64,000 nucleotides of DNA, taken from positions 800,001-864,000 of the forward strand of contig CAWGMQ010000006.1 of the NCBI GenBank assembly GCA_963823665.1, read 5' to 3'. The notes beneath the pieces were generated by a model. The model had not been told where the DNA came from and did not search any database. It saw nothing but the letters and a program-made list of their open reading frames with translations. The DNA is from an uncultured Planctomycetota bacterium. GTDB lineage: Bacteria > Planctomycetota > Planctomycetia > Isosphaerales > Isosphaeraceae. Shown here in pieces: positions 1-64,000 of the stretch (within the stretch, counting starts at the first letter, position 1; each line of letters begins with the position of its first letter). A program made the translations under genes and the position numbers.

Positions 1-388
1 TCGTTCGGGTTGCGCCGGAATCGAGCAGGAGTTTGCAAACCTGGAGGTAGACCCGTTTGGGATGAAGTGCGGCGACGGCGGTGGCGAGAGGAGTCATGCT
101 GTGTGGTCCGCCGAGCGCATTGACTTCGGCACCGCGATCAATCAGGTACTTGATCGCCTTTGTCTGTCCGGCCGACGCGGCGAGCATGAGGCTCGTGCAG
201 TCGAATTCGTTGCGTACGTCGACGTCGAGGCCGCTGCTCTCGAACAGCTTCTCGAGGAGATCGACTCGACCCCAGCGCGCGGCTTCCCCGAGGGCCGTGG
301 GGATCCGGCCGGCGGATACGAACGCTTCGACCAGGGTTTGGACCATGTCGTGCTGGGAGTCTTGCGGTTTGGAGGCTGACGTCGACAT
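1..388 (-). CDS. Ankyrin-repeat protein (3' end runs off the window)
   Basis: Manual translation from ATG at 388: MSTSASKPQ...TALGEAARWGRVDLLEKL...DVRNEFDCTSLMLAASAGQTKAIKYLIDRGAEVNA...MTPLATAV. Ankyrin-type motifs; not in the ORF track because there is no stop in the window. Confidence 0.85.
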   Translation of the reverse strand, partial: MSTSASKPQDSQHDMVQTLVEAFVSAGRIPTALGEAARWGRVDLLEKLFESSGLDVDVRNEFDCTSLMLAASAGQTKAIKYLIDRGAEVNALGGPHSMTPLATAVAALHPKRVYLQVCKLLLDSGATRT

Positions 389-781
389 TGGAAATCGCCG
401 GACGGAGCCGGCTCCTACGGACCCGGGAGTGTCGCGTCGTTTGTAGTCGAACGGTGAACTGTTTGGTTATTTGGCGCGTTGGCTCGCCGCGATTTCATGC
501 GCCTGCGCGGCTCGGAATGAGCCTCGCCCGCACAGGATTGCGATGCTTTATTCACCTTCCCAGAACTCAGTGTTTGCGGCAAGGTGAACGCCCGGATGCG
601 GGCTTCTTCACCGCAGTGTCGGCGCGGGTCGCGAAGGCGCGCTTTCGCGGAGCGAACGACGACTCTGCGGTGCGGCTGGTCCGGCGCCTCCGCTACCAAA
701 ATCCGGGGATGAATCTGTAACACGATTGTCGTCGACGGACGGGAGTTCGTGGCTGGCTCTCGCCTGTGTGGTCGGTGGGGA

Positions 782-2660
782 TCAATTCTCGGATGAATCG
801 TAGTGAAGATTATAGAGTTCGGCGATGTGGCCGTCGCTCACCACCTTGACACCGCCGCTGAACGTTGCGTGCACGCGATAGGTGACCGGAGCGTGCTGGC
901 GGCGAGGGAGTTCATCGACGATGATGCGGAGGCCTTGGGCCTCGAAATACCCATCTGCGTTTTTGCCGCCGTCGGGTTTGACCGTGCTCCGCGTGCCTTC
1001 GGTGGCGAGCCGTGCAAGCCTTACATCGCCTGTGAATTCAATAAAGCTCCGGGCAAGCTCGGCCTCATTCTCGAAACTCCAAGTCGTCTTCATGCCAGTG
1101 TTAAACGAAATCTCGGACTGCTCGAACGGTGGAATCCCGCCGTTGCCCGAATCTGACGCTTTTGGGAAGGGCACGTTCAGTTGAAACTGGCCCTTGCCAG
1201 AAACTCGATAATCGCCCGTCTTGCAATCGTACGACAGCGTCTCATCGGCAAACAGTCGTTGTCGATTTCCCATTGCTTTTGAATCAGGATCAACCACGTG
1301 CGCGACGACAACGACTTTTCGAGAGGCATCGATCCCGGCGATTTTTGTCCGCGGACGCCGAGCGATGGTGTCACTCGCCGGCGCTTTCATCGCGAGCTGA
1401 ATTCGCTCGAGCGGCACCGGATCCGTGGTGCGCACGATCATCGACTCTTCACAGGAAATCGAATCGTCGCCACACTGCGCGGTGACCTTGCCCTGAAGGC
1501 GGGCCTCGCAAACAGGCTGGCCGCCGGCGCCGATGGTTCGAGCGAGGAGCTGCATTCTCTGTGTCCACGAGATCTTCAATAACACGGACTCCTGCGCGCG
1601 ACCCCTTGGGCGAATCCTCGAGCTTGCCCGACAAGAACTCGCGCTCGACCCAGAGAGACATCGTGCCCGGTCCATCGACCAGCACTTGATTATCCTTCGC
1701 TTTCGTCTGAATCGAGTCGGCCACGATCAAGATTTCGTGAGATGGCTCGCGGATTGGATCGGCAAGGAATGTCTTTGCGGGTACTTCGGACGTGGGCTGG
1801 ACCTGGGCTTGCAGGCCGGCAAACGTGACGCCGGCGATGGCCACAAGGGTCGCCGCCATGAATCGCATGAAACGGGTCATAGACAGCATCGTGAGGGCTC
1901 CTTCCGCCATTCTCAGGACAGACGGGGTGAGTACCGTCGTTACAGACACGCGGTTTGAGAACGCAATTGCGGCGCGAGTCGTGGCGTCGAGCAGCGGCAG
2001 CGGGATGGCGTGCCCAGTTGAGCAAGATTCGGAGCTTCGGCCCGTCAGGGAGCTCGCATCGAAATCGGCCGAAAGACGCTGCCGCAACAGATCGCGTGCT
2101 TTGACCAGACGGCCGCGGACGGTGGCTTCGGGTATTCCGAGCGTCGCGGCGGCTGACTTGTAGCTCATTCGCTCGAAGTAACAGAGGACGATTGGCGCCC
2201 GAAGCTGCTCAGGTAGCCGGTCGACCGCCTCGCGCAACGGCTCGTTGATCTCGAAACGCGTCGTGGCCGGGTCGAAGATGACCGGCACCGCCGATCGCCG
2301 TTCGTGGAACCGCCGGCGGATCGCGGCGGTCCTGGCCTTCATGGCGATGCGGCGGGCGACGCCCAGGAGCCAGGGACCGACGGAGTCTCGCGGGTGCAGT
2401 GATCCGGCTCGGCGAGCGAGGACCAGGAATGTTGCCTGGAAAGCGTCGTCAGCCTCGCCGCGATCGCCGAGCAACCCCCGACAGATGCGCAGAACCGATG
2501 GGCCGTGGCGCAGGATCAGGGTTTCGAACGCGAGATCAGCGTCGCTTCGGTGAAGGCAGAAATGCTCGAGGATCTGGGCATCGGTAAGGTGGCCGAGTGC
2601 CCCGCGAGCCAGAAGGCCCTGGACCTGACCGATCACTTGCCGGGATTTCATGCCGACCAT
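782..2660 (-). CDS. ECF sigma-70 factor with TM segment and long C-terminal extension; frameshift near 1600
   Basis: ORF 1449..2660 has AFETLILRHGPSVLRICR, DDAFQATFLVLARRA, region-4 LPEQLRAPIVLCYFE...TVRGRL, then a hydrophobic segment. Protein-like sequence continues in ORF 782..1675 (ESVLLKISWTQRMQL...). Confidence 0.85.
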
Positions 2661-2939
2661 GGCTGTGGCCCTCGTGGATCCATCCGCGCTTCCGTTCTGC
2701 TATCTATTGCCCGGCGACCAGTTGATCGTCAGCGCTTTTCCTGAGGATCTTAGAGAATCGGCGTCAGAATGGCCAGCATGGCGCGTTTTGTGATGCCACA
2801 TGTGTGATTGCGGGGTTGGCATTGGGACCGTAGGCTATATCTCGCGTGAGCGATCGACGATCGCAAGAGCCGGGAGTGAACGCACGTATTCGGCATCGCG
2901 TTGTCGAGATCAGCGATCTGTGGGAAGGAGTTCGACCAT

Positions 2940-5900
2940 ATGAGGGCGCCGACGGTACCGGTTCGGTCTTTGAATCGCTCTCTGCCGAAGCCGATCGGAG
3001 AGATGCTGGGCGGGCTCGACCGGCGGGTGCTGGTGGCGTCGCTGCGCGCGGGCTCGGGACGACAGCCCTGGTCGCCTCCATTGCGGCGGCGCTGGGGATG
3101 GCCGCGGATTTCCTGTGGGTGCTACCTCCGGCACTACGCTGGGCAAACTTCAGCGCGTTGATTACGGCGGTGGTGATCGCATTTAGCGTGACGGTCGTCC
3201 TGGCGATTCTGCGGCGCCCCGGTGCGTTCGACCTGGCCGCCGTTGCCGAACGGGCGCATCCCGGCGTTGGGGAGCTTTTGACGGGCGCCGTCGATTTGCT
3301 CGGGGGCAAGGCGCCGTCGCACGGATCACCGAAGCTGATTGCAGCGGTCGCCGATCGGGCGGCCGAGCGCGTCGAAGCGGTCGAGCCGTCGCGCGTGATT
3401 CCCTGGCGAAAGGCGGGCCGCCGGCTGGCGATCGGGCTCGGCGCGCTCTGGGTGCTAGCGGCCCCGATTTTCGTGTGGCCGGAGACGTACGGACGGCTCG
3501 CGCGGCATTTTCTGATGCCCTGGGGCGATGTCGAGCGGCCGGGCCGGCACGTGCTTGAGGTGTCGCCGGGCGATTGTGCCCTGCCGGTGGGGGCAGATCT
3601 TACGGTCTCGGCGTCGGTTCGCTCGCGGCTCGCCGTCGATCCGTCGCCAGGCGAAGCCTGGCTTCTTTGGTCTGCCGTGGGCGAGCGCACGAGCCACCGC
3701 GTGGCGATGCCCGCGGCGGCCGAACGGGAATCGCCGGCGGGCTCGACTTCCCATCGAGAAGGGCGTCATTTCGAGATCGCGATTCCACGATTGGCCCGTT
3801 CGATTACTTATCATGTCGAAAGCGGATCGGTGAAGAGCCCGCGCTACACGGTGAGCGTGGTCGAGCCGCCTGCTATCGCGGAGATCCAGGCGCGGGTCGA
3901 GCCGCCGGCCTACACCAAGCGGCCCGCGGCGCGAGCGGCCGACCCGACCCGGATCGAGGCGTTCGAGGGGAGCCGGGTGACGTTCGAGATCAAAGCGAGC
4001 CGGGCGGTGCGATCGATCGAGGTCGAGTGGCCGGTCGGAACAGGCGAGGGTGAATCGGCGAAGGCCGAGAAGATGGCGGCGGACGTCGAGAGCGACGAGC
4101 GCAACGGGTCGCTTGCGGTCGAGGCGACTCGCTCGGGTCCTTACGCGGTGTCGCTGTGCGATGAGCTGGGAATCAAGAGTCGTGCCGATCTGCCGCGGCG
4201 CGTGATCGTGCGCGCCGATGCGCCGCCGGTCGTCGCGGTGCGCGGGCCGGAAGATGCGAGCGAAGCGAGCCCGAAGGATACGCTCGGCCTGGCGATCGCC
4301 GCGCGGGATGACGTTGCGGTCGCCTCGGTGGAGCTGCATTACACGATCGAGAAAAGGGATTCGGCGTCGGGCGAAGGCGAGACCGGGCACATCGAAGTGG
4401 CGCTGCCGGGCCTGGGCTCGCGATCGGCGCGGGGGAGCGCGGCACTTGCCCTGGGACCGCTGGCCGTGAAGCCGGGGGATTCGGTGTCGTATCGCGTGAG
4501 GGTGGCGGACAACCGCCCTGCCCCGCGGGGGCCGAATGTCGTCTGGTCGCCCGTGCAAACGCTCTCGATCGTAGCCTCGGCCGAGCCGCTGCGCGTGCGA
4601 GCGAGCCGGGCCAGGGCAGCGGGATTGCACACCAGGCTTGAATCGCTGAAGAAAGATGTGGCGGCCGACCGTCAGCAGACGGAATTGCTTCGACAGGAGG
4701 CCGATGCCGTGCGGCGTGGGGATGACGAGTGGGACGACGAGCACCGGGCAGCTCTGGCGGAACGAGAGGCGGCCACGCGCACGATTGAAGATCAGGTCAA
4801 GCTGCTCTCGCGCGACCTCGATCAGGGCGCCGGGATGCGCGAGCTTTCACGCGAGGCGCATCAGGTTGCCGCCGTGGAAGCGGAGGCAGCACGCGCGGGA
4901 ATCGAGCAAGCCGGCCGCGAGGCTGACGCGGCCGCGCGGCATGCGAGCCTCGAGCAGGCCGTGGGGCGGCTGGCGGCACTGGGCGAGCGTCTTGAGGAGT
5001 TGACACGCAAGGCCGATGCGAAGGCGCGAGAAGCGGCCGAGATGAACCGCCTGGACGAGCTGGCCAAGCGCGAGGAGGATCTGGCCGCCGCGGCGCAAGA
5101 GACGAACGGCGACCGTGCCTCGAGGGACCGCGTCGAAGCCGAGCAACAGGCGGTACGAAACGAGCTGGACGCACTGCTGCGCACGACGCCCGCCTTGCGG
5201 GGCCTGGTCCTGGGCGGAGAGCTCCGCAAGGCCGAGCGACTGGCGGGCCGGGTGCGCGAACTGGCCGAGCAAGAACGCGAGGAAGCACGACGGACCGCCG
5301 AGCCTTCGAAGCAAGCGGCCCGGCTCAAGGAGCTGGCGGAGCTGCAGCGAGAGCTGGAAAACGATGCGCGCAAGCTGGGTGTCTCCGTGGCCCATGCACT
5401 GACGGAAAACGGACGCGGCCGGTTCAGCACGGAGAGAATCCAGCAGCCGATCGAGCCGATCGAGCGCGGAGAGATGGACGCGGGCCGCGAGCGACTGGAG
5501 CTCGCCGAGCTCGATCTGCGCCGATTCGCTCGAGAGATCGCGGACGTGCCCGACGATCCCAAGGCGCTGGCTATCCGGCTCTTCCGCCGCCAGGATGTGC
5601 TCAACCGCGACATCGACCGGGCGCTGCAATCGGTGGCGGGAAGGCAGTTGACCGATGAAGACAAAAGAGCGCTCGCCGCGCGGCTGAAGCCTCTCGAGGC
5701 GCGCCAGCGTGCGATCGCCGAGCTGGCAAGGACGATCAAGCCTCCGGACGGCAAGGAGGGCCAGGCGCATTTTCCGCACGATGCGGCGCGCGATGCGGCC
5801 GCGAAGACGGTGCGCGCGGCCGAGACTCTCCCGTCCCAGAAAACGCAGGAAATCACCGACCGCAAGAATGACGCCCGCCAGGCGCTCGAGCGGCTGGCGA

Positions 5901-7663
5901 ACGAGATGCAGGATTCGTGGCGGCGGCAGGAGCCGACGCGCCAGCGATTCGCGGACGCGCGCAGGCAGTCGAATGAAGTTGCCGAGGAGATCGCGCGGAA
6001 TATGCGCGAGACCGACCCACGCCCGGACCGGCCGGCGACGACCGCAGGCGCGGCGGCGGAGCTTGCCGCACGCCTGAACGGCACGGCCGATAAGCAAGCG
6101 CAGGCGGTCGCTGCGCTCGAAGCCATGGAGCCCGAGCCGCGCGCGGTGCCGCAGCAGCAGCGGGCGCTGCGACGCGCGCAGAAGCTCGCGGCAGTTTTGC
6201 GCGATCTTCGTGACGCAGGCAAGCGCGAGCAGGCGCGCGCATTGCTTCGAGCCACGGAGCTCGAAGCGCACGTCGCGATGGACCGGCTGGAGCTGAAGCT
6301 CAGCGGGCAAACGCCCGCGGACGACCTCGCACAGGAACTGGCCGACGACGCGCGGGCGACGAAGGATTCCCTTGCCGCCGCAAAAGTCGCGCCCGATAAA
6401 GCGGCACGGGCCCGCGCGGCCGAAGCTGAGCGCTCGCTGGCCGCTGCCATCCGGAACGTGGCGGCTCCGGACGCGGCAGCCGCGAAGGAGGAGGCGGTGC
6501 GTCTGGCAGAGCGAGCAGCAAACGTGCTCGAAGGAGGGGATGGGAACGCGGACGCCCCCGCGGGCGCGGCCACTGCGATGCAAGAGTCGGCCGCTGCCGC
6601 ACAGGCACTGGCCGATCAGTTGGCCGACAGGCCGCAGGCGTTAGCGAAGGCATCCTCGTCGCCTGCCGGAGTCGAGAAGGCCAAAGCGCCAGTTGCGCCG
6701 AAGCCGTCGCGCATCCCTGACCCGGAGCTTGCGATCAAGCCGGAGCACGCCGATCGCGCCGGAGAGCTCGCGCGCCGGCAGCGTCGGATCAAGGAGCGTT
6801 TCCAGGCAATCCTGGGCGAGCGAGCGGGACCGCAACAGACGATTCGAAAGGAAGCCGTTGCGCTGGGCCAGGAGCTCAAGGAATTGCATGAGCGCGTGCA
6901 GAACTTGAGCGGCCGGGCGGCGTATCTGGCGCAGGAGGCCGCCAACCACGTGGGCGTCCATACGCCATCGGCCGTGGATCAGGCGGTCAACAACCTGGCC
7001 GGAGGGCGGGCGCACGCGGCCCGTGATGACGAGCGGCGGGCCGCGGCCGTGCTGGGTCGAGGCGCGGAGCTGGCCGAGGACGCGGTGGCTGCGCTGCGAT
7101 CGGAAATGGTTGATGGCCAGGGTGCGATTGCTCCGGATGGCGCCCGCGAGCAGGGGCAGGCAGCGGAGGCGCTTGGCGACGCTCGCGACCAGATGCACAA
7201 GGCTGCGCAGGAGCTGGAGGAAGCGCGGCGCGACCCGGCGCGAACGGGCGAGGCGGGAGCAGAAGCCCGCCAGGCGATGCACAGGGCCGCACGCGATCTG
7301 CTGGCGGCCGCCGAGCTGACGGCCGCGGCCCCGGCACCGGAACCCGCCGGAATAGACGACGGCGGCGGCGAGCACGCGGCCGAGGGGGATGAGGAGGCCG
7401 GTCTTCCGGCTTCGCCGGCCGCGGGGACCACACCTGATCCCAGGAGCGCACCCGGCGCCAAGGGTGAAGCCAACCTGACGGAGCTCAAGACGCTCATCAG
7501 GCAGAAGACCGGCCGCGCGTGGGGCGAGCTGCCCGGCCACCTGCGCAACGAGATCCTGCAAATGCAGGCCGGGCGGTATCGCGACGATTATGCGCGGATC
7601 ATTCAGCTCTACTTCCGGGAGATAGCGGCCGAGGCGGGCGCGCGCGAGAATGTGAAACCATGA
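2940..7663 (+). CDS. Giant membrane-anchored coiled-coil protein (DUF4175-like); probable frameshift near 3044
   Basis: N-terminal TM helices, a beta-rich region (DAPPVV, ARDDVAV...YRVRVADNRP), about 1000 aa of Ala/Glu/Arg helices and C-terminal WGELPGHLRNEILQ...YARIIQLYFREIA. AAGGAG RBS before ATG 2940; the track ORF starts at GTG 2846. Confidence 0.75.
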
Positions 7664-8748
7664 TGTTTGAAAGGCGCGTTCATTTGAGAAGATTGCTGGT
7701 GTTCGCCGTGGTCTTCTCGCTCGAGGTACATGGGCTGGCTCCCCTGCGCGGAGATGACGGCGTGAAGACGGCGTCCGCGCGGCGAGATCCGCGCCAAGCG
7801 GATGCGGCGATCAAGAAGGCGCTCGAGTACTTGAAGACGCACCAGCAAGCCGACGGGGCCTGGGTCTCGGGGAGTTTTGGGCCGATGGCGTCGGTGACCT
7901 CGCTGGCGGTCATGGCGTTTCTTGCCGCGGGGCATGTGCCTGGGGAGCCGGGGCCCTATCGCGAGTCGATCGAGAAGGGCATCCGGTATGTTCTGGCGCA
8001 CCAGCACCCGAACGGGCTGTTGCTCGCACAGACGAGCCATGGGCCGATGTACTGCCATGGCATCAGCACGCTCATGCTTGCCGAAGTCGCGGGGATGACG
8101 CCGGACCCGGAGCTGTCGCGCCGCGTCCAGACGGCGCTCGGGCGCGCGGTGAAGCTGATCCTGGTCGCGCAGAACATTCCCAAGGCGCCCGATCAGGCCG
8201 GCGGCTGGCGCTATCAGTGGAACTCGGGCGACAGCGACATCAGCGTGACCGGCTGGCAGCTAATGGCGCTCCGGGCCGCGAAGTCGGCGGGGTGTGAGGT
8301 GCCCTCGTCCAGCATCGACAAAGCGATTGCGTACTTGAAACGATGCGCGTTCAAGCATGGCGGAGGGTTCGGCTATCAACCGGGCGGTGGCCCGAACAAT
8401 GCCCGCACCGGCACGGGAATCCTGGCACTTGAGATCTGCGGAGAGCACCTGACCGCTGAAGCCTCGGCCGGCGCGGAGTATTTGCTCAAGCATCCGCCGC
8501 AGTGGTCGGGGCAGTACTTCTTCTATGAGGTTTATTACTGTCCGATCGCGATGTTTCAGATGGGAGACAAGTATTACCTTCCTTATCAATCGAACCTCAC
8601 CGCGCTCTTGCTCGAGCACCAGCAGGCGGATGGGAGCTGGCTCTCGGATGACGGCAATGACCGGATCGGCGGCCGGAATTACTGCACGGCGATGGCGGTG
8701 CTGGCGCTCACGGTTGAGTATCGGTATTTGCCGATTTATCAGAGATAA
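7660..8748 (+). CDS. Prenyltransferase/squalene-oxidase repeat protein, exported
   Basis: QW-type repeats (QQADGAW, QAGGWRY, QQADGSW), SDISVTGWQLMALRAAK and a signal-like N-terminus. ATGA overlap with the upstream stop. Confidence 0.85.
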   Translation: MMFERRVHLRRLLVFAVVFSLEVHGLAPLRGDDGVKTASARRDPRQADAAIKKALEYLKTHQQADGAWVSGSFGPMASVTSLAVMAFLAAGHVPGEPGPYRESIEKGIRYVLAHQHPNGLLLAQTSHGPMYCHGISTLMLAEVAGMTPDPELSRRVQTALGRAVKLILVAQNIPKAPDQAGGWRYQWNSGDSDISVTGWQLMALRAAKSAGCEVPSSSIDKAIAYLKRCAFKHGGGFGYQPGGGPNNARTGTGILALEICGEHLTAEASAGAEYLLKHPPQWSGQYFFYEVYYCPIAMFQMGDKYYLPYQSNLTALLLEHQQADGSWLSDDGNDRIGGRNYCTAMAVLALTVEYRYLPIYQR

Positions 8749-8756
8749 TTATTGGA

Positions 8757-8786
8757 TGTCAGTTGGCATCTGTCACTTGTCAGTTG
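8757..8786 (+). repeat. Short heptamer tandem repeat (about 4 units)
   Basis: tgtcagt-tggcatc-tgtcact-tgtcagt-tg immediately after the stop of the prenyltransferase-repeat gene. Confidence 0.5.
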
Positions 8787-8891
8787 CTAATTCGATCCTG
8801 CGAGCTTGATCCTATCTATGCGGCTGCTGCGAAGGGATAATCGAGCAGTAACTTCCGGATGCGATGCGGCCAGTATTGGGAGGATGACGTC

Positions 8892-10904
8892 ATGGCGCGA
8901 TTCTGCACTGTCACCGACTGCGGTCGTGTGGTCGTCGGAACTGGTCGGGCCAGGCTTCGGGTGGCTTGCAAGATCGGCTTGGGCGTGACAGCGGGCACGG
9001 TGATGGTGCTGGCTTGCGTGTGGCTGGTTCACGGGACGCCGGCGAGCGCAGGGCAAACGGGAGAAGTTGCGCGGGCGGCTGATGACGCGCAGTTGGTGCC
9101 GCCGGAGGTCGCCGGGTTTCTGGCCGGGGTCGAGCGACGGCACAGGGACAGCCTGGCGACCTTGACTCGACTCGCGCGTCCCCTGCTGGATCGCGTCAAG
9201 GAACCGTCGGCCATTCGGGATTCCCTGACAAAGCAGCAGGTCGTCGTTGCATCTGCCCGCTCGAATGCTGCTACTGCAACGCTAGTCCGGGAGATCGCCG
9301 AGATCGCGGTGAGAGAGTATGAGGAGGGAATATTCAAGCAAGACGAAGCGACCGCGCAGGGAGATGTCGTGCTCGCCGAGGGGGAGTTGGGGAGGGCCAC
9401 GGACCGGAACGAGTTTGCGAAGCAGCATGCCGGCGAATTTCGGGCCAAGGCCAAGGTTATCCTGGACGAAGCCGCCTTCAAGATGCTGGCGGATGTGATT
9501 GGCGCGGAGCTCGAGCAGAAGAGAGCGGCGCATGCCGTGGAACGCGTCCAGGCGAAGCTGAAGCGATTGAGGGAGTACGAGAAACCTCGCCGGATCAAGG
9601 AGCTGCGCCGCGATGTGGAGAAAGCGAGGTCAGCCGAGCTCGCGGGCAAGGGGGCACTCACGCTGGAGCAGGCGAAGGAGAACAGGATTCTGGCGCAGAC
9701 GAATCGACCGGGATTGAGCGAGAGGGAACGGCAACTGCTGGCGACGCTGGCGCAGTGCGGTCAGCTGGAATTGAAGCTCGCAGCGTATGTGAAAACGATG
9801 GCGAGCGGCCGCGATACCGGTGAGAAGACCCGGAAGACGATCGAGCTGGGAGCGCATGAGCTGGAGATCTTGGTCGCGCGAGCCGGAGACGCTGCCGGCG
9901 AGATCGAGGCAACGGAGCTGAAGAAGAGCGTCGATCGAGAGGCGAGTCGATTTCTTGCGGTTGAGCAACCCTCGGGCGCCGCGGGAACGCAGCCGGGCCC
10001 GGACAGGAAGGCTGTCCTTCCCGCGGAGATTGGTGCGTTCGTCACGCAAATCATGACGGACCTGAAGGCGATCCAGGCGAGAATGAAAGGCATTGCGGAA
10101 CCGATCTTTGCCAGTATCCAGGCGCAGGCGGCCAGGGTGGACGATCCGATCGCGCAGGCCAGCGTCATCCAGGTCGCGCGGGCCGATCTCGCGGTCGCAA
10201 CGCTCGACCGGGAAATCGCCGAAACGGCTCTGGCCGAGTATGAGCAGTTGGTCGCGAAAGACGAGGGAGCGGCCGCCCAAGGCGCGATCAAGCTGGCCGA
10301 GCTAGACCTGGCGCGTGCCAAGGAACTCAATCAACTGGCACAGGAACGTGCGCGTGACACGGATGAAGCGTGGAAGAAGACTCCCAAGAAGGCCGTTGAC
10401 GACCGGGAATTCCGCGAGCGTGCACTCGCGCTCTCGGCGAAGCTCGAAGAGACCAAGACCCGCTTGGCTCTCGAACAAGCTCGTTCGAAGCTGACGATCT
10501 GGACTGAATTCGAGCGCCCCAAGCGCGAGAAAGAGCTGAAGAGGGAATTCGAGCGGGCTCGCGCGGGCGAGAGCGTAAAGCAGGCAGTCTTACTGCAACA
10601 AGAGGCGAAACTCAAGAAGATGCAGGAACGCGGCACGAAACCCGAGCTGACCCCGCTCGAGCGGCGGCTGCTCGCTCAGCTCGAAGGAGCCGTTCGTCTG
10701 GACGATTCGATCCGAGGCGAGCTCAACGCGCTTTCGAGCCTCGGGAAACCGGACGGGGCCCGGCGGAGGGCGCTCGAGGATCGGGTCAATCAGCTGGACG
10801 TCCTGATTGGCGAGGCTGAAGAGGAAGCGAGCGAAGGGAGCCGCAAATCGCTCCTCAAGGAGCTTCTTCGGGCCGGCGCTCTTCACCCCGCCTCGAATGG
10901 ATGA
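8892..10904 (+). CDS. Exported coiled-coil protein with two copies of an adaptor-hairpin-like module
   Basis: GGGAGGA RBS, hydrophobic N-terminus. Internal duplication: VPPEVAGFLA...REIAEIAVREYEEGIFKQD and LPAEIGAFVT...REIAETALAEYEQ. Confidence 0.75.
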   Translation: MARFCTVTDCGRVVVGTGRARLRVACKIGLGVTAGTVMVLACVWLVHGTPASAGQTGEVARAADDAQLVPPEVAGFLAGVERRHRDSLATLTRLARPLLDRVKEPSAIRDSLTKQQVVVASARSNAATATLVREIAEIAVREYEEGIFKQDEATAQGDVVLAEGELGRATDRNEFAKQHAGEFRAKAKVILDEAAFKMLADVIGAELEQKRAAHAVERVQAKLKRLREYEKPRRIKELRRDVEKARSAELAGKGALTLEQAKENRILAQTNRPGLSERERQLLATLAQCGQLELKLAAYVKTMASGRDTGEKTRKTIELGAHELEILVARAGDAAGEIEATELKKSVDREASRFLAVEQPSGAAGTQPGPDRKAVLPAEIGAFVTQIMTDLKAIQARMKGIAEPIFASIQAQAARVDDPIAQASVIQVARADLAVATLDREIAETALAEYEQLVAKDEGAAAQGAIKLAELDLARAKELNQLAQERARDTDEAWKKTPKKAVDDREFRERALALSAKLEETKTRLALEQARSKLTIWTEFERPKREKELKREFERARAGESVKQAVLLQQEAKLKKMQERGTKPELTPLERRLLAQLEGAVRLDDSIRGELNALSSLGKPDGARRRALEDRVNQLDVLIGEAEEEASEGSRKSLLKELLRAGALHPASNG

Positions 10905-10950
10905 TCACGTCACTTCAAAACACGACGGTTTTATTCACAAGGACTCTCCC

Positions 10951-12039
10951 ATGATCTGGAATTGCAGGCCTCTGGCGCGGAAACGTCGCGGTCCTGGTCG
11001 GGCCGCGGGCGAGCGATTGGCTTCTGGGCTGGCGCGGCTTCCCTTGGCGGCGACTGTGGCGGTGGCGGTGCTCGTTGCGTGGGTGGGCCGTCCGGCGACG
11101 GCGCGTGCCCTCTCCCCGGCTTCCGATCAGCAGGCCGGCGCTGCCGAGAAGAATGCTGGGTCCGCCGAACGGGACCGGTTTATCGCGGAGGTCGGGCGGC
11201 GGCTCAAAGGGTGTCATGAGCGGATCGCGGCGCTCGGGGAATCGGTGATCGCCGAGATCGACAATCAATCGCGCGCATCGAAGGAAGCCATGAATCCGGA
11301 GATCGGCGTCCGTAGCGCTGATGCGCAGTACCAGCAAGCGAAGTTGGCGCGTGAAGTTGCGGAGATCGCCGTTCTCGAATATGAGCAAGGGATTTACCCA
11401 CAGGATGAGGCGACTGTCAAAGGAGAGATCAAACTCGCCGAGACGGAGTTGAAACGGGCGCTTGATCGGATTGACCTGGTGAAGGAACGGCTCACGAAGA
11501 TCAAGGGAGCGTCCAAGGGGTCTGCAGCGGATGTCGCGCTCGAGTATGCTTACGAAGACAGGATCACCGAAGGGGAGCTGGCACTTCGCCGCGCCAGATT
11601 TGCGCTCGAGGTTGCGGCGTCAAAGCTGAAGGTCTTGCAGGACTATACCAAGGACAAGACCACCAAGGAGCTGAAGTCGGCGGTCGAAAAAGCAGGCTCG
11701 GTCGAACTGGGGAAAAAGGCTGAATGGTCGCTTGCGGTGGCGAAGCTCAAGCGGATCGAAGCGGCAGGAAAAAAGCCAGGCGCCAAGGAATCCCCAGGCG
11801 AGCGCCTTTCCATACTCGACCGGGCGTTCTCGCTCGATGAGAAGATCAGGGCGGAGCTGGCGCTGCTCCAGAAGAACACGGAACTTGACGCGGCCCGTGG
11901 CAAGGCCGCGCGAGACCTGACGGGTCAGCTCGAGGGGCTGATCGCGAAAGCAGAAGCCGATCAGGCCGCCGCCCGGGTGGATCGGCTCAAGACGGCGATC
12001 CGCGAGGCGGCCGCTCGATATGGCCGTTCCAGGCCGTGA
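10951..12039 (+). CDS. Exported coiled-coil protein (one module; paralogue of its neighbours)
   Basis: AAGGA RBS, signal-like segment, CHERIAAL...REVAEIAVLEYEQGIYPQDEATVKGEIKLAE...SKLKVLQDYTKDKTTKELKSAVEKA. Confidence 0.75.
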   Translation: MIWNCRPLARKRRGPGRAAGERLASGLARLPLAATVAVAVLVAWVGRPATARALSPASDQQAGAAEKNAGSAERDRFIAEVGRRLKGCHERIAALGESVIAEIDNQSRASKEAMNPEIGVRSADAQYQQAKLAREVAEIAVLEYEQGIYPQDEATVKGEIKLAETELKRALDRIDLVKERLTKIKGASKGSAADVALEYAYEDRITEGELALRRARFALEVAASKLKVLQDYTKDKTTKELKSAVEKAGSVELGKKAEWSLAVAKLKRIEAAGKKPGAKESPGERLSILDRAFSLDEKIRAELALLQKNTELDAARGKAARDLTGQLEGLIAKAEADQAAARVDRLKTAIREAAARYGRSRP

Positions 12040-12097
12040 ATCGAGGTCTTCGAGAGATCGTGGAATGAATCTTCGCTCTGGGCTCGAGGAGGTCACG

Positions 12098-13174
12098 ATG
12101 TCGAGTCGCTGGTTCCCGCGAGACGGTCGTGAGGGTCGGCCTTTGCAGGGATATCCTGGCGAAGGAAGGCCCGCACCGGGACGATTCATCCACATGACGG
12201 CCGCCGCCGCTCTGGTTGTGCTGGCCGGGTTCTGGGCGGCGCAGGACTCCCGGGTCGCCGCCGGAACGGCCCAGGGACAGGCCGGTGCCAAGGCGGATGC
12301 GCCGGTTCCTGCTGAGATCTCTGCGTTCGTGGCGGGCATTGGCGAGCGCATGACGCCGTGTCACGAGCGGATCGCACGCCTGAGCCGCATCGTGCTGGAG
12401 GCGATCCGGGGTGCGGAGCCGGGTGGCTCGGACCTGGACAGCCAGACCAGCAAGGTTCAGGCAGCAGAAGCCAGGCTCTCGAGCGCGAAAATGGCGCGGG
12501 AGTTTGCGGAGCTGCAATTGAAGGAATATCTTGAAGCCGCGGTTCCGCAGGAACAGGCGAGGCTCGAGCGGGAGCTCGGAGAGGCCAAGGATGATTTGAA
12601 CCGAGCGATGAAGCAGCGAGTCAAGGCCATCGAGCGGTGCGCCAAGATCAAGGAACTGTCCAAGGGTTCGGCGTCGGACCTCGAGCTGGAGGATCGGTTT
12701 GAAGACGGCCGGGTTGCTTCCGAGCTTGAGCAGGAACGGGCCCAATTTGCGATCGACCTGGCAAAATCGAAGCTGTTCGTCCTCAAGACGTTCAAGAAGC
12801 ACCAGCGCACGATGGAGCTGAAGGCGGAGATTGAACGGGCCAGTTCGAACGAGCTGGCGGCCAAAGCCGGGCTTTCTCTGGCGGAAGCGCAACTCAAGCG
12901 ATCGCGCAAGGCCGGCGGGGAACTTTCCGAGTCGAAGAAGAAGCTGCTGGGTTTGCTCGATCAAGCACTCGCGGTCGACGAGGGAATTCGGGGCAAGCTC
13001 GTAGAGTTGCGCAAGAATGGAAAAACCGACGCGGGACTACAGAAGGAAATCACGGAGTTGACGAATCAACTGGAGGCAGCGGTGGATCGAGCGGAAGCGG
13101 AGGACGCGCGTGCGCGGTTTGACGCGGTGAAGAATGCGGTTGGCCGGGCAGCGGCGCCCGGGCCGCGATCGTGA
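12098..13174 (+). CDS. Exported coiled-coil protein (one module; paralogue of its neighbours)
   Basis: GAGGAGGT RBS, VPAEISAFVA...CHERIARL...REFAELQLKEYLE...KIKELSKGSASDLELE. Confidence 0.75.
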   Translation: MSSRWFPRDGREGRPLQGYPGEGRPAPGRFIHMTAAAALVVLAGFWAAQDSRVAAGTAQGQAGAKADAPVPAEISAFVAGIGERMTPCHERIARLSRIVLEAIRGAEPGGSDLDSQTSKVQAAEARLSSAKMAREFAELQLKEYLEAAVPQEQARLERELGEAKDDLNRAMKQRVKAIERCAKIKELSKGSASDLELEDRFEDGRVASELEQERAQFAIDLAKSKLFVLKTFKKHQRTMELKAEIERASSNELAAKAGLSLAEAQLKRSRKAGGELSESKKKLLGLLDQALAVDEGIRGKLVELRKNGKTDAGLQKEITELTNQLEAAVDRAEAEDARARFDAVKNAVGRAAAPGPRS

Positions 13175-13195
13175 TGTCGTGATGAGGAGGCCTGT

Positions 13196-14122
13196 GTGAT
13201 TCGGATTCGAGACCTGCGGGTGGATTATGACAACACGTGTGCGGTCGATGATTTGACGCTCTCGGTCGACCCCGGGGAAGTGTGCGGGTTGATCGGGCCC
13301 AACGGCGCGGGGAAGACGAGCACCATGAAGGCGCTCCTGGGCCTCATCGAGCCGACGTACGGCGAGATCGAGGTGATGGGCGTCGACATGCGCGAGCATC
13401 CCGAGGAAGTTTATCGCGTGATGGGATTCATGCCGGATTTCCCGCCGGTTTATGAAGACCTGTATGTCTGGGAGTTCCTCGATCTCTTCGCTGCCAGCTA
13501 CGGCACTCCACGGGCCAGGCGGCGCACGGACGTGGACCGGTATCTCGAGATGGTGGGGCTCACGGAGAAGCGGAAGGCGCTGGTCGTCGAGCTGTCTCGC
13601 GGCATGCGGCAGAGATTGATGCTGGCGAAGACGCTGATGCCCGATCCCAAGGTGCTGCTCCTGGACGAGCCGGCCAGCGGCGTTGATCCACAAGGGCGAA
13701 TCGATTTGAAGAATATCTTGCGCCGGCTGGCGGAAGAGAATCGCACGGTCCTGATCTCGTCGCACATCCTGACCGAGATGGATGAATTTTGCACGTCGGT
13801 TGCGATCATGGAGAAGGGCCGGCTGGTGGTCGGCGGCCGGATCGACGAAGTGAATCAGCAGGTGATGGGTGACAGTTTGATCTCGATCGAGGTGCTCTCC
13901 GAGCCGGAACGGTTTCTGTCGATCGTGGGGGGGACGCCCAGCGCCGGGCCGGTGGAGCACAAGAACGGGACGTACGAATTCCGGTTCCCGGGTAACCCCG
14001 AGGCGGCGAGCAACCTGCTTACGGCGCTGGTTCAGGGGGGCGTGCGGGTGGCGTCGTTCGAGAGGCGGAAGGGCAACCTCGAGGAACTGTTCCTCAAAGT
14101 CGGGTCGAAGGAGCTTTCGTGA
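13196..14122 (+). CDS. ABC transporter ATP-binding protein (ABC-2 type)
   Basis: Walker A GPNGAGKT, signature LSRGMRQR, Walker B LLLDEP, H-loop SSH. Confidence 0.95.
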   Translation: MIRIRDLRVDYDNTCAVDDLTLSVDPGEVCGLIGPNGAGKTSTMKALLGLIEPTYGEIEVMGVDMREHPEEVYRVMGFMPDFPPVYEDLYVWEFLDLFAASYGTPRARRRTDVDRYLEMVGLTEKRKALVVELSRGMRQRLMLAKTLMPDPKVLLLDEPASGVDPQGRIDLKNILRRLAEENRTVLISSHILTEMDEFCTSVAIMEKGRLVVGGRIDEVNQQVMGDSLISIEVLSEPERFLSIVGGTPSAGPVEHKNGTYEFRFPGNPEAASNLLTALVQGGVRVASFERRKGNLEELFLKVGSKELS

Positions 14123-15630
14123 TGGTCTGGGAGCATATCCTGAAGTGGCTCGACAATCCGATCTTCGTCAAGTACCTGCGGTCGCGGCTGCGGTTGCAGG
14201 CGCTTCTGAGCGGGATCGTGGTGGTGCAGGCGCTGTGTCTCTGCATCGCGTGGGCGGGTTTTCAGCTCAACTCGTTTGCGAATGGCGGGGCGTTCGCGAC
14301 GCTCTTTCTGCTCCAGATCATCATCATCATGGCGGTCGGCGGAACGCAGATTGCTTCATCGGTGGGAGCGTGCCGGTCGTCGGGAATTCTCGATTTTCAC
14401 CGCGTCTCGCCGCTGTCGCGCGACGAGCTGACGCTCGGGTTCTTCTTCGGCGCTCCGGTCCGGGAGTATGTGCTTCTGGCGACCACGCTGCCGTACGCGC
14501 TCCTGTGCGTCGGATTTGGCGTACCGAGCGCGCCTGGGCTCATCCAGTTAATGATCGCTCTCGTTGCGTTCGCGTGGCTGTTTCACGGATTGGGGCTCTT
14601 GAGCGCACTATTAGCAAAGCCCCGAGCCGGGACGCGGGGAGGGATCGGGGCCCTCGTATTCCTGGTGATCATGATCTTGTGGATCGGGATGCGGGTGATT
14701 GGCCGCGCCGGCCAGCTCGTGGATATGGATCAGCAGCTCTTGTTCTTTGGCATTTCGCTGCCCTGGCTTGCGGTCGCGCTCTTGTACATCTTCTCGGCGC
14801 TATTCTTTCTCTACCTGGCGGCGCGGAGGCGGATGGGGAGCGAGCGGATTCACCCGCTGTCGAAGGCACAGGGCCTGGCGGCCGTGCTGACGATTTCGAT
14901 CCTCTGTCTGGGCGGAATCTGGAAGCAGCAGTCGTACGATGTCTTGCAGGTTGTCGCGCTCTACTTCCTCGTAGGGGTTTCGATCTTCTCGATCATGATG
15001 GTGACACCGACGCAGGCTGAATATGTGAAGGGGCTGCTGCGCGCCCGGAAGCAAGGGCTCTCGAAGCTTCCCGCCTGGGACGACCTCGCGCTGAACTGGC
15101 TGTTTCTTGCGGGTGCCTGCGCGATCCTGCTCGTGACGGGAACGGTGATCTGGAACGCGGGAGCGAATGCGCCCACCGCCCTGCCGGCTGGCGCGGTGCG
15201 CAATTACCCGCTGGGGGTTGCCCTCGCTGTGCTGGTGGTCGCGTATTTCGGCCTGGGAATGCAGTACTTCTTCCTGCGGTTTGGAGCCAGGGGAAAAATG
15301 TATTTCGGGCTGTTCCTGTTTCTGGCGTGGCTCTTGCCGCTGGTTGCCGGCACGATCTTCATGTTCGCGTCGATCCCGAGGGAAACGAGCCGCGTGGGCC
15401 AGGTGATCTACAGCCTGAGCCCGATCGCCGGGATCGCGATGAGCTCGATTGATGCGGATCAGCCGGTTTTAACAAAAGCGATACAGGGAGGGGCGATCAC
15501 GCCGGCGCTGGCTTACGCGTTCATCTTCAACAGTTTGCTGATCGGCGCGCGCCGGCGAGCGCACAGGGAGTTTGTGGCACGAGCGGAGCTGCCGAAAACG
15601 GCAGTCGATGGGGAGGTGGGAGGCGGCTGA
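14119..15630 (+). CDS. Multi-pass ABC transporter permease
   Basis: Many hydrophobic helices, N-terminal DNPIF...LRSRLR, start overlaps the ATPase stop (GTGA). Confidence 0.8.
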   Translation: MMVWEHILKWLDNPIFVKYLRSRLRLQALLSGIVVVQALCLCIAWAGFQLNSFANGGAFATLFLLQIIIIMAVGGTQIASSVGACRSSGILDFHRVSPLSRDELTLGFFFGAPVREYVLLATTLPYALLCVGFGVPSAPGLIQLMIALVAFAWLFHGLGLLSALLAKPRAGTRGGIGALVFLVIMILWIGMRVIGRAGQLVDMDQQLLFFGISLPWLAVALLYIFSALFFLYLAARRRMGSERIHPLSKAQGLAAVLTISILCLGGIWKQQSYDVLQVVALYFLVGVSIFSIMMVTPTQAEYVKGLLRARKQGLSKLPAWDDLALNWLFLAGACAILLVTGTVIWNAGANAPTALPAGAVRNYPLGVALAVLVVAYFGLGMQYFFLRFGARGKMYFGLFLFLAWLLPLVAGTIFMFASIPRETSRVGQVIYSLSPIAGIAMSSIDADQPVLTKAIQGGAITPALAYAFIFNSLLIGARRRAHREFVARAELPKTAVDGEVGGG

Positions 15631-15704
15631 GATTCTGGGGACGGAGCTCATGAATCGACAGAGTCGCGGGTATTTCCAGGCATGTCATGCCAGGTGCGAA
15701 GCCA

Positions 15705-15736
15705 GAATTGAACAGAAGGTAACGAAGGAAACGAAG
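15705..15736 (+). repeat. Left arm of a 9-nt-periodic inverted repeat
   Basis: gaattgaacagaaggtaacgaaggaaacgaag; its reverse complement matches the intron-split right arm at 25/32 positions. Confidence 0.75.
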
Positions 15737-15871
15737 GGGGGAGCGAAGAGCCTGAAGCGGACGCAGCCAGGAAAGGGCGCGTCGGGGTCTGGATCGTGAC
15801 GAGTACGGCCGTCGGATCGGGAGCGGGAACCATGAATCGAGCGTTCAAAACGGCTGCATTGTCGGGGAATT

Positions 15872-15895
15872 CTTCGTTACGTTTGTTTGCTTCTG
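15872..15895 (+). repeat. Right arm of the 9-nt-periodic inverted repeat (intron 5' exon; continues at 17895-17902)
   Basis: cttcgttacgtttgtttgcttctg|tttgattc once the intron is removed. Confidence 0.75.
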
Positions 15896-17894
15896 GTGCG
15901 TCAGGCTAAGTCTCGCTGATCTTGTCAGTTGAAAGGAACTGCCCATGGCAATTGCTCGTTCACCATGAAGCCGACTCGGCGGCGGTGCGGGCAACCGCGC
16001 CGTCGGAGCCCGAGAAGGCGAAGACGTCAGCCGTAATGCGAAAGCGTGAACCCGTTTCGGCCTCGTTAAACGAGTGGTAGCGGTCAACCGTCCAGAAGCG
16101 GCGAAACCAGACACCATCCGTGAAGCAACGAGCACGTGCAGCGGATGGGCTACCCGGGGTGAGAGGGGATGGCGGGCGTCGACAGATCAGTGAGGAACCT
16201 GAGAGGCCCGGCTTGGCGGTCTGAGATCTGGAAGTGATCTCTGACCAACGACCGACGGGAAACCATAACCGCCGTGCGGCCTGGCCGGGAGTAGGAGGGG
16301 GTCGTAGTAGCGACGATACGGCTAACCACCGTGGAGCAAAGGACCCCTGCCAAATTCACGCTTCATCAGAAGTGAGGAGATCCGCTTGGACAAACGTCCC
16401 ACTACGGAAGAACACGGTGGCCTGACCTGGGACCAACAACTGGCTGAGCCAGAAGTGAAGTCTGGGGTCCTGCTACCGCCGAAAGTCTCTGAACTGAGAA
16501 AGAAGCTAGGTCAAAAGGCCAAGCAGGAGCCGAAGTTCCGGTTCTACGCTCTGTACGACCGGATCTATCGGGAAGACGTGTTGCGGATTGCGGCGACCCT
16601 GGTGCTGAATCACAACGGCGCTGCCGGGGTGGACGGCGTCACCTGTCAGGACCTCGTCACATTGGATGACCCTGCATGGGATGCCTACATACGGCAGTTG
16701 CACGAAGAGCTTCGCACCAAACGCTATCGTCCGCAGCCGGTCAAACGCGTCTATATCCCGAAACCGGACGGCCGGATGCGACCGCTGGGAATTCCCACGG
16801 TCAAAGACCGGATCGTCCAAACGGCGGCCATGTTGATACTCGAGCCGATCTTTGAGGCTGACTTCTTGAACTGCTCCTTCGGGTTTCGTCCAGGAAGGAA
16901 TGCTCACCAAGCGATTGACACGATCCGTCAGCATGTTCCCTCCGGGTTTCGCGAGATCTATGACGCGGATCTGAAATCGTACTTCGACACAATTCCACAT
17001 GATGCATTGATCAAGTGCCTGGAACGACGGATTGCCGCCCGCTCCGTGCTGACGCTGATCCGCATGTGGCTGGAAAGCCCAGTCGTCGAGACCGACGGAC
17101 ACGGTAAGACTAAAGTGACTCGGCCGAAACAGGGGACGCCGCAGGGTGGAGTAATTTCACCGTTGCTGGCGAATCTCTACCTGCATTGGTTCGAGAAGCT
17201 GTTTTATCGTTTCGACGGACCTAGTCGCTGGGCCAACGCCAAACTCGTGCGGTATGCCGATGACTTTGTGGTCCTGGCACGCTATCAATCTCAGCGCTTG
17301 ATCGATTGGATCGAGAATCTGTTAGAGGGACGGTTTCGGCTCACCGTCAACCGCGAGAAAACGCGAATCGTCAAGCTGCATGAACCGGGTCAGAGCCTGA
17401 ACTTTCTGGGCTTTGCGATGCGATACGACCGGGACCTCTTTGGCCGCGATCATCGATATCTCAACGTGTTTCCCTCAGTCAAGTCGATGGCTCGCGCCCA
17501 CGACAGAATCCGAGAGATGACTGGGCCCAGGCTGTGTTTCGTCTCCATCCGAGAGGTGATAGACGGTATCAACCGCTGGACAAAAGGCTGGAGCGGATAC
17601 TTCCGTTACGGCTATCCCCGCCATCGGTTTCGGAACCTCAATAGCTTCATGCTGCTGCGCTTGACGCGTCACTTGCAACGTCGCAGTCAGCGAGCCTACC
17701 GTACCCCGGTAGGCAAGTCAGATTACTTCCACCTGCAGAGCCTCGGCCTGCGGCTCCTGAAATGACTTATCGCTGCCTCCCTGCGAATCGCCTTCGATCG
17801 AGAGGATTTGGGCAAGCCGGATGCGGGAAATCTGCAAGTCCGGTTTGAAGAGGGCGGAGGCGACGGGGTCACACCCGTCCCTCCGCTACTCGAC
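15896..17894 (+). mobile_element. Group II intron (AGC triad, probably IIB-like), apparently full length
   Basis: 5' GTGCG at 15896; domain V aagccggatgcgggaaatctgcaagtccggttt (17814-17846); domain VI stem with bulged A at 17888, 7 nt from the AC end at 17894; candidate EBS1 cagaagc (16093-16099) complementary to exon gcttctg (15889-15895). Confidence 0.92.
16386..17765 (+). CDS. ltrA: Group II intron reverse transcriptase/maturase, no HNH endonuclease domain
   Basis: GAAGVDG, RPLGIPTVKDR, SFGFRPGR, DADLKSYFD, GTPQGGVISPLLANLYL, YADD and X/thumb domain (GWSGYF). The ORF ends just before domain V. Confidence 0.95.
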   Translation: MDKRPTTEEHGGLTWDQQLAEPEVKSGVLLPPKVSELRKKLGQKAKQEPKFRFYALYDRIYREDVLRIAATLVLNHNGAAGVDGVTCQDLVTLDDPAWDAYIRQLHEELRTKRYRPQPVKRVYIPKPDGRMRPLGIPTVKDRIVQTAAMLILEPIFEADFLNCSFGFRPGRNAHQAIDTIRQHVPSGFREIYDADLKSYFDTIPHDALIKCLERRIAARSVLTLIRMWLESPVVETDGHGKTKVTRPKQGTPQGGVISPLLANLYLHWFEKLFYRFDGPSRWANAKLVRYADDFVVLARYQSQRLIDWIENLLEGRFRLTVNREKTRIVKLHEPGQSLNFLGFAMRYDRDLFGRDHRYLNVFPSVKSMARAHDRIREMTGPRLCFVSIREVIDGINRWTKGWSGYFRYGYPRHRFRNLNSFMLLRLTRHLQRRSQRAYRTPVGKSDYFHLQSLGLRLLK

Positions 17895-17925
17895 TTTGAT
17901 TCTGTTGAAATCCGAGACCAACATT

Positions 17926-18330
17926 ATGCATCCGCTCTTTGCCAAAGCTGACAAGCTCTTCAGCGAGGTCATTGGTGCCGCCATTGAAGTGCACCGGATC
18001 ATGGGCCCGGGGTTGTTGGAGAGCATCTACGAGCGTTGCTTGCTGCGCGAGCTCGAGCTACGAGGCATTCCGGCTGTGAACCAGGAAGAGGTGGTCATCG
18101 ATTACAAGGGCGACGTATTCAGGGAGAAGCTGAGGTTCGATCTGCTCGTCGATAGTTGTCTTCTGGTCGAGCTGAAGGCCGTCGAGCACGTCGTGCCGAT
18201 TCACAAGGCGAAGCTGCTCAGTTACATGAAACTGCTGAACATCCCGCTCGGGCTGATGTTCAATTTCCATGAGGTCATGCTCGTCGACGGAATTTCGAGG
18301 CTTATGCTGCCTGGCGCGAACCAGCCTTGA
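17926..18330 (+). CDS. GxxExxY protein (PD-(D/E)xK nuclease-like)
   Basis: IGAAIEVHRIMGPGLLESIYERCL, RFDLLVD, VELKAV, LLSYMKL, GLMFNF. The track ORF (17821) is over-extended into intron domain V; likely ATG is 17926. Confidence 0.92.
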   Translation: MHPLFAKADKLFSEVIGAAIEVHRIMGPGLLESIYERCLLRELELRGIPAVNQEEVVIDYKGDVFREKLRFDLLVDSCLLVELKAVEHVVPIHKAKLLSYMKLLNIPLGLMFNFHEVMLVDGISRLMLPGANQP

Positions 18331-18722
18331 ACGGAAGACTCGCCTGGCCAGAGGATCACGGCGATCAAGGAAACAGTGGCCCCAGTCTGGCGGATCGAGT
18401 TTCGGCGCGGTCTCTTCGTGACGAGTATGGCCGTGAACCACACTTCCATCACGTGGCTACGGACACGCGGATCTCGTCGCGCACCGCCCCAAAGAGGAAC
18501 GGCACATACGGTAGCGCGAACGCCGTGAAGATCTGAACGAACGTTTGGAATTCAACTCGGGGTGGTAAAACCGGCCGTTGGAGTAGACTGCAACGGCCTC
18601 CCAGCCGAAGAACTCCGCGTAGAGGCATTGGATCCCGCCGACCGGACGGGTACAGGTCCGCATTAATCGGAATCGAACTGAGTCGAGCTCAGATGCCAGT
18701 CAGCGCCGCCCGAGCCGGGATT

Positions 18723-19742
18723 CTATTGAACGGCTTTCGGAGTGGAACTGGCTCGAGCGGCGCGGGCCGGTTGTTTGAGCAGGCGGGCCAATGTGTCGTC
18801 GAGCGCTTTGCCGCGGAGGTCGAGCCGGACGATCGTTCCCTCGGGGTCGATCAGATAGACGGCCGGGATTGTGATGACGCCGAATGACTCGACCAGGTCG
18901 GCCCTTGAGGTCCCGTTGTGGATCTGGGGCCAGGGGATGTTCCGCGCTTTCACGAAGTCGGTCACCGCGCCTTTGTTTTCATCGAGGCTGATGCTGATGA
19001 TCTCGAAGCCGGAATCGTGGTAGGTGCGGTAGGCGGCCTGCAGGCGCGGAAGCTCGGCGATGCAGGGCGCGCACCAGGTGGCCCAGAAGTCGATCAGCAC
19101 GTACTTGCCGCGATAAGAGGCGAGGCGCAGCGGGCTGCCCTTCACGTCTTCGGCGGCGAACTGGGGAGCAGGCTTGCCGACCTTGTCCAGCCGTTTGAGC
19201 TCGGCCTGCACCTTCTGCCGCAAGTTGGGGTTGTTACCGAATCGCGCAAGCAGGGTGTTCTGCACCGCCCGGGCGGTGGCGACGTCGCCGGCGGCGACCG
19301 CGGTGGCGGCGAGGTTCTCGGAGAAGCTCGCGGCGAATTCTTCCTGTTCATCCTGGCCGAGGCCCTGCATGAGCACCTTGAAGCGCTCGAGTGCGAGGTC
19401 GAATCGGCCGGCATGCGCGTGGGCCATGGTCTGGATGATCTGCGCGAGTGCCTTGACGGGTCCGTCGGGGTCGGACTTCAAATACTGCCCGGCAAGATTC
19501 TCGACCTCAGTGAACCAGTCGTGCTCGATTGCCTTGTTGAAAAGGGCTGCGTACGCCTGGTCGCGGTCGTGGGCTTGCGGGTTCTGCTGGAGGTATTGTG
19601 CGAGATCATTGATCAAGGCATGATCGTGCCGCGCCTGGATCTCGGCGACTCCCGACGCCTGAGTCTGGGCTCGAGCCGGTTGATCGATGAGCGCGAAGGC
19701 AGCGATGGCGACGGCGGCCCAGTAACTTCCGGTGGTCTTCAT
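18723..19742 (-). CDS. TlpA/redoxin-family thiol-disulfide oxidoreductase, exported
   Basis: Signal peptide, helical N-domain, GKYVLIDFWATWCAPC, IPAVYLIDPEG. Confidence 0.9.
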   Translation of the reverse strand: MKTTGSYWAAVAIAAFALIDQPARAQTQASGVAEIQARHDHALINDLAQYLQQNPQAHDRDQAYAALFNKAIEHDWFTEVENLAGQYLKSDPDGPVKALAQIIQTMAHAHAGRFDLALERFKVLMQGLGQDEQEEFAASFSENLAATAVAAGDVATARAVQNTLLARFGNNPNLRQKVQAELKRLDKVGKPAPQFAAEDVKGSPLRLASYRGKYVLIDFWATWCAPCIAELPRLQAAYRTYHDSGFEIISISLDENKGAVTDFVKARNIPWPQIHNGTSRADLVESFGVITIPAVYLIDPEGTIVRLDLRGKALDDTLARLLKQPARAARASSTPKAVQ

Positions 19743-19832
19743 GGATTGGGTCCTCCAAGTGGGTTTGGCGATCGCTTCCGAACCGGGCGAACGGACAGAG
19801 TTGGTACCTCATGACTCCTGAACGCGCGTTGG

Positions 19833-21284
19833 TCAGCCGCGGGCGGTTCCCACTAGCTCCGGCCGTGCTTGACCTGCCGGCAGGGGGGCGGAGCGCGGGA
19901 TCCTGCGACGGACCCGAGGCAGGGTTTCCTCGATCAGCTCGGACCATCGCATGCAGCAAAGGCGTTGTTCGTAGTGGGCGATGAAAGCTGTGCGGGCGCG
20001 CTCACCCATGCGACGGGCGAGGCTTGGGTCCGAGGCCAAAAGCTCGAGCGATTGAACGAGCGCGCCAGCATCGCCGGAGGGGAGTGTGAAGCCGCACCCA
20101 GCATGGCGAATCGTGTCCGCGGGCTCGCAGTGCTCGGGACCGATGAAGATGATCGGCCGGCCGGCGGCCATCGCGCCGTAGAGCTTGCCGGGCACGACGA
20201 TACCGTTCATTTCGGGCCGCATCGAGATGAGGTGCACGTCGGCGAGCGAGAGCGATGCGTGCAGCCAGTCGCGCGGCACCGGATCGAGCAAGCGGATGTT
20301 GGTGAGGCCTTGGGAATCCCGGGCCGCTTCGACCTGGCCTTTCCGCGGGCCGTCACCGATGAAGAGGAAGACGATATCCGAGCGCTCTCGCAACCGGCGG
20401 GCTGCCTCGAGAAACTCGTCAAAGCTGTGGGCAAGCCCCAGGTTGCCCGAGTACATGGCGACGAACGATCCCTCGAGACCGAGCGACTTGCGGAGTGGGT
20501 TTGCGTCGCGGGGCAGCGGGTAGATCTCGTCGCGCCGGCTCCAGACCGGGATCGTGACGATTCGCTCGGCGGCGACCTGCTTGAGCGCGATGCGGTCGGC
20601 CATATAGGGGCCGAGCACGACGACCTGATCGGCGCGGCGGTAGACCGCGCGGCTGAGGGCGTACATCAAGCGGCCGAACGCGCTGCGGGGCGACATCCGG
20701 CCCAGCGCCATGCTGGCGTCGGGATGAAGATCCATGCTCCACACGATGTGTCGGCAGCCGCGGAGGTGCTTGAGAATCGTGCCGATGAGTCCGATGATCG
20801 GCGGCGTGGTGAGCGTGACGACCACGTCGAATCTCGGCAGGCGAAGAGCCTTGACTGCCGCGCCGGAATAGAAGCTGAGATAATCTGTCATGCGGGCCCA
20901 GGTACCGCGACGGCCGAGCGAGGTTGCGGGCACGCGGTGGATGTGGACGCCTTCGTGAATTTCGAAGGCGGGGGGCCGGGGCTCGCCTGGTTTGTAGCGG
21001 CCCTGGGAGGCCAGCACGTGGCTCTCGAATCCCTTCTCGGCGAGAAATTCCGCCAGGTCGGTCAGGTGCTGAGCGGTCGATGCGTGGTCCGGCCAGTAGT
21101 ACTGATTGACGAAGAGGATCCGGGCCCGCGGTCCGGGCTCGGACGGAACGCCCGGCGGCGAGACCGCGATCTGGGGCGGGTCGAGACCGATCCAGCTCGC
21201 CGTCAAGGTGGGATGACCGGGGCGTCGTGCCGCGGCTCTGTCCAGGGGGATGCCTTGCCGCAGCCACCGGCGATTGTTCACCAT
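19833..21284 (-). CDS. Glycosyltransferase family 4 (WcaI-like)
   Basis: RILFVNQYYWPD, MYSGNLGLAH, VPGKLYGAMAAGRP. Confidence 0.9.
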   Translation of the reverse strand: MVNNRRWLRQGIPLDRAAARRPGHPTLTASWIGLDPPQIAVSPPGVPSEPGPRARILFVNQYYWPDHASTAQHLTDLAEFLAEKGFESHVLASQGRYKPGEPRPPAFEIHEGVHIHRVPATSLGRRGTWARMTDYLSFYSGAAVKALRLPRFDVVVTLTTPPIIGLIGTILKHLRGCRHIVWSMDLHPDASMALGRMSPRSAFGRLMYALSRAVYRRADQVVVLGPYMADRIALKQVAAERIVTIPVWSRRDEIYPLPRDANPLRKSLGLEGSFVAMYSGNLGLAHSFDEFLEAARRLRERSDIVFLFIGDGPRKGQVEAARDSQGLTNIRLLDPVPRDWLHASLSLADVHLISMRPEMNGIVVPGKLYGAMAAGRPIIFIGPEHCEPADTIRHAGCGFTLPSGDAGALVQSLELLASDPSLARRMGERARTAFIAHYEQRLCCMRWSELIEETLPRVRRRIPRSAPLPAGQARPELVGTARG

Positions 21285-22220
21285 ATTCGTCCGCCCGGAC
21301 CTCGCTCCAGGCCCTCATCCTTGCAGGATCAATCCATTGTGTCGCTGGGGCGGCGGGCGATCCGCACATCCATTGCTGTGGGAGAAATCCCATGGGAATT
21401 CTCCTCGTTCGCCCGGGAGGTGGACACTATTGTCCAAGTGCCCTGGTCTGTCAACGGCACTCTTCGGGTTCGCGTGAGGCGCGTGGGCTCTGGCCCAACT
21501 TGAATGAACCGCGTGGGTGCGGGAGTCGCGCCGAGCTTTTTTGCCGACTCTCTAGCCGGGGCGCGCGCAAACTGGGGGTTTCGATCGAAGTCGTCGTTGC
21601 ATCCGGTGCGAGCCGACTGAAAATCCCAGGTTTTCTGGTCGACGAAGTGGCCGAATCGCAAAAGTTGGTCCATAACATATGTAGCTGGGTTCTCGATCGC
21701 CGACACCGGAGTCCGCGGGAGGCACACGGGGGACACTGGTTCAAGGGGACCAAGAGCCGTTGGGAGTCGAACGCAGTGTTGAACGACACAGAGGTGAGCT
21801 TGGGTGGACTGTGGCGCTCCTGTTGCCAGCAATCCGATTGCAGACGGTGGCCCGGCCAGTGCCACGCTTCGCAGCATTCAGAATGCGGCCGATTTACACT
21901 AATGTACGGATGCTTGAAGGCCCCCGTAGTATTGCCACTTTTTGCCATTTTTTCGACGGGTTCGATGATTGCTTCCGGTGGAGTGCGTACTCCGCAAGTT
22001 TAACAGGTGTAAGCGAATCGGAACAGAGCGAGGGCGTTGTTCGACGACGGTAAAGTTCGTGGCAACGTGCCACCGAAATTGCCATCACCAATTGTCGGTA
22101 TTGTTCACTATGTGTTTCGCTTGCTTCTTTCACGGCACTCGAAGCGAGGTACGCGACGGATCGACGTGGCGTAGGCACGCGAAAACTCGACAAAACGACG
22201 GTGCCAAAGAAGAAGTGAAT

Positions 22221-22456
22221 GTTCCGAAAATTCGATCGTCACGCCATAACTTTAGTTGCTGCCTGATTTTACTGCCGAAATCGCCATGGTTCCGAAAATT
22301 CGATCGTCACGCCATAACTTTAGTCACTGCCTGATTTTACTGCCGAAATCGCCATGGTTCCGAATAATATTCGATCGTCACGCCATAACTTTAGTCACTG
22401 CCTGATTTTACTGCCGAAATCGCCCTGGTTCCGAATATTCAATCGTCACGCCATAA
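22221..22456. repeat. Non-coding 68-bp tandem repeat, about 3.4 units
   Basis: Units start at 22221, 22289, 22357 (71 bp) and 22428 (partial); unit gttccgaaaattcgatcgtcacgccataactttagtcactgcctgattttactgccgaaatcgccatg. Confidence 0.95.
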
Positions 22457-22601
22457 ATACAGGGCGAATAGTTGGTTACGACGATGAATCCCGGGATCCG
22501 GTTAGTCCAGCGTCACAGAGGGGGGGAGAAGTTCAAGTTCCACTCTCGGTGGGGGTGCGTGATCTCTGCTGCTGACCGTGCGAGTTTTCAACAGAGCAGG
22601 C

Positions 22602-23252
22602 TCACCCCCCGGTCTGCGGGGCGGCCTGTCGCGGGGGTAGGATATCGGAAACGGCGATCCAGCCGACTGCGTGCCCGTCGATCACGACGGGTACAGACTG
22701 CCCCTCGGGAATGACTTCGGTCGAACGGTAGCCGAGCGGGCTCGTCTCGGTGTAGACCTCGACCTGGCGATGGATCAAGTTGACGATCCAGTAGACCGGG
22801 ATCCCGGCGGGCCCGTAGACTTCGGTGGCCAGCTTGCGGTCGACCGCGAGGCTCGAATCGGCGATCTCCACGATGACGGCGATCTCGCCCGGGCCCGGGT
22901 GGTGATCCGCGTAATCGAAGAGCGTCCCTCGGGCAATGCAGCGATCGGTCTCAGGCTCGCTGTCCCGGCCGGGGAGCCGGACCGGCTTCGCCGCACGGGC
23001 GTGGTACCGGTCGGCCGGCAGGATACGGACCAGGGCTGTGCCGAGCGCCTCGTCGGCGACGGCATGCGGGGGATTCTGGGTCATCTTGGCCACCAGATAC
23101 CCGTTGATGAGATGGAACCGGTTGCGCGATTCGAGGACGCCCGATTCCACCATCGCCTCGTATTGCTCCACGGTCATGCGGTAGAGCGGCGATGGGATCC
23201 ATCCCGGCTCGGGGGCCGGGATCGTCGGTTGACTGGGCGCAACCGCGGACAT
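22602..23252 (-). CDS. Uma2 (DUF820) family endonuclease
   Basis: YRMTVEQYEAMVESGVL, LINGYLVAKMTQNPPH, VEIADSSLAVDR, AGIPVYWIVNL. Confidence 0.9.
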   Translation of the reverse strand: MSAVAPSQPTIPAPEPGWIPSPLYRMTVEQYEAMVESGVLESRNRFHLINGYLVAKMTQNPPHAVADEALGTALVRILPADRYHARAAKPVRLPGRDSEPETDRCIARGTLFDYADHHPGPGEIAVIVEIADSSLAVDRKLATEVYGPAGIPVYWIVNLIHRQVEVYTETSPLGYRSTEVIPEGQSVPVVIDGHAVGWIAVSDILPPRQAAPQTGG

Positions 23253-23461
23253 CGGAATGGCTCCTCCCGATCCGTCTGGAGTGCGATAGGTATTCCCGGA
23301 CGGCGCATCCATTCTAACGTGCCGCCGCGCGCGGGCCAACGCCACGCGGGCCGGTCGGGAGCGTGCCTTGAGAGGGCGCGAGGGGAAAGACGGGCTGGTC
23401 AGCGATTAACGGGTTCCTGAACTCCATGGTGACAGGCGAAGGCCTTCGAACTATGCTGGGC

Positions 23462-23517
23462 GCGCTTGCTTTCGGCTGCGAAGAGAGGCAAGCGCCCTTT
23501 CGCGGAGCGAAAGGCGC
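23462..23517. repeat. Paired hairpins (REP-like) in the glmS leader
   Basis: gcgcttgc...gcaagcgc followed by cctttcgc-gga-gcgaaagg. Confidence 0.5.
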
Positions 23518-23538
23518 CTTTCAAGAGGTACCGAGCCT

Positions 23539-25380
23539 ATGTGCGGGATCGTGGGATACACGGGGGGGCACGAGGCTCAGCCGATACTCGTCGCGGGATT
23601 GCGGCGGCTTGAGTATCGGGGATATGACAGCGCCGGGCTGGCGACAATCGATGGCGAAAAGCTCTGTGTACGAAAATGCGCAGGACGCGTTCGCAAGCTC
23701 GAGGAGCTGCTGGAACGGGAGCATGGGCCCGGGCACTGCGGGATCAGTCACACGCGGTGGGCCACACATGGCCCAGCTACGGACCGCAACGCCCATCCAC
23801 ACACAGGCGGCCGCGCGAGTGCGGAGACGGTGGCCGTCGTGCACAACGGTGTCATCGAGAACCACGCGGGGCTGCGCCGGGAGCTGCAGTCGCAAGGCTT
23901 TGTTTTCGTGAGCGAAACCGACACCGAGGTCGTCGCGCACCTGATCGCGCGCGAGCTGGAATCGGGCTGCGACTTGTTTGACGCTCTTCAGCGGGCGCTG
24001 CCTCGACTCGAGGGAACGTATGGACTGGCCGTGGTCAGCCCCAAGCAACCAGACGTGATCGTGGGCGCGCGGTTTGGCAGTCCGCTTGTCGTGGGGCTGG
24101 GCGACGGCGAGCACTTGCTGGCGAGTGACGCGATGCCCATCTCGCCACACACGGCGAGGGTGGCATACCTTCAGGACGGCGAGGTGGTCCGGCTCACACC
24201 TCGCGACTTCGAGATCCGCCATGTCGAGCATGGGCCGATCACGCCGCGGATCGATCGGATCGACTGGAAACCAGATGCGGTCGAGCTGGGCGGGCACGCC
24301 CACTACATGATGAAGGAGATTCGCGAGCAGCCGGATACCGTCATCGACGCCTGCCGCGGGCGGCTGCGCCGTGCCGAGGCGACGGCCCAGTTCGGGGGGC
24401 TGAACATGAGCGCGCGGCGGCTGAGACGGGTGCGCCGCATCGTGTTCGCGGCGTGCGGGACAAGCTGGCATGCCGCGCTCGTGGGGGAGTATCTGATCGA
24501 GCGGCTGGCGCACGTGCCGGTCGAGGTCGAGTTTGCCAGTGAGTTTCGTTATCGCAATGCACCGCTCGAGGAACAGACACTGGTGTTCGTGCTTTCCCAG
24601 TCGGGAGAAACCGCGGACACGCTGGGCGCCCTGCGCGAAGCCAAGCGCCGGGGGCATCCGACGCTGGCGATCGTGAACACGGTGGGCAGCACGATCGCCC
24701 GCGAAGCCGAGGGGGGCATCTATCTTCACGCCGGGCCGGAGGTCGGGGTGGCGAGCACCAAGGCGTTCTCGGCGCAGGTGACGGTGCTGCTTTTACTGGC
24801 GCTGCACCTCGCGAGGCTCAAGCATCTTTCGTTCCAGGACGGGATGGCGGTGGTCGAGGCAATCGAGTCGATTCCCTCGCTGCTGGGCGAGGTTTTGAAG
24901 ACGGAGGCCCTGATCGAAGAGGCGGCGCGGCTGGTCGCCGGGTCGAAAAGCGCGCTTTATCTCGGGCGAGACGTGCACTATCCGGTGGCGCTCGAGGGCG
25001 CGCTCAAGCTCAAGGAAATCAGCTACATTCACGCGGCGGGCTATCCGACAGCCGAGATGAAACACGGGCCGATTGCGCTGGTTGACGAGACGACGCCGTG
25101 CATCTTCGTGGCGCCCGATGGCCCGCTGCATGCGAAGACACTCTCGAATATCGAGGAAGTCCGGGCCCGTCACGGCCGCATCATTTCTGTGGGCACGCGC
25201 GGCGATTCGGCGATTGAGTCCGTCTCGGAGTTGTTCCTGCCGATTCCGAGTGCGCCCGAGATCATTCAGCCGCTCTTGGCGGTGGTGCCTCTTCAGTTGC
25301 TGGCTTATCACGTGGCGCTTCAACTCGGACGCGATATCGACAAGCCGCGCAACCTGGCCAAGAGCGTGACCGTGGAGTGA
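23539..25380 (+). CDS. glmS: Glutamine--fructose-6-phosphate transaminase
   Basis: N-terminal MCGIVG, LEYRGYDSAG, HTRWATHG, SQSGETADT and C-terminal PRNLAKSVTVE. Confidence 0.98.
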   Translation: MCGIVGYTGGHEAQPILVAGLRRLEYRGYDSAGLATIDGEKLCVRKCAGRVRKLEELLEREHGPGHCGISHTRWATHGPATDRNAHPHTGGRASAETVAVVHNGVIENHAGLRRELQSQGFVFVSETDTEVVAHLIARELESGCDLFDALQRALPRLEGTYGLAVVSPKQPDVIVGARFGSPLVVGLGDGEHLLASDAMPISPHTARVAYLQDGEVVRLTPRDFEIRHVEHGPITPRIDRIDWKPDAVELGGHAHYMMKEIREQPDTVIDACRGRLRRAEATAQFGGLNMSARRLRRVRRIVFAACGTSWHAALVGEYLIERLAHVPVEVEFASEFRYRNAPLEEQTLVFVLSQSGETADTLGALREAKRRGHPTLAIVNTVGSTIAREAEGGIYLHAGPEVGVASTKAFSAQVTVLLLLALHLARLKHLSFQDGMAVVEAIESIPSLLGEVLKTEALIEEAARLVAGSKSALYLGRDVHYPVALEGALKLKEISYIHAAGYPTAEMKHGPIALVDETTPCIFVAPDGPLHAKTLSNIEEVRARHGRIISVGTRGDSAIESVSELFLPIPSAPEIIQPLLAVVPLQLLAYHVALQLGRDIDKPRNLAKSVTVE

Positions 25381-25386
25381 CAACGA

Positions 25387-25418
25387 AGAAACCCCGCGTC
25401 AGTTGACGCGGGGTTTCT
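25387..25418. terminator. Probable bidirectional intrinsic terminator
   Basis: agaaaccccgcgtca-gt-tgacgcggggtttct: a long perfect hairpin between convergent genes. Confidence 0.8.
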
Positions 25419-25460
25419 GAATGAACGAGAGGCTACCGCAGGTTGCGCGGTCGCGTCGAA

Positions 25461-26129
25461 TCAGTTGTTGCGCGGGCGGGGGGGAGCCGGCGTGTAAGCG
25501 AACGGAGCGCCGATCATCTCTTTCCACGTCTTTTGCTGTTCGTCGTTGAGCTTGGCGACGACCTTGGTCAGGGTTTCCTTGTTGTGCTCCGCGAGCTTCT
25601 TCATGGTTCCCTCGCGGTCATCCGCGAAACCCTGGCGAATCTCACGCGCGGCCTCATTGGCCTCGTCGGTGATCGTCTTGATTTCGCCTTTCTGGGCGTC
25701 GGTGATGTTCAGCTTCTTGGCGACCTCGGGATCAGCAAAAGCCATCGCACCGCGGACCTGGTAGGAGCACTGATGGAGCCGGGCGATTTGCTCCGGCTTC
25801 AAGAACTCAGCGAGGGCCTTGGTCGTCGAATCGTTGACCTCCTTCATCACCACCTGGTTTTTCTTTGCCCGCTCTTCCTTCTCGAGGTCTTTGGTTTCCG
25901 CGAAAGCGGCCATCATTTTCTCGCGGTTCTTGTCGGCGATCTCCTTCGCCTTGGCGACCTGCGTGTCGTCCATCTTCAGTTCTTTCTGGACGCTCTCATT
26001 GCCGATGAGACCGGAGATGCCGCCGCCGCCGCCCATGCCGAAGCCGCCGCGCCCGCCTTGGGCTAGCGCCGGGCCCGCCAATAGCGCGACCAATCCTAAA
26101 CCGACCACACCTCGTAGCATTGCTCTCAT
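25461..26129 (-). CDS. Exported helical protein (Spy/CpxP LTXXQ-like repeats)
   Basis: AGGAG RBS, signal peptide ending ALA-Q, Gly-rich linker, repeats VQKELKMDDTQ / LKPEQ / LNITDAQK / LNDEQ. Confidence 0.75.
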   Translation of the reverse strand: MRAMLRGVVGLGLVALLAGPALAQGGRGGFGMGGGGGISGLIGNESVQKELKMDDTQVAKAKEIADKNREKMMAAFAETKDLEKEERAKKNQVVMKEVNDSTTKALAEFLKPEQIARLHQCSYQVRGAMAFADPEVAKKLNITDAQKGEIKTITDEANEAAREIRQGFADDREGTMKKLAEHNKETLTKVVAKLNDEQQKTWKEMIGAPFAYTPAPPRPRNN

Positions 26130-26374
26130 GGTTGCCGACTCCTGGGTGTTGAAACGGAAATGGGGTTCGATCTGTGGCCATCCCGCCATGAGTGCGCCCA
26201 TGCTTGAGCGGCAGTGGCGGGATTTCCTGTATCAAAGCTGTTGATGCGACTGACTAAATGAGCGTCAACGAATGGTGCTTGGACCGGCTTTTCGCGAATA
26301 AGGAGCACGATTTCCGGAATCGTGAAACGGGGTGACGAAGGGCGAAGAGGCACACGAGCTGACGCACGTTCCGG

Positions 26375-26963
26375 CTATTTCGCGTCTTCTTCTTCAATGA
26401 GTTTGTAAAAGTCATCGTCGGCCGGTTGCTTCTTCGGCTTGGGGGCAGACGATTTGAAGTGCTCGGGAACGGCATCATCGAAATCGCCCTCGTCGGCGGA
26501 GACTCGCTCGATGACGTTGGGTGCTCTGGTTGCGCGCTTGGGGGCCTTGGCGTCGTCGGTGTCGAGACCGGCGAGCTCCATCAGCGAGTGGCGCTCGGCG
26601 CTCCTGGACAACTTCGATGTCGAGGTCTTTATGCGCATTCAAGAATGCTTCGGGGCCCGCGGCCTCGTACTCGATGGTGAACATGTGGCCGGCGATTCCC
26701 AGCTCTTCGTCGGGCATCAAGCTCTGTTCGCTCGCCAGGGCAGAGCCGTTGACCGTGGTGCCGTTGGTGCTGCCCAGGTCCTTGACCATCCAGAGCCCGT
26801 TCAAGAACCGGAGCGCGCAGTGCTTGCCGGAGATGTTCTCGTAGTCGAGCCGGATGTCGCAGCCGGGGCGGCGGCCCACGATCATCTCGGCTTTCGTGAG
26901 CGGGATGGGGTCACCACCGCCGACCGGTTGCAAGATTCCGATGATGCCGGGAAGAGGCCGCAT
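26375..26963 (-). CDS. FHA-domain protein; frameshift near 26600
   Basis: VGRRPGCDI...ISGKHC...DLGSTNGTTVNG in ORF 26475..26963; the acidic tail continues in ORF 26375..26638 (HSLMELAGLDTD...DDDFYKLIEEE). Confidence 0.85.
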
Positions 26964-27235
26964 TGATGTGTGCCCTCTCTGCAGATTGGGACTTGGTCTC
27001 TCGTGACGTTAGCAGAGCGACTCAAGGCGAAACCGCGAGGCATTTTACCAGATCACGAAAGCGGTTCTCAAGGGTTGTCTTTCAGTGGAAATCTCGAAAA
27101 CGATATTCCTCGCCCGGGGCTGGCGTTGGTACCGGCGTTTGTATAGCCTCGGTGATGTCACCCGGTGCGGCGGACGTGTCCCAGTGCCTGATTGCCCCGC
27201 CGGCCGTTGCGAAGAAACCTCTGGGGAGCGAATTC

Positions 27236-28117
27236 ATGACAAACGCACGATTGCCGCGATCCTGGAACCGGCGGGAAGTGCTGGGAGCGGGCTGTCTTCT
27301 GCTGGGGGGTGCCTTGCTTCCGGCGCGCGCCGCGGGGGACGACCGGGCGGTTCCGGATTCGCAGGACCCGTACCGCCCGTTCAAGATGGGGCTCCAGAGC
27401 TACTCCCTGCGCGGACTCAAGAGCGATGGAAAACCGGACCTCGCGAAGGCCCTCGCCGCGACCAAGGGGCTGGGACTGCATTACTGGGAGTCGTACACCG
27501 CCCACGTCCCGATGAACGATCCCAAGGCGCTCGAGAGCGCCAAGGCCGCCCTGGCCGACGCCGGGGTTTCGCTCGCCGCGTATGGTGTCGTTCACCTGGG
27601 TAGTGATGCAGACGCCAACCGGAAGATCTTCGAGTTTGCCAAGTCGGTCGGGCTCGAGTACGTCTCGGCCGACATCGATCCGGGCGCGTTCGACGCGGTC
27701 GACAAGCTGGTGGAAGAATTTGGAGTGGGCGTCGGCATCCACAACCACGGCCCGGGCCACCGCTACGCCAAGATCGAGACGATCAGCGACGCGATCAAGA
27801 ACCATCATCAAAAGATCGGCTGTTGCATCGACACGGGCCATTTCCTGCGTTCCCGCATCGACCCGGTGGACGCGGCGGAAGCCTTCGCCGGACGAACCTA
27901 CGGCGTGCATCTCAAGGACGTCAAGGATGCCAGGACCTTTACCGTCCTGGGCAAGGGAGACCTGCGCACCGTCGACTTCCTCAAAGTCCTCGCCAAGAAC
28001 AAATACAAGTACTGTCTGGCGATCGAGTACGAGGAAAGCGAGGACGATCCGGTCGCCGACATCAAGGAATGCCTGGCCGAGGCGGCAAAGGCCATTGCAC
28101 AGGTTCGACAAGCGTGA
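27236..28117 (+). CDS. Sugar-phosphate isomerase/epimerase (xylose-isomerase-like TIM barrel), Tat-type signal
   Basis: NRREVL twin-Arg motif, MGLQSYSLR, IHNHG, DTGHF, HLKD, IEYE. Confidence 0.85.
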   Translation: MTNARLPRSWNRREVLGAGCLLLGGALLPARAAGDDRAVPDSQDPYRPFKMGLQSYSLRGLKSDGKPDLAKALAATKGLGLHYWESYTAHVPMNDPKALESAKAALADAGVSLAAYGVVHLGSDADANRKIFEFAKSVGLEYVSADIDPGAFDAVDKLVEEFGVGVGIHNHGPGHRYAKIETISDAIKNHHQKIGCCIDTGHFLRSRIDPVDAAEAFAGRTYGVHLKDVKDARTFTVLGKGDLRTVDFLKVLAKNKYKYCLAIEYEESEDDPVADIKECLAEAAKAIAQVRQA

Positions 28118-28124
28118 AGGGACC

Positions 28125-28805
28125 ATGCCTGTTATGATCCCCCGCGTGCTCGAGCCTGAAGCCATGGAGACACCCGAGGCCGTGCGTCAATATGACGCAA
28201 TGGATCATAGGGCGGTCAACACCCGGTTCGTCCAGGATTTTCTCGCGGTCCACGGGCCGTGCCGGGGCGGAGACGTGCTCGACGTCGGCACCGGCACGGC
28301 TAGGATTCCGATCGCGCTGGCAAGCGCCGATCAAAAGGCCAGGGTGCTGGCTCTCGACCTCTCCGAAGCGATGCTTGCCCAGGCTGCGGTGAACATCGAG
28401 GCCGCGGGCTTTTCGGACCGGATTCGCTGCCATCTAGGTGATGCAAAATCGCTGATTCATGCATTCGGCGAAGGCTCGTTTGAGGGTGTGGTTTCGAACA
28501 CGATCATCCACCACATTCCCGATCCGGTGCCGGTGCTCGGCGAGATGGCCCGGCTGGTTGCCCCCGGTGGAACCTTGCTGGTGCGCGACCTGGTGCGGCC
28601 AGATTCATACGACGAGATTTTGCGCCTGGCCGACCTACACGCCGCTACGGAGACCCCGGCGGCCCGGGCGCTGTTTGAAGCGTCACTCGGCGCGGCGCTC
28701 ACGCTCGATGAGATTCGCGAGATCCTTCGTTCGCTGGGCCACGACGCCGGCCTGGTGTCCATGACCTCCGATCGCCACTGGACGTGGTGCTGGCGTCGTC
28801 CGTGA
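28125..28805 (+). CDS. Class I SAM-dependent methyltransferase
   Basis: VLDVGTGTA, DLSEAML, SNTIIHHIPDP, PGGTLLVRDL. Confidence 0.9.
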   Translation: MPVMIPRVLEPEAMETPEAVRQYDAMDHRAVNTRFVQDFLAVHGPCRGGDVLDVGTGTARIPIALASADQKARVLALDLSEAMLAQAAVNIEAAGFSDRIRCHLGDAKSLIHAFGEGSFEGVVSNTIIHHIPDPVPVLGEMARLVAPGGTLLVRDLVRPDSYDEILRLADLHAATETPAARALFEASLGAALTLDEIREILRSLGHDAGLVSMTSDRHWTWCWRRP

Positions 28806-28820
28806 GGATCTGACGGAATA

Positions 28821-30446
28821 ATGATAGATAGGAAGGATTCCTCGAAGACGGCTGCCCAAGAGGTTGCTTCCAGGACGCGTTCTCGCGCGCTGCCGCCGGT
28901 CCTCTCAGGGCTGCTCTCCGGTACGTTCTGGCTGGCCTTGCGCGTGCCGCTCCAGGCCGTTTTCTCGCTGTGGACGACGCGGCTGGTGCTCGAGTCGGTG
29001 GGTGCCGATCAATGGGGGGCCTATCGATTCGCCTGGGGCTTCGGGTTCTTCCAGTTCTTGTTCGAATTCGGGGCGAGCTCTGCCCTTCAACGGCAGATCT
29101 CGGAAGCATGGACGCGTGGCGATCACGATGCGGTCGACCGTTCGATCGCCTGCGGCATGACCTTTTATACAGCCGTCGCCTTCCTGCAGATCGCGGCCTT
29201 GCTCGGCGTGGCCTACTGGGCGCTGCCAGTGACGGCCTTCGAGGGACGCGCCTACGAGTTGATTGTCAAGCTGCTGTGGCTGCAAGCCGTGACAGCCCCT
29301 TGCTACGGATATTCGGTGGTGGTATCGAGCGTGCTGCAGGCCGCGAGGCGCTACGATTTCATCCCGCGGCTCGAGCTTTTTACGACGATCGTGCGATTCC
29401 TCGTGCTGGCGGTGGGACTACAGTCCGGATTCGACTTCTTCCGGGTGGTGGTCACTCAGACGGCGATTCAGGTCGGCCTGGGGTTTGCGCCGGGGCTGTG
29501 GGTGATGAACCGCGAGCTGGGCCACAGGCCGCACTTCGGTGGGGCACGTCTATCGGACTACAAATCGCTGCTCAATTTCAGCTTCTACATCGCGCTCATC
29601 CAGCTCAGCGTGGTGCTTGCCGACAAGGTCGACACGAGCGTGCTGGGCTTCATTCTCGCCGACCCCGGTCCGGCCAATTCGGTGTACGACGTGGTGAGCA
29701 AGCCGTTCCTCCAGCTCCGGCAGACGGGCTGGATGCTGGCCTACATGGTGATGCCCGCGGTGGCGAGCCTGGTCGGCGCGGACGATCACCGCGCGCTCGA
29801 CCGCGTCAAGTACGACGGTACGAGGCTGCATATCGGTGCGATCTTGCCGGTGGGTCTCCTGGCCTGGATTTACGCCGGGCCATTTCTCTCGCTCTGGATG
29901 GGGATGCGCCTGGGTTACGACGCGGCCGAGCACGCGGACCTGATGCGTTTATTCCTGCTCGCCGCAATCCCGCTTGTGCTCTCGGTCCTGGTTCAAGTGT
30001 CGATCGGGCTCAATAAGGTCAAGGTCATTGCGCTCGCAGCACTTCTGGGGTCGGCGGTGAACCTCCCCATCAGTTGTTATCTGACCTCCCGCCTGGGCGT
30101 CGAAGGTGTGATCTGGGGAACCGTCATCACCACGTTCTTCTCCAATTTACTGGTGCCGGGAATCTACGTATTTCGGGAGCTTCAGATAGATTGGCGAATC
30201 TTATTCAGGCGAACGTTGAGCGCTCCGTTTTGCGGAGGAATTGCCCTGGTCGCTACGACATGGGCGTTGCGATGGGTCGCGCCGGTGACCTATCCCGGGG
30301 AGTCGCTCTGGTTGCGATCAACACCGCTCTTGGTGCACTTGACCGGCGGAACGCTGGCGTACCTCGCCGGGTATCTTCTGACGAAGGCAGGGCGCTCCGA
30401 CGCGGTCGAGCTATCGGGCCGGCTACTCCGGCGACGAAATGCTTGA
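28821..30446 (+). CDS. Polysaccharide flippase (Wzx/MOP family)
   Basis: 12-14 hydrophobic helices, FEFGASSALQR, DKVDTSVLG, LGVEGVIWGT. Confidence 0.8.
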   Translation: MIDRKDSSKTAAQEVASRTRSRALPPVLSGLLSGTFWLALRVPLQAVFSLWTTRLVLESVGADQWGAYRFAWGFGFFQFLFEFGASSALQRQISEAWTRGDHDAVDRSIACGMTFYTAVAFLQIAALLGVAYWALPVTAFEGRAYELIVKLLWLQAVTAPCYGYSVVVSSVLQAARRYDFIPRLELFTTIVRFLVLAVGLQSGFDFFRVVVTQTAIQVGLGFAPGLWVMNRELGHRPHFGGARLSDYKSLLNFSFYIALIQLSVVLADKVDTSVLGFILADPGPANSVYDVVSKPFLQLRQTGWMLAYMVMPAVASLVGADDHRALDRVKYDGTRLHIGAILPVGLLAWIYAGPFLSLWMGMRLGYDAAEHADLMRLFLLAAIPLVLSVLVQVSIGLNKVKVIALAALLGSAVNLPISCYLTSRLGVEGVIWGTVITTFFSNLLVPGIYVFRELQIDWRILFRRTLSAPFCGGIALVATTWALRWVAPVTYPGESLWLRSTPLLVHLTGGTLAYLAGYLLTKAGRSDAVELSGRLLRRRNA

Positions 30447-31401
30447 CTCGCCTTCCGGGTCGCAATCGGGTAAATTCGGGTCTGCGGGGCCCTTTGTTTC
30501 CGGCAGGGAGCGCCCAAACGGGGCGGAGACCATGATGACTCCGAGCGAAGGGACGACGACGGGCAAGACCCGGCTTCGGGACATCGAGGTTCGATCGACG
30601 GGCGGGCTGATCTTGAAGGGCCGCTGTTGGCACCGCGATTCCACGCGGGCGGTTCTGGTGATAGCCCACGGCTACGGAGAGCATGGCGGCTGCTACCGCC
30701 GGGTCGCTGAGTCTGTCGCCGAACGGGCAGACCTCGACGTGGTCGCGGTGGATTTTCGCGGCCACGGCCGCAGCCCGGGCCGTCGGGGAGTTGTGCGAGC
30801 ATACGACGAATTGATCGATGATCTGTTGCACACTCTCCAATGGTCACACCGGCAGTTTCCTGGACTCGATTGTTTTGTTCTCGGTCATTCGAACGGCGGG
30901 CAGGTGACGCTTCGCGCGTGCCTGCGCAATCCCGCAGGGATGACCGGCTTGATCGTGTCGAATCCGGTCTTGCGGGTGTCGGTCGAGGTACCGCCGGTCA
31001 AGATGAAGGTGGCCCGATTCCTTGCCCGGCACGCTCCCTGGGTCACGCTGAAAGGCAGTTTGAACGCCGGGTTGCTCACACGCGACCCCGAAATCCAGGA
31101 GGAGCATCGCACCGACCCGCTGCGACATAGCCGCATGAGCGCACCGCTCTTCTTCGGCATGATCGAGGGAGGGGCCATGCTCATGGAGCGAGCGGGTGAG
31201 CTCAAGACACCGATCCTCATGCTGCTGGGAGGGCAGGACACCATCACCGACCCCGCGGCCGCACGCGCGTTTTTCGACCGCATCGGCGGGGAAGACAAGA
31301 CCCTGACGATTTATCCCAAGATGCTGCACGAGCCTCTCAACGAGATCGGCCGGGGGCAAGTGCTCGAGGACGTGCTGCGCTGGATCGAGCCGCGATTGTG
31401 A
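30439..31401 (+). CDS. Alpha/beta hydrolase (lysophospholipase-like)
   Basis: HGYGEHGGCY, DFRGHGRSPG, GHSNGG nucleophile elbow, LHEPLNE. True start may be near 30532. Confidence 0.88.
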   Translation: MLDSPSGSQSGKFGSAGPFVSGRERPNGAETMMTPSEGTTTGKTRLRDIEVRSTGGLILKGRCWHRDSTRAVLVIAHGYGEHGGCYRRVAESVAERADLDVVAVDFRGHGRSPGRRGVVRAYDELIDDLLHTLQWSHRQFPGLDCFVLGHSNGGQVTLRACLRNPAGMTGLIVSNPVLRVSVEVPPVKMKVARFLARHAPWVTLKGSLNAGLLTRDPEIQEEHRTDPLRHSRMSAPLFFGMIEGGAMLMERAGELKTPILMLLGGQDTITDPAAARAFFDRIGGEDKTLTIYPKMLHEPLNEIGRGQVLEDVLRWIEPRL

Positions 31402-31486
31402 TTTTCCGCTGCTGATCGAACCTCCTTCGAAGGAATAAACGAGAAACGAGGATTTGCGAGGTCCAGCGAGCGGAAGGTCTCACATC

Positions 31487-32377
31487 ATGTTTCGACTCTG
31501 GATGATCATCGTTACAGCAGCGGTCTCTCCTGCCCGCGCGGACGGTGGCGGCGAACGTCGAGCCATCGCCGCGGCTGCCCCCGCAGCCGGCGCGATTCCG
31601 GTTCAGCCCCTTCAAGAACGCAAGGCCGTGCCCGTAGACGATTCGCGCCAGGACCTGGAAATCCGGGGCAACGTTGTGGACATCGAGACGGGTCGAACTA
31701 TAACCAACTACTTCCTGCAAGACGGCGAACCCGACCCGAATGCCCCGGGCCGAATAAACTGGGGCGCTGGTGAGAGCCGGCAGTACCCAAACTTTAAGGA
31801 CTCGCTGCACCACACCTATACCAATGCCGGCGAGTGGTCGCGTGTGATCGCACCCGGGTACTTGCCGGAGCCGCTTACTGAGAAACCCTACGACGGCAAG
31901 CCCGGTTCCATGAAGGTCGTCGTCAAGCTGAGGCGAGGCTGGAAAGTTGGCGGCCGGGTGCTCGACTCGTTCAAGAAACCCGTCGCCGGCGCCTCGGTGT
32001 TCCTCGTGGGCGGTAGCATGAACGGGCCGAACATCACCGGCGGCAAGGCATGGATCTGGCCAGAGACCTTCATGCGAACTCAGGACAATACCGTCTTGAA
32101 GACCGCGACCGACGGTGACGGCCGGTTCCTTCTCGCATGCGATGCGACCGGCCGGTTCAAGACTCCACGCCTGAGTCCGGGAGCCTACGTGATCGTGGCC
32201 GAAGGCTACAAGGAGCCTTCCTCAAAACAAACGTTTGGCGTGATCGGTTCGGTCAGTCACCCAGACTACCGCGCAATCGGCGATGTAACTGTGCCCGAAC
32301 AAGGGCCGGCGCCGCGGGTTCGAATGATGATGCGGCCCAACCGACCGAGGCTGGACGAGCCGGATGACGCGAATTGA
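31487..32377 (+). CDS. Exported protein with carboxypeptidase-regulatory-like (Ig) domain(s)
   Basis: Signal-like N-terminus; IRGNVVDIETGRTI, VGGRVLDSFKKPVAGASVFL, TDGDGRF. Confidence 0.6.
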   Translation: MFRLWMIIVTAAVSPARADGGGERRAIAAAAPAAGAIPVQPLQERKAVPVDDSRQDLEIRGNVVDIETGRTITNYFLQDGEPDPNAPGRINWGAGESRQYPNFKDSLHHTYTNAGEWSRVIAPGYLPEPLTEKPYDGKPGSMKVVVKLRRGWKVGGRVLDSFKKPVAGASVFLVGGSMNGPNITGGKAWIWPETFMRTQDNTVLKTATDGDGRFLLACDATGRFKTPRLSPGAYVIVAEGYKEPSSKQTFGVIGSVSHPDYRAIGDVTVPEQGPAPRVRMMMRPNRPRLDEPDDAN

Positions 32378-32447
32378 TAGCTGCAGCCCGCACTTTTGTC
32401 GTTCCATGCGAGTCGCCTGCAATCCGGACGAGGCTCGATCGCGGCAA

Positions 32448-33567
32448 TCAAGCTCGAACGAACCGGTGGCCCGGGAGCCTCTTGGCGAGGCGCTTCACTT
32501 CGAGCACGCTGAGCGTCGCCAGGACCTGGGCGGGAGTCATACCCGTGCGAACGATCAGCTCGTCGACGCCGGACGGGCGATCGTCAAGCTGGCCCAGGAC
32601 TGAACGCTCGAGGTCGGTGAGCGCGAGCTCGGCGGGGTGGCGGACGGGTGGATCGCCGCTGCCAGCCCGGATTTCATGGGTGAGTGGGCCCAGCTCCTCG
32701 ATGATGTCATCGACGGTCTCGACCAGCCGGGCTCCGTCGCGGATCAAGCGATGGCAGCCGCGGCTCGAGAGGCTGTCGGCCGGCCCGGGCACGGCGAACA
32801 CCTCACGGTTTTGCTCCATCGCATGCCGCGCGGTCGAAAGCGAGCCGCTGCGGGGAGTGGCTTCGACGACGACGACGCCCAGCGAGATCCCCGAGATGAT
32901 CCGGTTCCGCTGGGTGAAGAGCCCCGGTAGCGGCGCCTGTCGCATGGGCATCTCGGAGACGAGCGCCCCGGACTCGGCCAGGGCGCGGGCGAGGTCCTCA
33001 TGCTCAGGCGGGTAGATCGAGGAGAGTCCGTTGGCCAGGACGGCGATCGATCGGCCGCCGGCCGAGACCGCCCCCCGATGCGCGGCGGCGTCGATGCCGC
33101 GGGCCAGCCCGGAGACGACGGTGAAACCGGTTCGCGCTAGCGCCGTGGCCAGTCGCTCGGCCATCCGCGCCGTAGGGCGTGCAGCGGCGCGAGCCGACGA
33201 GCGCGATCGCCAGCTCGTCCCTGGGCTCGATCGATCCTTTCACATAGAGCAAGACGGGCGGATCGGGGATGTTTTCAAGCGCAGCGGGGTATTCCTGCTC
33301 GCCCTGTGCCACGACCCTCACGCCGAGCCGCCGGCACAGAGCCAGCTCCTCACCCGCGTCGAACTCCGACCGGGCCTGGCCGATCTTGCGGGCGAGCTTG
33401 GGCCCGACCCCGCTCACCGCGGAGAGCGCCGTCTGGCTCGCGTCGAGGGCTCTTCCGGCCGAGCCGAACCGGCCCAGAAGAGCGCGGCAGGTTTGCGGGC
33501 CCACACCCGGCACGGCCGTGAGCTGGATCAAGTCCAAGAGCCGCATTTCGGCGTCTTCTTCGGCCAA
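32448..33567 (-). CDS. dprA: DNA-processing protein DprA; frameshift near 33168
   Basis: IPDPPVLLYVKG, ALVGSRRCTPYG in the 5' ORF; VVSGLARGIDAAAH, FTQRNRIISG, SGSLSTA, REVFAVPG in the 3' ORF. Confidence 0.93.
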
Positions 33568-33614
33568 GCATCACTCCCATTCCGGGGGACCGGAGGTTTC
33601 TTGCGGCGTCTCGC

Positions 33615-34775
33615 TCAAAGAGTCTCAAGGACGGCCTGCACGTCTTCTTCGCCCGGCGAGTCGGTGAGCTGCACGTGCCCGATCGAGCGCGGCAGCACGA
33701 AGCGGATCTTGCCCAGGCGATTCTTCTTGTCGCGGCCCATCGCGTGCTTGAGTGTGGCAAGGTCGAGCCCGGGCGCCTTGACAGGAAGGCCGAAGCACTC
33801 GAGCAGGCGGGCCAGGCGAACCGCGAGCTCTCCGCTCGTCCATCCCAGCCGCTCGGCCAGCTTGCTTTCGGCAACCATGCCGATCGCGACGGCTTCGCCG
33901 TGCAAGAACCGGCTGTCATAGCCCGTGGCGTTCTCGATCGCGTGCGCGATCGTGTGGCCGAAATTGAGCATCGCCCGATCCTCGCCTTCCTCCCGCTCGT
34001 CGCGGGCGACCACGCGAGCCTTGATCCGGCAGCTCTCGACGATGATCCGCTGGAGCGTCTCCGGTGCCCGCGCCAGGATCCTCCCGGCATTCTGTTCGAG
34101 GAACGAGAGGAAGTGCTCGCCCGCGATCACGCCGTACTTGACCACTTCGGCCAGTCCCGAGCGGAATTCACGATCGGGAAGCGTGGCGAGCGTCTCGGTG
34201 TCGATCCAGACGCCCAGCGGCTGGTAGAACGCGCCGATCAGGTTTTTGGCGCGGGGGTGATTCACGCCGACCTTGCCCCCGACTGAGCTGTCGACCTGAG
34301 CAAGCAAAGTGGTGGGCACCATGATGAGGGGAAGTCCGCGAGCGAAGGTGGCGGCGACGAAGCCGGCCAGATCGCCAACGACACCGCCGCCGAGCGCAAC
34401 CACGAGCGTGTGGCGATCGGCGGCTCGCGCGGCCAGCTCGTCGAAGAGCCGCTCGGCCTGCGAGAGCGACTTGGACGACTCGCCGGGCGGCACGATCACG
34501 GTCTCGGCCGAGATGCCGGCGGCCTGGAGCCCGGACTGGTACGGGGCGGGAATAGAACGATCCGCGATGTGGGCGTCGGTGACGATCACGGCGCGCCGGC
34601 AGGCCGAAGCCGTCCACGACCGCTCCAGCGCCCGTCGCGCGAACGGACCGAACCCGGAGACACGACCACTCACGACCTCGATCTCGTAGGACCGAGGACC
34701 GAGCTCGACCGTGAGGAGGTCCGGCGGCGGCGATGACGCGGGTTCGGTCACGGCAGGTGTGCTCGAATAGGGCAA
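33615..34775 (-). CDS. aroB: 3-dehydroquinate synthase
   Basis: ALGGGVVGDLAGF, PTTLLAQVDSSVGGK, LNFGHTIAHAIE, HGEAVAIG. Confidence 0.96.
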   Translation of the reverse strand: MPYSSTPAVTEPASSPPPDLLTVELGPRSYEIEVVSGRVSGFGPFARRALERSWTASACRRAVIVTDAHIADRSIPAPYQSGLQAAGISAETVIVPPGESSKSLSQAERLFDELAARAADRHTLVVALGGGVVGDLAGFVAATFARGLPLIMVPTTLLAQVDSSVGGKVGVNHPRAKNLIGAFYQPLGVWIDTETLATLPDREFRSGLAEVVKYGVIAGEHFLSFLEQNAGRILARAPETLQRIIVESCRIKARVVARDEREEGEDRAMLNFGHTIAHAIENATGYDSRFLHGEAVAIGMVAESKLAERLGWTSGELAVRLARLLECFGLPVKAPGLDLATLKHAMGRDKKNRLGKIRFVLPRSIGHVQLTDSPGEEDVQAVLETL

Positions 34776-35005
34776 AAGAGAATCGATTCCGGCTCTCCGG
34801 CCAATTTAGCAGGCGGGCGCCCTTCTCTCCAGCCGGGCGCCCTTCTGTGCTGGTATACGCTCGGCGGCACCCTTTTGCCGACGAGCAGACCCAACCTGGC
34901 CGGCGGGTTGCGTTGCGAGCCGGCGCGGCGGCTGGTAGATTAGATTCTCAGGGAGAGAGAAGCCACGTCTGGCGGTGTGATCGCAGACGGCCGCAGGTGG
35001 GGGCC

Positions 35006-36088
35006 ATGATCGATTTTCTGACCTGGTCGCCGATCAGTCTCGGCCGGTGGTTTGGAACGGCGATCCGAGTGCATGTCGCTCTGGTCGTCTTCGTCGTGTA
35101 CCAGCTCGTGGCGTCGGCGGTATCGTCGCCGGACAAGGCCCACCTGGTGGAGCACGTCGCGGCGACCGCCTGCTGGCTGGGGCTATTGCTGGCGGCGCTC
35201 GGCTTGCACGAGCTGGCCCACGCGCTCACGGCATACTGGCTCGACTGCGACCAGGAAGAAGTGCACATCTGGCCGCTGGGCAGCCTGGTGGGGCCATCCT
35301 ATGTGCCGCGTTCGAGCGAGCACGTGCTGGTCGCGCTGGCCGGCCCGCTCATGAGCGGAGCGGTGTTTCTGGGCGCAGCCATCGGCGTGAACCTGATCGC
35401 GGGAGCGCAGTTTGCCTGGAACCCCTTCGGCTTCGATAAGGATGCGGGAGCACCCCTCAGGTCCGGCGTGGCGGTCGCGCCACTCACGGCAATCTGGATC
35501 ATCGGCTGGTTCGGTTACCTCAACTACGTGCTCATGCTGGTCAACATTTTCATTCCCGCGCTGCCGTTCGACTGCGGGCGGATGTTGCGGGCGTACCTTG
35601 CGAGCACGTCGGTGGTCTCGACCCGCGAGAGCATTGCGGCGCCGTGGACGGCGCACACTTGTGCGGTCATGCTCGGGATCATCGGCGTGGTTCGTCTGGC
35701 ACTGTTCCGGCAGTTCGACGGCTTGACGGTCATCGGACTGGCCGTCCTCGTCGAGGTGCTGGCCAGGAGCGAGGCGAGGATGCTCGAAGACGGCGGTTAT
35801 TTTGATGACGGCGTTTTCGGCTACGATTTCTCCGAAGGATACACCAGTCTCGAAAGCGGCGCGCCCAAGGTGCGGCCGTACCGGGAGAGTGCGCTCGAGC
35901 GCTGGCGCCGCCGCCGGTCGGACCTGCGCCGCCAGCGGCGGATGATCCGCGAGGCTGCTGAAGAGAAACGGATGGATGAGATCCTCGAAAAGCTGCACCG
36001 CGAGGGCCGCGGCGCTTTGACCGATGAAGAGCATCGATTCCTCGTGCGCGTGAGCACGCGCTACCGCAACCGGACCAAGAACACGTGA
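35006..36088 (+). CDS. Site-2 protease (M50) family membrane metalloprotease
   Basis: LHELAH, VALAGP, NIFIPALPFDCGR, C-terminal MDEILEKLHREG...LTDEE. Confidence 0.85.
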   Translation: MIDFLTWSPISLGRWFGTAIRVHVALVVFVVYQLVASAVSSPDKAHLVEHVAATACWLGLLLAALGLHELAHALTAYWLDCDQEEVHIWPLGSLVGPSYVPRSSEHVLVALAGPLMSGAVFLGAAIGVNLIAGAQFAWNPFGFDKDAGAPLRSGVAVAPLTAIWIIGWFGYLNYVLMLVNIFIPALPFDCGRMLRAYLASTSVVSTRESIAAPWTAHTCAVMLGIIGVVRLALFRQFDGLTVIGLAVLVEVLARSEARMLEDGGYFDDGVFGYDFSEGYTSLESGAPKVRPYRESALERWRRRRSDLRRQRRMIREAAEEKRMDEILEKLHREGRGALTDEEHRFLVRVSTRYRNRTKNT

Positions 36089-36999
36089 TTGATCCCGTGG
36101 GCCCCCGCGCGACCGAGAGGGCCCGTCAAAACGCCGTGTCTTCTGCCGCGATCGCCCGGGTGCCTATCCTCGCGGCGATCGAGAAGTCGCCGCTGGCCCT
36201 CGACGCGGGCATGGGCACCCGGCTTGTGGCGGCGGGGCTCGATCTGCGGAGCGACGATCCGGCGCTCTGGTGCTTGTCCCACCCCGATCAAGTGGTCGCG
36301 GTGCACCGCCGCGACCTCGCGGGCGGCGCCCGAGCCATCCTGACCAATACCTTCGGCGCCAACCGATCTTGGCTGACAAGATTCGGCCAGGTGCAAGAGG
36401 TGGGTCCGATCAATCGCCGCGCGGTCGAGCTTGCCAGGAGTGCCGCCGGGGCAGATCGATACGTGATCGGCTCGGTGGGACCGAGCGTGCGAGCGGAAAC
36501 CGGCGCCGCTGCCGAGCAAGCGACGATCCTGATTGATGAAGGCGTCGACGCGGTGTTGCTCGAGACTTTTCGGTTTCCCGAAGTGGAAAGCGTGCTCGAG
36601 GAGGTCGCTACGGCGCTACGTGGGGCCGCTCCGATTTTTGTCAGCTTATGGGAATGGCCCGAACAGCCGCGCACGGCGGCCCAGCGGCTGGTCGAGCGCG
36701 GAGCGGCCGTTTTGGGGTTCAACTGCGGGCCCGGCGCGCGGGCCGCGGCGGCCTTTGCCCGGGAGCTCTCGCAAGCAACTCGCGTTCCCCTGCTCGTGAA
36801 GCCGGGTGCCGGCCCCCGCGCGGAAGCCGTGATGAGCCCCGAGGAGCTCGCAGGAGTCGTTCCCGCGCTGCTCGCGAACCATGTCCGCTTGATCGGCGGC
36901 TGCTGCGGGACGGACGAACGGCACGTCGCCGCCGTGGCCGGCTGCCTACGAATTCATCGTGTATCCTTGGGGTATCAGACAGGAGACAATTGGCGATGA
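36085..36999 (+). CDS. Homocysteine S-methyltransferase family protein (stand-alone domain)
   Basis: LDAGMGT, TNTFGAN, LETF, GFNCG and IGGCCGT zinc ligands. Confidence 0.88.
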   Translation: MIDPVGPRATERARQNAVSSAAIARVPILAAIEKSPLALDAGMGTRLVAAGLDLRSDDPALWCLSHPDQVVAVHRRDLAGGARAILTNTFGANRSWLTRFGQVQEVGPINRRAVELARSAAGADRYVIGSVGPSVRAETGAAAEQATILIDEGVDAVLLETFRFPEVESVLEEVATALRGAAPIFVSLWEWPEQPRTAAQRLVERGAAVLGFNCGPGARAAAAFARELSQATRVPLLVKPGAGPRAEAVMSPEELAGVVPALLANHVRLIGGCCGTDERHVAAVAGCLRIHRVSLGYQTGDNWR

Positions 37000-37445
37000 G
37001 CCCTTCCCGATCGAAAGAAAAACGCCCGCGGCGCGACGAGCTTGGGCCGGGCGATTGCCTGTGCAACCACTGCACCGGCCGGTGCTGCCGCTATTTCTCG
37101 CTTCCCATCGATAACCCGACGACCTGGAACGATTTTGACTCGATCCGCTGGTACCTGGCGCACGGTCAAACGCTGATCTACGTCGAGAAGAAGCAGTGGT
37201 ACTTGCTGGTGATGACGAAGTGCACGTATCTGACGGACGACGACCTCTGCCGCATCTACCTCAACCGGCCCAAGGTGTGCCGCGATTACACGACGGACAA
37301 CTGCGAATACGACGGGGAATGGACGTTCGACAAGCTGTTCGAAACCCCCGAGCAAGTCTGGGAATACGCCGAAGCGGTGTTGCCGCCCAGGCGGAGGAAC
37401 AGGGGGAAATCGACATTTGCTCTGCCGATTGTTACGATTGCGTGA
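36996..37445 (+). CDS. YkgJ-family cysteine-cluster protein
   Basis: CNHCTGRCC, CTYL...CRIYLNRPKVCRDY; AGGAG RBS. Confidence 0.88.
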   Translation: MSPSRSKEKRPRRDELGPGDCLCNHCTGRCCRYFSLPIDNPTTWNDFDSIRWYLAHGQTLIYVEKKQWYLLVMTKCTYLTDDDLCRIYLNRPKVCRDYTTDNCEYDGEWTFDKLFETPEQVWEYAEAVLPPRRRNRGKSTFALPIVTIA

Positions 37446-38003
37446 ATGAGACGGTCGAATCATTATGAGGCGGCGTTTGAAGGGTTTGTGCGCTCGATCC
37501 GGGTTCCGTGCGTGGCCATCGACGAGGCCAAGCGGGCCATCTGCGGCGACGATGCGCTCAAGAACCCCGATTTCTTGCTTTACCCGCAGTTCGGGGCGAA
37601 CCTGGTGGTCGAGGTGAAGGGAAAGCGGGCCAAGAATGCCCGGGGCCGCCGCGACTGGGAAAACTGGGTCACGACCGACGATCTCGATGGTCTGGTGCGG
37701 TGGCAGGCGATGTTCGGGCCGGGTTTCCGGGCGGTGCTGGCGTTTGCTTATGCGGAGCCGATCGGTCCCTTCCCGCTGCCGCGACAGAATGGGGCCTTTG
37801 AGTTTCGCGGCCTCGAATATCGATTCTGGGCCGTGGGGCTCGATGAATACGTGGCCCACCTGCGCTCCCGCGGGCCGGCATGGAAGGCCGTCGCGATGGC
37901 GCGCCGGGCATTCCGCCGGCGGGTGCGCCCTCTACTCGAATGGCTGCCGATGAGTTACGATTGGAGCCGTCGTCCGATTCCCGTAAAGGAGCGTTCGCGA
38001 TGA
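37446..38003 (+). CDS. HYExAFE-family protein
   Basis: N-terminal NHYEAAFE; PD...EVK motif (NPDFLLY, VVEVKGK). Confidence 0.85.
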   Translation: MRRSNHYEAAFEGFVRSIRVPCVAIDEAKRAICGDDALKNPDFLLYPQFGANLVVEVKGKRAKNARGRRDWENWVTTDDLDGLVRWQAMFGPGFRAVLAFAYAEPIGPFPLPRQNGAFEFRGLEYRFWAVGLDEYVAHLRSRGPAWKAVAMARRAFRRRVRPLLEWLPMSYDWSRRPIPVKERSR

Positions 38004-38227
38004 ATCCGTTCTTGAAGCGATGGAGGCGCCGGCTCGCCGTCGCCCTGCTGGGCATGGGGCTCTGGATCGCCCCGGCTTTCACTCCGGTCGCGCCGGCCCA
38101 GGACCCGAATGATCCCAGCGCCGCGGTGCCGGGCGAAGGGTCTGGCCGCCCGCTCGACGGGTACCTGGGCACGATCGTGCTGATGCTCCTGGTCCTGTTC
38201 ATCGTGGGTAAGTCTGCCCGGAGATGA
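38000..38227 (+). CDS. Small membrane protein (signal peptide, C-terminal TM, basic tail)
   Basis: AAGGAG RBS and ATGA overlap; MNPFLKRWRRRLAVALLG...APAQD...YLGTIVLMLLVLFIVGKSARR. Confidence 0.7.
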   Translation: MNPFLKRWRRRLAVALLGMGLWIAPAFTPVAPAQDPNDPSAAVPGEGSGRPLDGYLGTIVLMLLVLFIVGKSARR

Positions 38228-38267
38228 TTTTCCCCGCCCCGGGGCCGCCCGAGACGGGGTGCTCTCC

Positions 38268-39407
38268 ATGGATATCGACTGGGATTCCCTTCGCGAATCC
38301 GAGTTTCCTGTAACGCGGCGATGGGCCTATCTCGACCATGCCGCAACCGCGCCGCTGCCTCGCCGCAGCGCAGATGCGCTGCGGGCCTGGGCCGCGGAGC
38401 AAGAGAATGACGGTGTCATCGGCTGGCCCGAGCGCGAAAAGCGAATTGAAGAGCTTCGCACCCGGGCCGCTTTACTGCTGAACGCCCACCGCGACGAGAT
38501 CGCCTTCATTCAAAGTACGACCCACGGGATCGGCTTGATTGCCGAAGGATATCCCTGGCGGTCCGGAGACAACGTGGTCACGGCCGAAGACGAATACCCG
38601 TCGAACCTCTATCCCTGGATGAACCTCGAAAGCCGTGGCGTCTCGGTGCGCCAGGTGAGGAGCCGGGAAGGACGAATCTGGATCGACGACCTCGCGGCCA
38701 CCATGGACCGATCGACCCGCGTGCTTGCGATCAGCCACGTCGAATTCGCCACGGGGTTCCGCAACGACCTGGACGCCCTGGGCGAGCTGTGCCGGGACCG
38801 CGGCATTGCGTTCTTCGTGGACGCGATCCAGGGGCTCGGGCCGCTCTTGATCGACGTCACGAGAACCCCGATCGATTTCCTGGCCGCCGACGGCCACAAG
38901 TGGCTGCTCGGCCCCGAGGGGGCGGGCATCCTGTTTGTGCGCCGCGAGTGGCTGGAACGGCTGCGGGCGACCGGCGTCGGCTGGCATAGCGTCGTCGGCT
39001 CGTACAACTCCCCGCGCAACGAGTTCGTCCTGAAGCCCTCTGCCGGGCGGTTCGAAGGAGGCTCGTTCAACGTGCCGGGCTTGCTTGCATTGGGCGCCAG
39101 CCTGAGTTTATTCCTCGAGCTGGGTCCTGCCGCGGTGTCGGGCCGCATCATGGACCGGGCGGATGCGGTGCGCGAAGTCGCGCTCTCATGCGGGTTCAGC
39201 GTGTTCGGCTCGACGCGCCCGGTTGACCGGTCGTCGATCGTCGTGCTCGAGAAGCCGGGAACGCAGGCGCTCCAGGCCGCGGCCCTGCTCCGCACCCGGG
39301 GGGTTGTCGCTGCGTGCCGGCGCGGCCGCCTTCGTTTGAGCCCGCATCTGTACAATAACTCCGACGATCTGGAGAGGCTCCGGGACGGCCTGAACGCCTT
39401 GGGCTGA
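38268..39407 (+). CDS. PLP-dependent aminotransferase class V (cysteine desulfurase/IPN epimerase-like)
   Basis: YLDHAATAPLP, EYPSN, VDAIQGLG, DGHKWLLGPEG, RLSPHLYN. Confidence 0.9.
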   Translation: MDIDWDSLRESEFPVTRRWAYLDHAATAPLPRRSADALRAWAAEQENDGVIGWPEREKRIEELRTRAALLLNAHRDEIAFIQSTTHGIGLIAEGYPWRSGDNVVTAEDEYPSNLYPWMNLESRGVSVRQVRSREGRIWIDDLAATMDRSTRVLAISHVEFATGFRNDLDALGELCRDRGIAFFVDAIQGLGPLLIDVTRTPIDFLAADGHKWLLGPEGAGILFVRREWLERLRATGVGWHSVVGSYNSPRNEFVLKPSAGRFEGGSFNVPGLLALGASLSLFLELGPAAVSGRIMDRADAVREVALSCGFSVFGSTRPVDRSSIVVLEKPGTQALQAAALLRTRGVVAACRRGRLRLSPHLYNNSDDLERLRDGLNALG

Positions 39408-39440
39408 GTCGTTGCCTTTTCCCTCCACGCGGAAGGCTTT

Positions 39441-39974
39441 ATGAATCCGAAACCGAACGATTCGTTTCGCACGGCCGTATTCACGGGCACGTTTGACCCG
39501 ATCTCGCTCGGACACCTCGACGTGATCCAGCGCGGGTGCCTGCTCTTCGACCACCTGGTCGTCGGAATCGGCATCAACGTCAACAAGGCGTCGCTCTTCG
39601 ACGTGGACGAGCGGGTCGAGATGGCCAGGATGGTGCTGGCTCCGTTCGCGAACGTCTCGGTGCAATCGTTCGAAGGGCTGACCGTGCACTTCGTACGCAG
39701 AATCGGCGCGCGGGTGATCCTCCGCGGCCTGCGCACCCTCTCCGACATGGAATACGAGTTCGGCATGACACTCACGAATCACCGGCTCGACCCCGTGGTC
39801 GAGACGGTGTTCCTCATGGCGTGCGGGGAGTATTCGCACGTCTCCAGCACTCTGGTGAAACAGGTCGCGTACTTCGGCGGCACGGAGGAGCTCAAGAAGT
39901 TCGTGCCCGAGTCGCTCGTGGCGCCGATTTTGTCAAAAGTGGCGCGCGGATTCAGCGCCGGGTCCTTGGGATGA
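39441..39974 (+). CDS. coaD: Pantetheine-phosphate adenylyltransferase
   Basis: GTFDPISLGHLDVI, LRGLRTLSDMEYE, VSSTLVKQVA. Confidence 0.95.
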   Translation: MNPKPNDSFRTAVFTGTFDPISLGHLDVIQRGCLLFDHLVVGIGINVNKASLFDVDERVEMARMVLAPFANVSVQSFEGLTVHFVRRIGARVILRGLRTLSDMEYEFGMTLTNHRLDPVVETVFLMACGEYSHVSSTLVKQVAYFGGTEELKKFVPESLVAPILSKVARGFSAGSLG

Positions 39975-40701
39975 ACAGGTCGCGCGACCACTGGCGCATG
40001 CCCATGCCCCGCGACTTGAGTGTCTCGTGGAGCACGCCCACGGCCTTGTAGGCCCGATCGAAATTCGAGTAGGCGAGCCAGCCGCTCCACTGATCGTCGA
40101 GCGTTCGGGACCGCGAGCTGACGACCCGCGTGGCCACGATCATGTGGTCGAAAGTTTCTTTCAGGCTCGCCAGGATTTTCTCGTGCTCGTCGTGGGAGAG
40201 CGATCTTGCCGCGGCGTTTTCGTCGGGCCAGCTCATGGTCAAGTTGCAGGAGAGGAAGCGGTCCTCGTCCGGCACCCGCTGCGTGAGCCAGATATAGTCG
40301 GCGTCGTCCCAGAGATAGCGAATGCAGAGCAGCTCGACGGCCACCAGGTGCGACGTCGGCGCTTCGTGGTCGAAGATTCCCGCGTGCGACGACTCGGTCT
40401 GGCGCTCGGGCCGGGGCCGGTCGGCATAAGCGTGAGCTTGTGCGTGGGCCGCGGCGTGTGCTTGAGCTTGCGGCCGGGCGGCCTGGGGGGCTGATTCCCG
40501 GGAGCTGGCCCGCGCGACGCGTGCGGTGGAGAGCATCTCATAGGCCTGCGAGAGCACCCGGAATGTCCAGTCTTCGCCCCCCTTGTCCGGGTGGTATCGC
40601 TTCGCCTTCTCGCGATAAGCAGCGCGGATCTCCTCGAGCGTCGCCTCCGCCGCTACGCCCAGGACCTGTTTCGGGTCGAGCTCAAAGCTGAAGAAGGACA
40701 C
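39952..40701 (-). CDS. J-domain (DnaJ) protein with an unknown C-terminal domain
   Basis: DPKQVLGV...EIRAAYREKAKRYHPDKGG...LSQAYEML (HPD motif). Confidence 0.88.
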   Translation of the reverse strand: MSFFSFELDPKQVLGVAAEATLEEIRAAYREKAKRYHPDKGGEDWTFRVLSQAYEMLSTARVARASSRESAPQAARPQAQAHAAAHAQAHAYADRPRPERQTESSHAGIFDHEAPTSHLVAVELLCIRYLWDDADYIWLTQRVPDEDRFLSCNLTMSWPDENAAARSLSHDEHEKILASLKETFDHMIVATRVVSSRSRTLDDQWSGWLAYSNFDRAYKAVGVLHETLKSRGMGMRQWSRDLFIPRTRR

Positions 40702-40817
40702 CGGAAGGGCACCTCACTCAATGGCGTTGCACGATTCTGTGATGGACCGCGTCAAGTCGAAGACCTGCGCCAGCGCGGCTCCTCGGGAGCCTGGCACTCC
40801 CGGAACGGCAAAGCCCG

Positions 40818-41881
40818 CTAGCGGGGTGGCGGCTGCCTCCCGTTCGAGAGCCGGCTTCGCAGATAGGATGCGCGGGCCACGTTGCGTTCCTCGACCCCCA
40901 GCTCGGCCCCGCGCAGCTTTTGCAGGAAAGCGGGCTGGGTCTGAATGAACAGCTCGTTGACGGTGGCGATGGAAAGGTCGTCGATGAGCCCGAGGTTGAT
41001 GCCCATCCTCACGCTGGAGAGGAGGAGCATCGTTTCCTCGCTGGTGATCGTCTGGGCGGTCTTCAAGACTCCGTAGGCGCGGCTGACCTGGTCGTGGAGG
41101 TGCTGGCGGCGCTGGGTCAAGAGGTCTTGCCGGGCGTTCCGCTCGTACTGGAGCACCTGGGGTACGACATCGGTGAGGATCTTGATCAGCTCGGGCTCGC
41201 TCTTTCCCAGGGTTTGCTGGTTGGAGATCTGGTAGAAATCGCCCGAAGCCTGGCTTCCTTCGCCGTAAAGGCCGCGGACCGCCAGGTTGATCTTCTGCAG
41301 GCGCGGAAGACCTTGTCGATGCGTTTGTTCTGCACGAGCCCGGGCAGATGCAGCATCACACCCACGCGGATTCCAGTGCCGACGTTGGTGGGGCAGGCAG
41401 TCAAGTAGCCGAGCTGGGGGCTGAATGCGAACGCGAGCTGTTCCTCCAGCTTGTCGTCCAGGCCGTTGACGGCGTCCCAAACTTCGCTCAAGCGAAAGCC
41501 GGAGAGCATGAACTGGATGCGAAGATGGTCTTCCTCGTTGACCATGATCGCGGTGTTTTCGAGCGGGCTGATGGCCACGCCGCGCGGGCCCTCGCTCGAG
41601 GCAAGCTCGCGCGAGATCACCTGCCGCTCGACCAGGAACTGGCGGTCGAGCGTGGAGAGGGCGTTGACGTCGAGATAGGAGAGATCGAGCTTGGCGCTCG
41701 ACATGGCGGCGGTGAAATTCCCCTCGATCTCAGCCTTTTCGCTGCGGCTGGCGCGATTGCAGAAGGGAAAATCGGCGATGTTCCGCGCCAGACGGATGCG
41801 CGAGCACATCACGATATCGCTTTCCGGGCCAGTGCCCCGCAGCCACTCGCCGGAGGTTTTCGTCAGGTCGTCAAGAGTCAT
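40818..41881 (-). CDS. mcsB: Protein-arginine kinase; frameshift near 41300
   Basis: SRIRLARN, NEEDHLR, CPTNVGTG, MLHLPGL, then LQKINLAVRGLYGEGS...YQISNQQTLG in the other frame. Confidence 0.93.
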
Positions 41882-42363
41882 GAGCCAGAGTTCCTCGGGC
41901 GCAGCAAGTCTCGCAGCCGCGCGGCTTCTTCGTAGTCTTCACGGCTGACCGCCTCGCGGAGCTTGGTGCGCAGCCGCAGCCGGTCCCACGCGCCCTCGCG
42001 CCGCCGCGCTCGTTTGCCCACGTGGCGCGTGGCTCCGTGGTAGCGCTGCAAGAGCCCGGTGAGCCCCTTGGAAAAGACCGCATAATCCTGCGGGCAGCCC
42101 AGCCGGCCCCCTGCCCTGAATTCCATGAATTTGATTCCGCAGTCCGGACACTGAAGCTCGGCGAGCTCGCCGACAAGCTCCCCCACGTTGGCGATGATCA
42201 AGCTCTGGACCACCGCGTCCAGCGGGAGCGGCGGCGGGGTCTCGGGTAGCGATAAACCCGCCTTGCGGGCACACGACGGGCAAAGGTGGAATTCCCGCCT
42301 TTGACCCTTGCCCGGCTCGGTCAGGTGGACTGTGGCTTCATTCTGGCACCGTTGGCACATCAT
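41878..42363 (-). CDS. mcsA: McsA-like activator (Cys motifs plus UVR domain)
   Basis: CQRC...HLCPSCA, CPDCG...GRLGCPQDY, EAVSREDYEEAARLRD. Confidence 0.85.
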   Translation of the reverse strand: MMCQRCQNEATVHLTEPGKGQRREFHLCPSCARKAGLSLPETPPPLPLDAVVQSLIIANVGELVGELAELQCPDCGIKFMEFRAGGRLGCPQDYAVFSKGLTGLLQRYHGATRHVGKRARRREGAWDRLRLRTKLREAVSREDYEEAARLRDLLRPRNSGS

Positions 42364-42433
42364 CGGCACGACCGTCCGGCGGAAGGGTGCGATCCATCGT
42401 CTCGTTGCTGGAGGACCGGTCGCCACATCGCGT

Positions 42434-42943
42434 TCATCGCCCCTGTTCAAGCTCGATGCCCTTGATCTGGTCTCGCAGCCGGGCGGCTGACTCGTAGTCT
42501 TCGGCTGCCACGGCGCGCTTGAGCTCGTTGCGGAGCTGAATGAGCGTCGTCTGCTGCTGCGTGTTCCGGGGCGCCCTTCTGGGCACCTTGCCCGAATGCC
42601 GGGTTTCGCCGTGAATGTTCTCGAGGAGGGGCATCAACTCGTCGCGGAAGACCTCATAATCATACGGACACCCCAGCCGGCCCGAATTGCGGAACTCGAG
42701 AAACGTGATCTGGCAAATGGGGCAAACCTGCTTGTCGGCGGGGGATGGCTCGCGCAGCGGCCCCTGCCCGCTGACGATCAGCTTCTTGGCCAACTCGCTG
42801 ATCGGCTGCTCGGAGGTCTCGTCGGCGGGCGCGAGATGCTGTCGGGCGTGCTCGTCGCAGAAATGAAACTCGCGATGCTTCCCCTTCTCGACAATGTCGG
42901 TGATGTGAAAGGTCGCAGGCTTCGGGCATTTCTCGCATCTCAT
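42434..42943 (-). CDS. mcsA: McsA-like activator, second paralogue
   Basis: CEKC...HFCDEHA, CPICQ...GRLGCPYDY, IHGETRHSGKVP, AVAAEDYESAARLRDQI. Confidence 0.88.
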   Translation of the reverse strand: MRCEKCPKPATFHITDIVEKGKHREFHFCDEHARQHLAPADETSEQPISELAKKLIVSGQGPLREPSPADKQVCPICQITFLEFRNSGRLGCPYDYEVFRDELMPLLENIHGETRHSGKVPRRAPRNTQQQTTLIQLRNELKRAVAAEDYESAARLRDQIKGIELEQGR

Positions 42944-43071
42944 GGGGCGTCTCCGCCAGGCCGCCTGTGGTGCAAACAGGCGTGGCTTCCCGTTTCTCTG
43001 GCACGGTCAACCGGACTCGTCGCAACGAGCGATGCCCCTTGGTTCCCGATTGAAGCCTGATCGCTTTTTGT

Positions 43072-43099
43072 ATTGTAATTTCCCCATCCGGGGTGTCAA
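43072..43099 (-). promoter_or_regulatory. Sigma-70-type promoter for mcsA-mcsA-mcsB
   Basis: Minus strand TTGACA-N16-TACAAT about 130 bp upstream of the first mcsA ATG. Confidence 0.65.
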
Positions 43100-43290
43100 G
43101 CAACCGAGCCCGCCCCAACCGGGGCGGCTCCCCGCCTTTCGCTCGGGATTTCTCACTCCGGTAAGCACTCGACACCGGTTCGTGCGTCGGCGAGGATACC
43201 CGGGAAGCCGGCGGCGGGCTCGCCCGGAATCTGCGGAGATCGAGCCCGGAGGCTCCTTCCGAGCCTGGTCGCGCTGCCCCGGCGCGCGCC

Positions 43291-44892
43291 TCACCGCGCA
43301 AACCGCTTGAAGAACGAAGATTCCTTCCACCGCGGCCGGCTCTCCCGGTTGGCGACGCGCGCGAGCAGTTTGGCCACCAGGCTGTCAAATTCACCGGCTG
43401 CCTGCTTGTCCACGGGCTGATTGACGTCATCTGCCGGCCCATGGTACCGCTCGGTCAGCCACTTCATGACGATTTCTTCCTCGGGCGAGCCCTTGTCAAA
43501 GCCGACCATCACCATCAGAGACGGAATGCCACGCCGGATGAAGCTGTACTGGTCGCTCCGGATGAAGACATTCCGCTCCGGCACCGGGTCCGGGCGCGGC
43601 AGCACCCCCGACACCCTCGCGACCTCGGCCGCATCGTCGCCCAGGTCGGATTCCTCACCCCCGAAGACCGACAGCTTCTTGAATGGATAGAGCGGCAGAA
43701 TCATGTCGATATTGATGTTGGCCACGATCTTCTGCGCGTCCACGGTTGGTGACTGGGCAAAGAACCGCGAGCCGAGCAGCCCTTTTTCCTCGCCCGTAAC
43801 CGCCACGAACAGCACCGAGCGCCTGAGCTTCGTTCCGGACTCCGTAAGCATGGCGGCGACATCGAGCAGTGTGGCCACGCCCGAGGCGTTGTCCATCGCC
43901 CCATTGTAAATGTCGTCGCCCTTGATCGGCTTGCCCACGCCAATATGATCGAGGTGCGCCGTGAAGACGACGTATTCGTCCTTGAGCACAGGATCATTCC
44001 CCGGCAGCAAAGCGACGACGTTCTGGGACAGGATTGAAGCGCGCTCCACCTTGGCCTTGGCTTCCAATCGCGCCGGCAGAGCGAAATGCGGCAGCGCCTT
44101 TTGCGAATTCGCCGCGTCGACGATTTCCTGGAACGTATGCCCCGAGCCCTCAAAGATCTTTTCGGCGTGGGCCGGGTTGATCACGACCATGAGCTTCATC
44201 CCCTGCGTTTCATCGAGCGCGGGGTCGGCGAAGCCCATCGACGGCATGAAGCGGGCGAGCTTGGCGCGTTCCCAGGGGATGTCCATGGTCTTCGGGTTCT
44301 GGATCATGATCACGCCCAGGGCCCCATGCTGCTTGAGCAGGGCGGCGCGTTCGGCGGCAGACTGCATGTGCGAGGCCAGCGGTCCGGCGATCTTTGCCGG
44401 TGCGCCGGAAAGGAACACGACCAGCTTGCCGCCGACGTCGAGGCCGGCGAAGTCATCGTGGTTTGCCTCCGGAATCGAGAGGCCGTAGCCCGCGAAGACC
44501 AGATCGGCTTCGAGTGTTGCCGGTGTGTCCACGCGCGTGCTGAGGATGGCATCCTCACCGAGCGTCAAGGGCTCGCGGCGGCCGTCGCGCACGAGCACGA
44601 GCCCCGACTCGCCTTCCACGAGGGTGCGGGATGTCAGCTTGACGCTTTGGAAGAAACCTTCGCTGCCGGCAGGCCCGAGCCCGGCCCGGGCAAACTCGCG
44701 CGCCACGTACTCGGCCGCCTGGCGATGACCCTCGCTGCCGGTGTCACGGCCGCGCAGCTTATCGTCGGCCAGAAACAGGACGTGCGACCACCACCGCGCA
44801 CCATCGGGCGCATCGGCGCTCTGCGCGTTTTGTGCGATCATCGCGGAGCTGACGACAATGGCCATCAATCCGATCAATCTCGAGCGATTCAT
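43291..44892 (-). CDS. M28-family peptidase with PA domain, exported
   Basis: LADDKLRGRDTGS, AHLDHIG, YNGAMDNASG, GEEKGLLGS, NIDM, RSDQYSF, YHGPADD. Confidence 0.93.
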   Translation of the reverse strand: MNRSRLIGLMAIVVSSAMIAQNAQSADAPDGARWWSHVLFLADDKLRGRDTGSEGHRQAAEYVAREFARAGLGPAGSEGFFQSVKLTSRTLVEGESGLVLVRDGRREPLTLGEDAILSTRVDTPATLEADLVFAGYGLSIPEANHDDFAGLDVGGKLVVFLSGAPAKIAGPLASHMQSAAERAALLKQHGALGVIMIQNPKTMDIPWERAKLARFMPSMGFADPALDETQGMKLMVVINPAHAEKIFEGSGHTFQEIVDAANSQKALPHFALPARLEAKAKVERASILSQNVVALLPGNDPVLKDEYVVFTAHLDHIGVGKPIKGDDIYNGAMDNASGVATLLDVAAMLTESGTKLRRSVLFVAVTGEEKGLLGSRFFAQSPTVDAQKIVANINIDMILPLYPFKKLSVFGGEESDLGDDAAEVARVSGVLPRPDPVPERNVFIRSDQYSFIRRGIPSLMVMVGFDKGSPEEEIVMKWLTERYHGPADDVNQPVDKQAAGEFDSLVAKLLARVANRESRPRWKESSFFKRFAR

Positions 44893-45023
44893 TGGCTCTC
44901 CAGTTCGGGCAAGTCAGCGACGCTTGATCCACAGAAGGTGAATGGCTCCGCCACGTTCAGCGACACTGCATTTCAGCCGATGACGGGTCAGCGGGCAAGT
45001 GTTTGCGGTTGGGCGTGACTCGC

Positions 45024-45740
45024 TCAGCTTTCCCAGGGCGGCAAGAGAATGAACGCCACGGCCGTGATGATCCAGAACCATCCCAGGGCATGGCCGGCGC
45101 GATCGATCCAGGTCGTTTCGGATCGCCAGAGCCGCGACGACCAGAGTGCCAGGTACGCGCCGGCGACGGCCAGGCCGGGAGCTTCGCCGATCGAGAAGGC
45201 CATCGAATTGGACAGCGTCAATCCGGCGAGCCGCATGCCTCTTGCGTAGCCACCTGCGGAATTCGTGAGCATCACCACGTCCGAGAACCGGGTCGCCAGG
45301 TCGAGAAAATAATTGGCCACTTCGAGCGATAGAACGATCGCCGCGACGGCGCAAGCCGACGCGCCGGGACTGCGAAAACACTGTGCCAGTGACGGTCGAG
45401 GCTGCCGCAATCGCAGCAAGCAGAGGGCGAACGTCAGGGGCGCGAAGAAGGCGGCCAACGGATGCAGCGACCGGCGAAGCACGACGAAAGTCAGGGGCGA
45501 GATGAAGCCGCCCAACGGATCCAGCGGCCGGCGAAGCAGGCCATCGGCCGTTGCGAAGGAAATCAGCAACGTTCGGGCCTCGATCGTCCAGGCAACACCC
45601 AGGGAGAGGGTTGCCAGAAGCGCCAGCGCGTCGACGGTCGTGAATCGTCGCTCGGGTGGGGGGCGGTCGGTCGTTTCTCCTTGGAAGATGCGATTGAACA
45701 TCAACTCCTGCCTGGCCAGCGCTCGCTCGATGTGTGTCAT
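45024..45740 (-). CDS. Hypothetical multi-pass membrane protein (paralogue of the upstream gene)
   Basis: RRFTTVDALALLA...PGASACAVA...WRSETTWIDRAGHALGWFWI; ATGA coupling with the upstream stop. Confidence 0.7.
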   Translation of the reverse strand: MTHIERALARQELMFNRIFQGETTDRPPPERRFTTVDALALLATLSLGVAWTIEARTLLISFATADGLLRRPLDPLGGFISPLTFVVLRRSLHPLAAFFAPLTFALCLLRLRQPRPSLAQCFRSPGASACAVAAIVLSLEVANYFLDLATRFSDVVMLTNSAGGYARGMRLAGLTLSNSMAFSIGEAPGLAVAGAYLALWSSRLWRSETTWIDRAGHALGWFWIITAVAFILLPPWES

Positions 45741-46399
45741 AATGGCAGAAGGAAAAAATGGCACGCCGCGAAGATCCAGAAAACCCCGATCAATCGCCCC
45801 GCGCGATCGATCCAGCTCCGCTCTGGCCGCCACGCGCCGGTCAGGATCAAGGCCAGCCATGCACCGCCGATGACGATACCGGCGTGGCGTGGCATCCAGA
45901 TCAGCGTTGTTCGCAGCGGATCCTGCATCGCCGGGGAGAGGATATCATTAAAGTTCCAGCCCCAGAATCTGGCGTGCGGTGGATCCTGAGTCACGTACAG
46001 GATCTGATGAACGCCGGCGACGGGCCAGATGGCTTGCCGCACCAGCTCGAAGATCAGCACGGCCGTTCCGGCGAGGCACGCAACGGCGCCCGGCCGACGC
46101 GCCCGCCAGAATCGACCGCGCAGACCACCGCGCCGCGCGCGGAGCATGAGGAACACCATCCAGGGGCAGGCCAGCGCGGTTTCTACATAAATGGCATCCT
46201 TCGTGAACACGCGAGTCATTTGATAGAACGGACGATCGCCGAGAAACCATTTGGTGTACTGCGGCCTATTGGAGTACTGGCCGGCGAAAAGCTGGATGGT
46301 GTCCCACTGTGCCTGGACCCAGGCAAAACCGATCGCCGTCGCCGCGATGGCGAGCATGGCGTCTTTGATCCGGAAGCCGTCGCGTTTCGATCGCCGCAC
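45737..46399 (-). CDS. Hypothetical multi-pass membrane protein
   Basis: GFRIKDAMLAIAA...RPGAVACLAG...WRPERSWIDRAGRLIGVFWI. GTG 46399 chosen as start to avoid overlap with the antitoxin gene. Confidence 0.7.
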   Translation of the reverse strand: MRRSKRDGFRIKDAMLAIAATAIGFAWVQAQWDTIQLFAGQYSNRPQYTKWFLGDRPFYQMTRVFTKDAIYVETALACPWMVFLMLRARRGGLRGRFWRARRPGAVACLAGTAVLIFELVRQAIWPVAGVHQILYVTQDPPHARFWGWNFNDILSPAMQDPLRTTLIWMPRHAGIVIGGAWLALILTGAWRPERSWIDRAGRLIGVFWIFAACHFFLLPL

Positions 46400-46514
46400 G
46401 CGTACCCCCTGAGAATCAGCCGCCGCTTTGCGGATGCGCCCGGATCTCGGGTCTGCGTGCCCGAGACAGCACGGCTCAACTCGGTTAGGATGGTGGTATT
46501 GAAAGGAGCGACCG

Positions 46515-46757
46515 ATGGCCATTCTCACCCCGGAACAGCGGCAAGAGATTCAGAAGGCAGGCGAGCAGCCCGTCCGATTCGCCGATCCCGAGACACAAAC
46601 GGAGTACGTGATCATCAAGGCGGACGTTTACGACCGTATCCGTGCGTTGGCCGATGATACGCGGGCCGCCTATCCGCTCGCAATGAAGGTTTTCGGACAA
46701 GACGGTTGGGACGATCCGCAAATGGATGAATACAACGCTCTCGATCCCCGCAAATGA
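46515..46757 (+). CDS. Putative type II antitoxin (80 aa, acidic C-terminus)
   Basis: AAGGAG RBS; ATGA overlap with the toxin gene; acidic tail GWDDPQMDEY. Confidence 0.7.
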   Translation: MAILTPEQRQEIQKAGEQPVRFADPETQTEYVIIKADVYDRIRALADDTRAAYPLAMKVFGQDGWDDPQMDEYNALDPRK

Positions 46758-47104
46758 GCGTGAAACGCGGCGACGTTGTGCTTGTCGACTATCCGTTCAC
46801 GACGGGTGGAGCGAAGGTACGCCCCGCTCTGGTCGTGCAGAACGACCGCGACAACGTTCGGATGGCCAACACAATCGTCGCCCAAATCTCCGGAAACACT
46901 GCTCGCGTGAACGAGCCCACGCAACGTCTGATCGAGCTCGCGGCTGAGCCAAGCTGTGGGCTGACGAGGGATTCGGCGCTGATCGCGACAAACCTGCTGA
47001 CGATGCAACAGAACGATGTTTTACGCGTCTTGGGATCGCTGACGGCCGCCGCGTCGATGGCTCAGATCGATGACTGCCTGAAAGTCGCGCTCAGCCTCCG
47101 ATGA
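46754..47104 (+). CDS. PemK/MazF-family toxin
   Basis: KRGDVVLVDYPF...KVRPALVVQND...GLTRDS...LGSL...IDDCLKVAL. Confidence 0.92.
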   Translation: MSVKRGDVVLVDYPFTTGGAKVRPALVVQNDRDNVRMANTIVAQISGNTARVNEPTQRLIELAAEPSCGLTRDSALIATNLLTMQQNDVLRVLGSLTAAASMAQIDDCLKVALSLR

Positions 47105-47155
47105 ACCAACTGCTCTGGTTGGCCGTGGCGTTCGACGTTGCGCATTCTCCGCATC

Positions 47156-48643
47156 TTATTGCGATTTCACCGCTGTGATGACGACCGCAATATTGCCACC
47201 GCCGTCGGCCAGGAACGTGATCAGCTTGATTCCATCCGAATCGGACTTTCCGGTCTTCTTCATCGCCTTTTCCAGCACCGCAGAGAGATTACGTCCGTAT
47301 GGGGTCCTCGTATCGATCGGGAGCTTGAGCTCGACGTCCTGGCCCTTTCCTTTGAGCTCCGCGCCGCCCAGCACAGTATCATTCTGAGGATCGTAAAACT
47401 CCGCGGCCCGCAGCCCACGGTCGTCTCGAGCTTTGAGCGACACTGCGATTGCTGGCGCTCGCCCTCGGAGCGCCTTCAGCGTGACCTCCGCCGTGGGCGG
47501 GGTGTTGTCCGTTCGATCGGTCTCGGGCACGAGATAGCGCGAGACATACAGGAGCCGCGCGTTTTCCTTCGAGAACGCGAGCCGCGGTTTCTTGGCCGAT
47601 GCAGGAAGATAATTGACCCGCAGGTCGCGGAAGCCCTGGCCCATGATGTCGTTCGCGCTGCGCCAGTCGTGCGGCAATCCCAGCGCGTGCCCGAGCTCGT
47701 GCGCGGCCGCCCCGAAGCCGTCTTCGATGAATTCGAATCGCGGCGCGTCGAGCTGCCTTGTCCCGAAGGATGTCCTGCCCACGATCGGCGTTTTGTCGAA
47801 AAGCAGTTTCTTCTGCTCGTCATAACTTGTCGCGCAGAATTCGTCGCGAAGGATCCAGGCCGACATCATTGCCAGGCCGCCATCCGTCGTGATGTGAACG
47901 CCGCGGCCGACCGATCCTCGCCATTCCACCGGCGCCGGGCCCGGATCATACGCTTCCGGGAACACGATCATCATGTGCCGCCGCGGTGAGCCCGCCTCGG
48001 CGGGTAGGTCTTCCGCGATCCTCTGAAACTGCTTGGCGTCGTCGTAAGCTGGACCATCATTGTAATAGGAAGCGGGCTTGTCTCCTCGAACCAGGTGAAT
48101 GATTGGCTCACCTTGCGAATTCGTCTCGAATGCAAGCTCGGCGGATCGATGGCCGTCGGTTTTCAAATCAGCGTAGACGTCAGCGACCAGGCGCATGACC
48201 ACGCGAATCTTTTGTTCGAAACGATCGATCGGCGTGCGGTCCTTGGGGACGAAATAGACGAGGCGGATCTTCCAGTCGGTTGGAACGAATTGAATGGACT
48301 TCGGCAAGTCGTCGATCTTGATCCATTTTCCTTTTTCCCACGGTTGCCAGTCCGTGGCGGCGGGCAGTCGCAACTCGCCGTGCGTCGCGTGCACTCTCAA
48401 TCCGACATCGCGTGACCGATCAATGAGCTCGATCGTATCATCGGAGCGCGCGGTTTCTTCGAACGCGTAGGTTTCCCGCGATCCCACGACCTCGACCCAG
48501 CGAGTCGAGTAGTCATGGTTCAGAGCTCCGCCGGAAGCTTGGTCGCCATACCGGAACACTCTTCGCTCCGGCTCCGAAGCCGGTGCGCCGGTTCCGAGCG
48601 CCGCGATCAGGCCGGACACGAGGGCGAGAAAGGAAGATCGCAT
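47156..48643 (-). CDS. Exported zinc metalloprotease (metzincin-type)
   Basis: Signal peptide; HELGHALGLPHD (HExxHxxGxxH) followed by Met-turn-like DIMGQG. Confidence 0.8.
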   Translation of the reverse strand: MRSSFLALVSGLIAALGTGAPASEPERRVFRYGDQASGGALNHDYSTRWVEVVGSRETYAFEETARSDDTIELIDRSRDVGLRVHATHGELRLPAATDWQPWEKGKWIKIDDLPKSIQFVPTDWKIRLVYFVPKDRTPIDRFEQKIRVVMRLVADVYADLKTDGHRSAELAFETNSQGEPIIHLVRGDKPASYYNDGPAYDDAKQFQRIAEDLPAEAGSPRRHMMIVFPEAYDPGPAPVEWRGSVGRGVHITTDGGLAMMSAWILRDEFCATSYDEQKKLLFDKTPIVGRTSFGTRQLDAPRFEFIEDGFGAAAHELGHALGLPHDWRSANDIMGQGFRDLRVNYLPASAKKPRLAFSKENARLLYVSRYLVPETDRTDNTPPTAEVTLKALRGRAPAIAVSLKARDDRGLRAAEFYDPQNDTVLGGAELKGKGQDVELKLPIDTRTPYGRNLSAVLEKAMKKTGKSDSDGIKLITFLADGGGNIAVVITAVKSQ

Positions 48644-48751
48644 GGCACGCAAGCTCCGAGTCACGGTGAACAAGAATACGTTTCACGTTATGCTATTCAA
48701 GTGGTCGTCAATCAGCGACGATTTTATTCTATTCGCGAGGGCTTTCGAGCT

Positions 48752-49819
48752 ATGCGTCGCTTCATGAGATTGTTGCTTCATACTTCAGTTCCGTTTCGGG
48801 CGTGCTGGTGCTTTGCGAGCAAATCGAAACACTGCGTTTCCCTGACTTCAATAGTTGCGCTGCTCTCCTGCGCGTACATTGCGTTCGAATCTCGCACCCT
48901 TCTGGCCGCGCAACCCGACAAGGCCCTGAAGCAGCAATTATTGCGTGAAGCGCCGGATGCATGGGGGCGCTGGAAAGAATGGACAGCGCACAGCGAGTCC
49001 GAGTTTTCGGAAGAAGAGCTTCGCCGTTCCTCGCCTGGTAAACCGATATCCTCGATAGTCTTACAATATCATTTACAGGGTACGACGCGCCGACGGCATT
49101 TCTTCAAAACGCTTCCTGATGGGCGTAGGTATGAGGAGATCGCGATTCGGCGTGGCGACCGGTATTTCTTTTATGCCGAGCGATATGATGACGGTCAACT
49201 TAACGTCACGGAGGTTCGTCCTGGCCCGGCACCCGAAGACGAGCGCACTGTTCCGCCGGTTCTGGAGGCACCCTATACGGTCTATTACAGGGACCTCGCG
49301 GAGTTGGTTAAGAATCCACGATTTGTGTTCGACGTTGCCGCGGTGGACGGCAAAGACCCTTCGGAGCGTGTAAGACTGACCTTCAAATATGATCCGAAAG
49401 GCGAACAGATACCGCGCATCCTGGAAGGATGGGTTGAATTGTGTCCGCGAGACGATTGGGCGGTGAGTGAGTTTCTGATCAAACAGCCGAAGGGGAATTT
49501 CATAGGACGGAAAATTCAATACGGCGACGGGAGCGGCCCACAGAAGCCATTGGTGCAAGTCATCACGAGTTATCTTGGGGTCGATGGAAAAGCGCAGGGA
49601 GATCAGTCAGTCGCGCTATTCAAGAAACAACTGCCGTCGCAGAAGCCCGATGAGTTTTTTAGTTTCTCTGCGGTTGGCCTTCCAGAGCCTGAACTGGGTG
49701 AAGACGAATCTCGATGCGGCTCGATCGACGTGCAACCGAAAACGATGAGCCTTCTTTCGCCCGGCGAGTCGAGTCGGGCAGGACTGAATCCTTTTGTTAC
49801 ACCCGTTCGTGCCGAATGA
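48752..49819 (+). CDS. Hypothetical exported protein (visibly lower GC)
   Basis: Long ORF with a hydrophobic N-terminal segment; start uncertain; 3' end overlaps the convergent gene. Confidence 0.6.
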   Translation: MRRFMRLLLHTSVPFRACWCFASKSKHCVSLTSIVALLSCAYIAFESRTLLAAQPDKALKQQLLREAPDAWGRWKEWTAHSESEFSEEELRRSSPGKPISSIVLQYHLQGTTRRRHFFKTLPDGRRYEEIAIRRGDRYFFYAERYDDGQLNVTEVRPGPAPEDERTVPPVLEAPYTVYYRDLAELVKNPRFVFDVAAVDGKDPSERVRLTFKYDPKGEQIPRILEGWVELCPRDDWAVSEFLIKQPKGNFIGRKIQYGDGSGPQKPLVQVITSYLGVDGKAQGDQSVALFKKQLPSQKPDEFFSFSAVGLPEPELGEDESRCGSIDVQPKTMSLLSPGESSRAGLNPFVTPVRAE

Positions 49820-50288
49820 TGTTGAAGTGCTCTTCGATCGAAGGTGGCTCAAAATACGCTGTGATGGCGTCGAACTCGGCGTCAGTCGTCCAGGCAGTGC
49901 CCGCAGGAAGCCCCTTGCTTCGTTCTTTGAGCTGACACTTGCACACAACGTCCAAAGCATCGATGAAATGGAGCTCATGCTTGGCTCCGGCGGCCTCGAT
50001 TAGTTGGCGGAACCAAGCTCGCTGGCTCCTTGTGTTACCTGGGAAATCGAGTACGACCGAAATGCCCTTGGAAAGCAACGAGCAAATGTGGGGCCCCAGG
50101 GCATCCTTGAGCCGGAATGAGTACTTCATGAAGCCCGGGATGTCGACGATTTCTCCGGGGAAAAGCCGCTCCAGGAATTCGTCCTGAACCAGAAGAACAG
50201 CATTTTCTCGCTCAGCGAGCTGTCTCGACAACGTCGACTTGCCAGCGGCCATCTTTCCGCAGAGGAAGAGCAGCTTTCCCTTGCACAT
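49797..50288 (-). CDS. Small P-loop kinase/ATP-binding protein (AAA_33-like)
   Basis: CGKMAAGKST, VVLDFPGNTRSQR, YFEPPSIEE. Confidence 0.85.
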   Translation of the reverse strand: MCKGKLLFLCGKMAAGKSTLSRQLAERENAVLLVQDEFLERLFPGEIVDIPGFMKYSFRLKDALGPHICSLLSKGISVVLDFPGNTRSQRAWFRQLIEAAGAKHELHFIDALDVVCKCQLKERSKGLPAGTAWTTDAEFDAITAYFEPPSIEEHFNIIRHERV

Positions 50289-50297
50289 TTCGTCACC

Positions 50298-50882
50298 TCA
50301 GTATTTTCCCGCTGCGCGGACCATCGCCGCCGCCGATTCTCTGCCGAATTGTTTCTGTATAGCCCTCATCCACCGATACCCTACTTTGATGATTCCCCGC
50401 GGCCGGGAAAACGCGAGGATGTCGTACCATACCCCGCCATCCGCGGGATTCCACTCCACCAGGAACCGCTCCTCACCGATCGCGGGGTGGTCGGGGAGCG
50501 TTCCGTACGCGTAGCCGTACTCGCAGTTTGGTTCTTTTTTAGCATCGATCACATAAATAACCCGGCACGCATTCAGCCACCACAAACCGAACTGATGTGC
50601 CATCACGGCAACGTGGTTCCCGGGCTGGATCGACTCTGTTTCGGCTCGGGCCTCCACCCATCCGAGCCGGAACTGTTCCCACGTCTTGAGCGCGGCTTTG
50701 GCCCGCTCGAAGACCTGCTCTCCCTGCCCAATTTGAACCCTCGTGTGATCCAACACGAAACCGGCGGGCGGTTGCCTCAGCGACCGTGTGGCTCCGACGG
50801 AGCTGTACGTGAAGGCACGCCCGGCCTGCGCCTTCAAGAACTTTGAAACTGTTTCAGGCTCGGGCCGGCGCAGCAAGATCAT
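50298..50882 (-). CDS. DUF1990-family protein
   Basis: FTYSSVGAT, IGQGEQVFERA, NACRVIYV, GYAYGTLPDHPAIGEERF, YDILAFSRP. Confidence 0.85.
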   Translation of the reverse strand: MILLRRPEPETVSKFLKAQAGRAFTYSSVGATRSLRQPPAGFVLDHTRVQIGQGEQVFERAKAALKTWEQFRLGWVEARAETESIQPGNHVAVMAHQFGLWWLNACRVIYVIDAKKEPNCEYGYAYGTLPDHPAIGEERFLVEWNPADGGVWYDILAFSRPRGIIKVGYRWMRAIQKQFGRESAAAMVRAAGKY

Positions 50883-50994
50883 CTGTCGTCCTTGGGACAG
50901 ATTGCCAGGTCAGGATCGGAGGATCATAATCGAGCACGCGACCTCGGTCAAAGGCCGGGCGCGGCTCACCGAAGAGAGGAGCTCGAGACTTACC

Positions 50995-52055
50995 ATGTCT
51001 ATCGACACTTCTGCCCTTGAAGCATTCATGTCCAAGATGGTCGGACACATGACCGGCGGGGCGATCTGCTTCAGCATCTGGCTGGGCGATGAGCTGGGCC
51101 TTTACCATGAGCTGGCGAATAGCGGGCCGCGCACGGCGGAATCTGTCGCCGCGAAGACCGGATGCAACCCCCGAGTCGTCCGCGAATGGCTTGATGGGCA
51201 GGCGGCGGCCGGGCTGGTTGCGTATGACACGACTGGAGACACGTATGAGCTTGGCCCGGAAGCCGCGCTTGCTCTCGCGGATGAAAATTCGCCCGTCTTC
51301 GTGGCCCGGGGGATGAACACGCTGGGCTCCATGTTCATGGACATGCAGAAGATCGCGGCCGCATTCCGGAGCGACGGAGCCATGAGCTGGGGCGAGCACC
51401 ACCCCTGCCTCTTTGCCGGAACCGAGTGGTTCTTCCGCACTGGATACCGCGCTCACCTGTCGAACTCATGGATTCCCTCCCTGGACGGCGTCGCCGCCAA
51501 GCTCAAGACCGGCGCTCGCGTCGCGGATGTCGGCTGCGGTCACGGCGCCTCTTCGGTGGCAATGGCGATCGCGTACCCGAACTCGACGATCCACGGATTC
51601 GATTTTCACCCTCCCTCGATCGAGACCTCACGCGCCCGCGCTCGCGACGCCGGCGTGGGCGACCGCACGAGCTTTGAGGTCGCCTCGGCCACGAATTACA
51701 CCGGCGAGTTCGACCTGATCTGCTTCTTCGATTGCCTTCACGACATGGGTGATCCCGTCGGGGCCGCGCGGCACGCGCGCGAGCATCTCCTTCCCGGCGG
51801 CACGGTCATGCTGGTCGAGCCCTTCGCGCTCGACTCGCGCCGCAGAACATCGCGGAAAACCCGATGGCTGCCCTGTTCTATGTGGCGTCTTCCTGCGTCT
51901 GCACGCCCAACTCGCTTTCGCAAAACGTCGGCCTTGCCCTGGGCGCCCAGGCCGGCGAGGCCAAGCTCCGTGAGGTATTCCATGAAGCCGGATTCAGCCA
52001 CTTCCGGCGCACCAGCCAGACGCCGATGAATCTAGTACTCGAAGCGAGGGTGTGA
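50995..52055 (+). CDS. SAM-dependent methyltransferase with N-terminal wHTH (Rv2258c-like); frameshift near 51840
   Basis: LGDELGLY, VREWL, VADVGCGHG, FFDCLHDMGDP; C-terminus CTPNSLSQ...LGAQAGE...TPMNLVLEAR in the other frame. Confidence 0.88.
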
Positions 52056-52059
52056 CGCG

Positions 52060-52506
52060 ATGGACCCGCTCAAGTCGGTGAGGTCGCTGGATCCGGCGAA
52101 GCAGGCATTCTCTCTGTTCGACGAATTCAAGGTATTCGCGTTCAAGGGGAACGTCGTCGATCTGGCTGTCGGCGTGATCATCGGCGCCGCCTTCGGCAAG
52201 ATCGTCGATTCACTGGTCAAGCAAATCATCATGCCCTTGATCAGCGTCGTCCTGCCCGGTAACCGGGGCTATCTCGACTGGAAGTGGGTCATCAACGGCA
52301 AGGAGATCCCCTACGGCCATTTCCTCGGTGAAGTCGTCAACTTTCTGATCGTGGCATTGGCGTTGTTCCTGTTCATCGTGAAGTTCCTCGGCTGGTTGAT
52401 GCACACCAAGAAGAACGACGTGGCCGCGGCCCCGCCGTTGACGAAAGACCAGGAGCTCCTGGCCGAGATCCGCGACCTTCTGAAGCAGCGCGAGGCCGAG
52501 GTCTGA
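52060..52506 (+). CDS. mscL: Large-conductance mechanosensitive channel
   Basis: EFKVFAFKGNVVDLAVGVIIGAAFGKIVDSLV, ELLAEIRDLL. Confidence 0.96.
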   Translation: MDPLKSVRSLDPAKQAFSLFDEFKVFAFKGNVVDLAVGVIIGAAFGKIVDSLVKQIIMPLISVVLPGNRGYLDWKWVINGKEIPYGHFLGEVVNFLIVALALFLFIVKFLGWLMHTKKNDVAAAPPLTKDQELLAEIRDLLKQREAEV

Positions 52507-52528
52507 TCGGAGAACGGAGAGGACACAG

Positions 52529-53883
52529 ATGGACGACGCGCGTACCGCCTTCATCAAAGCCGCCTGCGTCCCGCTTGAAAGCTGGCACGCCTCCGGCACG
52601 CTCGAGCAGGCAGCAGCGATCCTTGCCGCGCACCCCGAGGTCGCCCTCGCTGATATTCACACGGCCGCGATTCTGGGTGATGAGGCGGCGGTCCGGCGAG
52701 TCCTCGCCGCCGACCCGGCCTCCGCGACGGTCAAGGGCGGCCCGTACGAATGGGACGCGCTCACGCACCTTTGCTTCTCGCGATACCTCCGGCTTGATCG
52801 CAACCGTTCCGGCGGTTTTGTGCGAGCGGCCGAGGCGCTGCTGGACGCCGGGGCGAGCCCGAATACCGGCTGGTTCGAGACGAACCATCAGTCCAAGCCC
52901 GAATGGGAAAGCGCGATCTACGGCGCCGCCGGGATTGCTCACCACGCCGAGCTGACTCGTTTGCTGCTTGGCGCGGTGCCGATCCGAATGACAATGAAGC
53001 CCCGTATCACGCGCCGGAAGGATACGACAACTCGGCCCTACATGTCCTGGTCGAGAGCGGTAAGCTCACCGCCGACAGCCTGACGACCATGCTGCTCCGC
53101 AAGGCCGACTGGCATGACTACGAAGGCATCAAGTACCTCCTCGAGCACGGTGCCGACCCGAATCGCATGACCGGCTGGAATCACACGGGTTTCCATCAAG
53201 CCCTGCTGCGAGACAACGCAATCAGGAACATCGAGGTGATGCTCGATCACGGCGCGAATCCGACGATCGCCACGCGTTCCGAGAACCGATCGGCCATTTC
53301 CATCGCGGCGCACCGCGGCCGCGGTGACGTGCTGGATTTGCTCGAGCGTCGCGGCTTTGCGATCAAGCTGCCGGACTCCGAGCGCCTGATCGCCGCCTGC
53401 GCCCGGAACGACGGCGCAACGGTCCTGTCGATCGCCGAGGGCACGCCCTGGGTCGTCGAGGATCTGCTCGCCGAAGGCGGGGCGCTCTTGGCCAGGTTCG
53501 CGGGAAACGGAAACACGGACGGACTGCGACATCTTCTGCATCTCGGTGTGAGCGTGGCCGCACTCGATGACGAGGGCGATCCGTATTTTGAGGTCGCTCG
53601 CGGCAGCACAGCGCTGCACGTTGCCGCGTGGCGCGCGCGGCACGATACCGTTCGTTTCTTGGTCGAACGAGGTGCTCCCGTCAACGCGCTCGACGGCAAG
53701 GGCCGCACGGCGCTGGCGCTGGCCGTCAAGGCGTGTGTCGCTTCGTACTGGACGGACCGGCGCTCACCCGAATCGGTCAAGACGCTGCTCGCGGCGGGTG
53801 CAGTGACGACCGGCATCGCGCTTCCCTCGGGCTACGCGGAAATTGACGAGCTGCTCGAGCAGCATGACGTTTCAAAAATGTGA
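52529..53883 (+). CDS. Ankyrin-repeat protein; frameshift near 52970
   Basis: DIHTAAILGD, LLDAGASPN, then RGADPND, LLEHGADPN, STALHVAAW, GRTALALAV. Confidence 0.85.
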
Positions 53884-53893
53884 GATATCGTCC

Positions 53894-55508
53894 ATGTTCC
53901 AGCCCGACGAGCTGAAGAAGAACGAGCGGCTGTTGTGGTCGACCGGCACGTGCACGGACGTCTGGCAAATGTTCTGCGCCGCAATGAAGGGCGATTTGCA
54001 GGCCATCGAGGCCCTGCTGAAAGCGCGATCCATCGCTTGCGCGGTGTCAATATAATTACCGCACGCCGCTCGATTTTGCGGTCCGGGAAAACCAGGTCGC
54101 CGCCGCCTCGCTCCTGCTGGACCTCAGCACCGATCCGATCGGTCTCTCGTTCAAGGAGAGTCTCCTTGAAATCTGCCGCGACCGCGGATATTCCGCGATG
54201 GTGACTCTGCTCGAGTCCAAGCTCTTGACCGCGCACAATGCGTCGCCCGCCGGCGAGCCGGTTGCCGCGGCGATCCGCGCACGCGACCTGCCAAAGGTGC
54301 GCAGTCTGCTCGACGCCTCGCCCGAGCTGGTGCACGCGGGCGACGCGCGGTCGAACCAGCCCATCCACTGGGCGGTGATGACCCGGCAGATCGACATGAT
54401 CGATGAGCTGTCGGCGCGTGGTGCGGATCTGAGCGCGCGGCGTTTCGATGGTGCGCGTCCGATCCAGCTCACGAGCGGCGACTACAACTTTCGGGGCTGG
54501 CGTGATGTTCCTGAAAGCGTCACGACCACGCCCGCGGAAGTGCTCGCGCACCTGCGCGGCTGCGGCGCGTACGTCGACATTTGCACGGCCGCGAGCATCG
54601 GCGATCTGGATCGCGTGCGCGAGCTGGCGGACCACGACCCTACCTTTGTCAACCGCGTCTCGGAATACGTCACGTACTACATCGGGTCGGGGTCGCCGCT
54701 GCGAAATGCGGCGGCGCGCGGCCACATCGAGATCGTGAAGTTCTTGCTCGACCGCGGCGCCGATCCCAATCTGCCCGAGGAAGGCATCGCTCCGCGCGGC
54801 CATGCCTTGTACTCGGCGGTGTACAACGGCCACCATGAAATCGCCAAGCTGTTGCTCGAGCATGGCGCGTTTCCCAGCCCGCCGGTGGAAAGCTCCGCCG
54901 ACGCGCTGTCGATTGCGATCAAGAACAACGACCAGACGATGATCGACCTGTTGGTTTCGTATGGCTCGGCGAGGACGGTGAATCTGCTCGCGTATTACGG
55001 CGATGTCGCCACCGCGGCTGCGGTTTTCGCGGCCAATCCCGCGCTGGCGGATGACACCGTGGCGTTTGCGCATGCGGCCGAAGAAGGCCAGGAATCGTTC
55101 CTTCGTTTGATGCTGCGATATCAGCCCGACCTGCCGATGCGAGTCGCGGTAGACGGCAAGACTCGCGAGCTCAGCGAGCTGCTTTTCGCGCACGGCATGA
55201 ATCCAAGCGGGCCGGACTGGCTGGGCGTGACCCCCCTGCACCGTTTCGCCAGGCGCGGCGACGTGGATAAAGCCACTCTGTTCATCGACCACGGCGCCGA
55301 CCTACACGCCCGCGATGACGATTTCTGCTCAACGCCGCTGGGCTGGGCGGCAAAGTATGGGAGAAAGGAGATGGCAGAGCTGCTTCTGAGCCGCGGCGCC
55401 AGAACGAACCTGACCGATGACCCGCCGTGGGCCATGCCTCTGGCGTGGGCAATCCGGCGCGGGCATGTGGAGATCGCGGAGTTGCTGAAGCGACATGGGG
55501 CGGTGTGA
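53894..55508 (+). CDS. Ankyrin-repeat protein; frameshift near 54020
   Basis: MFQPDELK...LL then KRDPSLARCQYNYRTPLDFAVREN in frame with ORF 54198..55508 (SPLRNAAARGH, TPLHRFA, TPLGWAAKYG). Confidence 0.85.
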
Positions 55509-56296
55509 TGAGCAGCACGAATCGGCTCCCTGAACGCGTGCCATCTATCGTTTCGCCGGTCAGCCGACGTCTCGCCGTAGCCGACGCAGCGCGAAGTCTG
55601 GCGTTTTACCGCGACGTGCTGGGGTTCGAAATTCGCTGCGTTCGCGAGGAAAATGGCGTTCCGGCCCACGTTGAGGTTGTTTCCGGACCGGCGAAGATCG
55701 AGCTCGGGTTGGCCGACGCCGCACCTGACAGCACTGGCCAGTCACGGCCGCGCGGGTCGGCGATCCTGTATTTCCAGACTGACGATATTGTCGCGATGCA
55801 CGAAGCCTTGATCGCGCGGGGTGGAGATCCGTCGGAGATCGCGAAGGTGAACTGGATCAAGATGAGCATGTTCGAGATCCGCGATCCGGACGGCCACTCG
55901 CTGTGGTTCGGCCAATCGTTTCAGCAGCCATCGTCGGCCGTCGACCACAAGACGCAGCTCCGAAAGGCTTTGCCCGAGCTGCCTGTAGAAGACGTGCCCG
56001 CGGCCGTGGCGTATTACCGCGACGTGCTGGGTTTCAACGTGAATTATGCGCAGCATGACATTGGCGTGATGGACCGCGATGCCGTCACGGTGTTGCTGAT
56101 CGCCAGAACCGCGCAGCACACGGGAATCGGCTCGTGCTACATCTACATCCGCGACGCCGACGCCCTCCACGCCGAGCTCGTGGCGAAGGGCGCGAACGTG
56201 CAGGGTGAGCCTGTCAGTCACCCCTGGGGGCTACGCGATTTCGATGTGCTAGACATGGCCGGCAACAGGCTCCGTTTCGGGCAGACGTTTGAGTAA
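55508..56296 (+). CDS. Tandem VOC/glyoxalase (bleomycin-resistance-like) domain protein
   Basis: Two copies of FYRDVLGF/YYRDVLGF...DPDGH/DMAGNRL; PWGLRDF. Confidence 0.88.
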   Translation: MSSTNRLPERVPSIVSPVSRRLAVADAARSLAFYRDVLGFEIRCVREENGVPAHVEVVSGPAKIELGLADAAPDSTGQSRPRGSAILYFQTDDIVAMHEALIARGGDPSEIAKVNWIKMSMFEIRDPDGHSLWFGQSFQQPSSAVDHKTQLRKALPELPVEDVPAAVAYYRDVLGFNVNYAQHDIGVMDRDAVTVLLIARTAQHTGIGSCYIYIRDADALHAELVAKGANVQGEPVSHPWGLRDFDVLDMAGNRLRFGQTFE

Positions 56297-57374
56297 CCCT
56301 GTCATTCCTTCCGTTGTAGCAGATCAAACCCCCGGTCAACCTCCGGGAAACACCTCGCGATCGCGCCCGAGCCAAGCCCGCCACAGATTCACCATCCTTG
56401 ACAACCTGTTGTTGATCGCCGGCTTCGGTTGCGGCTTTTTCCTGCATCAAAACTCGGCGTTCAGGCACCGCGTCTATTATTACTTTACCATTGCCGATTC
56501 ATTCCGCTCGGCCCTCGGCTCCAGCTTGATCGGCGGGTTCTGGGCTCTTGTCGTCGGTTTGGTCTTCGTGATCGTGGCACGCTGCTTTCGCTATCGCAGC
56601 CGGGTTCGTCCGGCGGAATGGCTCGCGGTCTTGCTAGCGATACTGCTCGCCGAATCCGCAGTCGCGGCGATGTTGCAGGTCGGCCAGGGCGGTTCCCATG
56701 CGGTGTTTGTCCGGGCGAATTCGCGTTACGCCGGCACTCCGCTTCTCTACCGACTCACACCGCACGACACCGATGTCTTTCGAGCGCGATCGAAAGCGTT
56801 TTCGGGAGAGGCGACGGCCGCGTGGATCATCGTCGCACTCATCGGTTGCCGGCTCCGCAAACGGATGGGGCCTGGCCCGTTCGCGATCCTGTTGATCGCC
56901 CTCGCGAGTCTTTTCCTGCTCGGCCCGGTCCGATGGCTCGAGCTGTTGTCAACCGAATACACTGGAGCGCAACCGATTCCTGTGTGGGCGGTGCGGCCGA
57001 CAACGATCATTCCGGAAGTGAATATCCGAATATCCTTGTATCGAGATGCCCACGCCTGGCTCGCTTACTCGCTTCGCGTTCTGCTCATCTGGTCCGTCGC
57101 GATCATCGCGACGGCGGACTTGTGGAAGCGCCGGCGCGTCCGTTCCCCGCTCGAGCTCGCCGCGTTCGCCTCGGCCCTTGCAATCGCTTGCTGCTGGCTC
57201 GCCGACGAGTTCCTCACCCGCCCCGCGCTCGATCGCGTGGAACACGTCCTTGTGCTGAGTGCCTGGCTGGTCGTGCTCGGTCTCCTGGCGGCGGGATCGG
57301 TCGCCGCCTGGGCCAAATTGAAACCTCGATTGCGGACCATCTTTCCCAGCCCGATCGCTCAATCCGGCTTCTGA
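56289..57374 (+). CDS. Hypothetical multi-pass membrane protein
   Basis: HRFTILDNLLLIAG N-terminus, about 8 hydrophobic segments, start overlaps the VOC stop. Confidence 0.7.
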   Translation: MSNPVIPSVVADQTPGQPPGNTSRSRPSQARHRFTILDNLLLIAGFGCGFFLHQNSAFRHRVYYYFTIADSFRSALGSSLIGGFWALVVGLVFVIVARCFRYRSRVRPAEWLAVLLAILLAESAVAAMLQVGQGGSHAVFVRANSRYAGTPLLYRLTPHDTDVFRARSKAFSGEATAAWIIVALIGCRLRKRMGPGPFAILLIALASLFLLGPVRWLELLSTEYTGAQPIPVWAVRPTTIIPEVNIRISLYRDAHAWLAYSLRVLLIWSVAIIATADLWKRRRVRSPLELAAFASALAIACCWLADEFLTRPALDRVEHVLVLSAWLVVLGLLAAGSVAAWAKLKPRLRTIFPSPIAQSGF

Positions 57375-57500
57375 GCCGCGCCCTGCGCCGGCGCTGCGGC
57401 CAGCGATTTCACTCGGGCTCGGGCTTTTTCGAGTAATGGCTGCGGTGTGATCTTGGCGGACTCGATTGTGTTGAGGGTCTCGTTCAGAAGGGACCTCGTC

Positions 57501-57980
57501 TCACCACCACGCCCAGCTTGTCCATAAGAACAGCATCATATTCACGGTGATCGTCAGGCACCAGAAGAGCGGCCAGCGCGGGGGGATTTTGTGCCTGGCG
57601 GACCGGCGGAAGAGCTCTCCGCCCATGATTGCCACGCTGGCGAGGACGTTCGCGGCCGAAAGCCAGAGGGGCGCCCGCGGCAGGCACAGATTGGCAATCG
57701 CCGCCGGCAGAAGCGCGAGAGAGCCGATCAAGCAAATACGCCCGAGGTCGCCCCAGTAAAGGCGCCGCTTCAAGGAAGGCAGCAACAAGCCCGATGCGCC
57801 CAACTGCACCACCCACGTGAAGCACGGGACGATCACCCCTACCTTCAACACTTCCGGCAAACCGGCATGCACCGCCAAGCGCGCAAGTGAGCCCGAGAAG
57901 ATCGCCGTGACGGCCCCGCCGGCGGCAAACCACGCGGCGGTCGAAATCAAGGAGTATCCGCGAGCTGACTCAGCGGTCAC
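57501..57980 (-). CDS. Hypothetical membrane protein
   Basis: About 5 hydrophobic helices; GTG 57980 lies just after the corrected stop of the upstream gene. Confidence 0.6.
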   Translation of the reverse strand: MTAESARGYSLISTAAWFAAGGAVTAIFSGSLARLAVHAGLPEVLKVGVIVPCFTWVVQLGASGLLLPSLKRRLYWGDLGRICLIGSLALLPAAIANLCLPRAPLWLSAANVLASVAIMGGELFRRSARHKIPPRWPLFWCLTITVNMMLFLWTSWAWW

Positions 57981-57984
57981 GATT

Positions 57985-58621
57985 TCACCCCAACCTCGCT
58001 GTCTCATGCAGTCCCGGCACAAACCCCGCGCGGATCGCTTCCACCGTGGATAAAGGCGTCAGCAAAAGGACCCGCGCCCGCGCTGCGCGGCACCCGCTTG
58101 CCATACCCGCCCGGCGACCACTCGAGCAAGCTTTGTACCTGGATCAAGAAAGCGTTATCCGGGCGTCCGACAAGGGACACGAACACGCCGTCGGGAAGCT
58201 CGTCGAGCGGTGCCGCGATGAGCCGCTTCGAGCCGTCATCGTTGATTCGATCGCTGTGGAGCCGTGCGTCGATGAACTCCGCGGAGAGCCTCTCCGAGGG
58301 CAAACAGTGCGGGTTGCCCGCGGCCCAAGCGGCGCGATACTCCTCGTAGCGAGCCCGCAGACACTCGGCACACGGGCGATGGCCCGCGGCGAGCGCCGTG
58401 GCTTCATCCAGAAAAAAAAGCTCGGTGTAACGCCCGGGCGCCATCACCTGACGATGGCGTCCCTTGAACTCAAGCACGCAATGGATCCATCGCTTGAGCC
58501 GCCAATCCCGTCGGATTTGCTGATGCTCGTCATGCAAAAGCCCGCGGTTGCCCATCAGCGTGCCGCGCTCGGGCGTGGCGATGATGGTTCCGAAGGGCGT
58601 GACTCGGTTCTGTCTGGGCAT
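57985..58621 (-). CDS. Conserved hypothetical protein with Ada-metal-binding-like motif; frameshift near 58075
   Basis: MPRQNRVTPFG...MGNRG...YTELFFLDEATALAAGHRPCAEC; the other frame gives RVLLLTPLSTVEAIRAGFVPGLH..* ending at 57985. Confidence 0.75.
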
Positions 58622-58750
58622 TCGATCCGCCTCTTCAATCGCGTGATTGGCCAAACGATCGTTCCGAGCAAGCGTAGACGCTCACGCCGAACGATTTCAA
58701 CGCAGTTTCGTCTGCCCGTGGCCAGCTCTGGATATCATTTGAGCTATTTA

Positions 58751-58783
58751 TTGATTATCCTTAAAAACTCAGAGGATTATCAA
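58751..58783. promoter_or_regulatory. AT-rich imperfect inverted repeat (candidate operator)
   Basis: ttgattatcct-N11-aggattatcaa (10/11 complementary) in a divergent intergenic region. Confidence 0.4.
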
Positions 58784-58889
58784 AAATAATCACAAGATGA
58801 TCGGCCCTTTCTAGCGGTGATCTCGATCGTGTGGGAAGACGACAGAAAATCGCGGCGATCGTCTCCGGCCTCCGCGACAGGACCGATTC

Positions 58890-61800
58890 ATGTCCACGGA
58901 AGAGCGTTCCGCACATCGCGATCCGCTTGACCTGCTGGCGGAAGAATTCGTGGGGCGGTACCGGAGGGGCGAGCGGCCGGCGCTGGCCGAGTATGTCGAG
59001 CGCTATCCCGAGCTGGCCGAGCAGATCGAGGAGCTGTTCCCGGCCCTCTTGATGATGGAACAAGTCAAGCCGGCGGAGGGCAAGGTGGCCCCCAACTTGG
59101 CCGGCGGTGTATTGGCGGAGCCTTCGTCGCCAATTCCGATCGAGCGGTTAGGCGATTTCCGCATCCTGCGCGTGCTCGGCCGGGGTGGGATGGGCGTCGT
59201 CTACGAGGCGATCCAGGAATCGCTGGGCCGGCACGTCGCGCTCAAGGTTTTGCCACCGCACGGCCGGCTCGACGCGACCGGGCTCGGGCGTTTCCGCCGT
59301 GAGGCCCGCGCGGCTGCCGGCTTGCACCACACGAATATCGTGCCGGTGTTCGCCGTGGGTGAAGAGGATGGCGTGCCCTACTACGCGATGCAGTTCATCC
59401 GTGGCCAGGGGATCGATGCGATCCTCGATGAGCTGAGGCGGCTGCGGCATCGCGATACGCCGGCCGGCGACGAGCCTCCTCCAGCAACGCACGGCGCAGA
59501 GAATCCGCGACGTGGTAACGTGGACGCCGAGGCCGTTACCGCGGCAATCACGCAGGCGTTGCTCAGCGGGCGGTTTGCCGTACCCGTCGAACAGAAGCCG
59601 GATCAGCCGACACCCGGCACGACCGCCATAATTAATCCGACCGCGCCGGCAAACGCCGCGACCACAGGCGCGGCAACGATCCCGACCCACGACGAGACGG
59701 CTTTGATCACTCCAGAGCATTCAGACCTGATCTCCCAGCCCGGCGCTGTCTACTTTCGAACAATCGCCCGGATTGGCGCCCAGACGGCCGACGCGCTGGC
59801 CTATGCCCACGCGCAGGGGATCTGCCACCGCGACATCAAACCGTCGAACCTCCTGCTCGACGCCCGCGGAATCGTCTGGATCGCCGACTTCGGCCTCGCG
59901 AAGGCCGAGAACGTGGAGGCCGATGGAGAAGCGCTGACTCGCACCGGCGACGTCGTCGGCACACTCCGTTACATGGCCCCCGAGCGGTTTAACGGCTGGG
60001 CCGATGCGCGAGCGACGTTTACGCGCTGGGAGTGACGCTCTATGAAATGCTCACCCTCCGCCCCGCGTTCGCCGAGTCCGACCGACTCAAGCTGATCGAC
60101 CAGATCTCAAGCGCGGCCGTGACCAGACCAAGGTCGATCGACCTGAAAATCCCGAGCGACCTGGAAACGATCGTGCTCAAAGCGATGGCTCGCGACACAA
60201 CCGAGCGGTACGTCTCCGCGCGGGCACTTGCCGAAGACCTCGAGCGGTTCCTGGCCGACCGGACCATCCTCGCCCGACGCAGCTCGGTGCGCAAGCGCAC
60301 CTGGCGTTGGTGCCGTCGCAACCGGGCTCTCGCCGCGCTCACCTCGCTGGCCGCATCGCTGACCTTTGCGGTCGCAATCGTCTCGACCGTCGCGGCACTG
60401 GTCTCGATCCACCAGCTCAAGCGAACCACCGCGGCCGAGCGCCGGGCCAGACTCGCGCTCGGCAAGTCGCTGATTTCTGAAGGCGCCGCTCTGCAGCGCA
60501 CCGGCTCGATCGGCCAGCGGTTCGACAGCCTGGACCGGCTCGCCGAAGCCGCGAACGTCTTGAGTGGCGATCGCGAGGGTCGGGATCGCTTGCCAGAGAT
60601 CCGCAACCACGCGATCGCCGCCCTGGGGCTAGCCGACATGCGAGTCGTCGCCGAGCGCGACCACGGCGATGTATTCTCCTTCAGCGTCGACGCCGCCCTC
60701 GCGCGGTATGCCGTCGCCTATCGCTCCGGTGTGGTGGTCGTATACCGGCTCGACAACCATCGCGAGCTCGCCCGCCTGCCGGCGCCCGAAGAGCACAGGT
60801 TCTGGCACGTCGCGACCAGGTTCAGTCCGGACGGCGAGCTGCTGGTGGCTGACTACGCCGGGTCGGGCGGTAGAGGCGATCTCCTGCAAGTGTGGCACCT
60901 CAGACGTCGGGAATTGCTCGCAAGCGTGAAGAATCGGGACGGTGGAGCGTTCTACGGTGGTGCGTTCACCCCCGACAGCCGTCGCCTCTTATTCTGTCCG
61001 CCGGCCGGGGGCGTCGACTACTGGGATCGAAACGAGCGCCAGGTGGTCCGGCACCTGGCGCTGGAATTCACACCTCAATACCTAGCGATCGATCCCGAGG
61101 GTCGGTGGCTCGCAGTCAACAGCAAGGATGCGCCGGCGCGGGTCGTGGTGTTCGAGCTCGAATCGGGCCTCGTGTTTCGCTCCTGGACGGAACAGGTCGG
61201 TGGCGTGGCCATATCATGGAGTCAGGACGGACGTTTGCTGGCAGTCGGTTCCTGGGATGGACGAGTGTTCGTCTGGGATGTGGCAGGCTCTCGGCTGGCA
61301 GGGGTGCTTCGGGGACACACCTCCGCAATTGTGAGTGCCCAGTTCGCGCATGCCGGTCATCTGCTCGTGACTGCGAGCTGGGACGGAACTTCCCGGCTCT
61401 GGGACGCCGCCTCCGGAGAGCTTCTGGCGACCGCGTCGGGAAGTGCACACGGTTTCGCGCCGGACGACCGCCGGCTGGCCTACGAAGACGGTGGATTGCT
61501 CGGTGTCTGGGAAGTCGCCAGCGGCGACGAATGCCAAACACTTCAGCCGGGCTTGCTCGGCAACCGCGACGAGAGGCCGGATGCGACAAAAGTCGGATCA
61601 TCAGCCGCGTTCAGTCCCGACGGCCGACTGCTGGCCACCTGCGACGTGGACGGCGTCCGACTGTGGGAGGTCGACACCGGAGGCGAGGTCGCCCAGCTCA
61701 ACGATCACGGTTGCGCCGACGTGCTGTTTCACCCCGACGGCACCAGCTTGATCACCGCGGGTAAGTGGGGCCTTTTTCGCTGGCCGATCCGTCCCGATCG

Positions 61801-63651
61801 GGAGCGCGGGCCTGACGCGGTCCGCGTCGGCCCCCCCGAGCTTCTGAGAGAAACCGGCAGCCCCGAGTGGAATCGGGCAGCATGGCTACCCGATCATCGG
61901 ACACTCGCGCTCGTCGACAACGCCCGAGCGCGTGTCTTGCTCGTGGATTCGACCAACCCGCACGCGGCCTGGAGCCAACCACTAGCGCTGGACAGCGGGG
62001 AGAATCGCCGCATGGCCTCCGTGGCCGTCAGCCCCGATGGCCGCTGGCTGGCGGTTGGCGGCTGGAAAGAGGCGGGGATCCGGGTCTGGGACCTTCACAA
62101 ACGCCGGTTCGAGCGGCTTTTGAGACCGAACGATCCCGTCCGCGACATGACCTTTCTTGCCGGGTTCAGCCCCGACGGGGGCTGGCTGAGCGCGTGCATT
62201 GCCTCCAATTTGAGCCATGACTATTACTTCTGGCGCACCGCAACCTGGGACCGCGAGCACCGAATCAAGCAGGAACGTCACGCGGGGGGCTTTTTTCCTC
62301 CGGTGTATACGATCGACGGCCGGCTGATGGCCGTTGGAATCGCCCCGGATCAGGTGCTGCTGGCAGACCCCACGACCGGTCGTGAGGTCGCGCGATTGAC
62401 GACGTCAAAGCCGGTCCATCCCACGCCGCTGGCCTTCAGCCCAGACGGCACCAAGCTGGTCGCCGCGACCGACCAGAAGTCCTGTCTGATCTGGAATCTG
62501 CGGCGAATGCGTGACCAGCTCGCCCCGATCGCGCTCGACTGGGATGCCCCGCCCTATCCCGCGTCCTCTGCAACCGCGTCCACCGCCGAGTTTATCGCTC
62601 AGTCAAGGAATGTGCGGGTTGTCGGCGAGATCCTTGAGCCGCAGGCGAGGCGAAAGCGCGAGCGCGAAGAGATGGACCGCCGGCTCGCCGCCAACCCCGA
62701 TGACACTGTGGCCCTGATCCATCGGGGCTGGCTCTCCCTCACGGAACGGCGGCCGTCCGAGGCGATCGCCGATCTTGAGCATCTCCACCATCAAAATCCC
62801 GATTACGCTGATGTCGAACGGCTGCTGGGCCGCGCTTACGAGGACGCGGGCGACCCGGCGCGCGCCCTTGAATTCTACGCGCACGCGCTCGATCGCGCGC
62901 CGGAGGACCACTACACGCGTTTCGACCGCGGGATGATTCACCTGGCCCTGGGCCGATCGAAACAGGCCGCGGACGATTTCGCCTGGGTTCTCGCCGCAGA
63001 CCCAACGATTGACAAGGTCCGCTACCAGCGTGCGCGGGCTTTGATTCGCCTGGGCCGGTACCGCGATGCCCTCTCCGACATCGACTTGCTCTTCACCACA
63101 CACGCGAGCGATCCTTCTCTCTTCCATCTCAGCGGCACAGCGTATGATGCACTCGGCGAGCGCGAGCCGGCGCGGCTTGCCTGGGAGAAGGTGCATGCCC
63201 GGCTGCCAAAAGATCCGGACGTTCTTGACAAAACGGCTTGGGATTTTGCGACCGGCCCCCTCCGACTGCGCGACCCCGAGCGCGCCTGGTGATGGCTCGC
63301 CAGGCCATCGCGCTGGAACCCCGTAAATCGCTGTATCTCGAATCGCTTGGCGCCGCGCTATACGGCGTCGGTCGGTACGCCGAAGCGATCGATGTCCTGG
63401 AGCGAAGCCTCAAGGCGGGGCGAGGTCAAACGGACGCCTTCGAACTGTTCTTCCTGGCGATGTCGCATCGGGGCCTGGGCCGTCCCGGCCAGGCCTTGAT
63501 GTACTTCGACCGCGGAGTGCGTTGGCTCGACGGGAAAAAGGAACTGGCGCCGAAGCACGTCCGCGAATTGACGACATTCCGCGCCGAGGCCCGAGCCGTC
63601 CTGGCCGGCCCCGGCGGCGACCTCCCCGCTGACGTGTTCGCTCCCCCGTGA
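58890..63651 (+). CDS. Ser/Thr protein kinase with hydrophobic segment, WD40 repeats and TPRs; frameshifts near 60010 and 63288
   Basis: [48 protein letters not shown] restored across the first shift; LRGHTSAI...[10 protein letters not shown] and FSPDG repeats; C-terminal TPR helices in ORF 63238..63651. Confidence 0.92.
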
Positions 63652-63760
63652 TCGCCGATTCGTCTCCAGCCAACCCGGGGTCCACCCCGGATCATTTTCT
63701 CAATCCCCTGTGGATGCGACGCCTACTTCCGCATTTACCTCTACAGACAGGGAGCTCACA

Positions 63761-64000
63761 TTGGACCGCGAACTCGCCGAAGACGAGCTGGTACGCCGGA
63801 TCCGGGGGGGCGACCAGGCTGCGCTCGCGACCATGTTTGACCGGCACCGCGGCCGTCTCGAGAAGATGGTCCGGATTCGGCTGGATGGCAGGCTGCAAGG
63901 ACGGATCGACCCCGCGGATGTGCTCCAGGAGGCGTTTGTCGACGCGTCGAACCGGATGCTCGATTATGCACGTAACCCGGATTTTCCACTGTTCCTCTGG
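63761..64000 (+). CDS. ECF sigma-70 factor, planctomycete type (5' part)
   Basis: AGGGAG RBS plus TTG; MDRELAEDELVRRIRGGDQAALATMFDRHRGRLEKMVRIRLDGRLQGRIDPADVLQEAFVDA...PLFLW, open to the window end. Confidence 0.88.
   Translation, partial: MDRELAEDELVRRIRGGDQAALATMFDRHRGRLEKMVRIRLDGRLQGRIDPADVLQEAFVDASNRMLDYARNPDFPLFLW

Follow-up and report, generated by a model that had tools for sequence, protein, structure and literature searches.

Three target specificities of bacterial group II introns, namely homing sites, terminators and attC sites, are named in the available text of a review (PMC4424553). By the same excerpt, class C (IIC) introns at terminators or attC sites are multicopy and mostly intergenic, as the intron described here is, but they lack EBS2 and read DNA structure, whereas the present intron has a covarying EBS2 and nothing about it points to selection of hairpins. 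RmInt2 of Sinorhizobium meliloti GR4 (class D, IIB) shares with the present intron the lack of an En domain, a relaxed EBS2 and standard EBS1–3 homing, and all of its copies, as far as the excerpted account goes, lie in a multicopy inverted repeat, the ends of ISRm17 (PMC4615759). For En-less introns, reverse splicing into single-stranded DNA at the replication fork with priming by nascent strands is given as established in the available parts of both sources (PMC4615759, PMC4424553). The Thermosynechococcus elongatus introns TeI3 and TeI4 (CL/IIB1) likewise proliferate by EBS divergence and have ORF-less derivatives, here matched by forms of 660–800 nt; they are En-bearing and of a different class, and the accessible portion of the report does not present their targets as a dispersed repeat family (PMC2882425). 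Ge.ur.I1-1 of Geobacter uraniireducens (IIF, class F g5) has IBS1 variants 9 and 19 nt upstream that were taken as alternative splice sites, and the accessible text mentions neither a repeat family nor homing (PMC3753933). A groEL-specialised intron (PMC12584367, in part) and terminator distances by intron class (PMC8919778, in part) are also on record.

The window analyzed here, a 64,000-nt stretch of DNA from an uncultured planctomycete of the Isosphaeraceae, contains an intact group II intron of 1999 nt (15896–17894, plus strand, as are all features below) that is IIB/class F-like and has no En domain. It begins with GTGCG at 15896 and carries the hallmarks of group II introns: a GUGYG start, the domain V catalytic triad, a bulged A in domain VI and an AY end. 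The Rfam model Intron_gpII places domains V and VI at 17812–17894 (46.7 bits); domain V, with an AGC triad (17815–17817) and a 5-nt loop, and domain VI, with its bulged A at 17888, occupy 17813–17894. Both ends are backed by two paralogues, in which the alignment spans exactly 1999 nt while the flanks differ. When 15896–17894 is removed, the joined exons are identical to the reverse complement of 15705–15736 at 25 of 32 positions, and G-T wobbles make up three of the seven mismatches. Shifting the 3ʹ end by −1, +1 or +2 lowers the identity to 21, 23 or 21, so that the initial annotation was right to place an intron with these boundaries in a repeat arm. Domain IV encodes an RT/maturase (16386–17765; 459 aa, YADD, no stop) that contains RVT_1 and GIIM domains, scores 358.8 bits against TIGR04416 (cut-off 300) and is intact in all three full copies in the genome. 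An HNH (En) domain was sought in this protein with Pfam and none was found; its matches among solved structures are distant RTs only. One metatranscriptome contig (run X9, depth 4) joins 17894 to 15896, the letters between not being read, and hints at a circle or a head-to-tail tandem of the intron; splicing and retrohoming activity are predicted. A ligated-exon joint of 15895 to 17895 is absent from the joints listed for four runs, which consist of contigs that do not span the locus.

The recognition elements of domain I were placed by folding, Rfam alignment and covariation in 87 introns. EBS1 (CAGAAG, 16093–16098) lies in the ID3 loop, where the fold and the Rfam D1D4-6 alignment (59.6 bits, cut-off 49) both put it. 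The initial annotation had extended EBS1 to a seventh base, cagaagc at 16093–16099; the six bases hold and the seventh is ruled out, since C16099 pairs in the closing stem and, in relatives, the seventh position shows no covariation with exon −7. EBS1 pairs with IBS1 (15890–15895), and EBS2 (about 16067–16072) with a putative IBS2 at about 15884–15889. EBS3 (A16162) pairs with IBS3 (T17895), the first exon base 3ʹ of the intron. The δʹ base is 16059 and δ is C16092; α (15953–15960) pairs with αʹ (16127–16134) at the tip of the DId stem-loop according to the covariation table. The complete IIB recognition set, EBS1-IBS1, EBS2-IBS2, EBS3-IBS3 and δ-δʹ, covaries among the 87 introns.

A CGC triad is an IIC trait; the AGC triad and the covarying EBS2 confirm the non-IIC status first assigned to this intron. 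Traits of IIE and IIF introns are present in αʹ at the tip of the DId3 stem-loop, the 5-nt terminal loop of domain V and, by inspection of the fold and the Rfam alignment, an internal loop below the EBS1 hairpin that matches the extra DId3 bulge (as listed in the available text of Nagy et al. 2013, PMC3753933). The lack of an En domain is as in class F (g2–g5). Within class F, FADD in RT5 is a g2 trait by the excerpted account of Toro 2013 (PMC3552965), and the YADD motif therefore rules out g2 membership. The best plasmid RT matches, at approximately 42% identity, are from organisms listed under g3, the Ni.ha.I1-like introns and that of Rhizobium tropici CIAT 899 (PMC3552965 and PMC4244168, both in part). 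These RTs fall far outside the clade in an RT tree that was rooted on g3 introns by choice and built without class E, D or g5 references. A likeness to the g5 introns Ge.ur.I1, So.us.I2 and Pe.th.I2 is suggested by the exon periodicity in Nagy 2013. Ge.ur.I1-1 and the window intron share αʹ at a stem-loop tip, the extra DId3 bulge, the 5-nt domain V loop, a length of about 2 kb and a non-coding site (PMC3753933, in part).

The intron interrupts one arm of a repeat that is built of short words. Its 5ʹ part, on the pyrimidine strand (15872–15895), holds IBS2 and IBS1, and its 3ʹ part (17895–17911) holds IBS3. An empty purine-strand arm, with its target on the minus strand, lies upstream at 15705–15736. 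The 9-nt periodicity first ascribed to the whole inverted repeat is clean in this left arm, but the arm that carries the intron is degenerate, with 5 of 8 positions agreeing at lag 10. Arms consist of three to four 9-nt words and are dispersed in the genome, mostly solo: a 13-nt arm pattern has 21 exact matches genome-wide versus 1 for the reversed control, and a 17-nt pattern with at most one mismatch has 56 versus 19, in agreement with the dispersed multi-copy repeat that had been supposed. The intron sits in the upstream arm of a GxxExxY (PD-(D/E)XK) gene (17926–18330; PF13366; TIGR04256, 128 bits), 31 nt before the gene start. A degenerate arm lies at the downstream end of this gene (18326–18337). 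The stretch 15663–15718 resembles 18283–18337 (42 of 56 aligned columns match, a score reached in 0 of 500 shuffles) and represents the remnant of a GxxExxY gene 3ʹ end with the start of its downstream arm. The hairpin at 15663–15895 is composed of the downstream arm of a remnant GxxExxY unit and the upstream arm of the next unit.

The same arm precedes the ATG of three GxxExxY paralogues (L239, L240 and L245) by about 20 nt. The loci that show the association of arm and gene are those of this genome together with L077, L164 and L206. The same tandem layout recurs at L239 and L245, with internally deleted genes, and the paralogues L237, L238, L241 and L244 adjoin other word families (ATTCGTG, ATCTGCG and CACGAAA types). 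In all, the genome has 10 family matches, spread over 9 places. GxxExxY is mentioned once next to an RT in the available text of a preprint (10.1101/2021.01.26.428298). A tight link between intron and adjacent gene is ruled out: a neighboring GxxExxY gene is present at only 4 of 87 intron loci, and at 1 of the 24 loci with long flanks. The association of the intron is with the arms, not with the adjacent gene. Elsewhere in the window, an ABC transporter pair is preceded by three ORFs in tandem (8859–13174) that have segments in common, are rich in coiled coil and look secreted.

Two further full copies in the same genome (L002 and L003) are 97% identical to the window intron, and all three lie in the same repeat family. 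L002 and L003 are inserted one word earlier, at the inner CCTTCG word, for which their EBS1, CGAAGA, makes 5 of 6 pairs, while the CAGAAG of the window intron faces a CTTCTG word. An internally deleted relative in this genome has EBS1 CAAAGA and sits at CCTTTG, in another word family. The EBS1 allele of L002 and L003 fits 33 registers across all 20 empty arms; the fit of the window EBS1 to 20 of 20 was left unused as circular, since the arms had been picked by that word.

Set against its paralogues, the window copy has 18 private differences, 13 of them within 16017–16109 (binomial 3e-14 under an even spread), a segment that differs from both paralogues and includes δʹ, EBS2, EBS1 and δ. Over 16056–16112, the window copy matches its paralogues at 47–48 of 57 positions and introns of other genomes at 48–50 of 57; in the 228 nt after 16112 it matches L003 at 227. 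Given this clustering and the lack of a closer match to the paralogues, the EBS segment looks to have been swapped in from another allele by recombination, which is the simplest reading of the alignment, with fast local change under selection as the alternative. The three copies are mosaics, the window copy being identical to L003 over 16126–17085 and to L002 over 17086–17894. Both EBS alleles occur in soil sequencing runs, a contig of X1 being identical to the window over 15998–16166 and one of X2 carrying paralogue-type letters; runs with small word shares were left out.

Relatives were collected as a clade set of 193 loci, in which a profile search yielded 138 intron 5ʹ regions. Criteria of a score of 100 or higher, an exon stretch of 14 nt or longer and a recognized start at the profile position retained 99; five of these, which were truncated or miscalled (L122, L135, L143, L145 and L146), and seven redundant ones were then removed, leaving 87 non-redundant introns. 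Most of the distant RT relatives and the two g3 references, in which 5ʹ ends were not callable, lie outside this set. Cognate EBS1 and IBS1 form 4.92 of 6 Watson-Crick pairs versus 2.91 for non-cognate combinations, with 3.32 the best of 10000 permutations, which supports the covariation foreseen by the initial annotation. The longest EBS2 run averages 3.97 versus 2.92 non-cognate, a value reached in 0 of 10000 permutations. The relatives are not independent, so these permutation values overstate the case and are not probabilities. EBS3 and IBS3 are Watson-Crick paired in 54 of 57 relatives, and for δ and δʹ the count is 86 of 87. There are 58 distinct EBS1 sequences in the 87 introns, and position 6 of EBS1 is often mispaired (A:C in 16 and A:A in 8 of 87). 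On the exon side, −1 is G in 82 of 87, −4 is T in 68 of 87, −13 is a pyrimidine in 80 of 87, and +2 is G in 42 of 57.

The exons of these relatives are themselves frequently periodic. With periodicity defined as a match at 6 or more of 8 positions for a lag of 7–11, 34 of 87 exons qualify, versus 5.0%, 3.7% and 5.3% in three flank and shuffle controls, and lags of 8, 9 and 10 account for 33 of the 34. A YYYG word is present at a distance of one period upstream for 56 of the 87 (12.8% and 17.4% in controls; the test was post hoc). Together, 65 of 87 pass one test or the other and 22 pass neither; host-genome copy number was counted for a minority of these 22. Which words the exons contain varies from branch to branch of the RT tree. 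Many relatives have non-canonical 5ʹ ends (GAGCG, GAAAGCG, GTTACG, GAGTAC or GTGTA, in L052, L063, L070, L071, L084, L104, L127, L175, L184, L193 and L201–L205), and the preceding word is still matched by EBS1. The L052 junction has a GTTAG-G context that we take to resemble an attC core. IIB introns are associated with integrons in the available part of PMC7923331.

Multi-copy genomes use one EBS set per repeat family. In genome G119, all 13 copies have AAATTC as EBS1 and are inserted in a single non-palindromic motif, of which 78 empty copies are found versus 0 for the control; this motif, 15 nt long, is dispersed and often stands in direct clusters 30–120 nt apart. Genome G037 holds six copies with the EBS1 of the window intron, five at the terminal word of the window's repeat family and one ectopic, as well as eight empty arms of that family. 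In G011, five of eight copies with EBS1 CACTAG clearly lie in a third repeat family and two to three are at non-repeat or diverged sites; five further copies are ORF-less, three of them clearly in the third family. That family has 25 empty copies in G011 and 64 in G000, whose own four introns are all elsewhere. The G011 target is a short palindromic repeat (TACAC..GTGTA core), counted at 64 copies in G000, 25 in G011 and 84 in G029, with a control count of 0. The five ORF-less forms of G011 are near-identical, and ORF-less or internally deleted forms of 660–906 nt that keep both ends occur at L046, L086, L133, L140, L316–L320, L324 and L004. Tandem introns one word apart, with spacers of 8, 8 and 10 nt, and another pair with a spacer of 0 nt show the use of successive registers. 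With three of three full copies in the window's own genome and five of six same-EBS1 copies in G037 lying in the window's family, the homing target would be a dispersed multicopy repeat, as first proposed. Specialization on one repeat family, which had also been proposed, is not supported: close relatives (89–91% identical in domain I) use other families and other EBS1s, and the 87 introns have 58 EBS1s between them. Open frames of at least 200 aa run through 6 of 24 junctions after rejoining and through 9 of 20 arms that are empty, versus 174 of 200 random positions, and it is plausible that the dispersed repeat serves the intron as a safe site.

The reading we hold with considerable confidence is that the intron retrohomes by EBS pairing and that its lineage keeps an EBS set complementary to scattered host repeats. 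The element would be a mobile IIB intron without En, from the class F assemblage, that retrohomes by ordinary base pairing, requiring six nt of EBS1, four to five nt of EBS2 and one of EBS3, tolerating wobble and asking little of distal sequence. As in other En-less introns, it would reverse splice into single-stranded DNA at the replication fork and use nascent strands as primers. GC skew over 20–104 kb around 22 site groups, as a gauge of replication-strand bias, was positive in 13 of 22, with weak skews, and such a bias was not detected. The lineage would persist with an EBS set that matches a short repeat scattered tens of times in the intergenic DNA of its host, the commonest targets being arrays of 8–10-nt words that flank GxxExxY genes and also occur as orphans. 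Where the EBS complement is an abundant and dispensable repeat, sites would be many and their cost low, so that the EBS variant persists. One word is about as long as IBS2 plus IBS1, and each arm therefore offers several registers; with an altered EBS1 the intron would shift to the next word or switch to a different repeat family, and retargeting may proceed by EBS mutation together with exchange of the segment. Splicing and homing in vivo, and a preference for repeats that arises by selection, are what this model would entail. A bolder version is offered tentatively, and we lean slightly against it: that the large class F-like clade is a hyperparasite of short dispersed repeats, chiefly GxxExxY word-array arms, and so embodies a fourth, lineage-wide target strategy, in which the 8–10-nt period fits the EBS2+EBS1 footprint as a multi-register landing pad and retargeting occurs by swapping of a segment of about 90 nt between alleles, a natural specificity cassette.

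A rival account would dispense with specialization altogether, the intron inserting wherever about 11 bases pair and repeats dominating through purging from genes and the abundance of repeats in intergenic DNA. Relaxed pairing, ectopic copies and the 22 of 87 sites that are non-word would all follow from it. We consider it improbable, given that flanking intergenic controls are periodic in only 4–5%, that 13 of 13 copies in G119 and 5 of 6 in G037 lie in a single EBS-matched family, and that, throughout the RT tree, a retuned EBS1 still reads repeat words. Purging probably contributes, yet it leaves the EBS sequences themselves unexplained.

It is similarly unlikely that targeting is guided by structure, with the RNP reading an extruded two-arm DNA hairpin as IIC introns do and the EBS only setting the register. 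At 16 of 42 rejoined sites, an inverted partner that matches at 18 or more of 24 positions lies no more than 600 nt away, upstream in 14 of these cases, versus 0.7% of 769 control positions, and the rejoined window locus folds arm to arm. Paired arms, however, are not enriched among occupied sites of the window's family (4 of 9, versus 10 of 28 empty arms; numbers are small and two occupied sites lack 3ʹ flank), and L003 and all 13 G119 sites (best 11–14 of 24) have no inverted partner. Moreover, EBS2 covaries fully, and pairing between arms would hide the IBS bases. These counts speak against a hairpin requirement and give no support to the role that the initial annotation assigned to the palindrome; the inverted partner comes with the repeat, and nothing indicates that it is selected. 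IIC or IIC-attC identity is ruled out by the covarying EBS2, the AGC triad and the same lack of hairpin enrichment.

With retrohoming by EBS pairing to scattered repeats as the preferred reading, sequence comparison suggests that relatives in many soil bacteria retune their EBS to the dispersed repeats of each host, a broad form of the RmInt2-like strategy on an undescribed repeat class. RmInt2 is one intron in one insertion sequence by the available account (PMC4615759), whereas here a lineage across many phyla uses many short repeat families with several registers per arm. A literature search of incomplete coverage found no description of clade-wide targeting of short word-array repeats. The IBS1 variants 9 and 19 nt upstream of Ge.ur.I1-1 would point to the same kind of periodic exon, and its alternative 5ʹ splice sites may be recast as a by-product of a periodic target; arms shortened by whole words through splicing are a prediction. 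The 58 natural EBS1 variants and their matched targets constitute a specificity table for a relaxed, En-less intron, which bears on targetron design. Paired alleles in one genome, with the same backbone, another EBS segment and adjacent words, make retargeting directly testable. The finding also ties a retroelement to the unexplained repeat arms of GxxExxY genes. A strategy so far known mainly for single introns in insertion sequences would here operate at the scale of a lineage, and the clade may illustrate how plain homing is turned into multicopy proliferation by the tracking of host repeats.
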